NCBI GenBank assembly: GCA_963702895.1
Contig: OY969767.1
Coordinates: forward strand, 1,312,001 to 1,376,000
DNA from: an uncultured Elusimicrobia bacterium
Lineage (GTDB): Bacteria > Elusimicrobiota > Elusimicrobia > 2-01-FULL-59-12
Reading direction: 5' to 3'
DNA length: 64,000 nt
Shown: positions 1 to 64,000 of the stretch, piece by piece
Numbering within the stretch: position 1 is the first letter of the stretch
How the letters are laid out: every line of letters begins with the position of its first letter
Translations under genes and position numbers: made by a program
The notes under the pieces: model-generated
The model's input: only the letters and a program-made list of their open reading frames with translations
The model's database searches: none
What the model was told of the DNA's origin: nothing

Positions 1-2
1 AG

Positions 3-410
3 ATGAATTCGCGCGCCTACTGCTCACGCTTCAATTTCTCTGGCCAGGACCAGCAGAAAAAAGTGGGCTCACTCTCCGGCGGCGAACGAAACCGCGTGCA
101 CCTGGCGAAGATGCTCAAATCCGGCGCGAACGTCCTCCTGTTGGACGAGCCTTCCAACGACCTCGACGTCAACACACTGCGGGCCCTCGAGGACGCTATC
201 CTGGAGTTTGCGGGATGCGTGCTCGTCATCAGCCACGACCGGTGGTTTCTCGACCGCATTGCCACGCACATCCTGTCCTTCGAGGGCGACAGTCAGGTCC
301 ACTTCATGGAAGGCAATTTCCACGATTACGACGAGACCCTCAAAACGCGCCTGGGCGCAGCCGCCGCCACCCCCCACCGCATCCGCTATAAGAAACTATC
401 GCATTCCTAG
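3..410 (+). CDS. ettA: ABC-F translational throttle protein EttA, C-terminal part (5' end outside window)
   Basis: Second ABC domain motifs [19 protein letters not shown] and [17 protein letters not shown]; EttA-typical tail PHRIRYKKL. Confidence 0.9.
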
Positions 411-422
411 CGATCTTTCATC

Positions 423-470
423 GATCCCCGTATTAGGAAATACAATTGATATAATTAATACAGGAGGATC
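423..470 (+). promoter_or_regulatory. Promoter/operator region of the toxin-antitoxin operon
   Basis: Extended -10 TGaTATAAT at 447-455; SD AGGAGG before ATG 474; imperfect inverted repeat GATCCCCGTATTA (423-435) / TAATACAGGAGGATC (456-470). Confidence 0.6.
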
Positions 471-473
471 AAA

Positions 474-710
474 ATGGCAAAAGATCTCATTCATTCCGAC
501 CCGGCGATCATGATGGGGAAGCCCGTGATCAAGGGAACCCGCATCACCGTAGAGCTTGTTCTGGAGAAGTTGGCGGCAGGCGAAACTGTTGAGACCCTTC
601 TCAAGTCTTATCCCCACCTGAAAAAAGAAGGCATTCGCGCCGCAATCGCTTACGCCTCCAAGGTCATGAAAATGGACGTCGTCCATCCCGTTTCCTACAA
701 GGCGGCATGA
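474..710 (+). CDS. DUF433 family antitoxin (VapB45-like)
   Basis: 78 aa with DPAIMMGKPVIKGTRITVELVLE and YPHL signatures; strong SD; ATGA overlap with the toxin gene. Confidence 0.9.
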   Translation: MAKDLIHSDPAIMMGKPVIKGTRITVELVLEKLAAGETVETLLKSYPHLKKEGIRAAIAYASKVMKMDVVHPVSYKAA

Positions 711-1057
711 AGTTCTTTGCTGATGAAAGTATCGAACATGAAGTCGTCAAGCGCCTTAGGCAAGACCACCATCAAGTCCTCCACGTTTCAGAAATCCAGC
801 CGGGCTTGAACGATGATGATGTGCTGGCAAGAGCGCGTGACGCCCAGTCCATCCTCCTGACCCATGACAAAGACTTCGGGGCGCTCGTCTATCAGAAGAA
901 ATATCTGACCACAGGGGTGGTCCTTTGCCGATTGCAAGACGCCAAGGCGGAAAAGAAGGCTGACCTTATTGCGGACATGATCCACATGTATTCCGAAGAA
1001 CTGCACGGCGCGTTTGCGGTACTTACGGAAAGCGAATTCCGCATCCGCAAACTTTAA
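707..1057 (+). CDS. DUF5615 family PIN-like toxin (VapC45/Mut7-C-like)
   Basis: MKFFADESI start, LNDDDVL and ILLTHDKDFG acidic motifs, EFRIRKL end; directly follows DUF433. Confidence 0.88.
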   Translation: MKFFADESIEHEVVKRLRQDHHQVLHVSEIQPGLNDDDVLARARDAQSILLTHDKDFGALVYQKKYLTTGVVLCRLQDAKAEKKADLIADMIHMYSEELHGAFAVLTESEFRIRKL

Positions 1058-1081
1058 TAGATGTCTTAAGACCAGGGGCTC

Positions 1082-1189
1082 TTTATGGAAGGGACTTTCC
1101 ATGACTACGATGTGGCCTTAAGATCCCGCCTCGGCGCAGCTGCCGCCACTCCCCACCGCATCCGTTATAAAAAGTTGACAGCCTCTTAA
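1082..1189 (+). pseudogene. Displaced second copy of the last 35 codons plus stop of ettA
   Basis: Reads [35 protein letters not shown] versus [35 protein letters not shown] at 303-410 (28/35 aa identical, same length). Confidence 0.9.
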
Positions 1190-1203
1190 ACCCCTGCTAA
1201 AAA
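1175..1203 (+). promoter_or_regulatory. Putative sigma70 promoter for a leaderless GIDE-lemA transcript
   Basis: TTGACA (1175-1180), 17-nt spacer ending TGc, TAAAAA (1198-1203), 6 nt, ATG 1210; no SD; the -10 is imperfect. Confidence 0.5.
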
Positions 1204-1209
1204 GCAGTC

Positions 1210-2202
1210 ATGTCACGTTCGTCTAGCGATGCTCCTGTCTTCATCGTGATGGCTCTGATCAGTGGTCCCAATCTCTTATTCTGGGCACTCAAGCGGCTGT
1301 ACAAAAAGCGGCAAATTGAAAATACCCCGACCTCCAAAATCCGGTCGGCGGCGATGGGGATGGTGGAATTCTCCGGGATCGCACGCCAAAAGAAACCCCT
1401 GATCGCGCCGCTGTCGAACCTCCGTTGTTGCTGGTGGCGGTGCCAAGTCCAAGAACTACGAAGAAGCGGCAAAAACTCGCACTGGGCAACAGTGAAAACT
1501 GTAGGATCGATCGATTTCTTTTATCTCGATGACATGACGGGGCATGTGCTCGTCAACCCTATCGGCGCCGAGATCAGCGTCATGAACACAACGCATGACA
1601 TCAATTCTTCCACCCGTCCGAAGTTGTCACCGCTCCTCTCCAGCTGGGGGGTCGACAGCTCAGGCTGGTTTGGGTTCGAAAAGCGCATGAGGATCCTTGA
1701 GGAAACGCTGCCCGAGAGCGCCCCGGTCTACGTGATCGGGGAGCTCTCGCTCATGCGCGATCAGTTGAAAGACCGCCAGATGCGCTTCCGGGAACGCCTC
1801 CGGCTTCTCAAATCGAATCCTGGGGCCATGAAGAACGCCGACTCCAACCAAGACGGCAGCGTCTCGTCTGATGAGTGGGACGCTTTCCGAATCAAGCAGG
1901 AAGAAGCTTTCCTGGAAAGCGAGATGGCCAAGGACGCGGGAACGACCCAAGAAGAACAAATGGTGGTTCAAGCTCCGGCGCACGGAACGTATATCATTTC
2001 GGCGGGGACCGAAGCGGATGTGCTCGGGAAGATGAGTTGGATGGTGCCGCTCGCGCTTGTCGGCGGCCTTGCCCTAAGCGCCGGCGGGGTCTACATGGCA
2101 AACTTACAACATTGGTCACCGCTATTTATCGTAGGATTATTACTCGCGGGGATGGTGTTCGGCAGATGGATCAAACTTAAAGGAGCAATTCAATGGCATT
2201 AA
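1210..2202 (+). CDS. GIDE-domain membrane protein with an EF-hand-like loop
   Basis: N-terminal TM; IENTPTSKIRSAAMGMVEFSG and FYLDDMTGHVLVNP motifs; DSNQDGSVSSDEW loop; two C-terminal TMs; overlaps lemA. Confidence 0.7.
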   Translation: MSRSSSDAPVFIVMALISGPNLLFWALKRLYKKRQIENTPTSKIRSAAMGMVEFSGIARQKKPLIAPLSNLRCCWWRCQVQELRRSGKNSHWATVKTVGSIDFFYLDDMTGHVLVNPIGAEISVMNTTHDINSSTRPKLSPLLSSWGVDSSGWFGFEKRMRILEETLPESAPVYVIGELSLMRDQLKDRQMRFRERLRLLKSNPGAMKNADSNQDGSVSSDEWDAFRIKQEEAFLESEMAKDAGTTQEEQMVVQAPAHGTYIISAGTEADVLGKMSWMVPLALVGGLALSAGGVYMANLQHWSPLFIVGLLLAGMVFGRWIKLKGAIQWH

Positions 2203-2753
2203 TCCTTCTCGTTGTCCTGGCGCTGGTTGTGATGATCTTGGGCGGTTATGTGGCCGCGATTTACAACGGTCTCATTACCGTTAAAAACAATATCGACAAA
2301 GCCTGGGCCAATATCGACGTCCTTCTCAAGCAGCGGCATGACGAACTCCCCAAGCTCATCGACGTCTGCAAAGGCTACATGGAACACGAGAAAGGCGTCT
2401 TTGACCGGGTCTTGCAGGCCCGGCAAGCGCTCATGAGCGCGCAAGGCCCGGCGAAGAAGGGGCAAGCGGAAGGCGAGATGGGCGCTGCCCTGCGCCAACT
2501 CTTCGCCTTAGCGGAGAATTACCCGAACCTCAAAGCGCAAAGTTCTTTCCAGCAGCTTCAGGAACGAGTGTCGGCGCTCGAATCCCAGATTGCCGACCGC
2601 CGAGAGTTCTACAACGATTCCGTCAATACCTATAACATCCGCATTCAGTCGATTCCCGACGTCTTGATCGCCAAACCCATGGGACTTGCTCCGCGGGAGA
2701 TGTATCAGGTCGCGGCGACCGACAAAGAAGACGTTAAGATCAGTTTTAAATAG
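2193..2753 (+). CDS. lemA: LemA family protein
   Basis: N-terminal TM; AWANIDVLLKQRHD, AENYPNLKA and RREFYNDSVNTYN motifs. Confidence 0.93.
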   Translation: MALILLVVLALVVMILGGYVAAIYNGLITVKNNIDKAWANIDVLLKQRHDELPKLIDVCKGYMEHEKGVFDRVLQARQALMSAQGPAKKGQAEGEMGAALRQLFALAENYPNLKAQSSFQQLQERVSALESQIADRREFYNDSVNTYNIRIQSIPDVLIAKPMGLAPREMYQVAATDKEDVKISFK

Positions 2754-2781
2754 GCGAATAACGACGGAATAAACGGGACAG

Positions 2782-2886
2782 CAGAATAGCCAGAACGTCA
2801 GAATAGACGCCAGAACGGCGGCCTATGGAATTGCCTAGCGTGTATACCGTTGTTCTGGAATCTATTCTGCCGTTCTGGCTATTCTG
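2782..2886. repeat. Long inverted repeat built of CAGAA-cored subunits between convergent lemA and yjbQ
   Basis: Arm 2782-2821 matches the reverse complement of 2847-2886 at 35/40 positions; 25-nt loop; extra degenerate unit to about 2913. Confidence 0.9.
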
Positions 2887-2913
2887 ATGTTTTGGCATGT
2901 TTTCTGACGTTCT

Positions 2914-3324
2914 TTAAACCCCAAAAGCTTTGAGAATGACCCTCTTCTTCCGCTGCCCGTCGAATTCTGCGTAGAAAACTTGTTCCCAAGGCCCCAAATC
3001 GAGCCGGCAGGCGGTAATCGGCAGGACGACTTGATGGTGGACGAGCATTCGTTTGAGGTGGGCGTCCCCGTTATCTTCACCGGTGTGGTGATGTTCATAA
3101 TCCGCCACTGGCGCCAGGTGCTCGAGCCACTTCATGATGTCTTTCTTCAGACCTGACTCCTCGTCGTTCACAAAGATGCCGGCCGTGATGTGCATCGCTG
3201 AGGCCAAAATCATGCCGTCCTTGATTCCGCTCTTTTTCACGGCCTGCTCGATGGCTTGCGTGATGTTCACGAGCTCCCTGCGGCTGGCGGTGTTCATCCA
3301 GAGATAATCGGTATAGGTTTTCAT
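2914..3324 (-). CDS. yjbQ: YjbQ/UPF0047 family protein (secondary thiamine-phosphate synthase-like)
   Basis: [20 protein letters not shown] and [16 protein letters not shown] motifs. Confidence 0.9.
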
Positions 3325-3755
3325 GGTGCTGGTTGGCGCGCTTTTTCGACTTCTTCGGTCAAAACGCGCTCCTCCTCTTCGCGGATTTTGCGCTGGAGCT
3401 CGTCCAGGCCGAACATCAGAGTGGGTTCACACGTGAGACGGTCTTTCGGGTTGAAAGTGGCCTGAGCTTCGGCAAAACCTTTTTTCATCATGACCTCAAG
3501 CTCCACATTATGGGATTCATCCTCCAAGGGGTAGACGTAGGCGGCGAGATTGAGCCGGGGATCGAGGTACAGGAGAAAATGCTCATAGTAGAACGTGTGG
3601 GAGCATTCCGGGCAGAAAAGGATGTTGATTTCCCCTCCCAAAAGCATCTCTTTGAGCTCCGGGTCCTGTCGGGCATTGATCGAGGTCCAGACGGTGCCCT
3701 TGAATTCCTTGCCGCACTGCGCGCAGTCGACATCGACTTCGTTATGAACGCTCAT
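3321..3755 (-). CDS. CpXC domain zinc-ribbon protein
   Basis: CAQC...CPEC pairs with [17 protein letters not shown] and FLLYLDP. Confidence 0.75.
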
Positions 3756-3779
3756 CGAGAGGCATTATAGTACGTCAGC

Positions 3780-4229
3780 TCAGAAGGGAGCTTTGCCGGG
3801 GGCATTGGCCTGACGGGCAAGGCGAGAAAGGATGATCGAAAGACCGATGGCGCCAACGATCGAGCCGGCGATCATCGCTCCCGCTATCCAAAATGACGAA
3901 AAGACATGTTCAGTCAAGGAGCGGTAGAGAAACGTTAAAGCACCATGCAAGAGGGCGCCTAAAACAGCGCCGAGGGAGAATGAACGGCCAAAGTCATAAG
4001 GGCGATGAAAATAAGATGTGCGTTGAATAATCATGGCCGTGACGATGCTCAGGGCCGCCCCCGTCAGAAGAGCGGGCAGCCATGTCTCGACGTAAGCAAA
4101 AAGCACCACTTGGTCGAGGTGACCGCGGGCAAAGTCTGGAAGACCTTTGATCCAAAGCAGGAGAAACGTGACGAGGGGGATCGCCACCATACACCCCAAT
4201 GCAAAGATAACACGGTCTTTGATTTTCAT
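3780..4229 (-). CDS. Hypothetical membrane protein (about 4 TM helices)
   Basis: Four hydrophobic segments; ATG 4229 (MKIKDRV) preferred as start. Confidence 0.6.
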   Translation of the reverse strand: MKIKDRVIFALGCMVAIPLVTFLLLWIKGLPDFARGHLDQVVLFAYVETWLPALLTGAALSIVTAMIIQRTSYFHRPYDFGRSFSLGAVLGALLHGALTFLYRSLTEHVFSSFWIAGAMIAGSIVGAIGLSIILSRLARQANAPGKAPF

Positions 4230-4330
4230 GCGATTAGAATACAAAAGTTGCTTATGACGAAAGCAAGCTTCTCCTCGGGTCGACCAGCGTGCCTGGCACC
4301 ATAGGTCATGTTGTAATGGAAGACGGATGA

Positions 4331-5584
4331 TTATTTAGAAACGGTAACACCTTTTGGGAAATAGCGGTCAAACAAGAACGCCACGATCAGACAGGCGCTG
4401 CTGCCCATGATCAGCGCCGGAGTCGGCCCCACACTGCCCGCGAGACCGCCCGCCAAGAGACCACCCAATGGGCCTATGCCTTCCATGGCCACGGTATAGT
4501 AGCTGATCACCCGTCCGCGCTTATCGTCTTCAGCCAGGTGTTGCAGTGTGGTATTGGCCAACAGCATATGTGTCATAACGGTGAAGCCGACCACCCCGAG
4601 CATGATCAGAGACAGCCACAGGGTATGGGATAAGGAAAACACAATAAACGCAAGTGCGAACAAGCCCACCGATGCTGGTAGGCCACGGCTCAGGCTGGCC
4701 ACTTCCCGACGACCGGCCATGAACAACGTGGCGGCAAGGGCGCCAAAGCCAATAGCAGCCATGAGTTGCCCCAGCGTAGACGGCCCGCCACCCAGAACAC
4801 TTTTCGCAAAAACAGGCATCAAGACCACGAATGAAAAGCCCATGAGGTTAAACAAGGACAACAGCATCAGCACAGAACGAATCGGCCGGACTCCGGAAAC
4901 ATAGTCAAAACCGACTTTCAATTCATTCCAAAGATCACTCTTCGGAGCCTGGATTTGTTCGGCACGGATACGAATGACCATCAGGCTGACCAAGACCGCC
5001 AAGAAGCTGATGCCGTTGATCAAGAAACAAGGACCTTCCCCTACGCGAGCGATCAGCCAGCCCGCGATCAGCGGCGCAACTAAGCGCACTGAATTAAAAA
5101 CCATGGCGTTGAGCGCTATCGCATTACCTAGAACTGCCTTGCTCTCGACAATATCGAGGAGGAAAGCCTGGCGCGCGGGAGTGTCGACAGCGTATACACA
5201 TCCAATGAAACCACTCAGGACGAGGACATGCCAGGGCACGATACTCCCGCTGAATGTAAGAGCGGCAAGCGCGAATGCCTGCGCCATGGCCAATGACTGA
5301 GTTGCCAGCAGGACTCGTCGCCGGGGCCAGCGATCGATAAGGACCCCCGCCACCGGACTCAGAAACAAACTGGGTATTTGGGTAACGAACACGATCAACC
5401 CCAGCATCAGTGCCGAATCCGTCAGGCGATACACCAACCAGCTCATGGCGATCTGCTGGATCCAGCTGCCCATGAGTGAGGTCCCCTGGCCAAAGAAATA
5501 AAGCCGGAAGTTTTTGTAGGCGATTGCCCGGAACATCGGACTGATGCGTGATTGAAGTTGCAAAGCCAATGACGTTACCTCCAT
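4331..5584 (-). CDS. MFS transporter (MFS_3/EntS-like exporter)
   Basis: NFRLYFFGQGTSLMGSWIQQIAMSWLVYRLT, motif A GVLIDRWPRRRVL, DKRGRV; about 12 TMs. Confidence 0.9.
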   Translation of the reverse strand: MEVTSLALQLQSRISPMFRAIAYKNFRLYFFGQGTSLMGSWIQQIAMSWLVYRLTDSALMLGLIVFVTQIPSLFLSPVAGVLIDRWPRRRVLLATQSLAMAQAFALAALTFSGSIVPWHVLVLSGFIGCVYAVDTPARQAFLLDIVESKAVLGNAIALNAMVFNSVRLVAPLIAGWLIARVGEGPCFLINGISFLAVLVSLMVIRIRAEQIQAPKSDLWNELKVGFDYVSGVRPIRSVLMLLSLFNLMGFSFVVLMPVFAKSVLGGGPSTLGQLMAAIGFGALAATLFMAGRREVASLSRGLPASVGLFALAFIVFSLSHTLWLSLIMLGVVGFTVMTHMLLANTTLQHLAEDDKRGRVISYYTVAMEGIGPLGGLLAGGLAGSVGPTPALIMGSSACLIVAFLFDRYFPKGVTVSK

Positions 5585-5610
5585 CGATTCTTAGACGGGC
5601 AAGAAGTACG

Positions 5611-7518
5611 TTACGCAGCTGCGGTCTTCGAATCTATCTGAAGCGCTGCGTAGCGGCGCTTGGCATGTTCGGGGGAGATCGCGACCGCTAGCGAGAGATA
5701 CTGGTTCCCCTCCTGAAACATCAGCTTCAACGTGCAAAGCTCCTTCAGTGTGTCTTTAAGGATGGCTTCGCTTCCGCCGTTCTGAGTGTAGCGCTTAAGC
5801 AACTGATCAAAGCTGCGGATTTCTGTGCAAAACAGATAAAGGTCACGGTCTTGCTCATCAAGAACGACTTCGCTCAGGCCTCCCCCACGTCTATCGAAGA
5901 TATTTAAGAAGGTCTCGCCATCCTGATAGCTCAGCGTGTTTTCGGGATACGAGTAGTAGGAACCCTTCCACTGTTCACATGCATCATGAACCGGTGACCA
6001 GTCTGCGCTGGGCAGCGTTGAATCAAAGTCGAGCTCGTAGGTGTTAATTCGCCTCCACACATCGTCTGGCATGCCAACGCGATACATTTCACGGTTACGG
6101 ACGTTCGTAATGCCTACCTCTTGGCGCACTTTATCCACCGCCGTGTCAATGAAGAGCGCGAATTTGGATATGTTGAGAGGTTCATAGGAGATCGCGAAGT
6201 CGAGAATGTTCCTGCGAGTCTCTTCGATCTCCTCTTGAGTGGTGCCTGGAAATTCCGTGAGCAGATTGGATTGACTCGTGATTCTGAGTTCAGCGCATGT
6301 CCTGAGAGCCTGCAGGTTCTGAATGGTAGACGTGCCTTTGCCGATGCGGCGAAGATACGCGGTCGACAGCCCCTCGATACCCATTTGGGTATTCTTGAGT
6401 CCGGCTTCCTTCAGTAAGAAAAGCTCATAGGGCGTAATACTAGCGCGAATCTCATGAAAGAATTGATAATCCCGGCGATGAGCCATGAGCTCCTGCGAGA
6501 ACGCCTTAACGCCCTTGGTTCGTAGGACATCATCAACGAAAATGAAATTTACGTTCCGATACCGGCAGCTGAGCTGATCCATTTCCGCAACGATGCGCGG
6601 GATGGACCGCTCGCGGTAACGTTCATATTGCGTGTTGACTGTGCAGAATTGGCATATCGACTTGGTATTCTTGGTTTGTGCCGTACGATTCCACCAGCAC
6701 CCGCGGGAACCCTGAATTGGGATCGACCAGACCACGTTGTGCTGCTCGGCAAGAGCCACATATTCTTCGTAGTTGGGCGGAGGCAGGTCATCGAAGGGAG
6801 CCGGCTCGGGCCTCTGGACCACGTCCTCTCCGGAAGGAAGGCGTCTTAGCACTCCCGGAATGGGGCAATCAGCCACGCGCTGCGCGGCAACGGCATCCAG
6901 CAATGAAACAAGCGGACGCTCTCCTTCCCCTTGAACGATAAATTCGATCCACGGATACTCGCGCATGATGGACGGGCCCACCCGCCCTGCAAGAGTCATA
7001 CCGCCGAGGATCACTTGCGTTGTCGGCGACATCTCCTTGAGCCTCTGGGCGACTTTCAGATTGAGAAAGAGCTGTGCATAGGACGTCGTGAACCCGACCA
7101 GCTGAGTGCCAGCAAGCTGCTGAGCTGTGCGCTCGACGAGCAACGAGAGAAGTCCGCTCAAGCGGTCAAAGGTGTTCCCCTGCTTCTGAAGAGCAGCGGG
7201 AATTCCTTTGTGCCAGGCTTCGAAGTGGCCCCGTATGGATGCGGTCTTTGAAGGATAGAGGAGTTGCAGAGCCAGCAACTCACCTACTTGGTGACAGTGA
7301 GATGCGATGTGCTTATAGAGGTCCGCTCCGAGTCGTTCCGCGAAGTCGACATAGAGGTGGTGAGTGGAGACGTTCCACTCGGGACGCTCCTTGCGAACGA
7401 ACGCAGAGAGAACGCCCAGTGCGGCAGACGGGCGATCACGATGCGACCATGGGAGCGAAACAAGAGCCAGACTGAGGGGTCGAATTGACATGACTATCGA
7501 TACCCCAGGTTTGTTCAT
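5611..7518 (-). CDS. Cobalamin-dependent RiPP-maturation radical SAM enzyme (TIGR03975-like C-methyltransferase)
   Basis: LVSLPW..RPSAALGVL N-terminus; B12-binding region VGFTT..VILGG..GEGE; SRGCWW-X12-CQFC; QMGIEGLS; C-terminal DG..FLNIFDRR..YLSLAV domain; alternative start ATG 7491. Confidence 0.85.
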   Translation of the reverse strand: MNKPGVSIVMSIRPLSLALVSLPWSHRDRPSAALGVLSAFVRKERPEWNVSTHHLYVDFAERLGADLYKHIASHCHQVGELLALQLLYPSKTASIRGHFEAWHKGIPAALQKQGNTFDRLSGLLSLLVERTAQQLAGTQLVGFTTSYAQLFLNLKVAQRLKEMSPTTQVILGGMTLAGRVGPSIMREYPWIEFIVQGEGERPLVSLLDAVAAQRVADCPIPGVLRRLPSGEDVVQRPEPAPFDDLPPPNYEEYVALAEQHNVVWSIPIQGSRGCWWNRTAQTKNTKSICQFCTVNTQYERYRERSIPRIVAEMDQLSCRYRNVNFIFVDDVLRTKGVKAFSQELMAHRRDYQFFHEIRASITPYELFLLKEAGLKNTQMGIEGLSTAYLRRIGKGTSTIQNLQALRTCAELRITSQSNLLTEFPGTTQEEIEETRRNILDFAISYEPLNISKFALFIDTAVDKVRQEVGITNVRNREMYRVGMPDDVWRRINTYELDFDSTLPSADWSPVHDACEQWKGSYYSYPENTLSYQDGETFLNIFDRRGGGLSEVVLDEQDRDLYLFCTEIRSFDQLLKRYTQNGGSEAILKDTLKELCTLKLMFQEGNQYLSLAVAISPEHAKRRYAALQIDSKTAAA

Positions 7519-7537
7519 TTTTCAAGGAGTTAAATAA

Positions 7538-7588
7538 CGAAACGTGAGAGCTCTGGGGACCTACCGATCCACAGGCTCTCACGTTTCG
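7538..7588 (-). terminator. Stem-loop between peptide gene and rSAM gene (terminator/attenuator or stabilising hairpin)
   Basis: Perfect 14-bp arms CGAAACGTGAGAGC (7538-7551) / GCTCTCACGTTTCG (7575-7588), followed on the minus strand by TTATTTAA; second 7-bp hairpin at 7592-7614. Confidence 0.75.
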
Positions 7589-7632
7589 CAACTGTCGAAA
7601 AAACTTATCGACAGACCATCGCCAGCATCAGA

Positions 7633-7764
7633 CTAATCGCCCCAACAAATATTGACTGGTTCAACCTTTCTTTCGAATGATTGGCTCGCTGCTTTGAGTT
7701 CCTCCGCTGAGAGACTTGGGGTGTCCCTGGTGACGGTGATTTTCTTGGTTTCTTGTGATTCCAT
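7633..7764 (-). CDS. Putative RiPP precursor peptide, 43 aa (not in ORF track)
   Basis: Manual translation MESQETKKITVTRDTPSLSAEELKAASQSFERKVEPVNICWGD*; SD AAAGGAGG 8 nt upstream; co-oriented directly upstream of the rSAM gene. Confidence 0.8.
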   Translation of the reverse strand: MESQETKKITVTRDTPSLSAEELKAASQSFERKVEPVNICWGD

Positions 7765-8323
7765 ATCGGCATCCTCCTTTCACGAGTTATTTTCGACGGA
7801 CGAATTCTATCGACAATATCCGATACGACCTGGTGATATCGATATCTTCTGATTGAGAATGATCCATCATGATTGGCTTACAAACTTTCCTCGAGTCTAA
7901 CAATCGAATATTACGATTGCGTTACGGGTGAGATATATTGTGTTGGAAGAGCAAGGACATCATCACATTCTCCACGTCTTTTAGGCTGGATTCTTATCTT
8001 TACCCGCGCCCGAAGAACCTGATCGTCATTTCACGGCTCTTTGAATCCCATGGATGATCGTTCTCAGTTGTTGGGAGGAAATCTCATTTCTGAGGGTTAA
8101 GGACGTACAGAGGCCATGAATTGCGTACGCGCGCAGGCGACTTAAGAAACGAATGACCTCGCGATATCCATCCGACTCTTAAAAGCTTGGCTCGCAACAT
8201 CTTCAAGTCCACGACTCCATCGATTCGACCGCAGGACACCAGGTATGTTCCTCTCATCCCTCATACGAAAGGGGTATTGCGCGTCCTATGAGCTCTAAGG
8301 AATCGGACATCGCTCATGGCTCG

Positions 8324-9208
8324 TCACCCCCCGCGGCGGCAGGAGGCACCGTCCGAAATGATCGTAATGGTCCCGAGGCGGTCTGTTCGGAGAGTTTGAT
8401 CCGCGAGAGAAGGATAGCGTTCCGGGCGCGAGTGGCTGTAAGCGTTGGGACCTACCGAGAGTCCGATCCAATCCACCTTCCGCATCATGCTTTCCCAGGC
8501 AGGATCGAGTTGGTCGCCGTGGTGCGGCCAGTTGGCAAAACAGAACTTCAAGCCGGCCGACTGCAAGCGTTCTTGCGCGCGTTCGATGACCCGGGCTTGG
8601 ACCGTGGGGGCCAGATCACCGCAGAGAAGCATCGCTGTTTTGCCGAAGCTCACCCAAAGCACAAGGTCATTTTCGTGCATCGATCCCTTGATTGATGGAG
8701 GATTGAGAACTTCCACCTCGATTCCCCCCGGACCAGACAGGCGCATGCCCTGGCGAACGACACGAACTTCTGTGCCGCGTTTTTGCAGGCGCTCGAGGGT
8801 CCGGGCGATGTCGGTCTGACCAGCTGCATCCCCACTCCAATAAAGCGTTTGGATAGGCGGTTTTCTCCAGTGGGCATATCCGCCGCTATGATCGGGATGC
8901 GCATGCGTCAAAAACGCCGCATCGATTCGCCTTACACCTAACTCGCGCATTTTCGACCGAATCTTCGGTAAAGCGTCTTTCGGGCCTGAATCAATGAGCG
9001 CAATCCATGAGTGACGCTCATCCTTTGACTGTAAGAGGAGGCAAGACCCGTAGCCCACATCGAGCATGTGAAGCGTGAGTTCCTGGGCTTGAGCCTGGGA
9101 CAGCAGCAGCGCTAAGGTTGACAGAACAATGAGCAGGGATGCCTTTCCCCTCTCCCGCCGAAGGTGGGAGAGGGCGGTGCCCGGCTTGTGGGCAAAGGGT
9201 GAGGGCAC
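8324..9208 (-). CDS. Secreted MBL-fold metallo-hydrolase (ComEC/Rec2 C-terminal type)
   Basis: LDVGYG, LIDSG, THAHPDHSGG, LLCGD, PHHG and RTDRLGTI motifs; signal peptide ending AQA; start uncertain (GTG 9208 chosen, frame open to 9433). Confidence 0.8.
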   Translation of the reverse strand: MPSPFAHKPGTALSHLRRERGKASLLIVLSTLALLLSQAQAQELTLHMLDVGYGSCLLLQSKDERHSWIALIDSGPKDALPKIRSKMRELGVRRIDAAFLTHAHPDHSGGYAHWRKPPIQTLYWSGDAAGQTDIARTLERLQKRGTEVRVVRQGMRLSGPGGIEVEVLNPPSIKGSMHENDLVLWVSFGKTAMLLCGDLAPTVQARVIERAQERLQSAGLKFCFANWPHHGDQLDPAWESMMRKVDWIGLSVGPNAYSHSRPERYPSLADQTLRTDRLGTITIISDGASCRRGG

Positions 9209-9371
9209 GGCCTTGCCCTCATCCCAACCTTCCCACTTACAACCGTGGGACCTGCGCCCCGACGGGTCGCCTGACGCGACCGTAGGGGCTGTCCCTCCAC
9301 CCGCAGGGTGGACGGGACGCTCTATAGGGAAATTGAGGAAGCGCGGGTCTCCCGACACGTTGGTCGGGAGA
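9148..9371. repeat. Cluster of REP-like palindromes
   Basis: CCCTCTCCC-gccgaaggt-GGGAGAGGG (9148-9174) with GGGTGAGGG (9197-9205); GTAGGGGC then hairpin 9291-9318; TCTCCCGAC-acgttg-GTCGGGAGA (9348-9371). Confidence 0.7.
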
Positions 9372-9480
9372 AGGGGTCCTGACAGCGCCCGCTGCGCGCT
9401 AAAGTGGTGAAGGCTAAGCATTGTTTGCGACAATAGGTCTCTATGATGATAGCCAATTCTCGCTCGGCGCGGTGTTGTCC

Positions 9481-10035
9481 ATGAAGAATCAACCCAAACC
9501 GACTCTTTGGCTGCCGCCGCTTGTTCTGACCCTCGTGATGTGGATGACAGTCGGCTACGTCCGCCCCATCACCGAGTGGCTGCGTGCGCGCGGGATCTTG
9601 GCGAACTCGATCTGGACAATCTTTGCCCTGATCGCCGCAGTCGTGATTTGGACATCATGGAAGAAGGGTCAGCCGAGCGGAACCGGCGGCGGAAACGACA
9701 CACTCCGATGCATCTTTCTTCTGGCAACGAGCGTGGCCACCTACATCGCCCTGATGCTGGTGATGGTTGTGGCACCGGAAGAGCGCTTCCACTTCATCCT
9801 GGTGGGTCTCGTGACGTACTTGTACTTTCGACTCTTTGAAGCGCTCTGGCCCACAACGTGGTTTGTTCCCTTCTTCGGTTTCCTAGCTGGCGCGCTGGTC
9901 GGCGGGATCGAAGAAGGCCTCCAAAAGTTCTATCCCTCACGCTTCTTTGACTGGCGGGATGTCGGGATCAATGTTCTGGCCGCGTTCATGGCAACGTTGT
10001 TGATCCACTCCTTGAAAGCACGGCGCCGCCGCTGA
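9481..10035 (+). CDS. VanZ-like membrane protein
   Basis: PEERFHF, GGIEEGLQ and RFFDWRDVGIN motifs; multiple TMs. Confidence 0.75.
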   Translation: MKNQPKPTLWLPPLVLTLVMWMTVGYVRPITEWLRARGILANSIWTIFALIAAVVIWTSWKKGQPSGTGGGNDTLRCIFLLATSVATYIALMLVMVVAPEERFHFILVGLVTYLYFRLFEALWPTTWFVPFFGFLAGALVGGIEEGLQKFYPSRFFDWRDVGINVLAAFMATLLIHSLKARRRR

Positions 10036-10046
10036 GGTCTCTTTCC

Positions 10047-10457
10047 TTACCACATCCTCATCAGTCCGATGAGCGCGACGATCGCCATCACGACCACCAT
10101 CAAAACCAACACCATATTTTCTGTAGAAATGGCTTTTCTTTTCTTTGGTGCTTGTTTGGGTTCTTCAGGTAGCGAGGCGTGTAGTGCTAAACGTTCGAGT
10201 TCGTCTTCAGAGACCTCGCTTTGCTTATACTCTTTGTCATGCATCGCAATGAGGTGCTTGGCTTCCTCAACTTGATCTTCAGGCACCACGACGCGAATTC
10301 CTCCTAAAGCGGGGGTGAGCCATGGATTGAGCCCGGCGAGATGCGAATCCCAGACCCTGGCATGCAGGCCCGCGCTGAAGAGTTTCAGCCGGACAGACTC
10401 CGCTTCCGAAACCGTTTGGGCTCTGTACACAACCTCCCAGCTCAAAGTCCGCTTCAT
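10047..10457 (-). CDS. DUF2007 family protein with C-terminal TM
   Basis: EAESVRLKLFSAGL..GGIRVVVPEDQVEEAKHLI pattern; hydrophobic C-terminus. Confidence 0.75.
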   Translation of the reverse strand: MKRTLSWEVVYRAQTVSEAESVRLKLFSAGLHARVWDSHLAGLNPWLTPALGGIRVVVPEDQVEEAKHLIAMHDKEYKQSEVSEDELERLALHASLPEEPKQAPKKRKAISTENMVLVLMVVVMAIVALIGLMRMW

Positions 10458-10515
10458 CTCAGAATTTCCTCATAGTCTCTACTGTACTTTAAGGACCCAT
10501 TTGAGGCAACAGCAC

Positions 10516-10544
10516 TTGTCTCTCGTACACTCGTATGGTATAGT
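10516..10544 (+). promoter_or_regulatory. lexA promoter, probably leaderless
   Basis: TTGTCT, 17 nt, extended -10 TGgTATAGT, 7 nt, ATG 10552; no SD. Confidence 0.65.
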
Positions 10545-10551
10545 CCGCCCT

Positions 10552-11178
10552 ATGAAGCCCCAGGAGAAGATCCTGAAGTTTATCCGGGAATTTATGGATG
10601 AACACCAGATGCCGCCCACGCTGCGGGAGATTCAGGAGCATATGGGCTTTGCCGCGATCGGCACGATCCAGTATCACATCAAGAATCTGGCCGACGCGGG
10701 GTTCTTGGAAGTAAAGCCCAAACTTTCGCGCGGGATTTCGCTCACGCAGCGGGCGATTGGAATTCCTATCATCGGGCGCGTTCCCGCGGGACCCGCGCAG
10801 CTCGCCTTTGAGCAGGTGGAAGGATATCTTTCCTCCATTCACGGGGAGAAGCAGTCGACCGGGGTCACGTCCCCCCCCACCCCACCGCCAACGGCCGATC
10901 CCCGGGCGCTCTTTGCTCTTCGCGTCAAAGGTGATTCCATGACCGGGGCAGGGATTTTAGACGGGGATCTCGTCATCGTAAAGCCCCAGAATTCCGCTAA
11001 ACATGGAGATATCGTTGTCGCCAGGACCAATCAAGAAGAAGCCACTGTGAAACGCCTCGTAAGAAAGCCAGGCATCATTCATCTCGCCCCTGAAAACGCG
11101 AAGTACAAGCCTATCCCGGTTGATGAGCAGACGGAGATCATCGGGAAAGTGATTCGGGTTGTGCGCCACTACAACTAA
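10552..11178 (+). CDS. lexA: SOS repressor LexA
   Basis: wHTH PPTLREI..HIKNL; Ala-Gly cleavage site GRVPAG; catalytic Ser (VKGDSM) and Lys (TVKR). Confidence 0.95.
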   Translation: MKPQEKILKFIREFMDEHQMPPTLREIQEHMGFAAIGTIQYHIKNLADAGFLEVKPKLSRGISLTQRAIGIPIIGRVPAGPAQLAFEQVEGYLSSIHGEKQSTGVTSPPTPPPTADPRALFALRVKGDSMTGAGILDGDLVIVKPQNSAKHGDIVVARTNQEEATVKRLVRKPGIIHLAPENAKYKPIPVDEQTEIIGKVIRVVRHYN

Positions 11179-11191
11179 CAACGAATTCCCC

Positions 11192-11756
11192 AACGACGGA
11201 GCTACCAAAAGGCGGAGCTACCGTAAGTCTGATCTACGAGTGGCGGGGAAATGCGGATTCAATGTAATTCCCACCCGAAACATCCTCTTCCACAATAACT
11301 GCGAATAAATATCGATAAATTTCATCTAAGGTATAGGAGGTAATTCCTATGTCTATGAAAGCAGGCCAATTATGGATCGTCAAGACCGCAGAAGAACTGA
11401 GTTGCAACATACGGAAATCTGTAATGTGCTGGGATAAACTAGACCGCTACACGATCGGCGTCCAACTGATACGTTCGGCGGACTCCATAGGGGCGAACAT
11501 TGTGGAAGGCTATGGTCGAGCTCATCGCTTAGATGGCTTGCGCTTCTATTCGATCGCTAGAGGATCTCTCGAGGAAACAATGTATTGGATTCGAAGGAGC
11601 AAAGAGTCTCATTTGATATCCGAGAGTCTTGGAAAGCAGTGGTTATCGCGGTACAAATTGCTATCTGTTTCAATCAATAGGTTCATCCAGACTAGCAGCT
11701 AAACCCGCCGTACGCAGATCCGCCGTCTGGTAGATCCGATGTCTGCTTGATCTGCC
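11192..11756. mobile_element. Inverted-repeat-bounded cassette carrying a four-helix-bundle gene (IVS-like)
   Basis: 11197-11219 matches the reverse complement of 11716-11738 at 19/23; 11231-11247 pairs imperfectly with 11704-11720; AT-rich interior; lies between convergent genes. Confidence 0.55.
11349..11702 (+). CDS. Four helix bundle protein (23S rRNA intervening-sequence protein family)
   Basis: QLIRSADSIGANIVEGYGR and IARGSLEET signatures; SD AGGAGG. Confidence 0.92.
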   Translation: MSMKAGQLWIVKTAEELSCNIRKSVMCWDKLDRYTIGVQLIRSADSIGANIVEGYGRAHRLDGLRFYSIARGSLEETMYWIRRSKESHLISESLGKQWLSRYKLLSVSINRFIQTSS

Positions 11757-13109
11757 TCAGGAATACTTCTTGAGGAGCATCGCGCCCCCTAATCCTCCGG
11801 CGGCGCAGGCGGTGGAAAGAGCGTAGCGGATTTCAGGCTTTTGTTTCATTTGGTAGAGAGCGTTCAAGACAATGCGCGTGCCGGTCGCGGCCAGGGGATG
11901 GCCGAGCGGGATGGAACCGCCGTTGGGATTGAGTTTTCCGTCTTTCCACTTGCTCTCCCAATGATGGCCATACTTTTCCCGCCCGACTTTAAAGATCGCT
12001 AAACAAGTCGCGGAGAACGCTTCATGGAGTTCAATCAGATCGATTTGGTCAAAGGTGATCCCCGCACGCTCGAGGGCGTTCGCCGTCGCGAAGACCGGAG
12101 CGATCCCCATATGAGCAGGGTCATTCCCCCAGTAACCCCAGTCGACGATTTCCGCCAGAATCTCAAGTCCCAGTTCTTTCGCGCGCTTCTCGGAAGCCAC
12201 AATCACCGCCGCGGCACCATCGGACCTCGCGCAGGAGTTGAAGAGTGTGACCGTCGCCTGGCTTTGGCCCTCGATGTATTTCTTACCCAGGATAAACTGA
12301 CCGTACATCTCATAGAACCGTTTGATCGAAAAGGATGGCCCATCAAAGAGAAGGGGAGCTTTGGAGAGCATCGCCGGTTTATTCACGAGGGCCTCGCGGA
12401 GATAAGGATACTCGTCCTTTTCGAGGTGGACTTCATCGTTTTCTTCGACAGGCGTGACGTGGGATTGATAGAAACCAGACTCTTCCGCCGCCAGGCACCG
12501 CTTGTACGTCTCGTAGGCGTAGGCGTCCTGGGCCCCGCGCTCAATCGAGTACATCTGCGCGCAGACTTCGGCGGTGGCCGCCATATTGAGGTTCCGAACA
12601 GGGTCGTTGAGACCTTCCTCGATGCAATCCACAAGCGAAATCTCCTTGTTCGTTAAAAGACTCGCCCAGTTGGCGCGAACGGCCTCCAGAGAGCGAAGCT
12701 CTTTGACGCTCCGATCGCCGCGAATGGCGTAAGGGAAGGAAGACATGGATTCCGTCCCCCCCGCGATGTAGATATCTCCCTCCCCCATGACGATATGACG
12801 CGCCGCCGAAGAGATCGCCTCTAGGCCAGAGATACAGTTTGCTTGAACCGTTACAGCATGGGCTTTTTCAGGCAGATGTGAAAGGAGTACAGCAATCCTG
12901 GCGATGTTGGGAGCATGGCTTCCCTGGCCGACCCAACCCGCCATGACACCGTCCACCGCGTGAGGATAAAGGGTTGTTTTGGCCAAGAGCGCATTGATCG
13001 TGAGCATCAAAAGATGCTCTGGGGAAATGCCCGAGAGGCTCTTGTTAAAGTGCCCGATCGGGGTCCTGATCCCGCCGCAGAGAACGACTTTGGTGTCTCT
13101 CACTTTCAT
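11757..13109 (-). CDS. Thiolase (acetyl-CoA C-acyltransferase)
   Basis: IRTPIG, catalytic Cys QANCISG, AGGTESMS, DGAAAV, HEAF, GHPLAATG and CAAGG; SD GAGGAG before ATG 13109. Confidence 0.9.
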   Translation of the reverse strand: MKVRDTKVVLCGGIRTPIGHFNKSLSGISPEHLLMLTINALLAKTTLYPHAVDGVMAGWVGQGSHAPNIARIAVLLSHLPEKAHAVTVQANCISGLEAISSAARHIVMGEGDIYIAGGTESMSSFPYAIRGDRSVKELRSLEAVRANWASLLTNKEISLVDCIEEGLNDPVRNLNMAATAEVCAQMYSIERGAQDAYAYETYKRCLAAEESGFYQSHVTPVEENDEVHLEKDEYPYLREALVNKPAMLSKAPLLFDGPSFSIKRFYEMYGQFILGKKYIEGQSQATVTLFNSCARSDGAAAVIVASEKRAKELGLEILAEIVDWGYWGNDPAHMGIAPVFATANALERAGITFDQIDLIELHEAFSATCLAIFKVGREKYGHHWESKWKDGKLNPNGGSIPLGHPLAATGTRIVLNALYQMKQKPEIRYALSTACAAGGLGGAMLLKKYS

Positions 13110-13151
13110 TCCAGACTCCTCTTTGCAGGCCAACACGGCCCCGTCATGAGT

Positions 13152-14840
13152 TCAGTGCGTCTCTTGAGGAAGCCGATGATGGACAAGCTCCAGTGCGTAA
13201 GATTGTACTTGTTGGTCGAGGACGTCCTGCGACCAGCCCAGGTGCCTGCCCATGAGCTGGGCAATGCGTGAGATCACAGGTTCCGGCAAATCCCGGTAAT
13301 GGGCCCATTTCGTCCTGCGCCAGAGCAGGTCGTTGAGTGTGAGCGTCATCTCTTCGTAAACCGAATAGGGCACCTGGGCCATGATCCAGGGTTCCCCAGG
13401 GACGACCTCTTCGCTGTAATGCTCCTCGCGCTGGGTCCATTGGAGCACTTCCACATAACGTGTTCCGTACATCGAAACAAGATAATGAAGCAGAGCCTCC
13501 GAATGGGGACCCAGTTTAAAGCGTTTGGCCGCGTCTTCCGCGAAGCGTTTAAAGTCCCATAAGTCCCCCCCCGGCAGCGAGTCCCACGTGACGGCCGGAA
13601 GTCCGGCCCCTTTGCGAAGACGGTACCACGCGGCCACGGCCGCTTCATGACCCGCGGCCCGACCTGCTGTGAGCTTGACTCCCGGAATGGACCAGAAATT
13701 CGGCAGGTCTTGGGTCAGCTTGTGCTCGCGTGAAGCGTAAATCGTCGATCCTGTGTGACGAAGAAGGGGCCTAATCCCCCAATAGATGTCCCGCACATGC
13801 ACACGTTTGTAATTTTCAATAGCCTCCGCGAGGTTGTGGCCTTGCTTCAGGTAGGGAAAATAATAGAAGAGCTGATGCAGAAGTTCGGCGATGTCATGGG
13901 CATCGGCCTGGGCCTGACCGGCATCGCCCGCGATCGCCGTGTCGGTGGTGCCGACGAGCGTCCTTTCGCCATCGATCGGGATCACAAAAAACGCTTTGCC
14001 CTTCGCAGAGGAAGCCATGATCAGCGGAGCATGCACCAGATGGTCCACCACCAGGTGCACGCCTTTACTCATCTGAACCAGGTTGTCTTTGAGACCCGCT
14101 TCACGCCGCACTTGATCAATCCAGGCGCCCGTGGCATTGATCACGAGCGGCACGGTGCACTTGAAATCTTTCCCGCCCAGGAGGTCTTTCCCAAGTACGA
14201 CATTCGGGAGGTTTCCGCTGGCCTTCACCGAGGAAATCTCGCAATGCGTCAAGACGCGGGCGCCGTGCTGCGCCGCTTGCTGGGCATAGCCGAGGGTAAA
14301 GCGCGCGTCCTGAAGCTTGGCGTCAACAAAGTACTCGAGCCCCCCGAGAAGGCCCTCCATCCGGATGCCAGGAATGCGGGCTTTGACCTCATCAGCAGAA
14401 AGCCGCCGGTGCCTTCGGACCAGGGGTCGTTTGGTCACGAGGGCGTCCGCCCAACCCAAAGCATCATAGATCCAGGTGCCGAGGCGCACGACCCAGAACC
14501 GATAAGGGTCTGTTTGATAGACCGGAAGGATAAAGTTGAAGGGGTGCACCCACTGTGGAGCGAGCTCTTGCAGGCGGTAGCGCTCGCGTCCTTCATGGAA
14601 GACGTAGCCGATGCGTCCCTGGGCCAGATACCTCAAGCCTGCGTGCGCAAGACCGGTGGAATTGCCGCTCGCGCCATAGGCAAGGTCCTCTTTTTCGACG
14701 AGCAAGACGTTCAGACCCAGGCGCGCGGCATGAGCAGCCGTGCTGCAACCGGTCATGCCCCCGCCTATCACAAGAACTTCAGGTGCGGTTGATGACAGGG
14801 AGGCAAGCGCCTCCTCACGATCCTTCCAGCTAAAGGACAT
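13152..14840 (-). CDS. glpD: FAD-dependent glycerol-3-phosphate dehydrogenase/oxidase family protein
   Basis: VIGGGMTG, HAGLRYL, DARF, INATGAW, KGVHLV, GTTD, GIRPL and LLWRRT motifs. Confidence 0.8.
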   Translation of the reverse strand: MSFSWKDREEALASLSSTAPEVLVIGGGMTGCSTAAHAARLGLNVLLVEKEDLAYGASGNSTGLAHAGLRYLAQGRIGYVFHEGRERYRLQELAPQWVHPFNFILPVYQTDPYRFWVVRLGTWIYDALGWADALVTKRPLVRRHRRLSADEVKARIPGIRMEGLLGGLEYFVDAKLQDARFTLGYAQQAAQHGARVLTHCEISSVKASGNLPNVVLGKDLLGGKDFKCTVPLVINATGAWIDQVRREAGLKDNLVQMSKGVHLVVDHLVHAPLIMASSAKGKAFFVIPIDGERTLVGTTDTAIAGDAGQAQADAHDIAELLHQLFYYFPYLKQGHNLAEAIENYKRVHVRDIYWGIRPLLRHTGSTIYASREHKLTQDLPNFWSIPGVKLTAGRAAGHEAAVAAWYRLRKGAGLPAVTWDSLPGGDLWDFKRFAEDAAKRFKLGPHSEALLHYLVSMYGTRYVEVLQWTQREEHYSEEVVPGEPWIMAQVPYSVYEEMTLTLNDLLWRRTKWAHYRDLPEPVISRIAQLMGRHLGWSQDVLDQQVQSYALELVHHRLPQETH

Positions 14841-15739
14841 TAGGCACGAGGATGATACTTTCGGTGAGCTTCCTGCAGATGGGACTGGCTCACGTGCGTA
14901 TAGATTTGCGTTGTCGCGATCGAGGCATGTCCCAACATCTCCTGCACAGCCCGAAGATCCGCACCGTTCTGGACGAGATGCGAAGCAAACGAGTGCCGCA
15001 GGGTGTGCGGTGTGACGGGTTTATGAATTCCTGCGTGGAGGGCCGCCTGCCGGATCAAGCGCCAGAATTGCACCGTGCTCATCGGCCGCTTGCGGTCGGA
15101 AACAAAGAGACTTTTGACAGAGGCTGGCGTCGACGGACGCTTTTCAAGGTAGCCACGAACCGCAAGGCGCGCGCGTTCGCCAATGGGGACGACGCGTTCC
15201 TTCCCCCCTTTGCCGTAAACCCTCACGCATCCCACCTGGAGATCGATCGCGTCCAGTCGCATTTGGGTGAGTTCGCTCACGCGAAGTCCCGCCGCATACA
15301 TGAGCTCGAGCATCGCACGGAGTCGGATAGACCTGTCCTTGGAGAGGCCCACGCCGGTGAAAAGCCGTGAGATTTCCGGAACCGTCAGATACCGCGGGAG
15401 ACGCTCGGCTATTCTGGGACCACGAAGCAGAAGTGAGGGGTCCTGGGTGATGAGTTCTTCGCGAAAGAGAAAGCGATAGAAAGTCCTCAGGCTGGCCATG
15501 TAGCGGGCGATCGATGAAGCTTGAATGCCGTTCGATTTTCTCGACCAGAGGTATTCCGTCAAGTCCTCTCGGAGCACGGTGAGCGGATCTTTGGAATGCT
15601 CGGCGAGATACCGAAGATAGGTCAAAAGATCAATCCGGTAATTGATCAGAGTCTTCGGGGAAACATCTCGTTCCACGCGAAGGTGCTGAAGAAAAGACTC
15701 GAGCAGCTCGGAGCTTTTCTTTGGCACCTCAGCGCTCAC
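14840..15739 (-). CDS. xerD: Site-specific tyrosine recombinase XerD-like
   Basis: LELMYAAGLRVSEL, GKGGKERVVP, HTLRHSFASH and LGHASIATTQIYTH; start uncertain (GTG 15739; ORF extends to 15769). Confidence 0.85.
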   Translation of the reverse strand: MSAEVPKKSSELLESFLQHLRVERDVSPKTLINYRIDLLTYLRYLAEHSKDPLTVLREDLTEYLWSRKSNGIQASSIARYMASLRTFYRFLFREELITQDPSLLLRGPRIAERLPRYLTVPEISRLFTGVGLSKDRSIRLRAMLELMYAAGLRVSELTQMRLDAIDLQVGCVRVYGKGGKERVVPIGERARLAVRGYLEKRPSTPASVKSLFVSDRKRPMSTVQFWRLIRQAALHAGIHKPVTPHTLRHSFASHLVQNGADLRAVQEMLGHASIATTQIYTHVSQSHLQEAHRKYHPRA

Positions 15740-15749
15740 GCGCGCTGAC

Positions 15750-16802
15750 TCAGGAGCGTTTCGCGGCAACGGCGTCCTTCAATTCAGTTTTCGCTGGCAA
15801 GCTCGTCTCGGGGCTGAAATATTTTTTACGTATCTCAGATTCCAGCCGATCGGCCGCTTCGGGGTGCTCTTTGAAGTAGGCGCGGGCATTGTCACGTCCT
15901 TGCCCGATGCGCTCGTCCTTCCAGAGGTACCACGAACCCGTCTTTTCCAGGATCGCGGCCTCGACACCAGCGTCGACGAGGCACCCTTCGCGCGAGACGC
16001 CTTCCCCATAGTACATCTCAAACTCTGCCTGCCGGAAAGGAGGCGCCATCTTATTCTTCACGACTTTGACCCGTATGCGGCTGCCCACCACAACATCGCC
16101 GGACTTCACGGCTTCGATACGACGAATATCGAGCCTCAGTGAAGAATAAAACTTGAGCGCCAAGCCGCCGGGCGTGGTTTCAGGATTGCCAAACATGACG
16201 CCAATCTTGTGCCGAAGCTGGTTGATGAAGACGAGCGTCGTTTTGGATTTCGACAGTGTCCCGGTGAGCTTTCGCAGGGCCTGAGACATGAGTCGGGCCT
16301 GCATGCCCATCTGCTGATCGCCCATTTCCCCTTCGATTTCAGAGCGGGGCACAAGGGCCGCGACCGAATCGATGACGATGATATCGACGGCACCGGAGCG
16401 GATGAGCGTCTCGGTGATCTCCAGCGCCTGCTCGCCAGAATCGGGCTGAGAGATGAGAAGGTTATCGATATCAACCCCGAGGCGTTTGGCATAGGCCGGG
16501 TCCATGGCATGTTCCGCGTCAATAAAGGCCGCGACGCCACCCTGTTTTTGGGCGTTGGCGACCATATGGAGCGTGAGCGTCGTTTTGCCTGACGATTCCG
16601 GGCCATAAATCTCGACGACTCGACCACGGGGGACGCCGCCAATCCCAATCGCGATATCCAAAGGAAGCGCGCCTGTGGGGATGGCCTCAATTTGCACTTT
16701 GGTTGATTTATCACCCAGTTTCATGATCGCTTCCTTCCCAAAGTCCTTCTCGATCTGAATGAGTGCGAGCTCTAAAGCCTTCATACGTTCATCTTTTGCC
16801 AT
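15750..16802 (-). CDS. recA: Recombinase RecA
   Basis: [31 protein letters not shown] and GNPETT; SD AAGGAG. Confidence 0.99.
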
Positions 16803-16864
16803 GGGTGGCTCCTTTTAGAATGATGTGACCCCCTACTCCTTAGATGCAAAATCGCGAATTTTAT

Positions 16865-17788
16865 TCATTCCGACTGTCTGGCGACATCGCCAGCGGAAGG
16901 CATCGCGCCACTCGAAAGCTTGGCGACCGACCCATCCTCCCCGAAGAAGCGAATGACCTTCATCTCTCCGATCTTTTCTTCGGCATTGCCGATCACAAGC
17001 CCCGTGGTCGGGTCTTTAATGACCTTGCCCGCGCGCAAGACGATCAACTTTTGGCCAAGGGGTACGCCGGACTCGCTGCCCGCGTTGAGATAGATACTCT
17101 CACCGTCCACATCGGCCACACGGCAGCTCCAGGGCTTCTTTTCGACCTGAGCCACAATGTTGTTCATGAATTTCACAATCGCCGCGCGAAGGGCCTCCTG
17201 CTCCAGAGACTCATCGTAGCCCGCGCGTGTGCCGAGGCCCAGCACACCGCCTGATTTTTTGACCCCAAGGCCGGAGCCGGAATCCGCGTAAAGCACTTGA
17301 CCTGTCTCGGCGTCCACAACACGGATATCGACGGTGGCCTTGACGATCTGGCGTTTGGACTGAGCGATCAGATATTCCGAGCCTTCGGTGGATGTCCCAA
17401 ACTCTGAAATCGCTCCGGTCACGATGGCGTTGAGTCCTAGGATCTTTCCGACCCGGGCCGCGGTGGCCGGGTCAATGGCGCCCGTCATGGCCAGTTTTTG
17501 CTCGCCCATGATGGTGTTGAGCTTGTCGCGCTCGACCACGATAAATTTGCCAGATTTGGCGAGTTCCGTAATGAGGATGTCGGAGGTGGCGCTGCCTAAG
17601 CGGTTTTCGCCGTATTTCGTTTTGTTTTGGAAATCGAGCACCCCCACCCGCCTTTTAAGCCCCACCATTCCCTTCGGCTTTTCAATCGTCATGGTTTCTT
17701 TTTGTTTCACTTTGGTGCTGGGCGCGCACCCAGGATAAACGGCCACCAGACTCACCAGCATCAGACTGAAGTATCGCGAGTTTCTCAT
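16865..17788 (-). CDS. CsgG/HfaB family lipoprotein with FlgT-C-like C-terminal domain
   Basis: Lipobox YPGC; RVGVLDF, KFIVVER, AIVTGAISEF and VDIRVVDAETGQV; C-terminal IYLNAG..IKDPTTG; SD AAGGAG before ATG 17788. Confidence 0.8.
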   Translation of the reverse strand: MRNSRYFSLMLVSLVAVYPGCAPSTKVKQKETMTIEKPKGMVGLKRRVGVLDFQNKTKYGENRLGSATSDILITELAKSGKFIVVERDKLNTIMGEQKLAMTGAIDPATAARVGKILGLNAIVTGAISEFGTSTEGSEYLIAQSKRQIVKATVDIRVVDAETGQVLYADSGSGLGVKKSGGVLGLGTRAGYDESLEQEALRAAIVKFMNNIVAQVEKKPWSCRVADVDGESIYLNAGSESGVPLGQKLIVLRAGKVIKDPTTGLVIGNAEEKIGEMKVIRFFGEDGSVAKLSSGAMPSAGDVARQSE

Positions 17789-17804
17789 AATCATCTCCTT
17801 CACG

Positions 17805-18416
17805 TTAGGGTAACGTCTCGAGCAGCCTTCGCACGGCAATGCTCGATTCGAACTGGAGCGGAACATGGAGCGTTTTCTCCAGTGCTTGGACTCCGAGCTG
17901 CGTAAAAAAATGGTCCTGGGCTTCCTTGTTACTCGTGGCAATATTGAGCGTCATCCAAGTCCGCTCAGACTCCCAAAGCTTTTCTCCGCTGGTCGCGTTC
18001 ACGAGCTTTCCGTGGACCGTCACTTTTCTTTGCCAGTAATAACCCAGGTTGATGTAGCTAAAATTGACGAGCGTGCCATAGAAGAGGCCATCGGCCGCAA
18101 GCCACTCGCCCAGCTTCTCAGGACTTGCCGCACCCAGTTGCCCGCCATCCGTAAATCCTTGAGCGAGAAGCTTTTCATCGATCTCCCCCGTCGGAACGAG
18201 CGAATGGCCGCGAGCAGACAAGGCCTCAAAGATCAACTTTCGGATAAACGGCGGACCATCCAGGTCCGTGGTTTCATTGGCCATGGGAAGCACCGCGACT
18301 CTTTGCGGCGCCTTGTAATCCTTGGCAAGGTAGACTTTCGGGCCCGCGCAACCCAAGACTCCGAACCCCAGAGCCAACAGGACTGCCCGGAAGGTGACAT
18401 CGCGTCCTGGCCACAC
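17805..18416 (-). CDS. DUF799/GNA1162-like lipoprotein
   Basis: Lipobox VLGC; RVAVLPMANET, LAADGLFYG and SGEKLW motifs. Confidence 0.7.
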   Translation of the reverse strand: MWPGRDVTFRAVLLALGFGVLGCAGPKVYLAKDYKAPQRVAVLPMANETTDLDGPPFIRKLIFEALSARGHSLVPTGEIDEKLLAQGFTDGGQLGAASPEKLGEWLAADGLFYGTLVNFSYINLGYYWQRKVTVHGKLVNATSGEKLWESERTWMTLNIATSNKEAQDHFFTQLGVQALEKTLHVPLQFESSIAVRRLLETLP

Positions 18417-18434
18417 GAGAAGTCCTTTCGAACG

Positions 18435-19568
18435 CTATCGTCCTGCCTGTGAGGCGTTGAGCTGGATGGCTCGCCCTGTGACTTGGTAAACAGACCAATC
18501 GGGACCGCCGCTTTTGACCGCGTGATCCGCCAGTTCCTGGGGGCTGATCTGGTCCGCCATCACATCCAGGACCGCCACGCCCGACTCCTGACTATACGAT
18601 CGAAGATATAAATCCTTAACCCCTGGAACAGCGAGCAGGGACTTTTCAAATTGCGACAGGACACTGAAGGACTTGAGACCGGTCACCGTGATATCCATGT
18701 GTGCGCGTTTGGATAGCTCCTGTGGCAGGTTGGCAATTTCTTTGGCCGCCAGTTTTGCCGCGGCTTCAAAAGCCTTCTGTGCGGCGATCTCGGGCGTCCC
18801 CTCGAGGCCACTGGCAACCTGAGAAACCGTCTGCATCACTTCTCCGGTCCCGACTTCGATCACTCGGAAAGTGAGCGTCGCACGGAAGGAGGCCATTCCG
18901 CCCAATTTCTTCTCTTCGCCGAGCGACTGAGCTCTGGCAAAACCAGCCATGAGAAGTTCGGCCACGCTCCGCTTAAGATCTTTCGCAAGGACCACAGGAT
19001 CGGCGTCTTGATCGACAGTGGAGGGCAGGCTGACGACCTTGAATCCGTTGTCGAGGAGGACTTGGGTGAGCGCGCGATTGGCAGAGCCATCAGCACTGGA
19101 GCGCTCCCTGATGTACTCCTGCAGGAGGATCGCGACTCGGGGGTGGCTCAAGGAAGCATGGCGCAAGAGTCCACGAGAGTCCAACGCATCACGCAACTCT
19201 TGGGTGGAGACCAAGGCGCGGATCTTGAGCTTATACCACTCATCGGAACGCCCTTCACTAAGGACCTCATAACGCTTGACATAACCGTTCGAACGCGTGA
19301 GGATGTTCTGTTCAATAGCCACCGCTTTCTCCACCCGGGTGCTCGCGCTCACATAAACACCCACCACAAGGTCAACAGCCGCGCGTTGGGCCGCGGCAAG
19401 AGCGGCGGCCCTTGTGCCAGGCAAATCATCCGCCCGGTAGGGTGCCATTCCTTCGGCTTCGACGACTTCCCCGTCGACGGTTTTGCCTGTTTTTAAATGC
19501 TGCTGACTGCCAGCACAAGCCGAGAGCATGAGCGCCGAGGCGACCAAGACGGAAGAGAGGTGTTTCAT
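18435..19568 (-). CDS. Lipoprotein with FlgT N-terminal-like domain
   Basis: Lipobox LSAC; VEAEGMA..RAAALAAAQRAAVDLVVGVYV..GYVKRYEVL; ATGA coupling to the upstream gene. Confidence 0.65.
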   Translation of the reverse strand: MKHLSSVLVASALMLSACAGSQQHLKTGKTVDGEVVEAEGMAPYRADDLPGTRAAALAAAQRAAVDLVVGVYVSASTRVEKAVAIEQNILTRSNGYVKRYEVLSEGRSDEWYKLKIRALVSTQELRDALDSRGLLRHASLSHPRVAILLQEYIRERSSADGSANRALTQVLLDNGFKVVSLPSTVDQDADPVVLAKDLKRSVAELLMAGFARAQSLGEEKKLGGMASFRATLTFRVIEVGTGEVMQTVSQVASGLEGTPEIAAQKAFEAAAKLAAKEIANLPQELSKRAHMDITVTGLKSFSVLSQFEKSLLAVPGVKDLYLRSYSQESGVAVLDVMADQISPQELADHAVKSGGPDWSVYQVTGRAIQLNASQAGR

Positions 19569-20017
19569 GACTTTAACTTGAGGCCGGCGCCTTCCAGCTT
19601 CTTCTTCTCCAGCCGCAAGGTCACGACACAACCATCATCGTTGGTCCACTCGGATTTCACAATTTCCGCCCCTTTGATCACTTCCTTGAGGTAGGTTTCG
19701 ATTTTGGAGTCCGTCTCCATGGCTTTTTCGACGGTGATGCCACCTTCCAGCTGCACCCCCTTCACATAAGAGAGCATCTCATACTGCGCCTGAACGATGG
19801 CCGCATCGCGTGAGGTGGCCCGTCGTTGGGTGGTGTTGGCTAGCGTCGCGTCCGCCGCGCCGATGCCGAGGGCTTCGAAATATTTAGAGCTTTCCGCCTG
19901 CTGGGTGATGGTTTTTTGGATCTCGCCCTCTTTGACATACGCCTTGCCGCCGCAACCGGAGAGCACCAGCGGCAGGACAAAGGAAAGGGAACCTGAAACA
20001 ATTTTGAAACGTCTCAT
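19565..20017 (-). CDS. LPP20/FlgP-like lipoprotein
   Basis: Lipobox LSGC; EALGIGA..RDAAIVQAQ..VKGVQL..IKGAEIV; SD GGAGGT. Confidence 0.7.
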   Translation of the reverse strand: MRRFKIVSGSLSFVLPLVLSGCGGKAYVKEGEIQKTITQQAESSKYFEALGIGAADATLANTTQRRATSRDAAIVQAQYEMLSYVKGVQLEGGITVEKAMETDSKIETYLKEVIKGAEIVKSEWTNDDGCVVTLRLEKKKLEGAGLKLKS

Positions 20018-20118
20018 GCTTGCACCTCCGCGAAGGGATTCTGTCGCATCAGTCTAACAAAAAAAAGGACATGGGATCGATAGGCTTGGGCCCCCTCGAT
20101 TTCGTACGATGGCAACGC

Positions 20119-21345
20119 ATGAAAATCTTTCGCGTCATCGGCGTGCTCGCGGCCGGGGGTTTATACGTTGGGGCCTGCCGCTCGGATGTGGTACCGCCCG
20201 ACTTGGAGTCTGCGGAGGTCCTTTACTCCTCCGGCACGATCGGCACAGGAGGTTCGCTTTCCGACGTTCTCGGACGAGCAGGCATCTCGCCTGCAGAGGC
20301 TTCCCTGACGCAACTCGCGCTTAAACCCCACGTCAACCCCAAGCGGATGAAGCCCCGCGATCGTTATGAGATTCACCAAACGACCACTTCGAAGCTCCTC
20401 CAGCTCACCTACTGGCCCAATAACTTCGAGTTTTTCATGGTGCGTCCTTCGACCGCGGGCACGTTTATCGTTGTCGCTGAGAAGGTTCGCACAACAGAAG
20501 TCACCATGGGTGCAAGCGGCAGGATCCAAGTTTCTCTTTGGGATGCGATGACCGCGCAGGGGGTCCCCCCGGAGATGATCTACCGGTTTGCCGATCTCTT
20601 CGGCTGGAGAATTGACTTTCTGACGGAGCCCCGAGCAGGAGACACCTATAAACTCATCTGGAAGCGTTCCAACTCACCCCAAGCCCATCAGGACCGCGAC
20701 ATCGTTTGTGCGCTTTATCACGGGAAAGAGACGGGCGTGGTCTATGCCTTCCGTTTTGGCAGTGAATATTTTGATGAGAAAGGGGACTCGCTCCGTGGGG
20801 AGTTTTTGCGTGCGCCGCTGGCGTATCGGCGTATCTCCTCGCGCTACACCCATGCCCGCTTTCATCCTATCCTGCGCTACTGGCGACCCCACCATGGTAT
20901 TGACTATGCGGCGGCGCGCGGGACTCCGGTGGTGAGCATTGGCGATGGAACGGTGATTTCCAAAGGGTACCACGGTGGGCTTGGCAACCAGATCCGGATC
21001 CGTCACGCGGGCAGTTACGTCTCCATTTACGGCCATCTCATGGGATTTGCGCGCGGCCTGCATGTCGGAAGCTCCGTCCGACAAGGCCAAGTGGTGGGCT
21101 ATGTTGGCTCCACAGGCCTCTCGACAGGCCCGCATCTTCATTTGGGTCTGGAACGTTCCGGTCAGATGATCAACTTCATCACCCTTAAATCGTCCCTGAA
21201 ACGACGAAGCGTCGCCGCCTTCGATCGGGAGCGCTATCGAGAGATGAAGAAGTTTGGCTTTTCTCTCTTCGCCCAGCTTCCCGCGGGCGGCTCCGCTGTC
21301 AAAGAACTGAACCCCTCCTCGTCCCTTAGCGCACGTTCACATTAA
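20119..21345 (+). CDS. M23 family peptidoglycan endopeptidase (MepM/Csd3-like)
   Basis: HHGIDYAA, YGHL and STGPHLH zinc motifs; RFHPIL; N-terminal signal segment. Confidence 0.9.
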   Translation: MKIFRVIGVLAAGGLYVGACRSDVVPPDLESAEVLYSSGTIGTGGSLSDVLGRAGISPAEASLTQLALKPHVNPKRMKPRDRYEIHQTTTSKLLQLTYWPNNFEFFMVRPSTAGTFIVVAEKVRTTEVTMGASGRIQVSLWDAMTAQGVPPEMIYRFADLFGWRIDFLTEPRAGDTYKLIWKRSNSPQAHQDRDIVCALYHGKETGVVYAFRFGSEYFDEKGDSLRGEFLRAPLAYRRISSRYTHARFHPILRYWRPHHGIDYAAARGTPVVSIGDGTVISKGYHGGLGNQIRIRHAGSYVSIYGHLMGFARGLHVGSSVRQGQVVGYVGSTGLSTGPHLHLGLERSGQMINFITLKSSLKRRSVAAFDRERYREMKKFGFSLFAQLPAGGSAVKELNPSSSLSARSH

Positions 21346-22897
21346 TTTCCCCTAAACTATTCCTGGGATCGGGTTCCAGCGACTTGATCACGGGGGAGGC
21401 CCCCTCCTGGAGTGCAATCTCTGGCGGCGCTTGCGCCATCACGATCTGATGGAGGCGTTTCAGACCCATGGGCTTGTTGGTCGTCGAGTTCGGTTTCGTG
21501 GCACGAGGTCCTGCTCTGACCTCGATGATGAGCCCCGGCCCTTTCTGCTCTTGCCCGATCGGAATCAATCGCTCGTGAGCATAAGGGACGGGCTCATGCT
21601 CACTCGCCGCTCGGGACAGGGTCTTCTTCGCCGGGAGGGTCGGGGAGGCAGACTTGGCACTCGAGAGTTCAGGTCCCTTCGGCTTGGCACGAGACAAGAC
21701 CGGAGGCCTCGCGGTCGTCGACGCGGCGATCGGCTCGGACGCACGCGTTTGGGGTTTTTTCTGAGAGCGCCTGGCGAGTGATTGAATGCGTGACAAGACT
21801 TCGCGGTTCACCGTTCGTCCATTCAAAACGACTTGCTTCAACGATCGGATCTCGCAGAGGGTCGACAGCTCAGCGCTGGAGAGGTTCGTCCAGCCTAGGG
21901 AAATCGTTTCAAGATTGCGCATGCGCACCAGGCTCGCGAGACCTTCATGGGTGATGCGAGTTCCGCTGAGTTCCAGTGTTTTGAGCTTCGGGAGGGTCGC
22001 GACCACCGCCATCGCTTGATCGTCGATCTTGGTACCGCTGAGCGCTAAGTCCGTCAGACGCCGTGTTGAGCCAAGGGCGTGCAAGCCCCGGTTCGAGATC
22101 GCCGTGCCGCTTAAATCAAGGCTGCGCAACTTCTTCATACGGGAAATCGATCTCAGCCCCTTGTCCGTAAGATGCTTCGGCACGTAAAGGACCTCAAGGC
22201 GCGGAAGGGCTTCCAGATCGGCAAATCCTTGGTCGGTGATCGCCGTGCCGCTGATATCGAGCTGACGCAAGGAAGCCATCGATCCGAGCACAGGGACCCC
22301 GCGGTCGGTGATGGCTGTATCGCTCAGATCAAGCACCGTCAGGGCAGGGAGGGCTTTTAAGAGCTCGAGCCCCGCATCGGTGATACGTGCGCGCGGCAGC
22401 TCGAGCGCCTTCAGATGCTGGAGCGACTGAGTCTGAAGGAGTCCCTTGTCCGTGGTCTGGCTGTTCAAAGCCAGGATCTCCAGCGCCGGAAGCGAGCGAA
22501 GCACGTCAAGGCCCCGGTCGGTGGTTTTGGTGTTGTTGAGGCGAAGAATTTTAAGGAACGGGGCATCGCGCAGGGTGCTCAGAGTCTGGTCCGCGACGTC
22601 CCAGCGATCGGAGAGATCAAGACCTGGAAATCGGTTCTCTTTGATCTCGAGGATCAGCTGGGCGTAGTCTTTGGCGGACATGGAGCGGTCGGGCCGCACA
22701 AACCACGTGTCCGAAGCGGGCACCTCGACAACATTATCAAGCTTCGAAGACGTAAACCCCAGGTAGCGAGAGGGGCGATCAAAAGAAGTCACTTCGTAAA
22801 ACTTCAGATCCTGGAATGAGCGAACGATCGCCGCAGACGCGGGACAACTCAGCGTCACAACAGACAGCGCCGTTATGAAGGACGATCGCGCTCTCAT
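21326..22897 (-). CDS. Secreted leucine-rich repeat protein
   Basis: Signal peptide ending ASA; about 11-12 repeats of LxxLDLSGTxITDxGL; Pro/Ala/Lys-rich tail; ATGA overlap with the upstream stop. Confidence 0.8.
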
Positions 22898-25059
22898 GGG
22901 GGGTGACTGGCAAGCGTCTTGGAGAGCTGCCTGTCGAATTCTTGAGGATCTGGGGTCGGCGTTCTGCATGTGAAGTTCTCGCAAACATAGGCCGTCGCTT
23001 TGCCCTGGAGAGCGGTCATGTTGTCCAGGAAGGGGAGCCTCTTCGACAGCACCCTTTGTTTGGGTCCGCCCAAGGCACCCAAGACGACTTTGACTGGCCA
23101 ATAGCGTGAATATAGGACGGAAAAGAGTGCTCGCGTATCCTGCGCCCCAGGCTCTCCTGCGAGGACGATCTGCCTGGGGTCCGTTGTCGCAAAGTCAACG
23201 GCCGCAAGCATGCCTGTCAGCGCGCTCGGCGACTCCGCAAGACGATGGCCATAAGACTCTATGGTCTTCACAGACATCTCTCGGTACGAAGCCTCGTCTA
23301 AAAACTGGGCCAGGCGCAAAAGATTAAGCGCCCCTACGGAGCTGGCCGAAGGTTCCACCTGATCCTCGTCTGCCTTGAAGCGCCATAACAGATGGGGGTC
23401 CTGGTCCTGTGAGGTCATAAAGAACCCGCCATGGTCGTGATCATAGAACTGCCGGATCATGACTTGGTTGAGCTTGTCGGCCCAAACGATCCACGTCGGG
23501 TCAAAATCAGCCTCATAGAGATCGAGAAACGCTTGGATCATAAAGGCATAGTCCTCTGCGATTCCGAAGGACTTCTTTTCTCCCTCCCGCCAACACCGGT
23601 AGAGCCGTTTTTTCTGATCATCGAAGAGATGTGTCATGACAAAACGGGCAGCCTTCTGCGCAGCACGAAGATCATGTTCGTGACCCAGGATCTGATAGGC
23701 CTTGGCGCAGGCCGTGATCATCAGGCCGTTCCAGGCTGCGATCACCTTGTCATCCCGCTGTGGCCTTGGCCGCTTCTGGCGAGCTTGGAAAAGGGCCGCC
23801 CTGGCAGAATCGAGGGCTTTCTCGACCTCGAGCAGTTCTAATTTAAAATGTTGAGCGACCTCAGTCAGGGAATGGGCGATGGACAGGATGTTTTGGTTGA
23901 CGAATTCGCCATGAGGATCATGCGGCGCAGTGCCTTGATCGCGCACTCCATAGCGAAAACAGAAGACTTCAGCAGCAGGCGCTCCCAGAACCTCCACGAT
24001 CTCTTTCTTCTCCCAAACGTAAAAGGCTCCCTCCGACATCTCGGAGGCCTGGCCAGACGGCGAAGAATCGGCATCTTCCGCAGAAAAGAAGGCCCCCTCC
24101 GGAGAGGTCATATCCCGGGCAATGTAATCCAAGCTTTGGCGCGCGATACGGCGAAACTCGTTGTCCGCGGTGATTTGGAAGGCTTCCAGGTAGTTCACGA
24201 TCAGCTGCGCGTTATCGTAGAGCATCTTCTCAAAATGTGGAATGTTCCAGCGGGGATCCGTGGCGTAGCGAGCAAATCCGCCGCCCAGTTGATCATAGAT
24301 GCCGCCACGGGCCATCGCGCGGAGAGTGGAAAGACTCATTTCGAGAGCCTCCTCTTGGTTCGTCCGAGCCCAGTAACGCATAAGAAACTGGTGATAGACC
24401 GGCATGGGAAACTTGGGGGCTTGCCCGAAACCGCCCCGGGAACCATCAAAAGAGGATCGCAGCGCCTCAAAGCCGCCGCTGAGCCAAATCGGGTCCAGGC
24501 GCGCAGGGGATGGGGAAGCTTCCACAACCTTTTGAAGCGAGTTCGTGATATCTCCCGCCACCGCAAGCATCTTCTCGCGATCGGTCGGCACCTTCCAGGA
24601 TGTCCCGATATGACGGACGATGTCCTTCCAAGCAGGGTGCCCCCGGCGCGCCTCGGGAGGAAAATAGGTTCCTCCGAAAAATGGCTTGAGATCGGGCGTC
24701 AGAAAGACGTTCAGCGGCCAGCCACCCTGGCCCGTCATCGCCGAGATCGCGGTCATGTAGATTTTGTCGATATCGGGGCGCTCCTCGCGGTCGACTTTGA
24801 TCGCGACCAGATACTCATTCATGAGCCTGGCAGAGCCTTCGTCCTCAAAAGACTCCCGCTCCATGACATGGCACCAATGGCATGTGGAATAACCGATGGA
24901 GACAAGGAGAGGCTTATCTTCACGCTTGGCTGTTTCAAAAGCGTCTGTCCCCCACGGGTACCAGTCCACCGGATTGTGCGCGTGCTGAAGGAGATAAGGA
25001 CTTTTCTCGTGGATAAGACGATTCGGTCGCGAGGAAGACATACGAGTTTCAGCGGTCAT
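22894..25059 (-). CDS. YyaL/SSP411-type protein (DUF255 thioredoxin plus six-hairpin domain)
   Basis: [36 protein letters not shown] and [11 protein letters not shown]. Confidence 0.93.
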
Positions 25060-25135
25060 CGCAGAGGATCGGAAGCACAGACACCAACGCAGGAATGCCT
25101 TCTCGTTTCGTTGATCGGCTCACTCATTGTTGCAT

Positions 25136-25624
25136 TCAAGCGGCAAGCCGAAACACCCTCAAGAGAAGGTTCGTGATCAGTCCGGCGACGACATCGTCCA
25201 TCACAATGCCCCAGCCGCCCGGAAGCAAGGCCAAGCGCTTGATGCGAAGGGGTTTCCATGAATCCAGCAAACGGAACAGGACAAGGGCCGTCAACAGGAC
25301 AGCGATCGACGTCGGCAGAAGCGCGACACTGATGAGATAGCCCAGCCATTCATCGATGATGATGCGCTGGTCATCCTTCTGGCCCAGCGATTCTTCCGCG
25401 ATGTCGCTGATGACCACGCTGATGAAGAAAATCCCAAGGAGGGTCAAGAGGCAGGCGAGCGTCCCTTGAGGGAGGAACCGGACGCAGGCCAGCCCCGCCA
25501 GAGAACCGATGAGGCCTGCTCCGGTTTGGTGGCGCGAAAAACGACGGGCAAGCCGTTCGAGGGGATAGCTCAAGAAGAAGCAGCTCGCCAAGGCCTGGCA
25601 ACACCAGACCACTCCGCGTTTCAT
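25136..25624 (-). CDS. pgpA: Phosphatidylglycerophosphatase A
   Basis: DDQRIIIDEWLG, LFRLLDSWKP and GIVMDDVVAG. Confidence 0.9.
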   Translation of the reverse strand: MKRGVVWCCQALASCFFLSYPLERLARRFSRHQTGAGLIGSLAGLACVRFLPQGTLACLLTLLGIFFISVVISDIAEESLGQKDDQRIIIDEWLGYLISVALLPTSIAVLLTALVLFRLLDSWKPLRIKRLALLPGGWGIVMDDVVAGLITNLLLRVFRLAA

Positions 25625-26247
25625 GGGACTTTCGGTTCCCTAAGCTTTGAGAATTCTTTCAGGACGAGGTCCGAGTATTTTCGGATGTAGAGCACGCCTG
25701 AGACGATCGTCATGAGGGTGACAAAAAACACAAGCCAAAAGGGCAGACGCTCAAGCAGTTCTCTGAACCAGAGGGGCCAAGAGTCGGCGAGGAGGGGATG
25801 CGCTTCCATCGCCGAATTGATGATGAGAATCACAAGAATCAGAATAATCGCCGTCACTTGAGAGGCCATTTTGTACTTGCCCGCGCCCTCAGCAGACATC
25901 ACAACACCGCGCTTGGCCGCAAGCGTTCGCAAACCCGTAATCAGAAACTCACGGCTGATAATCAGGACGACCATCCAGGATCGAATGTGGAGCTCTGGAA
26001 GCTCCACAAAGCCCACGAGGGCCGCCGCAATCATCATTTTATCGACCAAGGGATCAAGGAACGTGCCGATCACCGTGACGGTCCCCGTACGTCGGGCGAC
26101 TCTGCCGTCATACCAATCGGTAAGGCTGGCCATGACGAAAATGGCAAGGGCCGCGACACGGGTCCAATAGTGATCGAAGACCATAAACACCATAAACCCT
26201 GGCAAGAAGGCCAGCCGGATGAGGGTCAGTCGATTGGCGATGGTCAT
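25621..26247 (-). CDS. pgsA: CDP-diacylglycerol--glycerol-3-phosphate 3-phosphatidyltransferase
   Basis: ANRLTLIR and TDWYDGRVAR..GTFLDPLVDK CDP-alcohol motif. Confidence 0.93.
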   Translation of the reverse strand: MTIANRLTLIRLAFLPGFMVFMVFDHYWTRVAALAIFVMASLTDWYDGRVARRTGTVTVIGTFLDPLVDKMMIAAALVGFVELPELHIRSWMVVLIISREFLITGLRTLAAKRGVVMSAEGAGKYKMASQVTAIILILVILIINSAMEAHPLLADSWPLWFRELLERLPFWLVFFVTLMTIVSGVLYIRKYSDLVLKEFSKLREPKVP

Positions 26248-27035
26248 GGAGGAGGGATACGAAAGGTATTGGTCTGGCCGCGCGCGCCCTGCGTGATGTC
26301 GTAAGGCTGATCATTCCACAAGAGCGATAAGGCGCTCACATCCCCTATTTTGAGATAGAAGGGGCCGCCTGACCATTCCTTGATGGAACCGGTCCGCAAG
26401 ATGCCTTCATAGAGCAATTCCTCATCGGTGCTGACACGCAACCAGCCATTGGCTTCGGCTTTGATGCGAACTTTGTGAATCTGGACGCTTGCGCGTGAGG
26501 GCACAGACAGGCGCGCTTCACTGAGCACACGGCGTTTGGTCCAGGGCATCGCGCTTGGCTCAAACAACCGTGGACTGAGGAGGTGATAAAGGACCCAAGC
26601 CAGAACCAACGCCACAATCCCAAATGTGATCAGCTGAGGGACAGAACTCGGAGACCAAGTCCGACGAGCAGCGGCGCGTGGGCGCGCGGGGACATCCTTT
26701 TCCCGTCGATCGGACCCGCGTCGTTCCACAGCCCCTGGCACATCCGTACCAGCTTTGGCACTCGGGGTCGACTGGCTTGCTTGTTGTTGTTGTCGATAGA
26801 GCGTGAGCGCCTCATCCGAGGAGACGCCGAGAAAGCGAGAATAAAGCCGCAGAAAGCCTAAACGATGACTTTCAGAAGGGAGCACGTCCCATCGCTCTTC
26901 CTCCAAGGCCTCAATAAAGCGCGTCGCGATGTGCGTACGCTTGGCGCACTCCGCCACCGCAAGACGATGGCGGAGCCTCGCCTGTTTTAAGAGCTCTCCG
27001 ATGGTATGTTGATGTTCAGTCGACATCGTGTCCAT
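26244..27035 (-). CDS. rodZ: RodZ-like protein (HTH, TM, DUF4115)
   Basis: IGELLKQAR..FIEALEE..GFLRLYSRFLG; one TM; ftsK-rodZ-pgsA synteny. Confidence 0.75.
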   Translation of the reverse strand: MDTMSTEHQHTIGELLKQARLRHRLAVAECAKRTHIATRFIEALEEERWDVLPSESHRLGFLRLYSRFLGVSSDEALTLYRQQQQASQSTPSAKAGTDVPGAVERRGSDRREKDVPARPRAAARRTWSPSSVPQLITFGIVALVLAWVLYHLLSPRLFEPSAMPWTKRRVLSEARLSVPSRASVQIHKVRIKAEANGWLRVSTDEELLYEGILRTGSIKEWSGGPFYLKIGDVSALSLLWNDQPYDITQGARGQTNTFRIPPP

Positions 27036-27050
27036 GGGTGCTATCCATTT

Positions 27051-29279
27051 TTAAGGGGGCGAGACCTGCGTCTTGAACTGGCCCAAGTGGGCGTCGATCC
27101 GATCATAAAAGATCGTCCAGCGATTGGTCCCTTCTGGTTTTTCTATAAATCCTTTGATCTCGAGTTGGCTCAAGAGGTCCGTGGCCCGTGCTGAGGAACC
27201 AAAATGAGCTTTGAGCAAATCTTGTGAGACGCGCTTGCGTTCCAGGACCAACATCAAGGCCTGCTGAAGGTCATCAAGCTCCTCCGACGTCTCGCCATAG
27301 ATCCCCTGCGCGCGCGCGTTGGCGGAGAGCGTGCGTTCATAACTGGGAGCGCCCTGCGAACGGACATAATCGGCGACCCCTTGGACTTCCTTGGTCGTCA
27401 CAAGGCCGCACTGTAAACGCGAAGGCTTCGGAGCGCCGGGTGGCAAGAAGAGCATGTCGCCTTGCCCGAGCAGGCTTTCGGCCCCCATGGTATCGAGGAT
27501 GACACGGGAATCGGTTTGTGAAGCGACCCGGAACGCGATACGGGCAGGCAGATTGGCTTTGATCACCCCTGTGATCACATCGACGCTCGGTCGCTGGGTC
27601 GCCAAGACCAGATGAATCCCTACCGCCCGCGCCATCTGGGTCAGACGCTGGATCGAAAGTTCGACTTCCTTCGCCGCCACCGCCATCAAGTCGGCAAGCT
27701 CGTCGATAATCACGATGATGTAGGGCTCGGCGGGCACGCCTTCGGCTTTCATTTTTTCATTGTAGTGATGGATGTCCCGCGCCATGGCGTTGGCGAACTT
27801 TTTAAACCTTTGGTCCATGACCTTGATCACACCCTCCAGGGCCTTCGCGGCTTCCTTCGGATCGGTGATCACGCGACAGTTTTCCGGGTTTTGATTGGGG
27901 TCAAAAAGATAGGGGATTCCGTTGTAGAGCGGAAGCTCAAGTCGCTTGGGATCGATCATGAGCATTTTGACCTCGTCGGGGGTCGCGCGGTACATCAAGG
28001 ACATCACCAGGGCATGGATACAGACGGATTTTCCAGCGCCCGTGCTGCCCGCGATGAGCAGGTGCGGCATGGTGGACAGGTCCGCCACGACGGGATGGCC
28101 CTCCGCGTCTTTCCCCAGAGCCAGCACGAGCTTCGAGGGATGAGTTTGAAAGTCCTGTGATTCGAGCACCTCCCGCAATCGAACCACCGCCCGCTTGAGG
28201 TTGGGAAGCTCGATGCCGACGGCGGACTTGCCGGGGATGGGGGCAACGACCCGTACGCTCATGGCTTTCATCGCCAAGGCAATATCGTTGGCAAGACTCG
28301 CAACGGATTGGACTTTGATGCCAGGCGCTGGTGTGAAATCAAAGCGCGTAATGATGGGTCCAGGGTGGATCTCGACGACTTTGCCTTGAACGCCAAAGTC
28401 CGCCAGCGTCTTTTCCAGGTGCTGGGCGCTCGCGAGGAGGTCCTCCTCGTTTGTCATCACGGGATTGCGTTCGCCATAGACCAGGAGCTCGAGGGCCGGT
28501 TTCACAAACGGCTTGCGCTCCGCTTCAACGTCCTCAGGACCCTTGGTGTCAGCAGGCTGGGCGGGGGACCGCAGCCGCTGGCCTGTCGCAGGAATAGCTT
28601 GGGTGGCGATCTCAGGTTTGTTGACCACGGGCGGCACTTTTGAAGGATCTTCCTTGCCGTGGATCTTCGGCATCACTTTCGGCAGAGGTTTTTTCGCCGC
28701 CGTCGGGCTTTGGGCCTTTGATTTTTGAAGGTGAACGGCTTGCCGCCATTCGTTCCAGTCCATCGAAAGACGGTGCCAGAACCACGCCAACACCTCCCCA
28801 GGCCTGCGACCCGATCGCCAAAGAATGACTCCCAGCAACAAGACACTGGAGATAAAGAATCCCCCCCAGGCGCCGAAGAATTGCTTGAGCAAACCGCTCA
28901 TCATTTTGCCGGCATAGCCGCCGGGGTTCATGTCCAGAAAGAGTGATCCAAACGAGCTCAGAACGGCTGAGGCAGAAATAACAAGTAGTGCGTCGACGAG
29001 CAAATAGCGCCAGGGCTGGCGGGTCTCCCGATGTAAGATGAGCCGGATGCCACGATACCCCACAAGAAGCCACACGAGATAGCTGCCCTGACCAAAGGCA
29101 CGAAGCGTCGACCGGGCAAGCATCATACCGACCACACCAAAGCGCCGAGGCCATAGGGTGCAGGCAAGGCCCAGCAGACTGATCGCCGCCAGACAAAAAC
29201 CGGAAAACTCAGGCGAGACGCTGTCTCTCGTCCGCTCTTTCCGATAGCCGACGCGTGCGCGCAAGGGTGTCCAGTTCAT
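27051..29279 (-). CDS. ftsK: DNA translocase FtsK
   Basis: N-terminal TMs; PHLLIAGSTGAGKS, IDELADLM, LATQRPSVDVITG and GAESLLGQGDML. Confidence 0.96.
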   Translation of the reverse strand: MNWTPLRARVGYRKERTRDSVSPEFSGFCLAAISLLGLACTLWPRRFGVVGMMLARSTLRAFGQGSYLVWLLVGYRGIRLILHRETRQPWRYLLVDALLVISASAVLSSFGSLFLDMNPGGYAGKMMSGLLKQFFGAWGGFFISSVLLLGVILWRSGRRPGEVLAWFWHRLSMDWNEWRQAVHLQKSKAQSPTAAKKPLPKVMPKIHGKEDPSKVPPVVNKPEIATQAIPATGQRLRSPAQPADTKGPEDVEAERKPFVKPALELLVYGERNPVMTNEEDLLASAQHLEKTLADFGVQGKVVEIHPGPIITRFDFTPAPGIKVQSVASLANDIALAMKAMSVRVVAPIPGKSAVGIELPNLKRAVVRLREVLESQDFQTHPSKLVLALGKDAEGHPVVADLSTMPHLLIAGSTGAGKSVCIHALVMSLMYRATPDEVKMLMIDPKRLELPLYNGIPYLFDPNQNPENCRVITDPKEAAKALEGVIKVMDQRFKKFANAMARDIHHYNEKMKAEGVPAEPYIIVIIDELADLMAVAAKEVELSIQRLTQMARAVGIHLVLATQRPSVDVITGVIKANLPARIAFRVASQTDSRVILDTMGAESLLGQGDMLFLPPGAPKPSRLQCGLVTTKEVQGVADYVRSQGAPSYERTLSANARAQGIYGETSEELDDLQQALMLVLERKRVSQDLLKAHFGSSARATDLLSQLEIKGFIEKPEGTNRWTIFYDRIDAHLGQFKTQVSPP

Positions 29280-29743
29280 GAGGCAGGCTCAATGTGAAAA
29301 AGGGCTTGCCCGGCGGAAACCGAGCGACCATTTTCAGCGAGGATCTTCAGGACTTTGAAGCGTGACTCCGCTTTAATCTCATTCATCACCTTCATGGCCT
29401 CGACGATGCAGAGGGTTTGTCCCGCATCAACGACGTCCCCTTCCTTGACGAAGGGAGGGCTGGTGGGCGCGGAGGCCCTGTAGAACACCCCCGCCAGCGG
29501 TGACTCAATCGCCGGAGCCTTCACGGCGGGTTCGGCAGCGGGAGCCGAACCGGTTTTGGAAGCCGGCGAGCCCGCCCGAGGATGCGCTTGCGTTGGCAGA
29601 GGATAGACCCCAGCCAGGGCAGAAACGGACCCTCGCCGGACCAGCTTGATCCGGCTGTCTTCCTCTTTGATCTCCAGCGCGTCCAGATCCTTCTCGAGCA
29701 TGAGATCGTAGAGTTCTTTGAGTTGCTCGAGGTCCGTTGGCAT
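29276..29743 (-). CDS. accB: Biotin carboxyl carrier protein
   Basis: SPLAGVFY and EAMKVMNEI biotinylation motif. Confidence 0.93.
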   Translation of the reverse strand: MPTDLEQLKELYDLMLEKDLDALEIKEEDSRIKLVRRGSVSALAGVYPLPTQAHPRAGSPASKTGSAPAAEPAVKAPAIESPLAGVFYRASAPTSPPFVKEGDVVDAGQTLCIVEAMKVMNEIKAESRFKVLKILAENGRSVSAGQALFHIEPAS

Positions 29744-29748
29744 CGTCG

Positions 29749-31959
29749 TTAAAAGTTGCCGCGTCTCCTCGGACCGCGGTCGCGTCCCCCAAAGGACCGT
29801 CCACCGCCGCCGCGAAATTCGCCTCGTCCGCGGCCGCCTCCCACGGACTCTCGTCCGCCTTCATTTTCAGAGCCGGGATGAGTAACCGCTTTACGCGAAA
29901 GGTTGATGCGCCCTTGAGCATCAACTTCGAGGACCTTGACTTCAAGCTCATCTCCCTCTTTGCAGACATCTTCCGCTTTCTCCACAAAGGTGGGCGCCAG
30001 CTGGTTCATGCGAATGAGCCCTTCCTTGCCAGGAAAAATCTCGACAAAGACCCCGATGCCCATAATACGAGTCACCTTGCCTTTATAGATCTTGCCCACT
30101 TCGGCTTCTGCGGTAAGGCCTTCGACTTCTTCCTTTGCGCGCTGCACGGCCACGGAATCGATCGAGGAGATATAGACACAACCGTCATCTTCGACTTCGA
30201 CTTCCGCCCCGGTCAATTCAATAATGCGGCGGATGTTCTTCCCGCCAGGGCCAATCAAGGCGCCAATCTTGTCGACAGGGATTTGGACCATGATCATGCG
30301 CGGCGCATGGACAGACAGTTCCGGGCGTGGCGCGGAGAGCGTGCTGAGCATGTGTTCCAAGATCTTCAGCCTCGCTTCTTTCGCCTGCGCCAGCGCCTCC
30401 GTCAAGATCTGAACGGAAATACCAGCGATTTTAATGTCCATCTGGATGCCGGTCACACCGTCTGGCGTGCCGGAGATTTTAAAATCCATATCTCCCAGAT
30501 GATCTTCCAAGCCCTGGATGTCGGTCAGAACAGCATATTTCTCGCCCTCTTTGACCAGACCCATGGCGATGCCCGCAACCGGTTTCTTAATAGGCACGCC
30601 CGCGTCATAGAGCGCCAGCAGCCCACCGCAGACGGAAGCCATGGAGCTCGATCCGTTGGACTCCAAGATATCGGAAACCATGCGAATGGTATAAGGGAAC
30701 GATTCTTCATCGGGAAGCATCTCCACCAAGGAACGCTTGGCCAATGCGCCATGTCCGATTTCGCGACGTCCTGGACCACGGTCAGGTTTGGGCTCACCCG
30801 TCGAGAAACCCGGGAAGTTATAGTGGAACAGGAAGCGGTCCTTATACTCCCCCTGGAGCGCATCAATGATCTGCATATCGGAGGGTGTGCCCAAGGTGAC
30901 GGTCACAAGAGCCTGGGTTTGGCCGCGCGTAAAGAGTGCGCTTCCGTGCACGCGAGGCAGCACCCCCACGCGTGAAGCCAGCGGCCGGATTTGTGTAAAG
31001 GTCCTCCCATCGGAGCGCTTGCGTTCATCGAGAATGAGCTTGCGGGCTTCTTCGTAGAGCACATTTTCGAGTAGATGCTCAATGGCAGGCGCTGAATCGG
31101 GATATTTTTCAACGAGGCCGGCGAGGGCCTTGTCCTTGACCTGAGACACCTTCTCATCGCGCGCGGACTTCTCATTGATACGCACGGCTTCCTTCAGACC
31201 CGAGCGTGCGAGGGTGTCGACGGCGACTTTGAGGTCCTCCGGCAACGCGGTGGGAGTCCACTTCATCTGGCCGGTTTTAAGACCCGCGGCCAGCTTATTG
31301 AGCTCCTCACAGATCCGGGCATTTTCGCGCTGTGCCAGTGAGAGCGCCTCCACCAACTGATTCTCACCTATTTCACTCGCACCCCCCTCGACCATGAGGA
31401 GAGCGTTGGCGGAAGCAGCAACGATGAGGTTGAGATCACTCTTTTCGTCGTCCGGGTGGCTCGGGTTCACGACGAGTTGCCCGTCGATCTGACCAATCCT
31501 GACGGCTCCGATGGGACCGTTAAACGGAAGATCCGAAACGCGCAGCGCCGCGGAGGCGCCGATCATGCACAGGATGTCCGGACTGTTGACGCCGTCGCTG
31601 GACAAGACGATCGCGGAAATCTGGACTTCATGGAGGAAGCCTTCTGGGAACAGGGGGCGTATGGAGCGATCAATAAGACGAGAAACAAGGATTTCGCTGT
31701 CGCGTGATTTCCCTTCGCGCTTAAAAAACCCTCCTGGGATGCGCCCGGCGGCATAGGTACGCTCACGGTAATCGACCGTAAGAGGGAAGAAATCCGTCCC
31801 TTCCTTGGGTTTGGGTGAGGCGACCGCCGTGACGAGCACGACGGTCTCACCGGCCGTCACCAGGGCCGCGCCATTGGCTTGCTTCGCGAGGCCGCCCGTT
31901 TCAATCTTGATTGTTTCTTTTCCGAGTGTGAATTCTACTTTACGAATATTGTCTGACAT
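29749..31959 (-). CDS. pnp: Polyribonucleotide nucleotidyltransferase
   Basis: FFPLTVDY, RREIGHG, SNGSSSMAS and DMDFK; KH and S1 domains. Confidence 0.98.
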   Translation of the reverse strand: MSDNIRKVEFTLGKETIKIETGGLAKQANGAALVTAGETVVLVTAVASPKPKEGTDFFPLTVDYRERTYAAGRIPGGFFKREGKSRDSEILVSRLIDRSIRPLFPEGFLHEVQISAIVLSSDGVNSPDILCMIGASAALRVSDLPFNGPIGAVRIGQIDGQLVVNPSHPDDEKSDLNLIVAASANALLMVEGGASEIGENQLVEALSLAQRENARICEELNKLAAGLKTGQMKWTPTALPEDLKVAVDTLARSGLKEAVRINEKSARDEKVSQVKDKALAGLVEKYPDSAPAIEHLLENVLYEEARKLILDERKRSDGRTFTQIRPLASRVGVLPRVHGSALFTRGQTQALVTVTLGTPSDMQIIDALQGEYKDRFLFHYNFPGFSTGEPKPDRGPGRREIGHGALAKRSLVEMLPDEESFPYTIRMVSDILESNGSSSMASVCGGLLALYDAGVPIKKPVAGIAMGLVKEGEKYAVLTDIQGLEDHLGDMDFKISGTPDGVTGIQMDIKIAGISVQILTEALAQAKEARLKILEHMLSTLSAPRPELSVHAPRMIMVQIPVDKIGALIGPGGKNIRRIIELTGAEVEVEDDGCVYISSIDSVAVQRAKEEVEGLTAEAEVGKIYKGKVTRIMGIGVFVEIFPGKEGLIRMNQLAPTFVEKAEDVCKEGDELEVKVLEVDAQGRINLSRKAVTHPGSENEGGRESVGGGRGRGEFRGGGGRSFGGRDRGPRRRGNF

Positions 31960-31996
31960 GTTGGTTCTCCTTTTTTGTCTGCCTTAACGAGAAACA

Positions 31997-32055
31997 CCCA
32001 TCGACAATAGTAGAAGGGGCACCCGTATGGTACCCGTTCAACTACTGACGATGGG
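31997..32055 (-). promoter_or_regulatory. Long imperfect stem-loop in the rpsO-pnp spacer (candidate RNase III site)
   Basis: CCCATCGACAATAGTAGAAGGGG matches the reverse complement of CCCGTTCAACTACTGACGATGGG at 19/23. Confidence 0.55.
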
Positions 32056-32063
32056 CAAAGTCC

Positions 32064-32333
32064 TTATCGACGCAACTTCAGCTCATCGATCAGGTCGCGA
32101 TACTTGTTTCGATCGACAGACCTGAGGTAATTGAGGTGCCTGCGGCGATTGCCGACAAGCTTCAACAATCCCTGGCGCGAGGCATAATCCTTGCCATGCG
32201 CTTTGAAGTGCTGCGTGAGTTGGTTGATTCGTTCTGTGATGAGAGCGATCTGGATAGCCGAACTGCCGGAATCGGCGGCGTGCTTTCTAAATCGCTCGAT
32301 CGTTGTCTTCTTTATTTCCTTGGTTAATGGCAT
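32064..32333 (-). CDS. rpsO: 30S ribosomal protein S15
   Basis: 89 aa; DSGSSAIQIALIT..GLLKLVGNRRRHLNYL. Confidence 0.97.
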   Translation of the reverse strand: MPLTKEIKKTTIERFRKHAADSGSSAIQIALITERINQLTQHFKAHGKDYASRQGLLKLVGNRRRHLNYLRSVDRNKYRDLIDELKLRR

Positions 32334-32363
32334 GACGTTTGTTCATCTCCTAATTTGGTATGA

Positions 32364-32393
32364 ATTATATCGAAAAATGAGCTTTTCTGTAAA
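32364..32393 (-). promoter_or_regulatory. Internal sigma70 promoter for rpsO
   Basis: TTTACA, 18 nt, TATAAT on the minus strand, overlapping the ribF stop; SD AGGAG downstream. Confidence 0.65.
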
Positions 32394-33297
32394 GTTTGGC
32401 CTTCACGAGGTCCCGACGGATCTGTCGTTGAAGGGCTTGCCGAGATGGGAATCTTCGCTCTGCTCGTAATCGTCTCAAAAAAACAAGGCGTATTTGCTTA
32501 CCATAGAGGCTTCCCGGCTTGCCCCAAAGGTAGACCTCACAGTGATCGTGATGGGACTGGGGCGCGAAGGTTGGGCGTGTTCCGACATTGCATAGGCCAT
32601 CCCATCCCGAGAGCACCTCGGAGAGGCGCACCGGAAATTTCGTGGCAGGATGCGCTTTGACCCAATAAACACCCGGTGGCACGATTTTTCTTGGATCGAT
32701 CTGGAGGTTGGCGGTCGGAAAACTTATCGTACGTCCACGATGGTCGCCATGAACGACCCGCCCTTCGACCGAGTAGGGATAACCGAGCAGGTGGTTCGCT
32801 CGTTCGATTTTCCCCTCCGCCAGAAGCGTTCGGATCCGGCGCGAGGAGACAGCTCCTGTTTTCGTTCTCACATCATGAACGACGTCGACGCGCACCCCAT
32901 AGGTCTTGCCCAGGGCCTTGAGCAGAGACAACCGTCCCGTGCGATTTTTACCGAAAGCCACCTTGGGGCCTACCACCATCACACGGGCTCGCCACTTGCG
33001 AACGATCGTTTCCCGGAAAAAGCGCTCCGGAGGCGTCGAAGCCGTCTTGCGGTTAAAAACCAAGACACCCAGGCTCTTGATGCCAAAAGTTCTCAACAGC
33101 ATTCGCTTTTCTGCGAGGGTGGTTAAAAGGATGGGCTGTGTCCCGGGCTCCCCGGCGTGCCTTGGCGGCATGTCAAAGGCAAGCGCCACCGGGGTCGCGC
33201 GAGAGGCCTTGGCCTGTTGAATGACTTTTTTAAAGAGGGCTTGGTGGCCGAGGTGCACACCGTCAAACGTCCCTAACGTGAGAACCGTCTTACGCAT
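32365..33297 (-). CDS. ribF: Bifunctional riboflavin kinase/FAD synthetase
   Basis: GTFDGVHLGH, VSSRRIR, FPTAN and NVGTRPT. Confidence 0.95.
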   Translation of the reverse strand: MRKTVLTLGTFDGVHLGHQALFKKVIQQAKASRATPVALAFDMPPRHAGEPGTQPILLTTLAEKRMLLRTFGIKSLGVLVFNRKTASTPPERFFRETIVRKWRARVMVVGPKVAFGKNRTGRLSLLKALGKTYGVRVDVVHDVRTKTGAVSSRRIRTLLAEGKIERANHLLGYPYSVEGRVVHGDHRGRTISFPTANLQIDPRKIVPPGVYWVKAHPATKFPVRLSEVLSGWDGLCNVGTRPTFAPQSHHDHCEVYLWGKPGSLYGKQIRLVFLRRLRAERRFPSRQALQRQIRRDLVKAKLYRKAHFSI

Positions 33298-34006
33298 AGG
33301 CGGCGGCTGAGGCCGGATCCGCTGGCAGGAGGGCCGCTCGCAAGACCGTCAGCGGATTTCGCTCGAGATCCTCCCAACGAAGGGCCTGGGCCAGGGCGTA
33401 GGGACCGATGCGTTCGCGCACCAATTCAGCCAAAGCGGAACAAGTCTCAAGTCGGGTGGCCACATCTTCAACGAGGCTGCGGATGTAGGTTCCTCTGGAA
33501 CATACGGCACGCGCTGCCCAGAGGGGCGGAAAGAATTCCAAGAGATCAAAGGACGTGATGGTGACGGGACGAGGCGCGCGCGGTATGTCCTGACCCTTTC
33601 GCGCGTACTCATAATAGGGCTTGCCTTTGTACTTCAAAGCAGCGTACTTCGGCGGCACCTGCTGGGTCATGCCTAAAAAAGAGCTCATGGCGGATCTCAG
33701 AGCCTCCGGGGTGACGTGAGCGAAGAGAGCTGTCCTCATCACCTTTCCCTGCATGTCGCCGGTATCGGTCCCCACGCCCAGCATCGCTCGGAAGAAATAA
33801 GTCTTCGGGAGGGCTAGAAAGTTGTCCTGATAGCGTGTCGCCTGGCCTACGAGCACAAGCAAAAGCCCCCGCGCGGCAGGGTCCAGTGTCCCACAATGTC
33901 CGGCGCGCTCCGCCTGGAGCGAGCGTTGGACCCCCTGAACGCACTGGAATGACGTCATACCGGCAGGTTTGTCGAGGAGCAGAAGTCCTTCGGGTTTCTC
34001 AAGCAC
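33290..34006 (-). CDS. truB: tRNA pseudouridine-55 synthase
   Basis: LDKPAGMTS, GHCGTLDP and CSRGTYIRSL; GTG 34006 chosen as start. Confidence 0.93.
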   Translation of the reverse strand: MLEKPEGLLLLDKPAGMTSFQCVQGVQRSLQAERAGHCGTLDPAARGLLLVLVGQATRYQDNFLALPKTYFFRAMLGVGTDTGDMQGKVMRTALFAHVTPEALRSAMSSFLGMTQQVPPKYAALKYKGKPYYEYARKGQDIPRAPRPVTITSFDLLEFFPPLWAARAVCSRGTYIRSLVEDVATRLETCSALAELVRERIGPYALAQALRWEDLERNPLTVLRAALLPADPASAAAYA

Positions 34007-34364
34007 CTTGATCGTGTGGGTCTCGCTCGTGCTCCAGTTGGGTGAGGACCTCGAGCACCTTTTGCGCTTCTTCCGCACTATGGTCGAGAACAAACATCAA
34101 CTCCGGAGCGTTCTTTAGATTTTCAAGTTTTCGCAAACGCGCACGGAAGAAACCTTTGGCTCTCTCGAGGGTTTCCTGCGTTCGCTTTTTTTCGTCTGCG
34201 GACCCGAGGACCGAGTAGAAGACTTTCGCGAGGTTAAAATCGTGAGAGAGGCGCACCGCGAGCACGGTAATGAACCCCAAACCCGGGTCTTTGAGCTTGG
34301 GGATGAGCTTGGAGATTTCCTGCTGAATAAGCTCGGTCACGCGTTCTTGTCGTCGTAGACTCAT
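33999..34364 (-). CDS. rbfA: Ribosome-binding factor A
   Basis: LKDPGLGFITV..AKVFYS..PELMFVLD; synteny. Confidence 0.92.
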   Translation of the reverse strand: MSLRRQERVTELIQQEISKLIPKLKDPGLGFITVLAVRLSHDFNLAKVFYSVLGSADEKKRTQETLERAKGFFRARLRKLENLKNAPELMFVLDHSAEEAQKVLEVLTQLEHERDPHDQGA

Positions 34365-34384
34365 AGGGATGTTGGAAGGCCGGT

Positions 34385-36826
34385 TTAGGCCTGGGGTTCC
34401 AGCTTGCGCGCCTTGGTCTCTTCGAGGAAGACTTCCACAACATCCTTCGCTTTGATGTCCTGGAAATTGCCAAGGCCAATACCACACTCAAATCCTTTGT
34501 CGACTTCCTTCACATCGTCCTTGAAGCGCCGGAGGGACTCGAGAACGCCCTCATGGACCAAGACGCCGTCCCGGATCAGGCGGACGCGCGCCCCACGGAT
34601 CAGCTTGCCTTCCAGAACAAAACTTCCGCCAATGGTGCCACCCTTGGAGAGCTTAAAGACGTCACGGATTTCCGCGCGACCCAACTTCACCTCGGTCTTC
34701 TCGGGCTCCAGCAAGCCCTCCATGGCGGCCCTCACATCCGCGATCGCCTCATAAATGATCCGATAGGTTTTGATTTCAACGTCCTCTTTTCGGGCCAAAT
34801 CCTCGGCCTTGCTGTCCGGGCGGATCCCGAAGCCAATGATGACCGCGTCCGAGGCGGCCGCCAGCGTCACGTCGGTCTCGTTGATGCCACCGACACCCGA
34901 ATGGATGACGTGAAGTCGTATTTCATCGGTCGACATCCGCTCGAGGGAGTCGCGCAGGGCCTGCACGGACCCCTGGACATCCGCCTTTAAGATGATCTTC
35001 AGCTCGCGCACTTTGCCTTCGGCGACTTTTTCATGCAGATTGGCGAGCGTGACATGACGCCTCTTCTGCACCTCTTCGGTGAGGATCATTTGCCGGCGCT
35101 CGACGAGCGTCCTGGCCTCGCGCTCGTCGAGAATGACTCTAAAGCGATCACCGGCTTGAGGCACAGCCGAGAACCCCAGCACTTCGACAGGGGTGGATGG
35201 ACCTGCTTGGCTCAAGCGCTCGCCGCGGTCGTCCTGCAGCGCGCGAACGCGCCCGTAGGTCACCCCGGCCACAACGACATCGCCGGTCTTCAGGTTCCCT
35301 TTCTGAATCAAGAGCGTTGCGGTCACACCACGCCGGGGGTCGAGCTTCGCCTCGATGACGACACCTTGTGCGGGTCGGTCAGGGTTCGCTTTGAGCTCCA
35401 TGAGCTCGGCTTCCAAAAGAAGCATTTCCAGGAGCTTCTCGATGTTCGTGCCCTTTTTAGCGGAGACTTCCACAAAAACAGTTTTACCGCCCCATTCCTC
35501 CGAGACCAGTTGGTGCTGGGAGAGCTCGCGGCGGATCTTTTCGACATCGGCTGTGGGTAAATCGATCTTGTTGACCGCAACCACGATCGGAACGCCCGCC
35601 GCGCGCGCATGGTCAATGGCCTCGATCGTTTGCGGCATCACGCCATCATCTGCGGCCACGACCAGAACCACGATGTCGGTCGCTTTGGCGCCGCGCGCGC
35701 GCATGGCCGTAAACGCTTCATGGCCAGGCGTATCCAGAAAGACCACATCCCCCTTGGGCGTAGGGACACGGTAGGCGCCAATGTGCTGGGTGATGCCGCC
35801 CGCTTCTTTCTCCGCAACGCGTGTTTTGCGAATCGTGTCGAGGAGGCTTGTCTTTCCGTGATCGACGTGTCCCATGATGGTGACCACGGGAGGTCGGGGC
35901 TTAAGCTGGCCCGGGTCGTCGATGTCCTCCTCGAGCTCGGCCTCACTCAGAATCGGAATAATATCAACGTCAAATCCGAAAGAATCGGCCGCCAGGGTCG
36001 CGATATCGGAATCGATCTGCTGATTGATGGTCACCATGCTGCCAAGACCAAGGAGTTTCTTAATCACGTCGATCGGTTTAACATTAAGCTTGTCTGACAA
36101 ATCTTTGACCGTGAGCACTTCCGGAATCCGGATCTTCTGACGAATCGATACAGCCGTCTCTTCGTGTGGCGAGCTCGGCGGCGTCGTTGTCGAGCCGGCC
36201 GCGGACGGAGCGCCAGCCAGAGGCGAGGCGGCCGTGGCACTCTTTGGAGAAGGACGCGAAAGCTGCGGTTTTAAGGGTGTTGGCGGTGGAAGCTTATAGG
36301 TGGCGGTGGGCTCGCTTTTGCCAGGCTCCTTCTTGGGAGCGGGCGAGGGCTTCGCTGCCTTATCCGCCGGCAAGGGTTTTGCGGACGGGGCACCCACCGC
36401 GGCAGACGACTTGGTCGCCGCCACTTTGGTCGTCGACGGTTTAGGTGGTTCTTGAACGACGGGTGGCGTCTCAGGACTGGGTGGCTTCGGTTCGGTGATC
36501 GGCGCCGGCTGCTTTTCAACGGGCTTGGCTGGTGGAGCTGGAGGCGGAGGAGCCGGAGGCGGGGGCGGGGGCGCCGGCTTCGGTGGCGGCGCCTTCGGTA
36601 TGACACGACGCGTCATCACACCGGTGACCCTGTGCAGCATGGGGGAAGGTGGCGCAACGGAAGCACGCTTAAGGGTCTTTAAGACCATCCGCTTCGGACC
36701 GGTCTTCTCTGGAACGGAGGACGCGTGGTCGACCGGAACCGCTTTTTCCTCGACCGAGCTCTTGGGCTTGTCTGCTTTGGCTGGTCCCTTCTTGGTGTGG
36801 GCGTCAGTTTTTTTCTTGGTTGTCAT
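34385..36826 (-). CDS. infB: Translation initiation factor IF-2
   Basis: [25 protein letters not shown] and NKID; Pro/Lys-rich N-terminus; ATG 36826. Confidence 0.97.
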
Positions 36827-38165
36827 GTTGTTCTGCCGATTCGCCAGGGGAAGCCTCTTCGGCCGCAGCACTTTGCTGGGCCGTGTCTTCGACGGGTTGA
36901 GCGGCGGCCTCGTTCGCAAGTACCTTTTTGGCGGCTTCGATGATCTTGGCCGCTGTCTTTTCACCCACACCGCGAAGGACGGTCAAGTCATCCGGTTTAG
37001 CGCCGGCCAGCTTCTGAAGACTTCCCCATCCCCCCTTGATCAGAATGTCCGTCGTTTTCGGTCCTACCCCTTCCAGCTTGGAGAGCTCTTCGGCACTGTG
37101 CGCCGCGCGCTCTTGGGCCGCTTCTTTTCGCTGGGTCTCCGATTTGATGTCGATGTGCCAACCCGTGAGCCTGGCGGCCAGTCGTGCGTTCTGTCCCGAC
37201 TTGCCGATCGCTAGCGACAGCATATCATCGGACACCACAATCTCGGCCTGCTTTTCGGCTTCATGGATGATGTTAACAGATATGGCCTTGGCGGGTGAGA
37301 GGCTCGCCGCAATATATTTGCCAGGATCGGCAGACCAGGCGATGAGGTCGATCCGCTCGCCTCGCAACTCATCGATAATGGGGCGCACGCGCGACCCTTT
37401 CACACCCACGCAGGCGCCGACGGGATCGATCTTGGGGTTATTGGTTTTGACGGCCACCTTGGCTCGAAAACCGGGCTCCCGAACGACTTCGATCACTTCC
37501 ACCATCTTTTCATAAACTTCCGGGACTTCCTGCTCAAAGAGGCGCTGGACCACCAGCGGATGCGAGCGGCTCAGGAGGATCTTGGGGCCTCTCGAACCTC
37601 GCTCGACTTTAAGCACGACGACCTTCACGCGTTCCCCTATGGAAAAGCGTTCTCGGCGCACCTGCTCCCGAACGGGCAAGATGCCTTCCGTCTTGCCCAG
37701 GTCGATGATGATGTTGTGATCCACAAAACGATGGACCGTCCCGGCGACCATGGTCCCTTCTTTACTTTGATATTCTTCCAGAACGCTCTGGCGCTCCGTT
37801 TCCCGGATCTTTTGGATGATCACCTGCTTCGCCGTTTGCGCGGCGATTCGCGAAAAATCTTCCGTGATGACCGGGATGCGGACCTCTTCTTCGAGCTTGG
37901 CTTTGGCGTCATAGGTTTTAGCCCCAGCCAGGTCGATTTCGAGATTGTCGTTGGTGACCTGTTCCACCACTTTCTTGACCAGGAAGGCCTGGACTTCCGC
38001 TGTGTCCGGGTTGATGCGCGCTTCAAGGTTGACCATCTTCCCCGAATGCTTTTTGTAGGCCGAGACCAGCGCCTGCTCGATCATCTTCAAAATTTCATCT
38101 TTTTTAATGCCTTTGTCCCGCTCGATTTGCTCTAAAACGGGAAGTAACTCACTTTTTTCTGACAC
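36804..38165 (-). CDS. nusA: Transcription termination factor NusA
   Basis: RIAAQTAKQVI, DPVGACVG and LAIGKSGQNARLA; C-terminal HhH repeats. Confidence 0.97.
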   Translation of the reverse strand: MSEKSELLPVLEQIERDKGIKKDEILKMIEQALVSAYKKHSGKMVNLEARINPDTAEVQAFLVKKVVEQVTNDNLEIDLAGAKTYDAKAKLEEEVRIPVITEDFSRIAAQTAKQVIIQKIRETERQSVLEEYQSKEGTMVAGTVHRFVDHNIIIDLGKTEGILPVREQVRRERFSIGERVKVVVLKVERGSRGPKILLSRSHPLVVQRLFEQEVPEVYEKMVEVIEVVREPGFRAKVAVKTNNPKIDPVGACVGVKGSRVRPIIDELRGERIDLIAWSADPGKYIAASLSPAKAISVNIIHEAEKQAEIVVSDDMLSLAIGKSGQNARLAARLTGWHIDIKSETQRKEAAQERAAHSAEELSKLEGVGPKTTDILIKGGWGSLQKLAGAKPDDLTVLRGVGEKTAAKIIEAAKKVLANEAAAQPVEDTAQQSAAAEEASPGESAEQHDNQEKN

Positions 38166-38182
38166 GGTATTTCCTTTCTCCT

Positions 38183-38659
38183 TTAAAAGTGGATTTCAGG
38201 GTCCAGATGCGCCTTGGCGACATCCGCGAGCGGCAACACGAAGGATTGCTGGGAAACGTCCTGCACGACCACGGCCCCCGAATCGATCGATCGCAAGGTC
38301 CCCTTAAAATGACGCCGGCCGTTCAGCGGGGCATAGAGCGTCACATCCACTTTCTCGCCGATAAATCGCTTATAATCCGCCTCTTTTTTAAGCGGACGGT
38401 GTATCCCCGGGGAGGACACCTCGAGCCGATAGGGTTGGGCAATGATATCGGACGCGTCCAAATGCCTGCCCAAGTGGTCCGAGATCATCGCGCAGTCATC
38501 GAGCGTGATACCACCGGACTTGTCCAGATAAAACCGGAGCACCCATTGGCCATGTTCATGCACGAAAAGCAGATCAACGAGCTCCGCGCCGTGCTCGGCA
38601 AGCACCGGCCCTGCGAGCTGCTCGATCTGTTCCAAGAGAACGGTTTTCGCTGTTGCCAT
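38183..38659 (-). CDS. rimP: Ribosome maturation factor RimP
   Basis: GITLDDC and YRLEVSSPG. Confidence 0.95.
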   Translation of the reverse strand: MATAKTVLLEQIEQLAGPVLAEHGAELVDLLFVHEHGQWVLRFYLDKSGGITLDDCAMISDHLGRHLDASDIIAQPYRLEVSSPGIHRPLKKEADYKRFIGEKVDVTLYAPLNGRRHFKGTLRSIDSGAVVVQDVSQQSFVLPLADVAKAHLDPEIHF

Positions 38660-38662
38660 AAC

Positions 38663-38690
38663 AAAAAAGAGTGGCCCGCTTCGCCACTCT
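38663..38690 (-). terminator. rimP-leader-type attenuator hairpin
   Basis: Minus strand AGAGTGGC-gaagcgg-GCCACTCT followed by a T run, ending just before the rimP ATG; upstream -10-like TACGAT at 38702-38707. Confidence 0.75.
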
Positions 38691-38719
38691 CAAGTGCCTT
38701 CATCGTACAAAAAAAGGGC

Positions 38720-40423
38720 CTAAGAGGCCAATGCCTGGAGCGCTTTCTTCATGGCGTCCTGCAAGATCACCTCTTCCGCCACGGGTGCTGAACGTTTACG
38801 GAGCTCCACTTTCCCCTCGCTCAATTTGCGTTCCCCCACCACCAGACGAACGGGAATGCCGATTAAATCCGCGTCTTTGAGCTTGACACCCGCGGTCGCG
38901 TCCCGGTCGTCCAGAAGGACATCCCCATGCTGCGAAAGCGCTTCCTGGTAGAGCTTTTCCGCCACTTCCTTCACCTTGGGATTCGAGACATTGAGCGGCA
39001 CAATGACGAGCTTCCAAGGCGCGAGGGCGATGGGCCAGACGATACCGTTGGCGTCGTGGCATTGCTCGATACAGGCCGCCACCACACGTGAAACCCCGAT
39101 ACCGTAGCAGCCCATGACGAAAGGTTTGGCCTTCCCTTGAGGATCGAGGTAGGTGGCCTTCATGCTGTCGGAATACTTGGTGCCCAGTTTGAACGTGTGC
39201 CCGACTTCGATACCGCGTGCATACGCCATCGGTTGGCCGCATTTGGGGCAGGGGTCCCCGGCAGCCGCTTTACGCAGATCGGCATAGCGTTCTGGCTTAA
39301 AATCCCGTTCCGGGACAACGTGTATCAGGTGTTTGTCCTTCTGATTCGCACCGCAAACCCCCTCTGTCATGGAACGTATGGCGTAATCGGCAACCATCTT
39401 GGCTTTCGACCCCACGGGCCCCGCAAATCCAACAGGGGAACCAGAGAGTTGTGTGTAAGTCGCTTCATTGGCTTTCACCACGCGAGAGACACCCAGAAGG
39501 CGCTGTAATTTGGCTTCGTTGAGTTCATGGTCTCCGCGCAGGAGCACCATCACGGGTGCTTCATCCGCCAAGACCACCAGAGCCTTGATAAAGTGCTGGG
39601 CCGGTTGATGGACTATTTTGGCGACGGCATCGACGCTCGAGGCGCCCGGGGTAGTCACTTCCGTCCAAGGTCCGAGGTCCGACGCCGGACGTCGCACGTC
39701 GGCCGGCTTGGGAAGTTCAGCGCGCTCCACATTGGCCGCATAGCCACAGGAGCAGCTGACGATGCCCTCTTCCCCCGTCTCGGCCAGGACCATAAATTCG
39801 TGAGAGAAGGAGCCGCCAATGGCCCCCGACTCCGCTTCGACGGGCCGGAACCTCAGTCCGCAGCGCGTAAAGATCTTTTGATAGGCTTCCACCATGCGCT
39901 TGTAGTACTGCTCGACATCGGCCTCATCGGCATGGAAGGAATAGGCATCCTTCATGAGGAATTCGCGCGCGCGCATCACCCCGAAGCGCGGCCTGATTTC
40001 ATCTCTGTACTTCACGCCGAATTGATAAAGCATCACGGGCAACGAGCGATAGGAGCGGATTTCTCTTCGGACAAGGTCTGTGATCACTTCCTCAGCCGTG
40101 GGCGCGAGACAAAATTCGGCTTCTTTGCGGTCTTGGAGTCGCATCAGTTCTTTGCCATAAAGACCCCATCGGCCGGTCTCCTCCCAAAGCTCTTTCGGCT
40201 GAAGTTGCGGCAACCAGACCTCTTGCCCCCCTGCGGCGTTCATCTCCTCGCGGACGATCTGCTCGACATGCCGCAGGACGCGAAGCCCCATGGGGAGCCA
40301 TTCGTAGAGGCCGGCGGCGAGTTTTCGAATCAGGCCCGCGCGCAGCATGAGCTGATGCGAGACGGTTTCCGCATCACTCGGAAGTTCACGTTGCGTCGGG
40401 ATAAAGGCTTGAGAGTATCTCAT
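38720..40423 (-). CDS. proS: Proline--tRNA ligase (with editing domain)
   Basis: SHQLMLRAG, RDEIRPRFGVMRAREF, GIEVGHTFKLG and MGCYGIG. Confidence 0.97.
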   Translation of the reverse strand: MRYSQAFIPTQRELPSDAETVSHQLMLRAGLIRKLAAGLYEWLPMGLRVLRHVEQIVREEMNAAGGQEVWLPQLQPKELWEETGRWGLYGKELMRLQDRKEAEFCLAPTAEEVITDLVRREIRSYRSLPVMLYQFGVKYRDEIRPRFGVMRAREFLMKDAYSFHADEADVEQYYKRMVEAYQKIFTRCGLRFRPVEAESGAIGGSFSHEFMVLAETGEEGIVSCSCGYAANVERAELPKPADVRRPASDLGPWTEVTTPGASSVDAVAKIVHQPAQHFIKALVVLADEAPVMVLLRGDHELNEAKLQRLLGVSRVVKANEATYTQLSGSPVGFAGPVGSKAKMVADYAIRSMTEGVCGANQKDKHLIHVVPERDFKPERYADLRKAAAGDPCPKCGQPMAYARGIEVGHTFKLGTKYSDSMKATYLDPQGKAKPFVMGCYGIGVSRVVAACIEQCHDANGIVWPIALAPWKLVIVPLNVSNPKVKEVAEKLYQEALSQHGDVLLDDRDATAGVKLKDADLIGIPVRLVVGERKLSEGKVELRKRSAPVAEEVILQDAMKKALQALAS

Positions 40424-41497
40424 CTATTTCCAGAAACCCAGGCGCCAGCGCAGGAGGTCCTGGTAAGAGGCATAAAGAAAGATCGTCAGCACCACCGACA
40501 GACCGATGGCATTGGCCACCTGCATGACCCGCTTGCTCAAGGGGCGGCGTAAGAGGCCCTCCATCGTGTAGAGGAGGATATGCCCCCCGTCCAACACCGG
40601 GATAGGGAACAGGTTGAAGAGACCGAGCCCCGTCGAAATGATCGCGATGAGATAAATGACATAGGAAAAACCCTCCCGTGTCGCTTTCGTGAACATCTGA
40701 GCAATCCCGAGGGGGCCGGAGAGATCCTTGGGTCCTTCCATATGGCGTATTTTGCTGTAAAGGTACTGAAGAGGCTGGATCGTCCATCCTTTCACATCTC
40801 GCCAAGCCGCCCGAAGGCTCCCTGCGGCGCCCGGCTTGATTTTGTCAATCTTCGGCATAATACCGATCAGCCCTCGGCCGGATTGCGGATCGCGCTTGGG
40901 CGTCAGAACCAGCCGAAGGGATTTCGAAGGAATGCCTTCGGCTTGAGGGCGTTCCAGCTGCACGCTCAGCTTTTCTTCGGGGTGGGCATGGATAAAGCGG
41001 GCCATTTCCTCCCAAGAGGTCATGGGGAGTTTGTTGATGCTCAGAATGCGGTCTTGTTCCTTGAGCCCGGCGAGCGCGGCGGGAAACGAAGGGACAACGG
41101 TCCCGACGACGGGAAGCGAGGAGGGCTGCATCACACCCGCAAAGGCAGCGACTAAAGCGAAGAGCACAAAAGCCAAAACATAGTTCATGGCCGGCCCGGC
41201 CAGGGCGATGAGATTTCGCCGGTACCAGGGTTGAGCGAAAAACTCATCCGGTTTATTCTTTCGCTCATCCTGGAATTCGCCTGCCATTTTGACCATGCCT
41301 CCCAGCGGCATGGCACAGATGGCGTAGCGGATTTTGTGATGGGTCCAGCCCACGATTTCGGGGCCGAAACCGACGGTGAATTTCTCCACACGCACCCCCA
41401 ACTTTAAAGCGACGATCAAATGGCCGATCTCGTGGATGACCACGACCAGACCCAGCGCGAGCAGGGTGATGAAAATTCGAAAGATGGAATCAATCAT
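40424..41497 (-). CDS. rseP: RIP metalloprotease RseP (M50 with PDZ)
   Basis: HEIGH, AGPAMN and NLFPIPVLDGG. Confidence 0.93.
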   Translation of the reverse strand: MIDSIFRIFITLLALGLVVVIHEIGHLIVALKLGVRVEKFTVGFGPEIVGWTHHKIRYAICAMPLGGMVKMAGEFQDERKNKPDEFFAQPWYRRNLIALAGPAMNYVLAFVLFALVAAFAGVMQPSSLPVVGTVVPSFPAALAGLKEQDRILSINKLPMTSWEEMARFIHAHPEEKLSVQLERPQAEGIPSKSLRLVLTPKRDPQSGRGLIGIMPKIDKIKPGAAGSLRAAWRDVKGWTIQPLQYLYSKIRHMEGPKDLSGPLGIAQMFTKATREGFSYVIYLIAIISTGLGLFNLFPIPVLDGGHILLYTMEGLLRRPLSKRVMQVANAIGLSVVLTIFLYASYQDLLRWRLGFWK

Positions 41498-42714
41498 ACA
41501 AGAAGCTCCTTGGCGGTTTGGCGTGCCCATTGGTCTACAACCAACACGTGCTCGAGGCTCAGGCGCGCCGCACCTTTATGTTTCGACAACGTTTTCTCGA
41601 CAATTCTAGCAATGTCTGGAAAGCGGATCTGTCTGTTGAGGAACGCCTGGACAGCGATTTCGTCCGCGGCGTTCAGGACAGTGGGCCAACTGCCTCCCTT
41701 GCGCGCGGCTTCACGCGCCAGCGTCAAGCAGGGAAAGCGTTTGAAATTGGGTTCCATGAACTCCAGCTGCCGCACTTTGACCAAATCGAGGGTCTTCAGT
41801 CTTCCCGGACGCCTCGAAGGATAGGTCAGGGCGTATTGAATGGGAAGGCACATGTCCGGCCAAGAGAGCTGTGCGAGCATCGCCCCATCGGTAAAGTCGA
41901 CCAGAGAATGAACAATGGATTGCGGATGGATCACGATCTGAACACGGTCGATCGGAAGCCCGAAGAGAATCGAAGCCTCGATGGTCTCGATACCCTTATT
42001 CATGAGCGTCGCGCTATCGATCGTGATCTTTTTTCCCATTTTCCAGGTGGGGTGGTTGAGGGCCTGCTCGACCGTGACGCGGGAAAGGTCCCCCTTGTAC
42101 TGGTAGAAGGGCCCACCGGAAGCCGTCAGGATCAATCGATGAACATCCCGGCTCCGGGAACCTTGCAAACATTGGAAGATCGCAGAATGTTCGCTATCGA
42201 CGGGCAAGAGCGTGGCCTTCCAGCGGCGCACCTCGGCCATCACGAGTTCGCCCGCCATGACCAAGGCTTCTTTATTGGCCAGAGCAACGGTTTTGCCGGT
42301 CCGAATGGCCGCCAGGAGCGGCCGCAGGCCGATCGCGCCCACGACGGCGGACAAGACCACATCGGCGCCTGGCCACTGGGCCAGCTCCACTAAGCCTTCC
42401 ATCCCTGAGAGGACGACGAGCGCTTTGCCGCGGACACGCATGCCAAGATCACGGATCTTTTTCGCCTCGGGTTCTTCCCAGACCGCCACCGCTTCGGGCT
42501 GGCATCTCTTGATCTGTTCCAGCAACCGCACCCGATTCCCGTAGGCGCTCAATGCGACCACCCGATAGGAGGGTCCGAGGCGCTCCATCACATCGAGGGC
42601 GTTGACCCCAATGGAACCCGTCGAGCCCAGCAGGACGACTCGACGCTCGGGCAAGGGACCCTCGCGCAGCCGGCTGCGTTGAACGGATGTTTTCTCTGGC
42701 ATGAGAGTCGTCAT
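41494..42714 (-). CDS. dxr: 1-deoxy-D-xylulose 5-phosphate reductoisomerase
   Basis: LGSTGSIG, LANKE, PVDSEH, HPTWKMG and NKGIE. Confidence 0.97.
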   Translation of the reverse strand: MTTLMPEKTSVQRSRLREGPLPERRVVLLGSTGSIGVNALDVMERLGPSYRVVALSAYGNRVRLLEQIKRCQPEAVAVWEEPEAKKIRDLGMRVRGKALVVLSGMEGLVELAQWPGADVVLSAVVGAIGLRPLLAAIRTGKTVALANKEALVMAGELVMAEVRRWKATLLPVDSEHSAIFQCLQGSRSRDVHRLILTASGGPFYQYKGDLSRVTVEQALNHPTWKMGKKITIDSATLMNKGIETIEASILFGLPIDRVQIVIHPQSIVHSLVDFTDGAMLAQLSWPDMCLPIQYALTYPSRRPGRLKTLDLVKVRQLEFMEPNFKRFPCLTLAREAARKGGSWPTVLNAADEIAVQAFLNRQIRFPDIARIVEKTLSKHKGAARLSLEHVLVVDQWARQTAKELLV

Positions 42715-42721
42715 GGTAACG

Positions 42722-43546
42722 CTAATATTTCAGGAAAACCCAAAAATAATAATAGAAGGGCGAAGCCAGCAGGAAGGAGTCGAAGCGGTCCAGCATCCCG
42801 CCGTGTCCCGGCAGAAGCTGTGAGGAGTCTTTGAGGCCAGCGCCGCGCTTCAAAACAGATTCGCCTAAATCCGAGGCAAAAGCAAGGAGGCCGACCAAGA
42901 TCGCAAGACCGACCGCTTCCAGCAAGCCCAACTCTTTGCGCAGGAAAGTGAAATGAAAGAAAACAGCCACTCCCACGCAACCGATGAGACCCGCAATCGT
43001 CCCTTCCCATGATTTCTTTGGACTGATCGACTGCGCGATTTTGTGCCTTCCCCAGCGCGCACCGACAAAATACGCGAGGGTATCTTCCACCCAGATCATG
43101 GCAAAGAGGAGGAACGTCACCACACGGCCGCCGGGACGAAGGTCGCGGATTAAGACCAGGTGAGACAGAGACCAGGCAACATAGAAAATCCCCAGGAAGG
43201 TAATACTCCACTCGGAAAGGGACGTCTCCGCGGGCCCTCGGGCGAGACTTCGCCCAACAATGACGATGAGAAAAAGCGCGATCAGGGACGCGGTGAACGG
43301 GTTCTCCGCCACCTGCCCCATGGAGAGGCCATTCAGGTAGACGGACAGCACCAGAAGGGCACTCGCCACCAGACCCATCCAGGGGTAACAAGGGTACCCT
43401 GTTTCTTCGGCCAGCGAATAGAATTCACGGACACCGATGAGGACGATGGCCAGAACCACGAAAAGAAAGGGCAGACCACCCATGAAGATAGACCCCAAAA
43501 GAATGACGGAGCCAATCAGGCTGGTCAGAAAACGGGGCAGGAGCAT
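42722..43546 (-). CDS. cdsA: Phosphatidate cytidylyltransferase
   Basis: ISPKKSWEG, DLGES, KDS and PGHGGMLDRFDS. Confidence 0.95.
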   Translation of the reverse strand: MLLPRFLTSLIGSVILLGSIFMGGLPFLFVVLAIVLIGVREFYSLAEETGYPCYPWMGLVASALLVLSVYLNGLSMGQVAENPFTASLIALFLIVIVGRSLARGPAETSLSEWSITFLGIFYVAWSLSHLVLIRDLRPGGRVVTFLLFAMIWVEDTLAYFVGARWGRHKIAQSISPKKSWEGTIAGLIGCVGVAVFFHFTFLRKELGLLEAVGLAILVGLLAFASDLGESVLKRGAGLKDSSQLLPGHGGMLDRFDSFLLASPFYYYFWVFLKY

Positions 43547-43549
43547 GGT

Positions 43550-44287
43550 TTAAAGCCCTCCAAAGCGACGTTGGCGGCGCTGAAAATCGGCGATCGCCTC
43601 ATAGAGATGGGCCTTCCGAAAGTCTGGCCACAAAGTTTTGGTGACGTAGAGTTCCGCGTAGGCTGATTCCCAGAGCAGAAAGTTTGAAAGGCGCATCTCT
43701 CCGGAAGTGCGGATTAAGAGGTCCGGTTCAGGACAGTCTGGCGCATCCAAATAGCGCGCCAAAACTTTCTCATCCACGCGCTTCTGTCCATCGGCCATCG
43801 CGCGGTTGCAGGCATCGACGATTTCTTGCCTCCCTCCATAATTGAGGGCCAGAACAAGCGTCAGGCCTTTGTTTTGGGCGGTCGCCTTGATGGCGCCCAA
43901 GAGCTTGGCGCGGGGCCCTTCAGGTAGTCCCTCCAGGCGCCCAATGGCACGCACGCGTACGTGACTCTTCTGCAACGCGGCGAGCTCACGACCAATATAT
44001 TCCTGGAGGAGCCGCATGAGCGCCTTCACCTCCATCGTGGGACGCGCCCAGTTTTCGGAGGAAAAAGCATAGAGGGTGAGGTACTCAATCCCAAGCTCAC
44101 CGCAGACCCTCACCATTTCACGGACCGAATTCATGCCGGCGCGGTGACCCAACAAGCGCGGTAAATGGCGTTGCTTGGCCCAGCGACCGTTTCCATCCAT
44201 GATGATCGCGATGTGACGCGGTATTCGGGTCGGATCGATCGGAGTGAGACCTGACATGACGGAAGGAGCATCCAGAAGCGCGGGCAT
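43550..44287 (-). CDS. uppS: Undecaprenyl diphosphate synthase
   Basis: HIAIIMDGNGRWA, FSSENW and RTSGEMRLSNF. Confidence 0.96.
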   Translation of the reverse strand: MPALLDAPSVMSGLTPIDPTRIPRHIAIIMDGNGRWAKQRHLPRLLGHRAGMNSVREMVRVCGELGIEYLTLYAFSSENWARPTMEVKALMRLLQEYIGRELAALQKSHVRVRAIGRLEGLPEGPRAKLLGAIKATAQNKGLTLVLALNYGGRQEIVDACNRAMADGQKRVDEKVLARYLDAPDCPEPDLLIRTSGEMRLSNFLLWESAYAELYVTKTLWPDFRKAHLYEAIADFQRRQRRFGGL

Positions 44288-44301
44288 GAGGGAAGCTTCC
44301 G

Positions 44302-44862
44302 CTAGACTTCCATGATCTCGCGCTCTTTGGCCGCGAGCATTTCATCCACCTTTTTAATGAACGAATCGGTCATTCTTTGGACCTCCTGCTCGGCGGATTT
44401 GAGGTCATCTTCGGAGATTTCCTTCGCCTTTTCAGACTTCTTCAGCTTTTCCACGCCGTCGCGCCGTTCGTTACGGATGGAAACGCGGTATTCTTCGGCC
44501 ATTTTCCGGACGACACGGATCAGATCTTTTCGCCGCTCTTCTGTAAGTTTTGGAATCTGCAGCCGGACCACGGTCCCGTCGTTGGAAGGATTTAAACCCA
44601 AATCCGATTTCTGGATGGCTTTCTCGATCAGGGCAATGACGGACTTGTCCCAAGCCTTGACCTCCAGGGTCCTCGGCTCGGGTGCCGCGATGTTGGCCAG
44701 CTGATGGATGGGGACGAGCGTGCCATAGTATTCGACCTTGACATTCTCAAGAAGCGTGGCGCTCGCGCGTCCGGTGCGAAGGGTGCCGAAGTCCGCCTTC
44801 ATCTTCTCCAGAGTCTTATGCATCAAACCATCAATGGTGGTGAGGACCTCTCGTACAGGCAT
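44302..44862 (-). CDS. frr: Ribosome recycling factor
   Basis: LRTGRA, VEYYG and PKLTEERRK. Confidence 0.96.
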   Translation of the reverse strand: MPVREVLTTIDGLMHKTLEKMKADFGTLRTGRASATLLENVKVEYYGTLVPIHQLANIAAPEPRTLEVKAWDKSVIALIEKAIQKSDLGLNPSNDGTVVRLQIPKLTEERRKDLIRVVRKMAEEYRVSIRNERRDGVEKLKKSEKAKEISEDDLKSAEQEVQRMTDSFIKKVDEMLAAKEREIMEV

Positions 44863-44867
44863 AGCGT

Positions 44868-45590
44868 TCAGGTTCCTTTGATGAGCGTTCCGACGGCCTC
44901 TCCGGCGACGGCGCGTCGGATATTGCCGTTCTTATAAAGATTGAAGACCCGGATGGGCAGATGGTTCTCCATGCAAAGCGAAAAAGCGGTCGTGTCCATC
45001 ACGCGCAGGCGCTTCCGGATCGCTTCCATCGCCGTGAGCTGCGTCAGGCGCTTCGCCTTGGGGTTGGTTCGCGGATCATCGGAGTAAACACCGTCGACCT
45101 GGGTGCCTTTGAGGAGCAGATCGGCATTAATTTCAACCGCGCGCAGAGCGGCCGTGGTATCGGTCGAGAAATAAGGGTTGCCTGTACCGCCGGCAAAAAT
45201 CACCAGTCGTCCCTTTTCCAGGTGGCGAATCGCACGTCGCCGGATAAAGGCTTCCGCGAGCTTGGAAATCTCAATGGCGCTCTGGACCCGCGTGGGGACC
45301 TTCATTTTCTCAAGGGCGTCTTGAAGGGCGAGAGCATTGATGACGGTTGCGAGCATCCCCATATAGTCCGCCGTGACGCGATCAATGCCGCGCGCGCGGT
45401 CGGAGGTCCCGCGCCAGATATTTCCCCCACCGACGACAATGGCCACCTGCACGCGAGCATGGACAGCGCCTGCGATTTCCCTGGCAATGCGGTGCAAGGC
45501 GTCCACATCGATGCCATAGCGTTCTTTGCCGCGAAAAGCTTCGCCTGAGATTTTAAGGAGGACGCGTTTGGGTTTGCCGGAGGAACTCAC
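44868..45590 (-). CDS. pyrH: UMP kinase
   Basis: [23 protein letters not shown] and [13 protein letters not shown] 45590 with SD GAGGTG. Confidence 0.96.
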
Positions 45591-45694
45591 CCCATCACCT
45601 CTTGACGCCTCTTGGCAGCGCCTCGAGCGCCGCATAGGCCAGCCTGGAGGCGGGCGTTGGCGGCAGCGAAAAGGCGATCAAGAGGTGGTGGGGT
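45589..45694 (-). promoter_or_regulatory. Hairpin spanning the whole tsf-pyrH spacer and covering the pyrH SD
   Basis: 45590-45605 matches the reverse complement of 45678-45693 at 15/16, with further imperfect inner pairing. Confidence 0.65.
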
Positions 45695-46314
45695 CAATCT
45701 TTCCCCACTTCGTAGCGGGCAAAGCGGCGCAGGACGATTTTTTCCCCGGTCTTCGCCGATGCCTCGGTTAAGAGATCCTTCACCTTGAGCTTGCCGGAGG
45801 GCTCACGGACATAAGGCTGCTCCAGCAGACAGAATTCAGAGAGATATTTGTCGAGCTTGCCTTCTGCGATTTTCGCGGCGACAGGCGCGGGCTTATTTTC
45901 CTTCATGGCGTCCTGCTCAAATTCTTTTCGTTTCATGTCCATCGCTTCAGCCGGGACTTGATCCCGGGCCACCCAGCGAGGGCGCATCGCGGCGATCTGC
46001 ATGCCCAATTCTTTGACCAGGCTCTGAAAGTCATCGGTTCGTGCGACAAAATCGGTTTCACAGTTGAGTTCGAGGAGCACGCCCACAGACCCACCGACAT
46101 GGATGTAGGAACCCACCAGACCCTTGGACGTCTCGCGTCCTTCCCGTTTGGCCGCCAGAGCCACACCACGGTCACGAAGCCAGGCCTTGGCTTTGTCCAA
46201 ATCGCCGCTCGACTCCTCGAGGGCCTTTTTGCATTCCATAATGCCGGCACCGGTCTGCTCGCGCAGGTCTTGGATTTGCGTCGCCGTGATGGGATTGCCG
46301 TTTGATTTTGACAT
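45694..46314 (-). CDS. tsf: Elongation factor Ts (short form)
   Basis: LREQTGAGIMECKKAL and ELNCETDFVA; 206 aa. Confidence 0.96.
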   Translation of the reverse strand: MSKSNGNPITATQIQDLREQTGAGIMECKKALEESSGDLDKAKAWLRDRGVALAAKREGRETSKGLVGSYIHVGGSVGVLLELNCETDFVARTDDFQSLVKELGMQIAAMRPRWVARDQVPAEAMDMKRKEFEQDAMKENKPAPVAAKIAEGKLDKYLSEFCLLEQPYVREPSGKLKVKDLLTEASAKTGEKIVLRRFARYEVGKD

Positions 46315-46317
46315 CGC

Positions 46318-47136
46318 CTAGGAGCGGCTGGGTGTTGGGACTTCGCTGGCGGACGGCGCTTGCTCGGCCGAGGACAGGTCGATCGGCTGCGTCGACGCCT
46401 CCTGCTGAGGCCCTTCAGGCTTGGACGCGACGTTGGGCGTCGCGGCCTTTTCGGCTTCCGCCCTGCCTTCGAGAATCGCGTCCGCAATCAGAGCGCAAAA
46501 AAGCTTCACGGACCGGATGGCATCATCATTGCCCGGGATGGGGTAGTCGATCATGTCCGGGTCGCAATTGGTGTCGCAAACAGCCACAACCGGAATTTCC
46601 ATGCGGCGCGCTTCAAGAATCGCCGTCGTTTCCTGGACGGGATCGATGACAAAAAGGCACCCCGGAAGGCTCTCCATGCCCTTGATGCCGGAAAGGGTCT
46701 TGGTCAAACGCAGGCGTTCCTTTTCGAGACGCGAGACCTCTTTCTTGGACATCACGCGGAACAGGCCATCGGCTTTCATCTTGTCGAGCTCATTGAGCCG
46801 CCCGATCGAGCGCTTGATCGTTTCAAAATTGGTCAGCGTCCCCCCCAGCCAGCGCTCGCTCACATAATAAGCGTTACAGCGCTGAGCTTCGGTCAGGATG
46901 GCTTCCTGGGCTTGCTTTTTCGTACCGACAAAGAGGATCGGCCTGTTTTGCGTTGCGATATCGCGAATATACTTATAGGCCTTCTTAAGCTCCTTGGCTG
47001 TCTTTTGAAGGTCAATAATATGGATATTGCTGCGGGCTCCAAAGATATACTTCGCCATCTTGGGATTCCAACGACGCGTCTGATGCCCGAAATGCACCCC
47101 AGCCTCGAGCAAGGCCTTCATCGAGATTGTTGCCAT
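46318..47136 (-). CDS. rpsB: 30S ribosomal protein S2
   Basis: [28 protein letters not shown] and PGNDDAIRS. Confidence 0.98.
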
Positions 47137-47159
47137 AATTCTCCTTTAAATGTCCGCGT

Positions 47160-47168
47160 ATTATATCA
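47160..47168 (-). promoter_or_regulatory. Extended -10 promoter of rpsB-tsf
   Basis: TGaTATAAT 23 nt upstream of the ATG, with SD AAAGGAG between. Confidence 0.6.
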
Positions 47169-47279
47169 CAGAAAGATTCCTGGCAAACAAGGAGCCGGAA
47201 TCAGGACTTGGACACCGGAGATCGCGGAGGAGGCGAGGAAGCGGCCTCCCTGCGGACGAGGACCCCGAGCCATTCTATT

Positions 47280-48281
47280 TTATCGGGTACGGGTCACGAT
47301 GTACTGCGCGATGGCGGAAAGCGTTCTTTTTGGCGTCGAGTCGGGAAAGCTCTGTAAGGCGGCGCTCGCCTGTTGGGCAAAATTCGCGGCCTGGCGCAGA
47401 CCTTCTTGAATCGCTCCGGCATCTTTGGCCCAACGGACAATCTTCTGGGCATTTTCGCCCTGCGGATCCTTCAGACAAGCGAGAAAGGCTTCGCGCTGCG
47501 AGCCCGGGAGTTGATCGCGAAGCCAAATCAAGGGAAGCGTGAGCTTGCCGTTCACAAGGTCCGTCCGTAAGGTTTTTCCTGTGACTTCTTCTTCGCCTAT
47601 TAAATCCAGCGTGTCATCGATGATTTGGAAGGCCATCCCAAGGTTCCAACCGAAATGGGCGAGCGACGTGGCTTGATCGGAGGACAGGCGCGCCAGGCGC
47701 GCGCCGCCGCGCATGGAGGCCGCCATGAGCGTGGCGGTCTTGTTGTCGATAAAGGTGAGGTATTCGGCGACCGTGAGGTCGAGCTGGAACCTTCGCCGCA
47801 CCTGGTTGATTTCCCCCTGGCAGATCGAGCGCGTGGAGCGCGCAAAGAGTTCGACCAAGGACGGGTCCTGCAGCGAAGCCAGAAGCGTAAACGCCTCCAC
47901 ATAGAGCAGATCTCCCAAGAGGATCGCGACATCCTCACCATACTTCAGCGCAGCGGTGGGTTTCTGATGACGCAGGGCGGCGCGGTCGACAATATCGTCA
48001 TGGATCAGGGTGGCCAGGTGAATCAGCTCCGAGGCCGCTCCCACCGTGATGGGATCATCATTCTGGACGCCGCCGATCTGGGCGCTGAGCACCACGAGCG
48101 CCGGCCGCAAGCGTTTCCCGCCGGCCTGAACAATGTACTGCACGATCTCAGGAATCATCCCCTGACCGCGTGAGGCAACGTCCTGAAGGATCTTTTCGGT
48201 CTGAAGGAGATAAGGGAAGATATGCCGGTAGAGGTCCTCGAGGCGCTCTTCTTCTCGCTGGAGGGTCACACTTTTGCTCAT
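47280..48281 (-). CDS. Long-chain trans-polyprenyl diphosphate synthase (IspB/HepT-like)
   Basis: GGKRLRP, ATLIHDDIVD (small residue at -5) and FQIIDDTLD. Confidence 0.9.
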   Translation of the reverse strand: MSKSVTLQREEERLEDLYRHIFPYLLQTEKILQDVASRGQGMIPEIVQYIVQAGGKRLRPALVVLSAQIGGVQNDDPITVGAASELIHLATLIHDDIVDRAALRHQKPTAALKYGEDVAILLGDLLYVEAFTLLASLQDPSLVELFARSTRSICQGEINQVRRRFQLDLTVAEYLTFIDNKTATLMAASMRGGARLARLSSDQATSLAHFGWNLGMAFQIIDDTLDLIGEEEVTGKTLRTDLVNGKLTLPLIWLRDQLPGSQREAFLACLKDPQGENAQKIVRWAKDAGAIQEGLRQAANFAQQASAALQSFPDSTPKRTLSAIAQYIVTRTR

Positions 48282-49738
48282 GGCTCTAGCGTGACGGAGA
48301 CGACGGGCGGTGAGGGAAGAAACTTTTTCACATGCGCAATGCCCACCTGCGGAGCCACACCCAGAAAGAGCGTGGCAAAAGACGTGACCCCTAAAACGAG
48401 ACGCATCGAAAGCGAAAGACGGACCTCCGCCTTGGAACCGGACCCCTTAAAGTACATCGCGTGGAGAATCCTGAAGTAGTAGCCCACGGCGATGACGCTG
48501 TTAAGCAAAGCGATCACGAGAAGCGTGATCCAGCCCGCGTGGTAGGCAGCGGAAAAGACATAAAATTTCGCCACAAAGCCGGCCGTGGGAGGCAGCCCCG
48601 CGAGACTGATGAGGAAAAGGGCAAGGAGCGCGCTCAGGGTGGGCGAACGTCTGGAGAGGCCTTCGTAATCCGTCAAGTCGCTTGCATGCAGCGCTCGGGA
48701 GAGACAGATCACGATCGAGAAAGCGCCCAGGTTCATAAAAAGATAAATCCAACCGTAGAGATAAACGCTCGCCAGGCCTTCCTGCCCGCCCGCCAGGATG
48801 CCCAGAAGCACGTATCCCATATGCGCGATCGAGGAATACGCCAGGAGCCGGACCACGCTCTTCTGCTGGAGTCCAATGAGATTGGCGACGGTCATGGTGA
48901 GCGCAGCGAGCACGGCCAGAAGGTGGAAAACGCCAGGAGAACTGAGCGGCAGCGCAATGTTAAAAACGCGCACGACCAGCGCCGCTCCGACCATCTTGGG
49001 CGCCACCGAAAGATAGGCCGCGATCGGCGTCGGGGCCCCTTCGAACACATCGGGAACCCACAGATGGAAGGGGACAAGCGCCATCTTGAACCCAAAACTC
49101 ACGACGATAAAAAAGACCGCCAGTAGCGCGAGCGGCGCTTTTTCGTGAAAGACAGCGCCGCTCTGATGAAGCGCGGTGAGCGAGGTCGATCCGAGGAGTC
49201 CGTACAGAAGCGAAACACCGTAGGCCAGCATCGCGGATGAAAAAGCGCCGATGAGGAAGAATTTGATCGCGGCCTCAACTGACTTTTGCGATTTCCTGTA
49301 AAAACCCGTGAGGGTAAACGCGGGGATGCCGACCATTTCGATGGCCACGAAGATCATGAGGAAGTCCTGGGCGGCCACGGCGAGGAGCAAGCCGGTCGCC
49401 GACAGGAGCAGCATCCCATAATAGAGCGCCGAGGAAGAATCCGACCGGGCTGTTTCCTGTTCGCTGATGAGAACGACGAGCAGAGTGGACACGACGACGA
49501 TCCAGGACAGAAACATCGACAGCCCGTCCGCGACGAGCATCCCCCGGCCATAGACGACCGGAGCGCCATCCCCCGTATAGGGAAGAAAAGCCGCCGCGGC
49601 AAAAAGCCCCAGGACCGCGACCCCAAAGGCAGTCCGCGAGACTCTCGAACTCCCTTTCCTCTGGACCGCATCGATCCCAAAGAGGATGAAAGACACAGCG
49701 CTCAGGACGAGAGCCGGAGCGATGAGGACAAGTCTCAT
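48278..49738 (-). CDS. nuoN: NADH-quinone oxidoreductase subunit N
   Basis: EAAIKFF, FKMALVPFHLWVPDVFEGAP and LAYSSIAH. Confidence 0.92.
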   Translation of the reverse strand: MRLVLIAPALVLSAVSFILFGIDAVQRKGSSRVSRTAFGVAVLGLFAAAAFLPYTGDGAPVVYGRGMLVADGLSMFLSWIVVVSTLLVVLISEQETARSDSSSALYYGMLLLSATGLLLAVAAQDFLMIFVAIEMVGIPAFTLTGFYRKSQKSVEAAIKFFLIGAFSSAMLAYGVSLLYGLLGSTSLTALHQSGAVFHEKAPLALLAVFFIVVSFGFKMALVPFHLWVPDVFEGAPTPIAAYLSVAPKMVGAALVVRVFNIALPLSSPGVFHLLAVLAALTMTVANLIGLQQKSVVRLLAYSSIAHMGYVLLGILAGGQEGLASVYLYGWIYLFMNLGAFSIVICLSRALHASDLTDYEGLSRRSPTLSALLALFLISLAGLPPTAGFVAKFYVFSAAYHAGWITLLVIALLNSVIAVGYYFRILHAMYFKGSGSKAEVRLSLSMRLVLGVTSFATLFLGVAPQVGIAHVKKFLPSPPVVSVTLEP

Positions 49739-51213
49739 GGCTGCGCGACCTTCACCAAATCCGCCAAATGTGCGAGCGTCGCGTTCATGGGGGAAAGCAA
49801 CAGGGACGGCAGAATCCCAAAGAGTACCATGAGCACACAAAGGGGCACGACCGCGATGAGCTCCCGGGTATTCATATCGGGGAGCTTCTCCCATTTGGAA
49901 TTGAGCGCTCCCAAAAAGACTTTCTTAATCAGGACGAGGAAGAAGGCCGCCGTAATGAGGATGCCCAAAAGTGAAATGACCGTGAGGTAGCGATATTGAA
50001 CCACCTGGAAGGCCCCCAGGAAACAGAGGAACTCGCTCACGAAACCCGACAGCAGCGGCAGACCGAGCGAGGCGAAACACGCCAGCGTCGTGATGCCCGT
50101 ATAAACAGGGAGTTTCTCACCGAGGCCCCCGAAAGCGTTGATATCGCGGGTATGGGCACGGTCATAAAGAACACCGACCAAAAGGAACAAGGCGCCCGTG
50201 ATAATGCCGTGATTGATCATCTGCATCGCGGCACCCGAGAACCCGATCACATTCAGAGACGCCATACCGAGGAGCGCATACCCCATGTGATTCACCGAGG
50301 AATAGGCAATCATGCGTTTGATATCGGTTTGGGCCAGTGAGCAAAACGCGCCGTAGACGATGTTGATGGCCGCGATGATCGCCAGGGCCATCGCCAGTTT
50401 CTGCGTGGCCAGCGGCAGGAGGGCGAAGGAAAAGCGCAGCAGGCCATACGTCCCCATTTTGAGGAGCACCCCCGCCAGAAGGACCGACACGGCTGTCGGA
50501 GCTTCTACATGCGCCAGCGGCAGCCACGTATGGAACGGGAACGCCGGCACTTTCACCGCGAAGCCAAGATAAAAGCCTAGAAAAATCCAAAGCTGGAGCC
50601 CCATCGCCAGCTTCGGGCTTTGCTGGAGAATCTCCGTGTAATCGAAGGTGTGAGGCAGCGTGTTGAAATACAAAGCAAGAATCGCAATCAGCATGAAAAC
50701 GCTGCCAAAGAGCGTAAAGAGGAAGAATTTGATGGCGGCATACTCTTTCTTCGGGCCACCCCAGATGCCGATCAGGAAGTACATGGGGACCAGGGTCAGC
50801 TCCCAAAAGACGTAGAACAGGAAGAGGTCAAGCGCGAAAAAGACCCCGACCATACCGGTCTCAAGCATCAGGAAAAAGAAGAAATACTCTTTGACCCGTT
50901 CTTCGATATGAAAGGAGGCGATGATGGACAGGAGCGTGAGGAGGGTGGTGAGCACCACCAGCGCAAGCGAGAGCCCGTCCACGCCCATCAAATACTGGAT
51001 GTTAAAAGCGGGAACCCAGGACATCCTTTCCAGAAACTTAAAGTCCGGCGTCGAGGCATCGTAATGCGCCCACAGCCATAAGGAGGCAAGAAAAGCACCC
51101 CCCGCGGAGATCGCGGCCACGACGCGCACGAGCTGCGTCTTTTCCTTTGGCAGGCAAAGCAAAGTGACAGCGCCCAACAAGGGCAGAAAGGTGATGAAGG
51201 AAAGTACGCCCAT
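49735..51213 (-). CDS. nuoM: NADH-quinone oxidoreductase subunit M
   Basis: FYVFWE, PFHTWLPLAHVEAP, LLKMG and AYSSVNH. Confidence 0.94.
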   Translation of the reverse strand: MGVLSFITFLPLLGAVTLLCLPKEKTQLVRVVAAISAGGAFLASLWLWAHYDASTPDFKFLERMSWVPAFNIQYLMGVDGLSLALVVLTTLLTLLSIIASFHIEERVKEYFFFFLMLETGMVGVFFALDLFLFYVFWELTLVPMYFLIGIWGGPKKEYAAIKFFLFTLFGSVFMLIAILALYFNTLPHTFDYTEILQQSPKLAMGLQLWIFLGFYLGFAVKVPAFPFHTWLPLAHVEAPTAVSVLLAGVLLKMGTYGLLRFSFALLPLATQKLAMALAIIAAINIVYGAFCSLAQTDIKRMIAYSSVNHMGYALLGMASLNVIGFSGAAMQMINHGIITGALFLLVGVLYDRAHTRDINAFGGLGEKLPVYTGITTLACFASLGLPLLSGFVSEFLCFLGAFQVVQYRYLTVISLLGILITAAFFLVLIKKVFLGALNSKWEKLPDMNTRELIAVVPLCVLMVLFGILPSLLLSPMNATLAHLADLVKVAQP

Positions 51214-51232
51214 CGAAGCCTCCTCGTGTCTG

Positions 51233-53176
51233 CTAGTGTTTCACAATAAAAGAATTGAAAGCCATCATCAAAGCGACCAGCGCCATCGTCATGATCAACA
51301 GATAGTTCTGCACCAAACCGTTCTGCACGCGCCGGGCGATCGCGCCCAGACCCATGGCGCCCGAACCCGTCCCGTCCACAGCGCCGTCCACAATGCGCTC
51401 ATCAAACCATGTCTGCATTTTGGACCAGAGCCGGGCCATCCAGCCAAAACCATCGACAAAGATCTTGTCCAGCACGTGAAAATCAAACCAAGCCAGAACC
51501 TCTGCCAGGCGCACGGTGGGACGGACCACCACCGCCCAATAGAACTCGTCCACGTAATAGTTGTGCTGCAGGAGTCTGTGCACGGGCGCAAAAACGGCGG
51601 CCAGCCGTTTCACCGTATCGAGCGATCGCAGGTACAGCGCGCCGCCCACGAGGAGTCCCGCGAGTCCGGAGCCGAGAGCGACATATCCCACCCAGCGCGG
51701 TTCGGCCATAGCATGAAGCGTGCGCATCGGGAAGAACCTCACCAAGGTCCCAGGCGCGTGCATGAAGTAGCCCAGCACGAGGGACGGGATAGCCAGGAGG
51801 ATGAGCGGCACCGTCATGGTCCAGGGCGATTCGTGCGCGTGGGCGAAGCGGTCACGCTCACGCGGCTCGCCCAGAAAGACCAATGCAAAGACGCGCGTCA
51901 TATAGAGCGAGGTCAAAAACGCCCCGGCGCACCCGATGGCATACAAGAGCAGATGGTGAGACACGAAGTCGGCGGCCAGAATCATCTCTTTCGAGAAATA
52001 GCCTGAGGTCCCGAAGAAACCGACCAGCGCCAGGGCGCCAAAGAGAAAGGTCCAGAAAGTCGTAGGCATCTGTTTGGACAGGCTTCCCATCTTCCAGATG
52101 TCGTTGGTATGAACGGAATGAATGATGGACCCCGCGGCGAGGAAGAGGAGCGCCTTAAACGCCGCATGCGTCGTCAGGTGAAAGAGTCCCGCGGAATACC
52201 CTCCCACGCCAAGACCCATGATCATGTATCCCAATTGGGAGATCGTGGAATAGGCGAGGACCTTTTTGACGTCATTGGCCGCAAGCGCGATGGTCGCGGC
52301 GAAGATGGCCGTGATGCCCCCGACCCAGGCCACGACTTCCATCGCTTGCGGCGCCAGCAGAAAGAAAGCGTAGGACCTGGCGACCAGATAAACCCCCGCG
52401 GCCACCATGGTCGCCGCGTGAATGAGAGCGGAGACCGGCGTGGGGCCCTCCATCGCGTCCGGCAGCCAGACGTGCAGCGGCAGTTGTGCCGATTTCCCGA
52501 CTGTGCCGCAGAATATGAGAAGGGAAATCAGCATCGCCATGTGTTGGGTCACATCGCCATCGTGAATATGCATCTGAATCTGGTTGAAGTTGAAGGTGCC
52601 GACAAAGAAATAGACGGTGAGAAGCCCGGCGTAGAAGCCCAGATCTCCCAGGCGCGTCGTCAAGAAAGCCTTGTTGCCGGCTTGGGCGGCGGCATCGCGT
52701 TCAAATTCAAAGGAAATGAGAAAGTAGGAACAGGCCCCCATGATTTCCCAGCCGATGAAAAACTGGATGTAATTGTTCGCCAGGACCAAAGCCAGCATCG
52801 CCGCGCTGAAGAGCGAAAGATATGAAAAGAAACGTTTAAACCGGGGCGCCTCATGCATGTAGCCTATGGAATAGATCTGGATGAGAGCGCTGATGCCGCT
52901 CACCGCCACAATCAAAACGAGGGACGGTCCATCCAACAACACGCCCCATTCAAACTGAAAGAGCCCAACCTCAAACCACGGATAAGAGATTTCCATGGGC
53001 AGTTTGAGCGATCCGTCCAAGACCTGCATCAAAAGATCAAAGGAGATTCCGAAGCTGACCAAGACGGCCAGGACCCCGAGAAGCGCGCCTTTCAGGGGCA
53101 ACCATCTACCGAAAAAGAAAATGAGCAGAGCCGCAACAAAAGGAGCCAGGGGTACCCAGTAAGCGTAATTAACCAT
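51233..53176 (-). CDS. nuoL: NADH-quinone oxidoreductase subunit L
   Basis: GKSAQLPLHVWLPDAMEGPTPVSALIHAATMV and HAAFKALLF. Confidence 0.95.
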   Translation of the reverse strand: MVNYAYWVPLAPFVAALLIFFFGRWLPLKGALLGVLAVLVSFGISFDLLMQVLDGSLKLPMEISYPWFEVGLFQFEWGVLLDGPSLVLIVAVSGISALIQIYSIGYMHEAPRFKRFFSYLSLFSAAMLALVLANNYIQFFIGWEIMGACSYFLISFEFERDAAAQAGNKAFLTTRLGDLGFYAGLLTVYFFVGTFNFNQIQMHIHDGDVTQHMAMLISLLIFCGTVGKSAQLPLHVWLPDAMEGPTPVSALIHAATMVAAGVYLVARSYAFFLLAPQAMEVVAWVGGITAIFAATIALAANDVKKVLAYSTISQLGYMIMGLGVGGYSAGLFHLTTHAAFKALLFLAAGSIIHSVHTNDIWKMGSLSKQMPTTFWTFLFGALALVGFFGTSGYFSKEMILAADFVSHHLLLYAIGCAGAFLTSLYMTRVFALVFLGEPRERDRFAHAHESPWTMTVPLILLAIPSLVLGYFMHAPGTLVRFFPMRTLHAMAEPRWVGYVALGSGLAGLLVGGALYLRSLDTVKRLAAVFAPVHRLLQHNYYVDEFYWAVVVRPTVRLAEVLAWFDFHVLDKIFVDGFGWMARLWSKMQTWFDERIVDGAVDGTGSGAMGLGAIARRVQNGLVQNYLLIMTMALVALMMAFNSFIVKH

Positions 53177-53480
53177 GGAGAAGGCTCAACTTTTCCGCGT
53201 AAACGCTCTTGATGTTCCGATAAATGACCAAAACAAGAGACAATCCGACCACCGCTTCGGCGGCCGCGAGGGTCATGACAAAAATGACAAAACCCTGGCC
53301 CCACACCTGGCCTGGATGGAGGTACCGGTTGAAAGCGATGAGGTTGATGTTGGCCGCGTTAAACATGAGCTCAATGGACATAAGGATCCCGAGGATGTTC
53401 CGGCGGGAGAGGACCCCATAAATTCCAATGCCGAAGAGGACCGCGGAGAGCATCAAGAAGTGGTGGAGGGAGAGCATCAC
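53169..53480 (-). CDS. nuoK: NADH-quinone oxidoreductase subunit K
   Basis: LMSIELMFNA and AAAEAVVGL. Confidence 0.94.
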   Translation of the reverse strand: MMLSLHHFLMLSAVLFGIGIYGVLSRRNILGILMSIELMFNAANINLIAFNRYLHPGQVWGQGFVIFVMTLAAAEAVVGLSLVLVIYRNIKSVYAEKLSLLHG

Positions 53481-53995
53481 GACTTCTCCTTTTCTTGGCA
53501 GAAGTAAATGGCGCCAATGAGCGCCGCCAGGAGCACCAGCGACACCACTTCAAAAGGGACGAGCATCTCTCCGAGCAGAAGCTTCCCGATGAGGGCGGTC
53601 GTCGGCAAAGGACTGCTGGTCTGAACAACATCCCGGTAAGCGGCCCGGAACGGCAGGAGGAGACCGCCCGCGACGACGGCGGCGAAGAGTAGCGCCAGAG
53701 GCCACTGTTCATTGGCTTGGCGCTCCAGCTCCGCCACGGGACGCTGCGAGAGCATGATCACGAAGAGCATGATAATCATAATTCCGCCGACGTAGATCAG
53801 GAGTTGACTGGCTGCTACAAAATCAGCTCCCAGAAGAGCATAAAGACCGGCGACAACGCTCAGCGCGCCGGTGAGCGCGATCGCGCTGTGAAAGACAGAC
53901 TTGGACGTCACCACGACCACCGAAAGACCGATGAGGGCCAAGGCCATCAGCGCGAAAACGAGCATCTGTAACCGATCAGGGGTTAAGAACGCCAT
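53477..53995 (-). CDS. nuoJ: NADH-quinone oxidoreductase subunit J
   Basis: QLLIYVGGI and PFEVVSLVLLAALIGA; ATG 53995 overlaps the nuoH end. Confidence 0.92.
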   Translation of the reverse strand: MAFLTPDRLQMLVFALMALALIGLSVVVVTSKSVFHSAIALTGALSVVAGLYALLGADFVAASQLLIYVGGIMIIMLFVIMLSQRPVAELERQANEQWPLALLFAAVVAGGLLLPFRAAYRDVVQTSSPLPTTALIGKLLLGEMLVPFEVVSLVLLAALIGAIYFCQEKEKS

Positions 53996-55059
53996 AAAAT
54001 CATGACACCCGCCAGAGCAATGTTCGCGATCGACCAGGGCAGGAGAAACTGCCAGCAAAACTGCATGAGACGGTCCACCCGCAGCCGAGGGAAAGTCCAG
54101 CGAAACCAGAGAAAAAGAAAGACAACGCCAAAGGTCTTGGCCAGAAAGTACAGCCAGGAAGGAATCAGCCCCCCCGCCCCAAAGCCGTCCCCCCCGCCCA
54201 GGAAAAGCGCGGTTGCCATCGCGGCCGAAAGAAACACATAGGCGTATTCCGCGAGGAAAAAGAGCGCAAACTTAAGTCCCGAGAATTCCGTGTGAAACCC
54301 GGACACGAGTTCCGATTCCGCTTCCGGGATATCAAAGGGAGTCCTGTTGGTCTCGGCGACAGAAGCGATCAAGAAAATAAGGAACGCCAGCTGGCCCACC
54401 ACAGGATAAAAGATAAACCACTTTGGGAGCACCCCCATCCACCTTCCCCCCTGGGCCATCGCAATGCTCGAGAGGCTCTGGGTGCCGTAGTACATCAGCA
54501 CGGGCACCACCGACAAGATGCGCGGGATTTCGTAGGAGACGAGCTGTGCCGCCCCGCGCAGCCCCCCCAGCATGGAAAACTTGTTACCCGAACCCCATCC
54601 GGCCATCAGGATCCCGATGGAGGAGATGCCCGAGACGGCAAAGATAAACAGGACCCCAATATCAAGATCAATGGGGATGAGGCCCTGTCCAAAAGGAACA
54701 GGCGCAAAACAGACAAAAACCGGAGCGCACACCACGATCGGCGCCAGGATATGCACAAGACGGTCCGCGCCAACGGGGATAATATCTTCCTTAAAGAAGA
54801 GCTTAATGCCGTCCGCCAAGGTTTGGAGGATGCCGTAGGGACCGACTTCCATGGGACCGAGCCGGGCCTGCATTAAGGCTGAGATTTTGCGTTCCGCATA
54901 AACAAGAACCATGGGCACGAGCGATACCCCGAGCACCACCACTCCGGTTTGAATCGATTTGGCCAAGATCCACGCGCCCAGTGGGGGCACGCCCTGCGCC
55001 ACCACCTGAGCCTGGAGCTCGGCGAAGAGGTTGGACAAGACCGGCCCAAGCTCCAGCAT
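53983..55059 (-). CDS. nuoH: NADH-quinone oxidoreductase subunit H
   Basis: AERKISA..RLGP, ADGIKLFFKE, AQLVSYE and ETNRTPFDIPEAESEL. Confidence 0.95.
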   Translation of the reverse strand: MLELGPVLSNLFAELQAQVVAQGVPPLGAWILAKSIQTGVVVLGVSLVPMVLVYAERKISALMQARLGPMEVGPYGILQTLADGIKLFFKEDIIPVGADRLVHILAPIVVCAPVFVCFAPVPFGQGLIPIDLDIGVLFIFAVSGISSIGILMAGWGSGNKFSMLGGLRGAAQLVSYEIPRILSVVPVLMYYGTQSLSSIAMAQGGRWMGVLPKWFIFYPVVGQLAFLIFLIASVAETNRTPFDIPEAESELVSGFHTEFSGLKFALFFLAEYAYVFLSAAMATALFLGGGDGFGAGGLIPSWLYFLAKTFGVVFLFLWFRWTFPRLRVDRLMQFCWQFLLPWSIANIALAGVMILWRS

Positions 55060-56210
55060 CAGCGGTCGACCTCCCCTAAGACAATATCCACGCTCCCTAA
55101 AATCGCGATCACGTCGGAGACTTTCCAGCCTTTCAGGAGGACCTGAAGGACTTGTAAATTCACGAAGGATGGGGCGCGAATGTGCATCCGGTAAGGGCAC
55201 AGCGTGCCGTCACTGACGATATAAAATCCCAAGTCCCCCCGTGGGGCCTCGAGGTGCCCATAACCTTCCCCCGGCGGAACACGGAAGGTTTTCGCGATTT
55301 TCCCCATGGTTTCCCCAGGCTTCATTTGGTCTAACGCCTGTTCAATAATCTTGAGACTTTCTCGCATTTCCTGAATGCGCACCTGATAACGGTCCCAACA
55401 ATCTCCCTCGTTCCCGACCGGAATGTCAAACTGGATCTTGGGATAGAGGCTGTAAGGGTCATCTTTTCGCACATCCGCTTTCATCCCGGACGCACGAAGG
55501 TTGGGGCCCGTGATGCCCCAGGCGATGGCCATTTCCTTGGACATTTTGCCGATGCCTCGGGTACGGTCGATGAAAATGGGATTGAAGGTGAGAAGCGTGT
55601 CATATTCCTTGATGCGCTCCGCCATTTCCTTAATAAAGCGTCGCACCTTCTCTTCCCAGCCCGCGGGAGCATCCGCCATGACACCACCGATGCGAATATA
55701 GTTATACGTCAGCCGAGCGCCGCAGATTTCTTCGAAAAGATCCAGGATCCGCTCGCGGTCACGACCAAAGGCGATCAGAAACGGTGTGAAGGCTCCTATA
55801 TCGATGGCGTAAGTGCCCAGGAAGACGCAATGGGAGGCCATGCGCTGGAGTTCCCCCACAATGATGCGCAGGTAATCGGCGCGTTCCGGGATCGCCACAC
55901 CCATCATCTTTTCGACCGCAAGGCAATAGGCCCAGTTGTTGGTCATGGCCGCCAGGTAATCCAGCCGGTCTGTCAAAACGATGATTTGGGGATAGGTGCG
56001 TTTTTCCGCGAGCTTTTCCGTGGCACGGTGCAAATAGCCCAGGTCCGGCTGGGCACTCGTGACCCGTTCCCCGTCGACCGTGATCGCGACCCGCAGCACG
56101 CCATGGGTCGAGGGGTGTTGTGGCCCCAGGCTGATGAACATGCCGCTTTCCGGCGCTTGCCGCGGAAAAACCTCAGGGGCTATGGAGGGAAGAGTGGGTT
56201 CGTTGGCCAT
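55059..56210 (-). CDS. nuoD: NADH-quinone oxidoreductase subunit D
   Basis: GPQHPSTHGVLR, GYLHRATEK, DRLDY and DIVLGEVDR; no NiFe CxxC ligands. Confidence 0.95.
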   Translation of the reverse strand: MANEPTLPSIAPEVFPRQAPESGMFISLGPQHPSTHGVLRVAITVDGERVTSAQPDLGYLHRATEKLAEKRTYPQIIVLTDRLDYLAAMTNNWAYCLAVEKMMGVAIPERADYLRIIVGELQRMASHCVFLGTYAIDIGAFTPFLIAFGRDRERILDLFEEICGARLTYNYIRIGGVMADAPAGWEEKVRRFIKEMAERIKEYDTLLTFNPIFIDRTRGIGKMSKEMAIAWGITGPNLRASGMKADVRKDDPYSLYPKIQFDIPVGNEGDCWDRYQVRIQEMRESLKIIEQALDQMKPGETMGKIAKTFRVPPGEGYGHLEAPRGDLGFYIVSDGTLCPYRMHIRAPSFVNLQVLQVLLKGWKVSDVIAILGSVDIVLGEVDR

Positions 56211-56218
56211 ACTCGCCT

Positions 56219-56692
56219 TTAATCGTAACGGTCAGCTTGGGAGACGTAATCTTTACGAAGGGGGTAGCCTTCCCAATCCTCGGGCAAAAGAATGCGGCGC
56301 AAATTATAGTGCCCGGCAAAGCGTATCCCCATGAGGTCGAAGATTTCTCTTTCTTGCCAGTCGGCCGTGGGCCAGATTTTGGCGATGGACGGCACTTCGG
56401 GCTGCGCGCGGTCCTCGACACGCACTTTGATCACGAGCTTATGCTTATGGAGCGTGGAGAGCAGGTAATAGACCACTTCAAAGTGGGTCTTCCAATCAAT
56501 CGAGGTCACAAACGAAAGAAAATCAAAGGACAAGGGCGGATCATAACGGAGGAACTGAGAGACTTCGGAAAGTTGAGAAGCCGGAACATTCAAATAAAGT
56601 TCATCGCCGCGTGCTTGAGCTTCTGGCTTGGGAATGTCTTGGACCGTTGGAAACTTCGCCTGGATCGCGCTCAGGAGCTCGGCGGGGTTCAA
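56219..56692 (-). CDS. nuoC: NADH-quinone oxidoreductase subunit C
   Basis: [26 protein letters not shown]. Confidence 0.93.
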
Positions 56693-57219
56693 GCGAGCGT
56701 CTCGGCTTTCTTCTTCGCGGCGCTGAGCATGCTGTAGCGCTGGATCTTCTTCTGCAAGGTGATCACGCCCTGCAGAAGGGCCTCCGGACGCGGCGGGCAG
56801 CCCGGCACGTAGATATCGACGGGAATGATTTTATCGACCCCCTTGCAGACAGAATAGGCGTCGTAATAGGGTCCACCCGAATTGGAGCAGGAACCCATCG
56901 AAATCACATAGCGGGGCTCAGGCATTTGGTGGTAAAGGAGCTCGATACGCGGCGCCATTTTCTTCGTGACGGTGCCCGCGATGATCATGAGGTCGGCCTG
57001 CCGGGGTGTGGGGCGAGGGATCACGCCCAGCCTGTCAAAATCAAATTTGCTCGCGTAAGAGGACATCATCTCGATCGCGCAGCAAGCCAGTCCAAAGGTC
57101 AAAGGCCAGACGCTGGATTTCCTTGCCCAATTGATAAAGAAGTCCGCCGTGGTCATGAGGAGCGAGCCGCCCGGAAGGTGCTCCAGGTAGACGGGACCTT
57201 GATCGAGCAAAATGCCCAT
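56689..57219 (-). CDS. nuoB: NADH-quinone oxidoreductase subunit B
   Basis: [13 protein letters not shown] and [11 protein letters not shown] (N2 cluster ligands). Confidence 0.96.
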
Positions 57220-57582
57220 TTATTTCTTCCACTGGAGCGCCCCGCGGCGCCACGCGTAGATCAGGCCGAAAAACAGAACTCCTATAAAGAGGAGCATGCT
57301 CACAAAGCCGTTCCACCCGAGTTCGCGGAAGATCACGGCCCAAGGGTAGAGGTAGAGGGATTCGATGTCGAAGACCACAAAGAGCAGCGCGAAAATATAA
57401 AAATTGATGTCCATGGGGACATAAGGCGTCCCCAGGGGTTCCATGCCGCACTCATAGGCGATCTTCTGCCGCTCGTCATGGCTTTTAAAACGGAGCAGAG
57501 GCGACAGAACAAGGAGATTGACCACCGCAAAGCCCGCGCCGAAGAGCACAAAAATCAGGACATGGCCGTACTGCGCTAGCAT
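57220..57582 (-). CDS. nuoA: NADH-quinone oxidoreductase subunit A
   Basis: YECG, FVVFDIE..YPWA and GALQW. Confidence 0.95.
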   Translation of the reverse strand: MLAQYGHVLIFVLFGAGFAVVNLLVLSPLLRFKSHDERQKIAYECGMEPLGTPYVPMDINFYIFALLFVVFDIESLYLYPWAVIFRELGWNGFVSMLLFIGVLFFGLIYAWRRGALQWKK

Positions 57583-58274
57583 GGCTTCTTGCCCTCGTAC
57601 AATTGGACCGCACCCAGGGTGAGGGGCCTGTGCCGCACGTCCTGAAAGCCCGCCTCTTGCAGCATGTCACAGACCTCTCCGGGCTCATAAAAATCGCGGA
57701 TGGTGCTGGCGAGATAGTCTTTCGGCCAGCGGTCCTTACAGACCCATTGACCGATGAGCGGCAAGCCAATACGGAGGTGCACGCGGTGACCGAGCTTGGA
57801 AATAGGCGAGCTGGGCCGCCCAAAATCCATGTGCAGAACTTGGCCGCCCTGCCTGAGGACACGGAAGTTTTCACGGAAGACCGCGTGGAGCGATCCCCGG
57901 AGGTTGCGCAGCGCGAAGGCCGAGGTGACGCAACCAAAGGAGCGGTCGGAAAACGGCAGTTTGTCCGCGGAACCATTCATCCAACGGATTTGGCTTTGAC
58001 GGTCTTTGGCTCGAGCTTGCTCCAGCATCCGTTCGGAAAAGTCAAGGCCCACGACCTCGTGTCCCGCCTTCAACGCCCAAAACGCCACATCGCCGGTCCC
58101 GGTCGCAAGATCCAACACCCGGGCGCCTTGGGGGATATGCCTCACCAGCGTTTTTCGCCAATGGTGATCGAGGCCCAAGCTCGCCCACGCGTTAAAACGA
58201 TCGTAATCAGAGGCGATACGATCGAACATGAAACGGAGATGGGGATCGCGGGGTGGCGATACGGCAGATGTCAC
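57576..58274 (-). CDS. menG: UbiE/MenG family quinone biosynthesis methyltransferase
   Basis: MFDRIASDYD, VLDLATGTGD, DFSERML, AFALRN and RVLRQGG; start GTG 58274 or ATG 58229. Confidence 0.85.
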   Translation of the reverse strand: MTSAVSPPRDPHLRFMFDRIASDYDRFNAWASLGLDHHWRKTLVRHIPQGARVLDLATGTGDVAFWALKAGHEVVGLDFSERMLEQARAKDRQSQIRWMNGSADKLPFSDRSFGCVTSAFALRNLRGSLHAVFRENFRVLRQGGQVLHMDFGRPSSPISKLGHRVHLRIGLPLIGQWVCKDRWPKDYLASTIRDFYEPGEVCDMLQEAGFQDVRHRPLTLGAVQLYEGKKPC

Positions 58275-58278
58275 TGAT

Positions 58279-58461
58279 CTACTGAAGGTCTTCAGCCCCG
58301 AGGGTCTTCTTGGTACCATCGGCCTTTACTTTTTCAATGGAGGCCTGGACGAGCTGCCCGATACGGCTGGAAAGAGCCTCGACATAATCACCGCCTGTGC
58401 GGAAACCCGCTTCCTTCACCATCTTCTTCACTTTGCTGACCACCACGAGCGTTTCGGCCAT
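58279..58461 (-). CDS. Bacterial histone-fold protein (Bd0055/HBb-like singlet)
   Basis: 60 aa MAETLVVVSKVKKMVKEAG...ADGTKKTLGAEDLQ; LVVxSKVK start and xKTxxxxD end as recalled for bacterial histones; SD GGAGG. Confidence 0.85.
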   Translation of the reverse strand: MAETLVVVSKVKKMVKEAGFRTGGDYVEALSSRIGQLVQASIEKVKADGTKKTLGAEDLQ

Positions 58462-58520
58462 AACGTTTGCCCTCCAGTTGGGATTAGTACCAGGTAATGT
58501 TAGTGTGAGAAAGAAGGCTC

Positions 58521-58550
58521 AATATAGCCGGAGAACGCCCCTGTTGTCAA
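58521..58550 (-). promoter_or_regulatory. Near-consensus sigma70 promoter upstream of the histone gene
   Basis: TTGACA (58550-58545), 18 nt, TATATT (58526-58521). Confidence 0.7.
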
Positions 58551-58568
58551 CGGGGATGGAGACAAGGG

Positions 58569-59660
58569 TTAGGGTAGAGCAGGGGAGGGGCGCGAGGCGG
58601 CTAGCTCTTTGATCAGGCGCACATGTTCATCCGTATCCCAAAGCGCGGCCCCCTCATGCTTGACGACCATCCGTCCTTGCGGCGAGATGATGATGGTGGC
58701 AGGGACTCCTGAGATCTGATACGCGGAAGGCCATGTCCCGACGAGGCGGGCAAAGGGAAGGCCAAGCTTTTCCCGCTTCACGTATTTGGCGATCACGGGA
58801 AGTTCTTCATTGGACAAGCATAGGAAGGCAATCCGATCATCGTCTTTGACTCTATCATAGAGACGCTGCAGGCTGGGCATTTCGATTTTACACGGTCCAC
58901 ACCAGGTCGCCCAGAAATTCAGCACGACGACCTTGCCCCTCAGGCTCTGCACGGGTAGTTCACGACCGTCCAGACCTTGCGCTCTCCACCCAAAATCCGC
59001 CGGCGCGTCGAGTCGCGTAATGACAGGAGGCCGTAGAAATCGTCGCATGAACGTGCTGTTGCCAGCCGTGATCAGCAGCCCTGCCACCAACGTGATGAGG
59101 ACGACGCCTGCAACCAGGACGTTCGGTAAAAGAAAGGATCCAATCGCCCTTCTTACGCTGAACCCGCATAGCACCCGTATCATCCAGATCAGAAGGACAG
59201 CTTTCCAGATCTCCATCGACCATATCATCGGCTGGGAGGATTCGGCCAGATGAGTCAGCACGATAAAAGGGGATTCGATCAAGACACAGCCCGTCCAGAA
59301 GGTCTTGAAGGGAACCTTGGCGCCCAGGATCCTGGATCCCGCGTACAGCACCGCTCCAAACAAAGTGATGGCAGCAAGAGAGATGGGAATGACAAGAAAC
59401 GAAAAATATCTCGCCACAGAGAGCGGCGCGTGTGTCCAGTGCCAGAGGAGACGGACACCTCTCGCGTAGGCGTGTTGCTGCGGCGGCGTGAGAAAATCGG
59501 CCAGTGTGAAAAACGATTGTATGATCAAGATGACCAGCAAGACGAGAAAGACTTCAACGGTCGGAGGGTCGTCGCGCAGTCGTTGGAACGCCGAAGCGGG
59601 CCTGACCAAAAGATTCCAGTAGGGCAGCTGGCGAAATGGCTTAGAAGGGCCTGTGAACAT
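58569..59660 (-). CDS. Membrane protein: Yip1-like TM domain fused to a TlpA/ResA redoxin
   Basis: LLVRPSxAF-like start and about 5 TMs, then GKVVVLNFWATWCGPCKIEMPSL and GVPAT. Confidence 0.75.
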   Translation of the reverse strand: MFTGPSKPFRQLPYWNLLVRPASAFQRLRDDPPTVEVFLVLLVILIIQSFFTLADFLTPPQQHAYARGVRLLWHWTHAPLSVARYFSFLVIPISLAAITLFGAVLYAGSRILGAKVPFKTFWTGCVLIESPFIVLTHLAESSQPMIWSMEIWKAVLLIWMIRVLCGFSVRRAIGSFLLPNVLVAGVVLITLVAGLLITAGNSTFMRRFLRPPVITRLDAPADFGWRAQGLDGRELPVQSLRGKVVVLNFWATWCGPCKIEMPSLQRLYDRVKDDDRIAFLCLSNEELPVIAKYVKREKLGLPFARLVGTWPSAYQISGVPATIIISPQGRMVVKHEGAALWDTDEHVRLIKELAASRPSPALP

Positions 59661-59804
59661 GCTTATCCTCGGCGTTCAATCTTTCAACTTTGATTCACCA
59701 TGATGTCATTATTACAAAAGAGAGACCTTCGTATGTCCGTTTTCCGTCTGCCCTAGGGACTGTCGTCTTATGGGTCGAGGCGGGTTCCCGTGAAGGCCTG
59801 CTGA

Positions 59805-60773
59805 TCATCTTCGCGCCACCAGGCTCTGGCCTCCTTGAATTTCCCCTTCCGAAAACGCTCGGATTTTATCTCGAGACTCGATCAGGAGCGCACCAGAAGC
59901 GTTGACGCCAATGGCAACACCCCTCACCTGACCATCGGTTGTCTGAAGGGTCACCGGCTGGCGGGGCGCGTCATAGTGGGACCAGTATCGCGCCTGGAAG
60001 GGTCCAAAGCCCTCTTTCTGGAAGCGTCGATAGGCCGGACGGAATTCGTCGAGAAAGGCCGCCAAAAGTGCAGCTCTCTTGGACCGCTTGCCCGTAAGCT
60101 CGGCAACCGAGATGGCCCGGCCTCTCAGAGATCTCGGCACAGTGTTATGGACATTAACGCCGATGCCGAGCACGACCCATTCCGTACGATCGATTTGTCC
60201 GGACATGTCCGTGAGGACTCCCGCCAGCTTCTTTCCTTGAACGAGAAGATCATTCGGCCACTTGAGTCGCGCTTGGACGCCGCAGGTTTTCTCGATGGCC
60301 TCCCGGAGGCACAGGCCGGCTAGAAGTGTGAGCGGTGGAATGCGCGGTGCGGGCAAGGAAGGTCGCAGCAACAGCGAGAACCAAAGCCCGCCATAGGGAG
60401 ACTCCCAGACTCTTTCGAGACGGCCTCGCCCCTTGGACTGCATCTCGGCGATCCAAAGATGACCTTCGGGAAGTCCGGAAACTCCCCCTTCTTTGGCGAG
60501 AGTTTGGGTGGAACGGGTGGTGAGGAAGTAATGGGGAATGGTCCAGGACCCTTTCGCGGGCCTCCAGTCCATGAGCGATGGATCCGGCGTCACGGAAAAG
60601 CGATAACCGCGGCGTTCGGCGCTTTCGATGGGAAATCCCATGCCCGCCAAGGCCTGCACCTGCTTCCAAATCGCCACGCGTGAGACCTTGAGGCGCTTCG
60701 CTAAGAGCTCGCCCGACACCACCGATCGGGGCTTTTCACTTAAAGCTCGAAGCAGGCGCTCACGAATCGACAC
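59805..60773 (-). CDS. birA: Bifunctional biotin--protein ligase/repressor BirA
   Basis: HTH SGELLAKRLKVSRVAIWKQV; QSKGRGRLERVW, KWPND and KKLAG; GTG 60773 chosen as start. Confidence 0.93.
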   Translation of the reverse strand: MSIRERLLRALSEKPRSVVSGELLAKRLKVSRVAIWKQVQALAGMGFPIESAERRGYRFSVTPDPSLMDWRPAKGSWTIPHYFLTTRSTQTLAKEGGVSGLPEGHLWIAEMQSKGRGRLERVWESPYGGLWFSLLLRPSLPAPRIPPLTLLAGLCLREAIEKTCGVQARLKWPNDLLVQGKKLAGVLTDMSGQIDRTEWVVLGIGVNVHNTVPRSLRGRAISVAELTGKRSKRAALLAAFLDEFRPAYRRFQKEGFGPFQARYWSHYDAPRQPVTLQTTDGQVRGVAIGVNASGALLIESRDKIRAFSEGEIQGGQSLVARR

Positions 60774-61626
60774 GGGTGATATGCAAACTGCAGTCAAAGG
60801 CCTTGACGGAGTGCGTCAGGCAACCCATCGAGATGCGATCGGCGCCTAAGCGGCCCAACTGGCGGAGGTTTTCAGGACGCACGCCGCCTGTGATCTCGAT
60901 TTCGATGCCGGGCACCTGCTTTCGGAGCAGGCGGATCATCCTCTTCATCACGCGAGGTGACAGATTATCCAGAAGGACCCGATGCGCTTTGATTTGAAGC
61001 GCGTCGTGCAAGTCCCTTTGTGTTTGGATTTCGACTTGGACCAGGGTGTGAGGGTGTCGGCGATGCCAGCGCTTGATCCGGGAGGCCCAGTCCCGACCCG
61101 CGAGGCGCACCACCTCGAGGTGGTTTTCCTTAATCATCATCGCTTCCCCCAGGGACATGCGATGGTTCTTCGCGCCGCCACAGCGGACCGCGTATTTCTG
61201 CAAGGCCCTCCAACCCGGAAGTGTTTTGCGCGTATCAAAAAGAGTGGCGGAAGACCCTTTGAGCAATTCCACCTGGGCATGGGTAAAGGTGGCAATACCC
61301 GACAAGTGCTGCAGCGCGTTGAGCGCCGGGCGCTCCGCGGACAAGACAGACCTCGCCTTCCCCTTCATGACAGCGAGGACCTGGCGAGCTTGGACATGAT
61401 CGCCATCCCGAGCGAGCGGCCTGAAATAAATGGAAGGATCAAACGCCCTAAAAACTTGACGGACCAGCGGCAGTCCAGCGATCACACCGGCGTGATTGGC
61501 GGTGATGGCGGCATGGACGCGCCAGGCGGGGTGGATCAAGAGACGCGTGGTGATGTCCGAACGGGCGGAATCTTCCTGGAGAGCGGAACGAACGAGGGCG
61601 CGAAGGCTATTTGTATTGGGAAACAC
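60760..61626 (-). CDS. nadC: Nicotinate-nucleotide pyrophosphorylase (carboxylating)
   Basis: ALQED..DITT, LSGIAT, DTRKTLPG, NHR, IKENH and LLDN. Confidence 0.93.
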   Translation of the reverse strand: MFPNTNSLRALVRSALQEDSARSDITTRLLIHPAWRVHAAITANHAGVIAGLPLVRQVFRAFDPSIYFRPLARDGDHVQARQVLAVMKGKARSVLSAERPALNALQHLSGIATFTHAQVELLKGSSATLFDTRKTLPGWRALQKYAVRCGGAKNHRMSLGEAMMIKENHLEVVRLAGRDWASRIKRWHRRHPHTLVQVEIQTQRDLHDALQIKAHRVLLDNLSPRVMKRMIRLLRKQVPGIEIEITGGVRPENLRQLGRLGADRISMGCLTHSVKAFDCSLHITRVDS

Positions 61627-61643
61627 CCCAATACAATAACAGA

Positions 61644-61958
61644 TTAGCCCTTCTTCATGAAGACAAACGGCAGGTAAGCGACTTGCTCATTCTCGTACGA
61701 AATCTTGCAGATGTAGTCGCCCGTCTGCACCGTTTGCCCCATCAAGTCATGGCCATCCCAACGAATCGGTGCTTGAAGGCCCTCTTTGTTCTGCTTCCAG
61801 ACGGACCTCCCGGAGCGGTCGAGAATCGACACCTCACAGGCTTGAGGATCGAATTCCAGTCCGGAATTTCCGATCCGACGAAAGGGCTGAGAGGGTCGCT
61901 GTGGCGAGTTGTACATGTCTGGCCTCCGACGTAAATTTAGCCCTGCGTGCGTGGGCAT
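61644..61958 (-). CDS. Small FlgD-Ig-like domain protein
   Basis: VSILDRSGRSV..IRWDGHDLMGQTVQTGDYICKI pattern; start uncertain. Confidence 0.6.
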   Translation of the reverse strand: MPTHAGLNLRRRPDMYNSPQRPSQPFRRIGNSGLEFDPQACEVSILDRSGRSVWKQNKEGLQAPIRWDGHDLMGQTVQTGDYICKISYENEQVAYLPFVFMKKG

Positions 61959-62152
61959 GCAATGACTTTTTAAAGCGCCATTTTCGTATTATATTTTAGA
62001 GGTGTTTTGAGACCACCTTTATGAGTATGTAAATCGGTGTTTCGCATTGTTTTTATTATTAAAGATTAGTATTGCAGAGAAAAAAAACTCCTGATAGACT
62101 GATCGCGATTCAGGTAGTGATGACGCAGAGATTGAGAGAGGAGTTCGCATCC

Positions 62153-62902
62153 ATGAACCCGACGGTCCTGATCGTGGAAGATGACCCTGAAGTCAGAAGC
62201 CTGGTCGAATACACACTGGCCAAGGAAAAATACAAGGTCCATGTCGCGGAGAACGGCAAACAGGCCCTTGAAATTTTAGACACGATGATACCGGATGTCA
62301 TCACCCTCGATCTCATGCTGCCCGATATCCATGGTCTGGAATGCACCAAGAAATTACGCGCTGACCCGCGCTTTCAATCCGTTTCCATCCTGATGCTCAC
62401 CGCACTCGACAGCTTGGATGATATTGTGCGCGGTTTTGAAACAGGCGCTGATGATTATCTCGTTAAACCCTTTCAACTTCCGGAACTTGTGGCCCGAATC
62501 AAGGCGTTGCTCCGCCGACGGCATGTCGGGCGCTCCGAACGCATGGTCGCGATGGCTGGCAGCACGACCGTGGACCTCTCCCATCACCGCGTCATGATCA
62601 ACGGACAGCAGACCGACAACCTCACCTACAAAGAAATGGAATTGCTTTTTATATTGCTCCGGAAAAGCCCCAAAGTGGTGCGCCGTTCCTTCCTTTTGCA
62701 ACGTCTCTGGGGACGCCAGGACAGCCGCGCGCTCGATGTTCATATTCTTCATTTAAGGCAAAAACTGGGACCGAAGGCGGGCGAGCAGATTCTAACGGTT
62801 CCAGGGCAGGGCTATAAATTCGTGCCGATGCTTTTCGCTCAGGAGAACAGCCAGCCGGCCCCCCCGAACTCTCCTTCCTCGACCCAGGCTTCAGCAGCCT
62901 AA
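62153..62902 (+). CDS. OmpR/PhoB family response regulator
   Basis: LIVEDD, LDLMLP and GADDYLVKPF; wHTH LTYKEMELL..DVHILHLRQKL..GQGY; SD GAGGAG. Confidence 0.92.
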   Translation: MNPTVLIVEDDPEVRSLVEYTLAKEKYKVHVAENGKQALEILDTMIPDVITLDLMLPDIHGLECTKKLRADPRFQSVSILMLTALDSLDDIVRGFETGADDYLVKPFQLPELVARIKALLRRRHVGRSERMVAMAGSTTVDLSHHRVMINGQQTDNLTYKEMELLFILLRKSPKVVRRSFLLQRLWGRQDSRALDVHILHLRQKLGPKAGEQILTVPGQGYKFVPMLFAQENSQPAPPNSPSSTQASAA

Positions 62903-62907
62903 AGGGA

Positions 62908-63282
62908 CTACGGTTTCTTTTTGGCGAGCAGAGCGTTAATCTCTTCCACCAGGTAGGTTAAATCACAGGGCTTGGTCACAAAGAGGTCCGCCCCGAGTTC
63001 CGCCCCTTTGCGTTTGTCCGAGGTTTGCGCGTAAGCCGTGAGGATAACGATCGGGATGTCCCGGGTGTTCTCACTGCCCTTCAAGCGCCGGCAGACTTCC
63101 CAGCCATCGAGCTTCGGCATGCCAATATCGAGCACAATCAAATCAGGACGATCCTTTTCGATCTGCTCGAGCGCTTCAAGGCCATTGTAGGCCGTGGTCA
63201 CTTGGAAGCCGCTGAATTCCAGGCTGTCCTTCAGGATCATGACAATGTGCTCTTCGTCGTCTACAACGAGGATCTTGGCCAT
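62908..63282 (-). CDS. Single-domain response regulator
   Basis: ILVVDDE, LDIGMP, LTA and TKP. Confidence 0.92.
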   Translation of the reverse strand: MAKILVVDDEEHIVMILKDSLEFSGFQVTTAYNGLEALEQIEKDRPDLIVLDIGMPKLDGWEVCRRLKGSENTRDIPIVILTAYAQTSDKRKGAELGADLFVTKPCDLTYLVEEINALLAKKKP

Positions 63283-63678
63283 TTATACTTCCTTGTCCAT
63301 GATGGATTGGAGCACTTTCTGTACAGTTTGTACCAAATTCTGAGCGTCAAAGGGCTTATTGATCCAATAAAGAACGGGATCTTCCCCATCGATGCCAACC
63401 GCGTCCGCTCTGGACATCACAGAAATGACCAGCACGGGAATAGAGGCCCACAACGGATTTTGCTTGAGCAAGCGGGCCAAATCAATCCCACTCATGCCCG
63501 GCAAGAGCATGTCCAAAAGGAGCAAGTCCGGCTTTTTGCCTTTGACCAGAGCTTCATAGGCTTTTTCAGCGCTCTCAAAAACCACGGATTCCATGGCGGC
63601 CTTCCTCAAGTGTAAAACCACCAGCCGCTGCGTGCTGGGGTCGTCCTCGACAATCCAGATGATGGGGAGCTTATCCAA
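63283..63678 (-). CDS. Single-domain response regulator
   Basis: IVEDD, LDMLLPGMSG and NKPF; TTG 63678 start tentative. Confidence 0.85.
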   Translation of the reverse strand: MDKLPIIWIVEDDPSTQRLVVLHLRKAAMESVVFESAEKAYEALVKGKKPDLLLLDMLLPGMSGIDLARLLKQNPLWASIPVLVISVMSRADAVGIDGEDPVLYWINKPFDAQNLVQTVQKVLQSIMDKEV

Positions 63679-64000
63679 GGGCGACCACGACCACAGACTC
63701 ATTATGAAAAACAGGTCCCGCTTTGGCCAAGCCGCCTTTGCCCATGGCCGAGGGCGCGACTTCGCCGTAGGAGTAGAACCCTCCTAAACGGACACCCGAA
63801 CCACCCAAGGCGTCGCGAATGACGTCGATTTCCCCCTGGAACTCGCTGCCTAACATTTTTTGGCGCGCGCCACTCGAAAACACAAGACCCCCGCAGAGTT
63901 TGACCCGGCCGAGTCGGTCCTTGGCGTCACAAGCGGCCTGCTGCGCGGCCTCAAGGGCCGATTCGTAGCCGCCGATCATGAGACGCACGTCACTGCCCTG
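63671..64000 (-). CDS. FIST domain protein, C-terminal part (5' end outside window)
   Basis: GLVFS..R...GFYSYGEVAP...FHNESVV. Confidence 0.8.
   Translation of the reverse strand, partial: QGSDVRLMIGGYESALEAAQQAACDAKDRLGRVKLCGGLVFSSGARQKMLGSEFQGEIDVIRDALGGSGVRLGGFYSYGEVAPSAMGKGGLAKAGPVFHNESVVVVALG

Follow-up and report, generated by a model that had tools for sequence, protein, structure and literature searches.

Is the 43-residue peptide encoded upstream of the gene for a radical SAM enzyme dependent on B12 in an uncultured Elusimicrobia bacterium the substrate of that enzyme? The question is raised by a 64,000-nucleotide stretch of DNA (the window), for which a reading of the letters without database searches (the sequence-only reading) had proposed a stand-alone RiPP pathway. 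With modest confidence, we favor a minimal RiPP cassette in which the enzyme beta-methylates Val, Pro, or Ile residues of the peptide.

Layout and surroundings of the cassette

The peptide ORF, two hairpins, the gene for the 635-aa B12/radical SAM enzyme, and an MFS gene follow each other in this order and are all co-oriented, as had been described:

4331-5584, minus strand: MFS_3/H+ antiporter-type transporter (MFS_3, 195.8 bits)
5611-7518, minus strand: 635-aa radical SAM enzyme of the TIGR03975 subfamily, B12-dependent (HMM and predicted fold)
5710-5940, minus strand: RRE/PqqD-like winged-helix domain, approximately residues 527-603 of the enzyme (predicted fold)
6643-6699, minus strand: [4Fe-4S] motif C274-x14-C289-x2-C292 (alignment)
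7538-7588, minus strand: hairpin 2, whose long stem is interrupted and has a perfect outer arm of 13 bp, then TTATTTAA (folding)
7592-7614, minus strand: hairpin 1, 7-bp stem (folding)
7633-7764, minus strand: candidate precursor ORF, 43 aa (sequence and independent gene call)
7773-7780, minus strand: Shine-Dalgarno sequence AAAGGAGG, 8 nt 5' of the peptide ATG (sequence)

The 43-codon ORF and the Shine-Dalgarno sequence ahead of it lie where the sequence-only reading had placed them, and the peptide sequence is exactly the one it had quoted. Genome-wide, 77 AAGGAGG-N5-9-ATG sites were found, and 60 of them start an ORF of at least 40 codons. The codon score of the peptide frame (-0.018) was the highest of the six frames by a narrow margin (next, -0.079), and an identical 43-aa protein (P0121) had already been predicted by a public gene caller. 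The Shine-Dalgarno sequence and the gene call thus favor a real peptide ORF. Reads of one DNA run yielded two identical short pieces, 4272-4529 and 7076-7289, with the peptide outside both; among the sequencing runs listed, no RNA dataset contained the locus.

Both hairpins claimed between the peptide ORF and the enzyme gene were recovered by folding: the region has a folding energy of -51.5 kcal/mol (z -5.48), a value equalled by none of 200 shuffles. Hairpin 2 is likely a leaky terminator or an mRNA stabilizer. The promoter/terminator scan gave no surplus over shuffles, and hairpin 2 was absent from its list. An Rfam scan of 7400-8400 revealed nothing near threshold (one match, E 2.1), and a genomic search for a second copy of the peptide region revealed none beyond the hairpin self-match and one 42-nt match (E 0.0125). 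The stretch had also been called AT-richer, which holds for the peptide and its flanks (GC 0.47) but not for the enzyme (0.544) and MFS (0.552) genes, both near the genome value of 0.570.

The start of the MFS gene is likely the TTG at 5569 behind GGAGG, giving 412 aa; the best match of this protein in 11 other genomes of the order was 43%. Starting at the ATG at 7491, the enzyme would comprise 626 aa. The cassette occupies a variable slot with lexA on one side and a CpXC gene on the other. The cargo of this slot differs in each of four relatives checked, no close homolog was detected in 392 other genomes of the class, and the cassette was probably acquired horizontally. Two adjacent features, an ORF for a 154-aa membrane protein (3780-4244) and a gene for a ComEC-like hydrolase (8324-9433), were excluded from the cassette because relatives carry them without the enzyme. 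In line with the earlier claim, a scan of the eight neighboring proteins detected no family of the YcaO, LanM, SPASM, or protease type.

The enzyme and its C-terminal domain

The enzyme matched TIGR03975 (rSAM_ocin_1) with 319.8 bits (cut-off, 281.85) over model positions 2-606 of 606, confirming the proposed family, and PF04055 with 44.8 bits, also over the cut-off. Pfam B12-binding scored below its cut-off (14.1 versus 32.1 bits), and the PqqD profile did not match the window enzyme and gave weak matches in 2 of 54 homologs. Judged by its predicted fold, which aligns with MetH/mutase B12 domains (Z ~8), the N terminus is a putative cobalamin-binding domain. The whole model (pLDDT 93) matched B12 radical SAM enzymes with Z scores of 20 to 24 (TokK, 24.0; CysS, 23.8; OxsB, 22.6; TsrM, 22.1). 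OxsB was also the best PDB sequence match (E 7e-12), and close relatives of the enzyme have no solved structure.

The cysteines C274, C289, and C292 are invariant across 63 aligned sequences, and the x14 spacing is found in 119 of the 120 top homologs. Members of this CX14CX2C clade belong mostly to Myxococcota and Acidobacteriota; the clade is divergent and, as far as our searches show, uncharacterized.

Besides the B12-binding and radical SAM folds, the model predicts an RRE-like fold at the C terminus, which the sequence-only reading had not mentioned and which supports a RiPP pathway. Among 48,161 chains, the best match of this domain was TbiB1 (Z 8.7, rmsd 2.1, 75 residues aligned), with the lasso B1 protein 6jx3 at rank 3 and TigE at rank 4; TbiB1 also had the top TM-scores among the Foldseek matches listed. 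The likeness consists in a predicted beta3-alpha3 winged-helix fold, while identity is ~12% and the window domain is fused to the enzyme. Generic winged-helix proteins come close to the RREs (within ~1-2 Z), and a search of PDB sequences with the C-terminal profile found nothing significant. Moreover, the RRE-like domain is also present in NRPS-associated homologs of the enzyme, which argues against the RiPP reading. From its modeled fold, we predict that the domain grips the leader of the peptide.

Relatives of the enzyme and of the peptide

P0002, at 69% the enzyme's best homolog, and P0125, at 67% the MFS homolog of highest identity, are single-contig ENA proteins, each from a contig of 28,476 bp. 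They therefore probably share one contig, and the enzyme-MFS pair likely recurs in a second assembly. Scanned with a single sequence, genome contigs contained no enzyme relative and metagenome contigs one distant locus; an alignment-based viral scan found one weak locus.

The peptide itself was the sole match in a search of 5.8 billion proteins and in an HMMER search of 1.84 billion. Against 182 loci nothing was better than E 0.06, the ESM Atlas gave no usable match, and NCBIfam and Pfam gave none. Since the peptide is a singleton, neither conservation nor selection supports it. Conserved ERKVEP/CWGD-like peptides had been expected beside enzyme homologs, but the two protein searches and the 182 loci, which leave out the contig of the only close homolog, P0002, contained none. 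In pairwise alignments with 10 candidate substrates of clade enzymes, the best p value was 0.005, uncorrected (L035), and the other nine were at least 0.12. L035 is of low complexity and was rejected as a relative, its similarity being judged compositional; the KITVT that L036 also has falls short of significance as well (p 0.5). Complex prediction for enzyme and peptide scored 0.01, which bears neither way.

These results bear on a different explanation, that what the enzyme methylates is a small molecule or is encoded elsewhere, that the MFS protein moves the product, and that the 43-aa ORF has a regulatory role as a leader peptide or is incidental. In 36 distinct clade loci, with enzymes 32 to 50% identical, no peptide resembled that of the window; NRPS, PKS, or acyl-AMP-ligase genes adjoin the enzyme in 11 of them, and 7 have no visible adjacent substrate gene. 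The clade is thus not diagnostic of RiPPs. A small ORF followed by hairpins is a layout like that of an attenuator, and the singleton status of the peptide is also consistent with such a role. However, attenuator leaders typically contain a run of one amino acid, which this peptide lacks, and the cassette has no NRPS or PKS gene. Furthermore, a quick tree puts the NRPS/PKS members on a branch of their own. Its grouping of the window enzyme and P0002 with another set is loose (support 92 at a fork left open); 10 of the 13 loci in that set carry, directly upstream, a co-oriented ORF that is short or mostly of low complexity. We consider this explanation unlikely.

Still less probable, in our view, is that the cassette survives from a larger cluster whose protease, partner protein, or other enzymes have been lost, and that it no longer works or is decaying. 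The differing slot cargo and the lack of a close homolog in the class would fit such decay, as would the apparent truncation and frameshift of P0002. Of 141 columns that at least 90% of homologs conserve, the enzyme deviates at 19, which also weighs against the main reading; P0002 shares 7 of these deviations, and at 9 conserved columns the window enzyme is altered where P0002 keeps the consensus. Against decay, neither reading frame is broken or shortened, the enzyme retains its three Fe-S cysteines, its model is confident, and the Shine-Dalgarno sequence and hairpins are intact.

Comparison with known systems and proposed pathway

The closest described system is clavusporin (mpc; locus L166) of Streptomyces clavuligerus, in which a 39-aa precursor directly precedes a TIGR03975-type B12 radical SAM enzyme and an MFS transporter is encoded as well (PMC10849626). 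That enzyme beta-methylates V, I, T, and P, MpcB is inactive without the DUF5825 protein MpcC, the operon includes an S9 peptidase, and mpc clusters are reported solely from Actinobacteria (PMC10849626). The sequence-only reading had missed this arrangement of precursor, enzyme, and transporter, and the novelty of the cassette is therefore lower. Both systems have a short precursor (39 aa there, a candidate of 43 aa here) directly upstream of the enzyme, an MFS transporter in the operon, and an Arg-Lys junction, putative in the window peptide, ahead of a V/P/I-containing segment. In contrast, the enzymes are just 25% identical, the motif is CX7CX2C in mpc and CX14CX2C here, and the window cassette has no DUF5825 partner (essential in mpc), S9 peptidase, or acidic follower. 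No DUF5825 gene was found in the host genome, the single sub-threshold match (15.2 bits) lying inside the enzyme itself. S9 peptidases are absent from the cassette neighbors, the three S9-family matches lying >360 kb away; these genes, like those for other B12-binding proteins and TldD/PmbA elsewhere in the genome, count in favor of the RiPP reading. The alignment of the peptide with MpcA was not significant (p 0.12), which, like the missing DUF5825 partner, argues against that reading.

With TIGR03975 C-methyltransferases (PoyB/PoyC of polytheonamide; bottromycin) the enzyme shares the architecture of B12-binding, radical SAM, and C-terminal domains, but it scores ~320 bits versus 465-660 for most full-length members found in the same phylum. 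Unlike TIGR03975 RiPP systems, the cassette has no NHLP/Nif11 leader, epimerase, or YcaO: no proteusin (polytheonamide-type) radical SAM epimerase was found among the eight neighbors, and the peptide matched neither the NHLP nor the Nif11 family.

A stand-alone RiPP pathway is thus backed by the TIGR03975 call, the predicted RRE-like domain, and the likely co-occurrence of enzyme and MFS genes, but not by conserved peptides. In such a pathway, the cassette would be transcribed as one mRNA, hairpin 2 would allow an excess of peptide mRNA over enzyme mRNA, and the enzyme would hold the 43-residue peptide via its predicted RRE-like domain. As in MpcB and PoyC (the latter reportedly a C-methyltransferase, judged by its paper's title), a 5'-deoxyadenosyl radical would abstract hydrogen and methylcobalamin would then donate a methyl group to Val, Pro, Ile, or Thr at the beta-carbon. 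The Arg/Lys junction between leader and core in MpcA serves as the analogy for the likely division of the peptide into a leader (residues 1-32) and a core (K33-D43); a cut after Arg32 would release the 11-residue KVEPVNICWGD. Four of these 11 residues are V, I, or P, and V34, P36, V37, and I39 would be the likely methylation sites. Placing the core C-terminally is a guess, and ITVT near the N terminus is at least as similar to clavusporin cores. Trimming of the leader would fall to a host protease, and export to the MFS protein. The product would be a small hydrophobized, protease-resistant peptide, most plausibly serving as a signal or surface-active molecule.

It is quite improbable that the peptide, as substrate, undergoes chemistry beyond simple beta-methylation, such as cross-linking or S/C-methylation at its Cys40-Trp41 end: the characterized TIGR03975-type RiPP enzymes checked (MpcB and, by title, PoyC) are C-methyltransferases. 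In favor of such chemistry, the Cys-Trp end differs from clavusporin cores, a set of changes around the cluster loop and barrel (Q269, V294, R304, D330, H355) is common to the branch of the window enzyme and P0002, and some B12 radical SAM RiPP enzymes, e.g., BipD, perform C-C coupling (PMC12707348). Equally doubtful is a one-enzyme RiPP class with a CX14CX2C enzyme, a built-in RRE, no need for a DUF5825 partner, and new chemistry on the C-terminal Ile-Cys-Trp-Gly-Asp, either a cross-link or an alkylation of an unusual kind. If true, this would be the first characterized member of a clade whose substrates have switched between ribosomal peptides, NRPS/PKS products, and large proteins of low complexity.

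Precursor plus B12 radical SAM cassettes have already been described, and the methylating cassette preferred here would be a rare, stripped-down variant. Its weight is limited, as it is intact in one genome, known as an assembly, and its peptide has no relatives. The features new here are the CX14CX2C motif and a C-terminal domain whose modeled fold is nearest to lasso-peptide leader-binding (RRE) folds. The cassette offers a compact one-enzyme, one-substrate test case for the divergent CX14CX2C clade. If the peptide is methylated without a DUF5825 partner, the C-terminal winged-helix domain of these enzymes would be a working RRE, and the enzyme a simpler catalyst of peptide C-methylation than MpcBC.

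Layout of the cassette

The three genes lie where the sequence-only reading had placed them, all on the minus strand:

7633-7764, minus strand, 43-aa peptide
5611-7518, minus strand, B12 radical SAM (rSAM) enzyme
4331-5584, minus strand, MFS transporter

The SD sequence AAAGGAGG is located 8 nt upstream of the peptide ATG, and of 77 SD-ATG sites of the same kind in the genome, 60 head an ORF of at least 40 codons. An identical 43-aa protein (P0121) is present in the public protein collection, showing that a standard gene caller did call this ORF. The peptide frame had the top, though weak, codon score among the six frames, and its synonymous usage ranked at the 1st percentile when set against 678 long ORFs, which carries little weight at 43 codons. 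The AT-richer stretch described for the whole cassette is confined to the peptide and its flanks (GC 0.47 vs 0.57 for the genome), and does not extend to the enzyme and MFS genes (0.54-0.55). Folding recovered the two hairpins proposed downstream of the peptide, at 7592-7614 and 7538-7588: the 126 nt 3' of the stop codon folded with -51.5 kcal/mol (z -5.48), and 0 of 200 shuffles were as good. The second hairpin is followed by TTATTTAA and was not among the terminators listed by the terminator scan. An imperfect inverted repeat (7900-7920), located in AT-rich DNA upstream of the peptide, is a possible regulator site.

The enzyme and a proposed mechanism

Assignment of the enzyme to TIGR03975 was confirmed (319.8 bits; cut-off, 281.85), and it is the only member above the cut-off in the host genome. 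Its Fe-S motif, CX14CX2C, is common to 119 of the 120 best homologs, whereas MpcB, the clavusporin B12 rSAM enzyme, has CX7CX2C. In the titles and abstracts covered, with subscription journals mostly outside the scope, we found neither a description of this peptide nor a CX14CX2C B12-rSAM RiPP clade. Although the Pfam B12-binding score is below threshold, the B12 domain is supported by the predicted fold, since the AlphaFold model (pLDDT 93) matched the B12-rSAM structures TokK, CysS, OxsB and TsrM at Z 22-24. When residues 515-630 were modelled alone, TbiB1 (a lasso-peptide RRE) came first among 48,161 chains (Z 8.7; rmsd 2.1; 75 residues), and two further RRE-bearing proteins ranked 3 and 4. 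With Foldseek, no E-value for this region reached significance; TbiB1 had the highest TM-score among the matches listed. Because generic winged-helix proteins are only 1-2 Z behind, the C-terminal domain is designated RRE-like as a prediction.

We cautiously favor a minimal RiPP cassette. The peptide would be produced in excess and bound by the RRE-like domain, its V/P/I/T residues would be β-methylated via radical H-abstraction and methylcobalamin transfer, and a host protease would cut the modified peptide, with export following. This chemistry is borrowed from clavusporin, for which PMC10849626 describes leader-dependent methylation of Pro, Val, Ile and Thr β-carbons by MpcBC, and cleavage after Arg by MpcP, leaving a core that begins with Lys. 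The cassette peptide has an Arg32-Lys33 junction ahead of VEPVNI, and its N-terminal ITVT could be an RRE-docking strand or a modified segment; its alignment with the clavusporin precursor MpcA was not significant. Since S9-family and TldD/PmbA peptidases and five B12-binding proteins are encoded elsewhere in the genome, trimming and cofactor supply by host proteins are possible. Despite the likeness in proposed mechanism, membership in the clavusporin family was rejected, because no DUF5825 gene was found in the genome and the operon contains no peptidase. A proteusin identity was also rejected.

Neighborhoods of related enzymes

We classified 36 distinct loci whose enzymes share 32-50% identity with that of the window (20 loci, L027-L045 and L067, plus 19 further, minus 3 duplicates); the more distant L046-L066 and L068-L070 were left out. 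Genes were called by a codon-score script that may miss very short ORFs, and the L040 peptide was recognized by eye only.

Neighborhood classes of the 36 loci
3/36, short or multi-core peptide adjoining the enzyme (L027, L034, L040)
1/36, 80-aa unknown ORF (L043)
1/36, repeat protein and tetrapyrrole-methylase-type genes (L172)
8/36, enzyme gene directly preceded by a low-complexity ORF, 115-430 aa (L035, L036, L039, L042, L176-L179)
1/36, dehydratase-like/JmjC cluster (L033)
11/36, NRPS/PKS/acyl-AMP-ligase neighbors (Pfam-confirmed: L029, L184, L185, L187, L188, L190; assigned by likeness to these: L181, L186, L189, L191, L192)
1/36, oxygenase neighbor (L183)
1/36, MFS/aminotransferase cluster (L030)
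7/36, no visible substrate gene
2/36, upstream sequence missing

Several loci carry candidate substrates. L027, from an Acidobacteriota MAG, encodes two multi-core precursors of VKAG...NHNQT repeats (5505-5783 and 11761-12057; 92 and 98 aa), neither with an NCBIfam match; one directly precedes a 48-50% enzyme homolog, and the other comes before a BesC-like oxidase. In L040 (about 5763-5816), the enzyme is directly preceded by an ORF of 17 residues that has a strong SD and contains the motif VKSG. The ORFs upstream of the L039 and L042 enzymes share this VKxG motif, and the L034 peptide (46 aa) has it in the form VRSG/VRAG. The low-complexity ORFs directly upstream of the enzymes in L039 (5020-5484), L042 (5485-5982) and L036 (5545-5892) are signal-peptide-like, rich in Lys/Pro/Val/Thr, and possibly secreted methylated substrates. 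Those of L176-L179 (280-430 aa, four genomes, directly upstream) form a conserved low-complexity family; the L176 ORF had no family match. In L172 (1-3969), which we take to be borosin-like, an AVRCAPAVDP-unit repeat protein is encoded, and two tetrapyrrole-methylase-type genes flank the B12 rSAM gene. A 155-aa ORF in L026 (2474-2941), with a Lys-rich start and ~20 PIKP/PIEP repeats, overlaps the start of a TIGR03975-like enzyme gene.

In a quick maximum-likelihood tree (62 rows), the window enzyme and its nearest homolog, P0002 (69% identity), form a long, fully supported branch. The homolog P0037 and a 13-locus set join it in a loose group (92, fork drawn open). In this set, 10 of 13 loci have a co-oriented upstream ORF (eight low-complexity, L040 and L043). 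The NRPS/PKS-associated enzymes form a separate branch of the tree. Since the neighborhoods are mixed, clade membership is no proof of a ribosomal substrate; the nearer neighbors lean toward one. For the cassette, a substrate that is non-peptide or encoded in trans is unlikely. The embedding of TIGR03975-like enzymes in myxobacterial NRPS/PKS/acyl-AMP-ligase clusters (L184-L192, L029, L181) suggests that the name "RiPP maturation" over-predicts RiPP function.

Distribution and chromosomal slot

A conserved similar peptide had been expected beside enzyme homologs and was found at 0 of the 36 loci. The sole candidate among 5.8 billion proteins was the peptide itself, HMMER against 1.84 billion representatives (E 0.001) returned only self, and tblastn in 182 non-self loci gave a best E of 0.06, at thresholds that could miss a 43-residue relative at ~50% identity. 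The cassette is real, plausible and testable, and its peptide is a singleton.

Neither the order's 11 other genomes (completeness 73-98%) nor the 392 others in the class yielded a close enzyme homolog. TIGR03975 proteins above the cut-off occur in 12 of 400 other phylum genomes, with best scores (490-660 bits) exceeding that of the window enzyme; those compared are ~24-27% identical to it. Within the order, matches to the MFS transporter do not exceed 43%; its most identical homolog is P0125 (67%). P0002 and P0125 are each on a single ENA contig of 28,476 bp, from which size we infer one shared contig and a probably conserved enzyme-MFS pair.

The P0002 sequence is apparently truncated and frameshifted. 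Among 141 columns conserved in at least 90% of 61 homologs, the window enzyme deviates from the consensus at 19; seven of these changes are common to P0002, which has the consensus residue at nine of the 19. That the cassette is a decaying remnant seems to us quite improbable. Similarly improbable is non-methyl chemistry at the Cys-Trp of the peptide, with BipD as a precedent for such chemistry (PMC12707348).

Elsewhere in the window, a DUF433 and DUF5615/PIN pair (474-1057) is likely a toxin-antitoxin module, and a GIDE-domain membrane protein (Pfam) is followed by a second, presumably LemA-like gene (1210-2753).

The stretch between the CpXC gene and lexA (3756-10551) is a cargo slot whose content differs in each relative examined. 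The interval is 6.8 kb in the host genome and ~4.4 kb in G003 and G007; it shrinks to ~450 bp in G002, and the two genes are adjacent in G004. None of the three cassette genes was found in the intervals of these four related genomes. Because the relatives' intervals vary and are without cassette genes, the cassette is accessory cargo in a variable slot, and we infer a horizontal origin.

Follow-up and report, generated by a model that had tools for sequence, protein, structure and literature searches.

The window analysed here, a 64,000-nt stretch of the genome of an uncultured Elusimicrobia bacterium (G000 in our set), carries on its minus strand a 60-aa gene (58279..58461; ATG start, TAG stop) whose product is, judged by sequence and modelled structure, an alpha3-type single-fold bacterial histone of an Elusimicrobiota clade. 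Behind it on the same strand lie the gene for a UbiE/MenG-family quinone methyltransferase (57576..58274), ten genes of complex I (nuoA, B, C, D, H, J, K, L, M and N; 48278..57582), a polyprenyl synthetase gene (47280..48281) and the pair rpsB-tsf (45694..47136). On its 5′ side, again on the minus strand, are nadC, birA and a gene for a Yip1-TlpA fusion (58569..61626).

The histone gene and the genes behind it

The 60-aa gene had been claimed in an earlier note on this DNA, and the ORF is conserved in same-family orthologs. Compared with nine of these, 16–32 of 58 codons carry synonymous changes and 8–15 carry residue-changing ones; because synonymous changes exceed replacements against all nine, we regard the gene as real. 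The near-consensus promoter and Shine-Dalgarno sequence of the earlier note are also in place. GGAGG can be read 9 nt 5′ of the ATG (58471..58475, minus strand), and a sigma-70-type promoter-like site, TTGACA-18-TATATT, is predicted upstream of it (58521..58550, minus strand; 11/12). A scan of the 2.72 Mb genome gave 24 promoter-like sites matching at 11/12 and no perfect 12/12 site, and the histone site is the sole minus-strand site called between positions 40000 and 58700 of the window. Sites scoring 9/12 or more occur 5′ of the histone at 25 of 50 ortholog loci (one further locus, too short, was left out), where base shuffles would give 7.5; for the same-family histone loci the figure is nine of ten.

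The predicted promoter likely serves both the histone and the whole gene run behind it. The proposal of high histone expression was overstated, its entire basis being the promoter and the Shine-Dalgarno sequence. Codon usage, a test of little power, ranks the histone at percentile 56 among background windows of 59 codons; the same test gives 38 and 51 for the HU/IHF genes and scatters 25 reference genes, chosen by sequence features, between percentiles 1 and 97.

The methyltransferase gene begins with a GTG at 58274, 4 nt past the histone stop, and no terminator-like site was called between that stop and nuoA, in agreement with what had been proposed. A terminator scan of positions 57000–60500 called four sites, against 3.4 in shuffles, and two of the four lie inside nuoA. 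Two same-genus orthologs of the methyltransferase begin at a similar place, but the frame might instead open with an ATG at 58229. The stop of the methyltransferase gene overlaps the start of nuoA and, measured to the longest ORFs, no gap in the run that the histone opens and the polyprenyl synthetase closes exceeds 19 nt, which bears out the operon-like packing of the histone with the methyltransferase and nuo genes. A single transcript would cover this entire run. At one related locus (L012, in genome G018) a G+C-rich hairpin and T-run were noticed by eye directly after the histone stop, and this suggests that in G018 many transcripts would end 3′ of the histone.

The methyltransferase matches PF01209 (E 1e-42) and exceeds the cut-off of TIGR01934 (189 against 158 bits). 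Its earlier label, menG, is thus reasonable as a name and correct as to the UbiE/MenG subfamily; the narrower assignment to MenG is less secure, as neither a MenG- nor a UbiE-specific model was passed. All ten nuo genes have Pfam matches; nuoL, nuoM and nuoN, which share PF00361, were told apart by gene order. The run in the window is without nuoE, F, G and I. A nuoI match above cut-off (TIGR01971) lies about 520 kb away (G000:C1:846862-847203) and a nuoF-like gene, below cut-off, lies at G000:C1:139423-140622, so that complex I would be split over at least three loci. The polyprenyl synthetase (PF00348, E 2e-65), likely for the quinone side chain, is the last gene of the packed run and is followed after a 143-nt gap by rpsB.

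On the 5′ side, nadC-birA is a border often found in relatives, and birA lies within 1.5 kb 5′ of the histone at three of 29 other loci; the upstream link is much looser than the downstream one. The fusion of a Yip1 domain and a TlpA-like thioredoxin between birA and the histone promoter (58569-59660, minus strand) is a local feature, present within 1.5 kb 5′ of the histone at none of the 29.

Protein identity and comparison with known histones

Searches of Pfam (E up to 1) and NCBIfam (E up to 0.1) returned no match for the histone. Sequence matches against the PDB were led by HBb, the Bd0055 protein of Bdellovibrio bacteriovorus (PDB 8FVX, 8CMP; E 4.1e-9 over residues 1-58, 39.3 bits), followed by HLp of Leptospira perolatii (9QT0; 5e-6, 29.7 bits) and HTkC of Thermococcus kodakarensis (9F2C; 1e-3, 22.5 bits). 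The start of Bd0055 given in the earlier note and its segment ADGRKTVMARD agree with the PDB chain. An AlphaFold2 model built on a 57-row alignment (pLDDT 81.7) has helices at residues 3-17, 24-48 and 56-59. Of 48,161 chains searched, the three that resemble the model most are HLp (Z 6.4, rmsd 2.4, 56 residues aligned), HBb (6.2, 1.9, 56) and HTkC (6.2, 2.3, 56); many of the lower matches are histone folds too. As a Z below 8 is not decisive alone for a small helical protein, we relied on fold and sequence together, and with HLp, HBb and HTkC on top in both searches the histone fold claimed earlier is supported as a prediction.

In the sections of Schwab 2024 (PMC11390915) available to us, alpha3 histones are defined by an alpha3 of 3–4 residues and a shortened alpha2. 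Model, fold search and sequence concur on the three-helix fold of this prokaryotic group; the modelled alpha3 has four residues, and alpha2 aligns gap-free to those of HBb and HLp. With a predicted pI of 9.1, and by analogy with HBb, the protein is likely a DNA-bending chromosome protein. A homolog search found 803 proteins; among the 120 matches listed, the nine with an organism name are all from Elusimicrobia. Many homologs are matched twice by the profile (P0123, P0124, P0140, P0145, P0149 and similar proteins, mostly of 118–150 aa and some longer, up to 279 aa), consistent with doublet histones related to the Elusimicrobiota clade. Weaker second matches, with E from 4e-10 to 8e-4, occur at G024:C22:39170, G027:C37:13553, G019:C60:19229, G142:C4:37280, G005:C52:18504 and G038:C14:54270, and may represent second histones of another type or, in G038, a fragment.

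The protein clade is already catalogued. Elusimicrobia singlet histones given in Table S1 of Hocher 2023 (PMC10627809; OGR57714.1, OGR84132.1 and others) belong to it: they are 59 aa long, end in KKTLGAEDL or KKTLGSEDL and have the same insertion in loop L2, and the string ‘KTLG’ occurs 20 times in each of two supplementary files of that study; the clade, insertion included, also stands in an alignment file. Those histones are listed by homology; as far as the paper was available to us, no member is characterized and no neighbourhood described, and neither ‘synteny’ nor ‘operon’ appears in its main text.

HBb is the closest characterized relative by sequence, with 45% identity over 56 aligned residues. 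The two proteins share the single fold, the short alpha2, the one-turn alpha3, the S9-K10 motif and K52-T53, and both are without the face-to-face R/N pair. They differ in that the Elusimicrobiota histone has an L2 one residue longer, an L1 one residue shorter and a chain four residues shorter. The L2 insertion and the sequence KKTLGAED, on which the earlier note had founded its variant DNA-binding loop, are visible in the alignment with HBb. In the RxTxxxxD motif T53 and D58 are kept at the right spacing and the Arg is replaced by Lys, so that a K51-D58 bridge would stand in place of the RD clamp. Insertion and lysine are therefore present as described; their special status is not, for they are the phylum-wide norm and already appear in a published alignment. 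Of 51 orthologs, 45 have Lys at the clamp position and the other six Arg, whereas Arg dominates among distant relatives (52 R against 9 K, counted over the rows that fit the motif, the 9 K including the query and a close ortholog).

Ten DNA-contact residues of HBb are named in the portions consulted of Hu 2024 (PMC11317129) and its preprint. Six of them are identical here (S9, K10, K12, K16, K52 and T53), and four are changed: N22 to Arg, T8 to Val, S24 to Gly and R57 to Glu. K10, K12 and K16 are invariant in 57 aligned sequences, and the glutamate at the place of HBb R57 is found in 51/51 orthologs. The protein would contact DNA through S9, K10, K12, K16, R21, K52 and T53; since three contact residues of HBb are lost, binding may be weaker or of a different geometry.

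Classification is less direct. In the same text of Schwab 2024, Elusimicrobiota figure among the main hosts of bacterial dimer histones, a category that yielded no confident model beyond the dimer and for which sequence grouping with HBb is the only criterion offered; the supplements of that paper, in so far as they were searched, gave no match for a per-protein category assignment. In keeping with a bacterial dimer, K44 and D48 replace the face-to-face Arg and Asn, and the alpha1 lysines are present. HBb is the best PDB match, yet our tree sets the Elusimicrobiota rows apart from the HBb-like rows. The tree has 77 rows (61 of 149 new matches that passed a length and motif filter, plus 16 orthologs; HBb itself was left out) and 60 columns, and it resolves few forks, six of 74 being starred. 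The Elusimicrobiota rows fall outside a group of HBb-like rows and all 23 triad-bearing rows (branch 96/89), a placement to be read as a hint only. Because of this separation, we use HBb as an analogy and not as a shown ortholog.

Gene order in the class and across the phylum

In our class sample of 41 genomes, 33 have the histone, and in all 33 nuoA lies 3′ of it on the same contig and strand, at a distance of 90 bp to 3.5 kb. The gene between the two varies: at 32 loci it is menG-like in 20, MidA-like (PF02636) in ten and absent in two. As a conserved partner of the histone, menG must accordingly be given up. A full-text literature search found no published report of the histone-nuo gene order, although subscription papers and supplements might contain one; the link, which is non-obligate, is apparently unpublished.

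The MidA/NDUFAF7-family genes were noted at L034, L035, L036, L039, L040, L070 and L071, and G000 has a MidA-like gene elsewhere (C1:1843221-1844279). The human relative methylates the counterpart of NuoD (PMC3829151, in the part consulted), which makes the MidA-like genes candidates for a bacterial complex I modifier. A tRNA-Met gene was considered as a fixed neighbour of the histone and dismissed, being present at only four of 50 loci. At one locus (L036:3370-4522, G019) an ORF that we take to be integrase-like overlaps the tRNA-Met just 5′ of the histone, a possible integration site.

The synteny survey confines the histone-nuoA link to the class. Our phylum sample comprised 131 genomes, 36 of them with the histone: 12 in the class, all nuoA-linked, and 24 in other classes, none of which shows nuoA behind the histone. 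A strong nuoA match exists in only two of these 24 (313 kb off in G055, on another contig in G095). Conversely, family f15 has nuoA at E 3e-19 or better in five of seven genomes and the histone in none of them. In G037 (91% complete) DUF3108 is separated by only some 15 bp from MidA, which nuoA follows, and a profile search found no histone there at E 0.1; its family mates G014 and G024 hold the histone at that place. Families f8 (0/40) and f17 (0/37) have neither the histone nor a strong nuoA match, although these absences reflect few independent events. Perfect joint gain and loss of the histone and complex I, apparent among the 41 class relatives, failed in the 131-genome sample, and G003 was discarded as a case of histone loss, its contig ending inside menG. 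The earlier view of a histone tied to respiration thus stands as gene order in one class (33/33) and falls as dependency, either part being kept alone. A split of the phylum into respiring lineages with complex I and lineages using Rnf is described in bioRxiv 10.1101/765248; in the text of that preprint available to us, ‘histone’ occurs 0 times.

Common to the classes is a backbone, nadC-birA...histone-[slot]-rpsB-tsf, whose slot holds Nuo in the genome studied here and whose conserved downstream border is rpsB-tsf. Histone and rpsB share a contig in 20 own-class genomes; in 16 of them rpsB follows the histone at 11–27 kb with the same orientation, and in four it is on the opposite strand; 13 own-class genomes stood outside this count. 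In the other classes rpsB is found 3′ of the histone in nine of 24. The interval between them contains rnf genes in five genomes (G101, G129, G131, G133 and G149), is empty in two that have no rnfC (G095 and G147) and holds other genes in G055. Three further other-class loci show a NusG-II/HepS-I/ApbE block before the contig ends. This block usually accompanies Rnf, and in G131 the two are seen together directly. In 15 of the 24 no redox module follows the histone, and 13 of the 15 have rnfC elsewhere; rnfC and rpsB are adjacent without the histone in G097, G102, G118, G142 and G151. Upstream, nadC and/or birA, often with uvrB, precede the histone at nine of 20 other-class loci examined, and rex lies directly 5′ of it at five loci overall. 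G044 (L085:444-7537) has rex, the histone and then a membrane-only Nuo-like module of H-, K-, L-, M- and N-like genes with two unmatched ORFs; there are no B, C or D genes ahead of rpsB.

Histone function and the meaning of its position

Our data as a whole are best explained, with a probability of roughly two in three, by an HBb-like homodimer that binds and bends DNA independently of sequence, and whose promoter is likely shared with the quinone and complex I genes through inherited gene order. In such a model the homodimer would act on chromosomal DNA without sequence preference, as HBb does genome-wide (Hu 2024, PMC11317129, main findings as consulted), beside two HU/IHF proteins. The slot of an old backbone would hold nuo in the class, and synthesis of the histone and of complex I would start together there, neither requiring the other. 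The nuo genes are apparently without a consensus promoter of their own, which would explain why the histone has stayed at the head of the operon. Joint transcription of histone and nuo in the class is probable on the sequence evidence and does not imply a shared function: related bacteria keep the histone or complex I alone, so the link is probably one of inherited gene order and not of functional partnership. The likeness to HBb has its limits, as the Elusimicrobiota histone has been lost in several lineages and HBb, according to the same paper, could not be deleted.

The tight downstream link and the ion-pumping modules, which follow the histone in six of the 24 other-class genomes, would fit a real co-regulation equally well. 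Selection might have coupled histone supply to whichever ion-pumping redox complex is the principal one (Nuo in the class, Rnf or a Nuo-like membrane module elsewhere), so that chromosome packing tracks energy state or growth. It would account for a link that persists in 33/33 class genomes although the intervening gene is swapped or lost, for rnfC within 10 kb 3′ of the histone in 5/24 other-class genomes and the Nuo-like membrane module in 1/24, for the three loci with a NusG-II/HepS-I/ApbE block, for the five with Rex directly 5′, and for the shared absence of histone and strong nuoA match in f8 and f17. We nevertheless consider it unlikely. Most other-class genomes (15/24) have no redox module behind the histone, 13 of those 15 with rnfC elsewhere; G037 and 5/7 f15 genomes have nuoA but no histone; and the joint absence in f8 and f17 amounts to a few events at most, mostly in small genomes. 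A Rex-like box (up to two mismatches of 14 from the known consensus) was found 5′ of the histone at none of 51 loci, and Rex regulation was rejected for G000, where no Rex was found and no box lies upstream. Far more improbable is the recruitment of the fold as a local complex I factor, whether to regulate the operon specifically or to aid assembly, in place of a general chromosome protein: the histone is the first gene of the operon in 33/33, some DNA-contact residues are lost and the two HU/IHF genes of G000 could cover chromosome packing, but the same protein occurs in 22 of the 24 other-class genomes without a strong nuoA match, the basic DNA-binding face is conserved and HBb itself binds throughout the genome.

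A further alternative concerns structure where selected coupling concerns regulation, and the two readings are not mutually exclusive. HLp and HTkC have the same alpha3-truncated fold (Z 6.4 and 6.2), and the histone might behave like these face-to-face proteins, forming a DNA-wrapping tetramer in which a K44-E57 or K44-C-terminus bridge replaces the usual Arg/Asn network. The alignment to HLp is ungapped over residues 3-48, and K44, invariant in 51/51 orthologs, falls on R49, a residue within the HLp tetramer interface (PMC12701072, in the part consulted). E57 is likewise invariant, as is G55, and stands where HLp has its interface residue T61; the chain stops 1–2 residues past the clamp residue D58 as it does in HLp, whereas HBb has 64 residues; and the fold matches to HLp and HBb are on a par. 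We hold a tetramer to be doubtful all the same, because the defining triad of HLp, R49/N53/R55, reads K44/D48/K51 here and position 48, which may be D, E, A, V or S, is Asn in none of the 51 orthologs, because bit scores favour HBb (39.3 against 29.7 and 22.5), because Schwab 2024 puts Elusimicrobiota under bacterial dimers and because the Elusimicrobiota rows are not nested among the 23 triad-bearing sequences. HLp also differs in setting, since its gene adjoins smc and its hosts are without HU (PMC12701072, as consulted), whereas G000 has two HU/IHF genes. We give little credence to a more speculative picture, in which the Elusimicrobiota histones would be neither HBb-type dimers nor HLp-type tetramers but a third kind of single-fold histone in bacteria, with an invariant K44/E57 interface of their own. 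Their gene would head a slot for energy modules in which complex I has replaced Rnf, so that histone supply is wired to the ion-pumping redox machinery.

The DNA-bending homodimer with an inherited place at the head of the operon therefore remains our preferred model. HBb and HLp are the only single-fold bacterial histones with solved structures in the literature examined. The Elusimicrobiota clade is strongly conserved, has a lysine at the clamp and reverses the charge of a main DNA-contact residue; it thereby offers an inexpensive way to learn which residues are essential to a bacterial histone. What is new here is the backbone shared between classes, with its slot in Nuo, Rnf and empty states. 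Because the comparative data favour the plain reading of kept gene order, the surprise is limited; should the promoter prove to be shared and under regulation, however, it would link the supply of a chromosome protein directly to energy metabolism.
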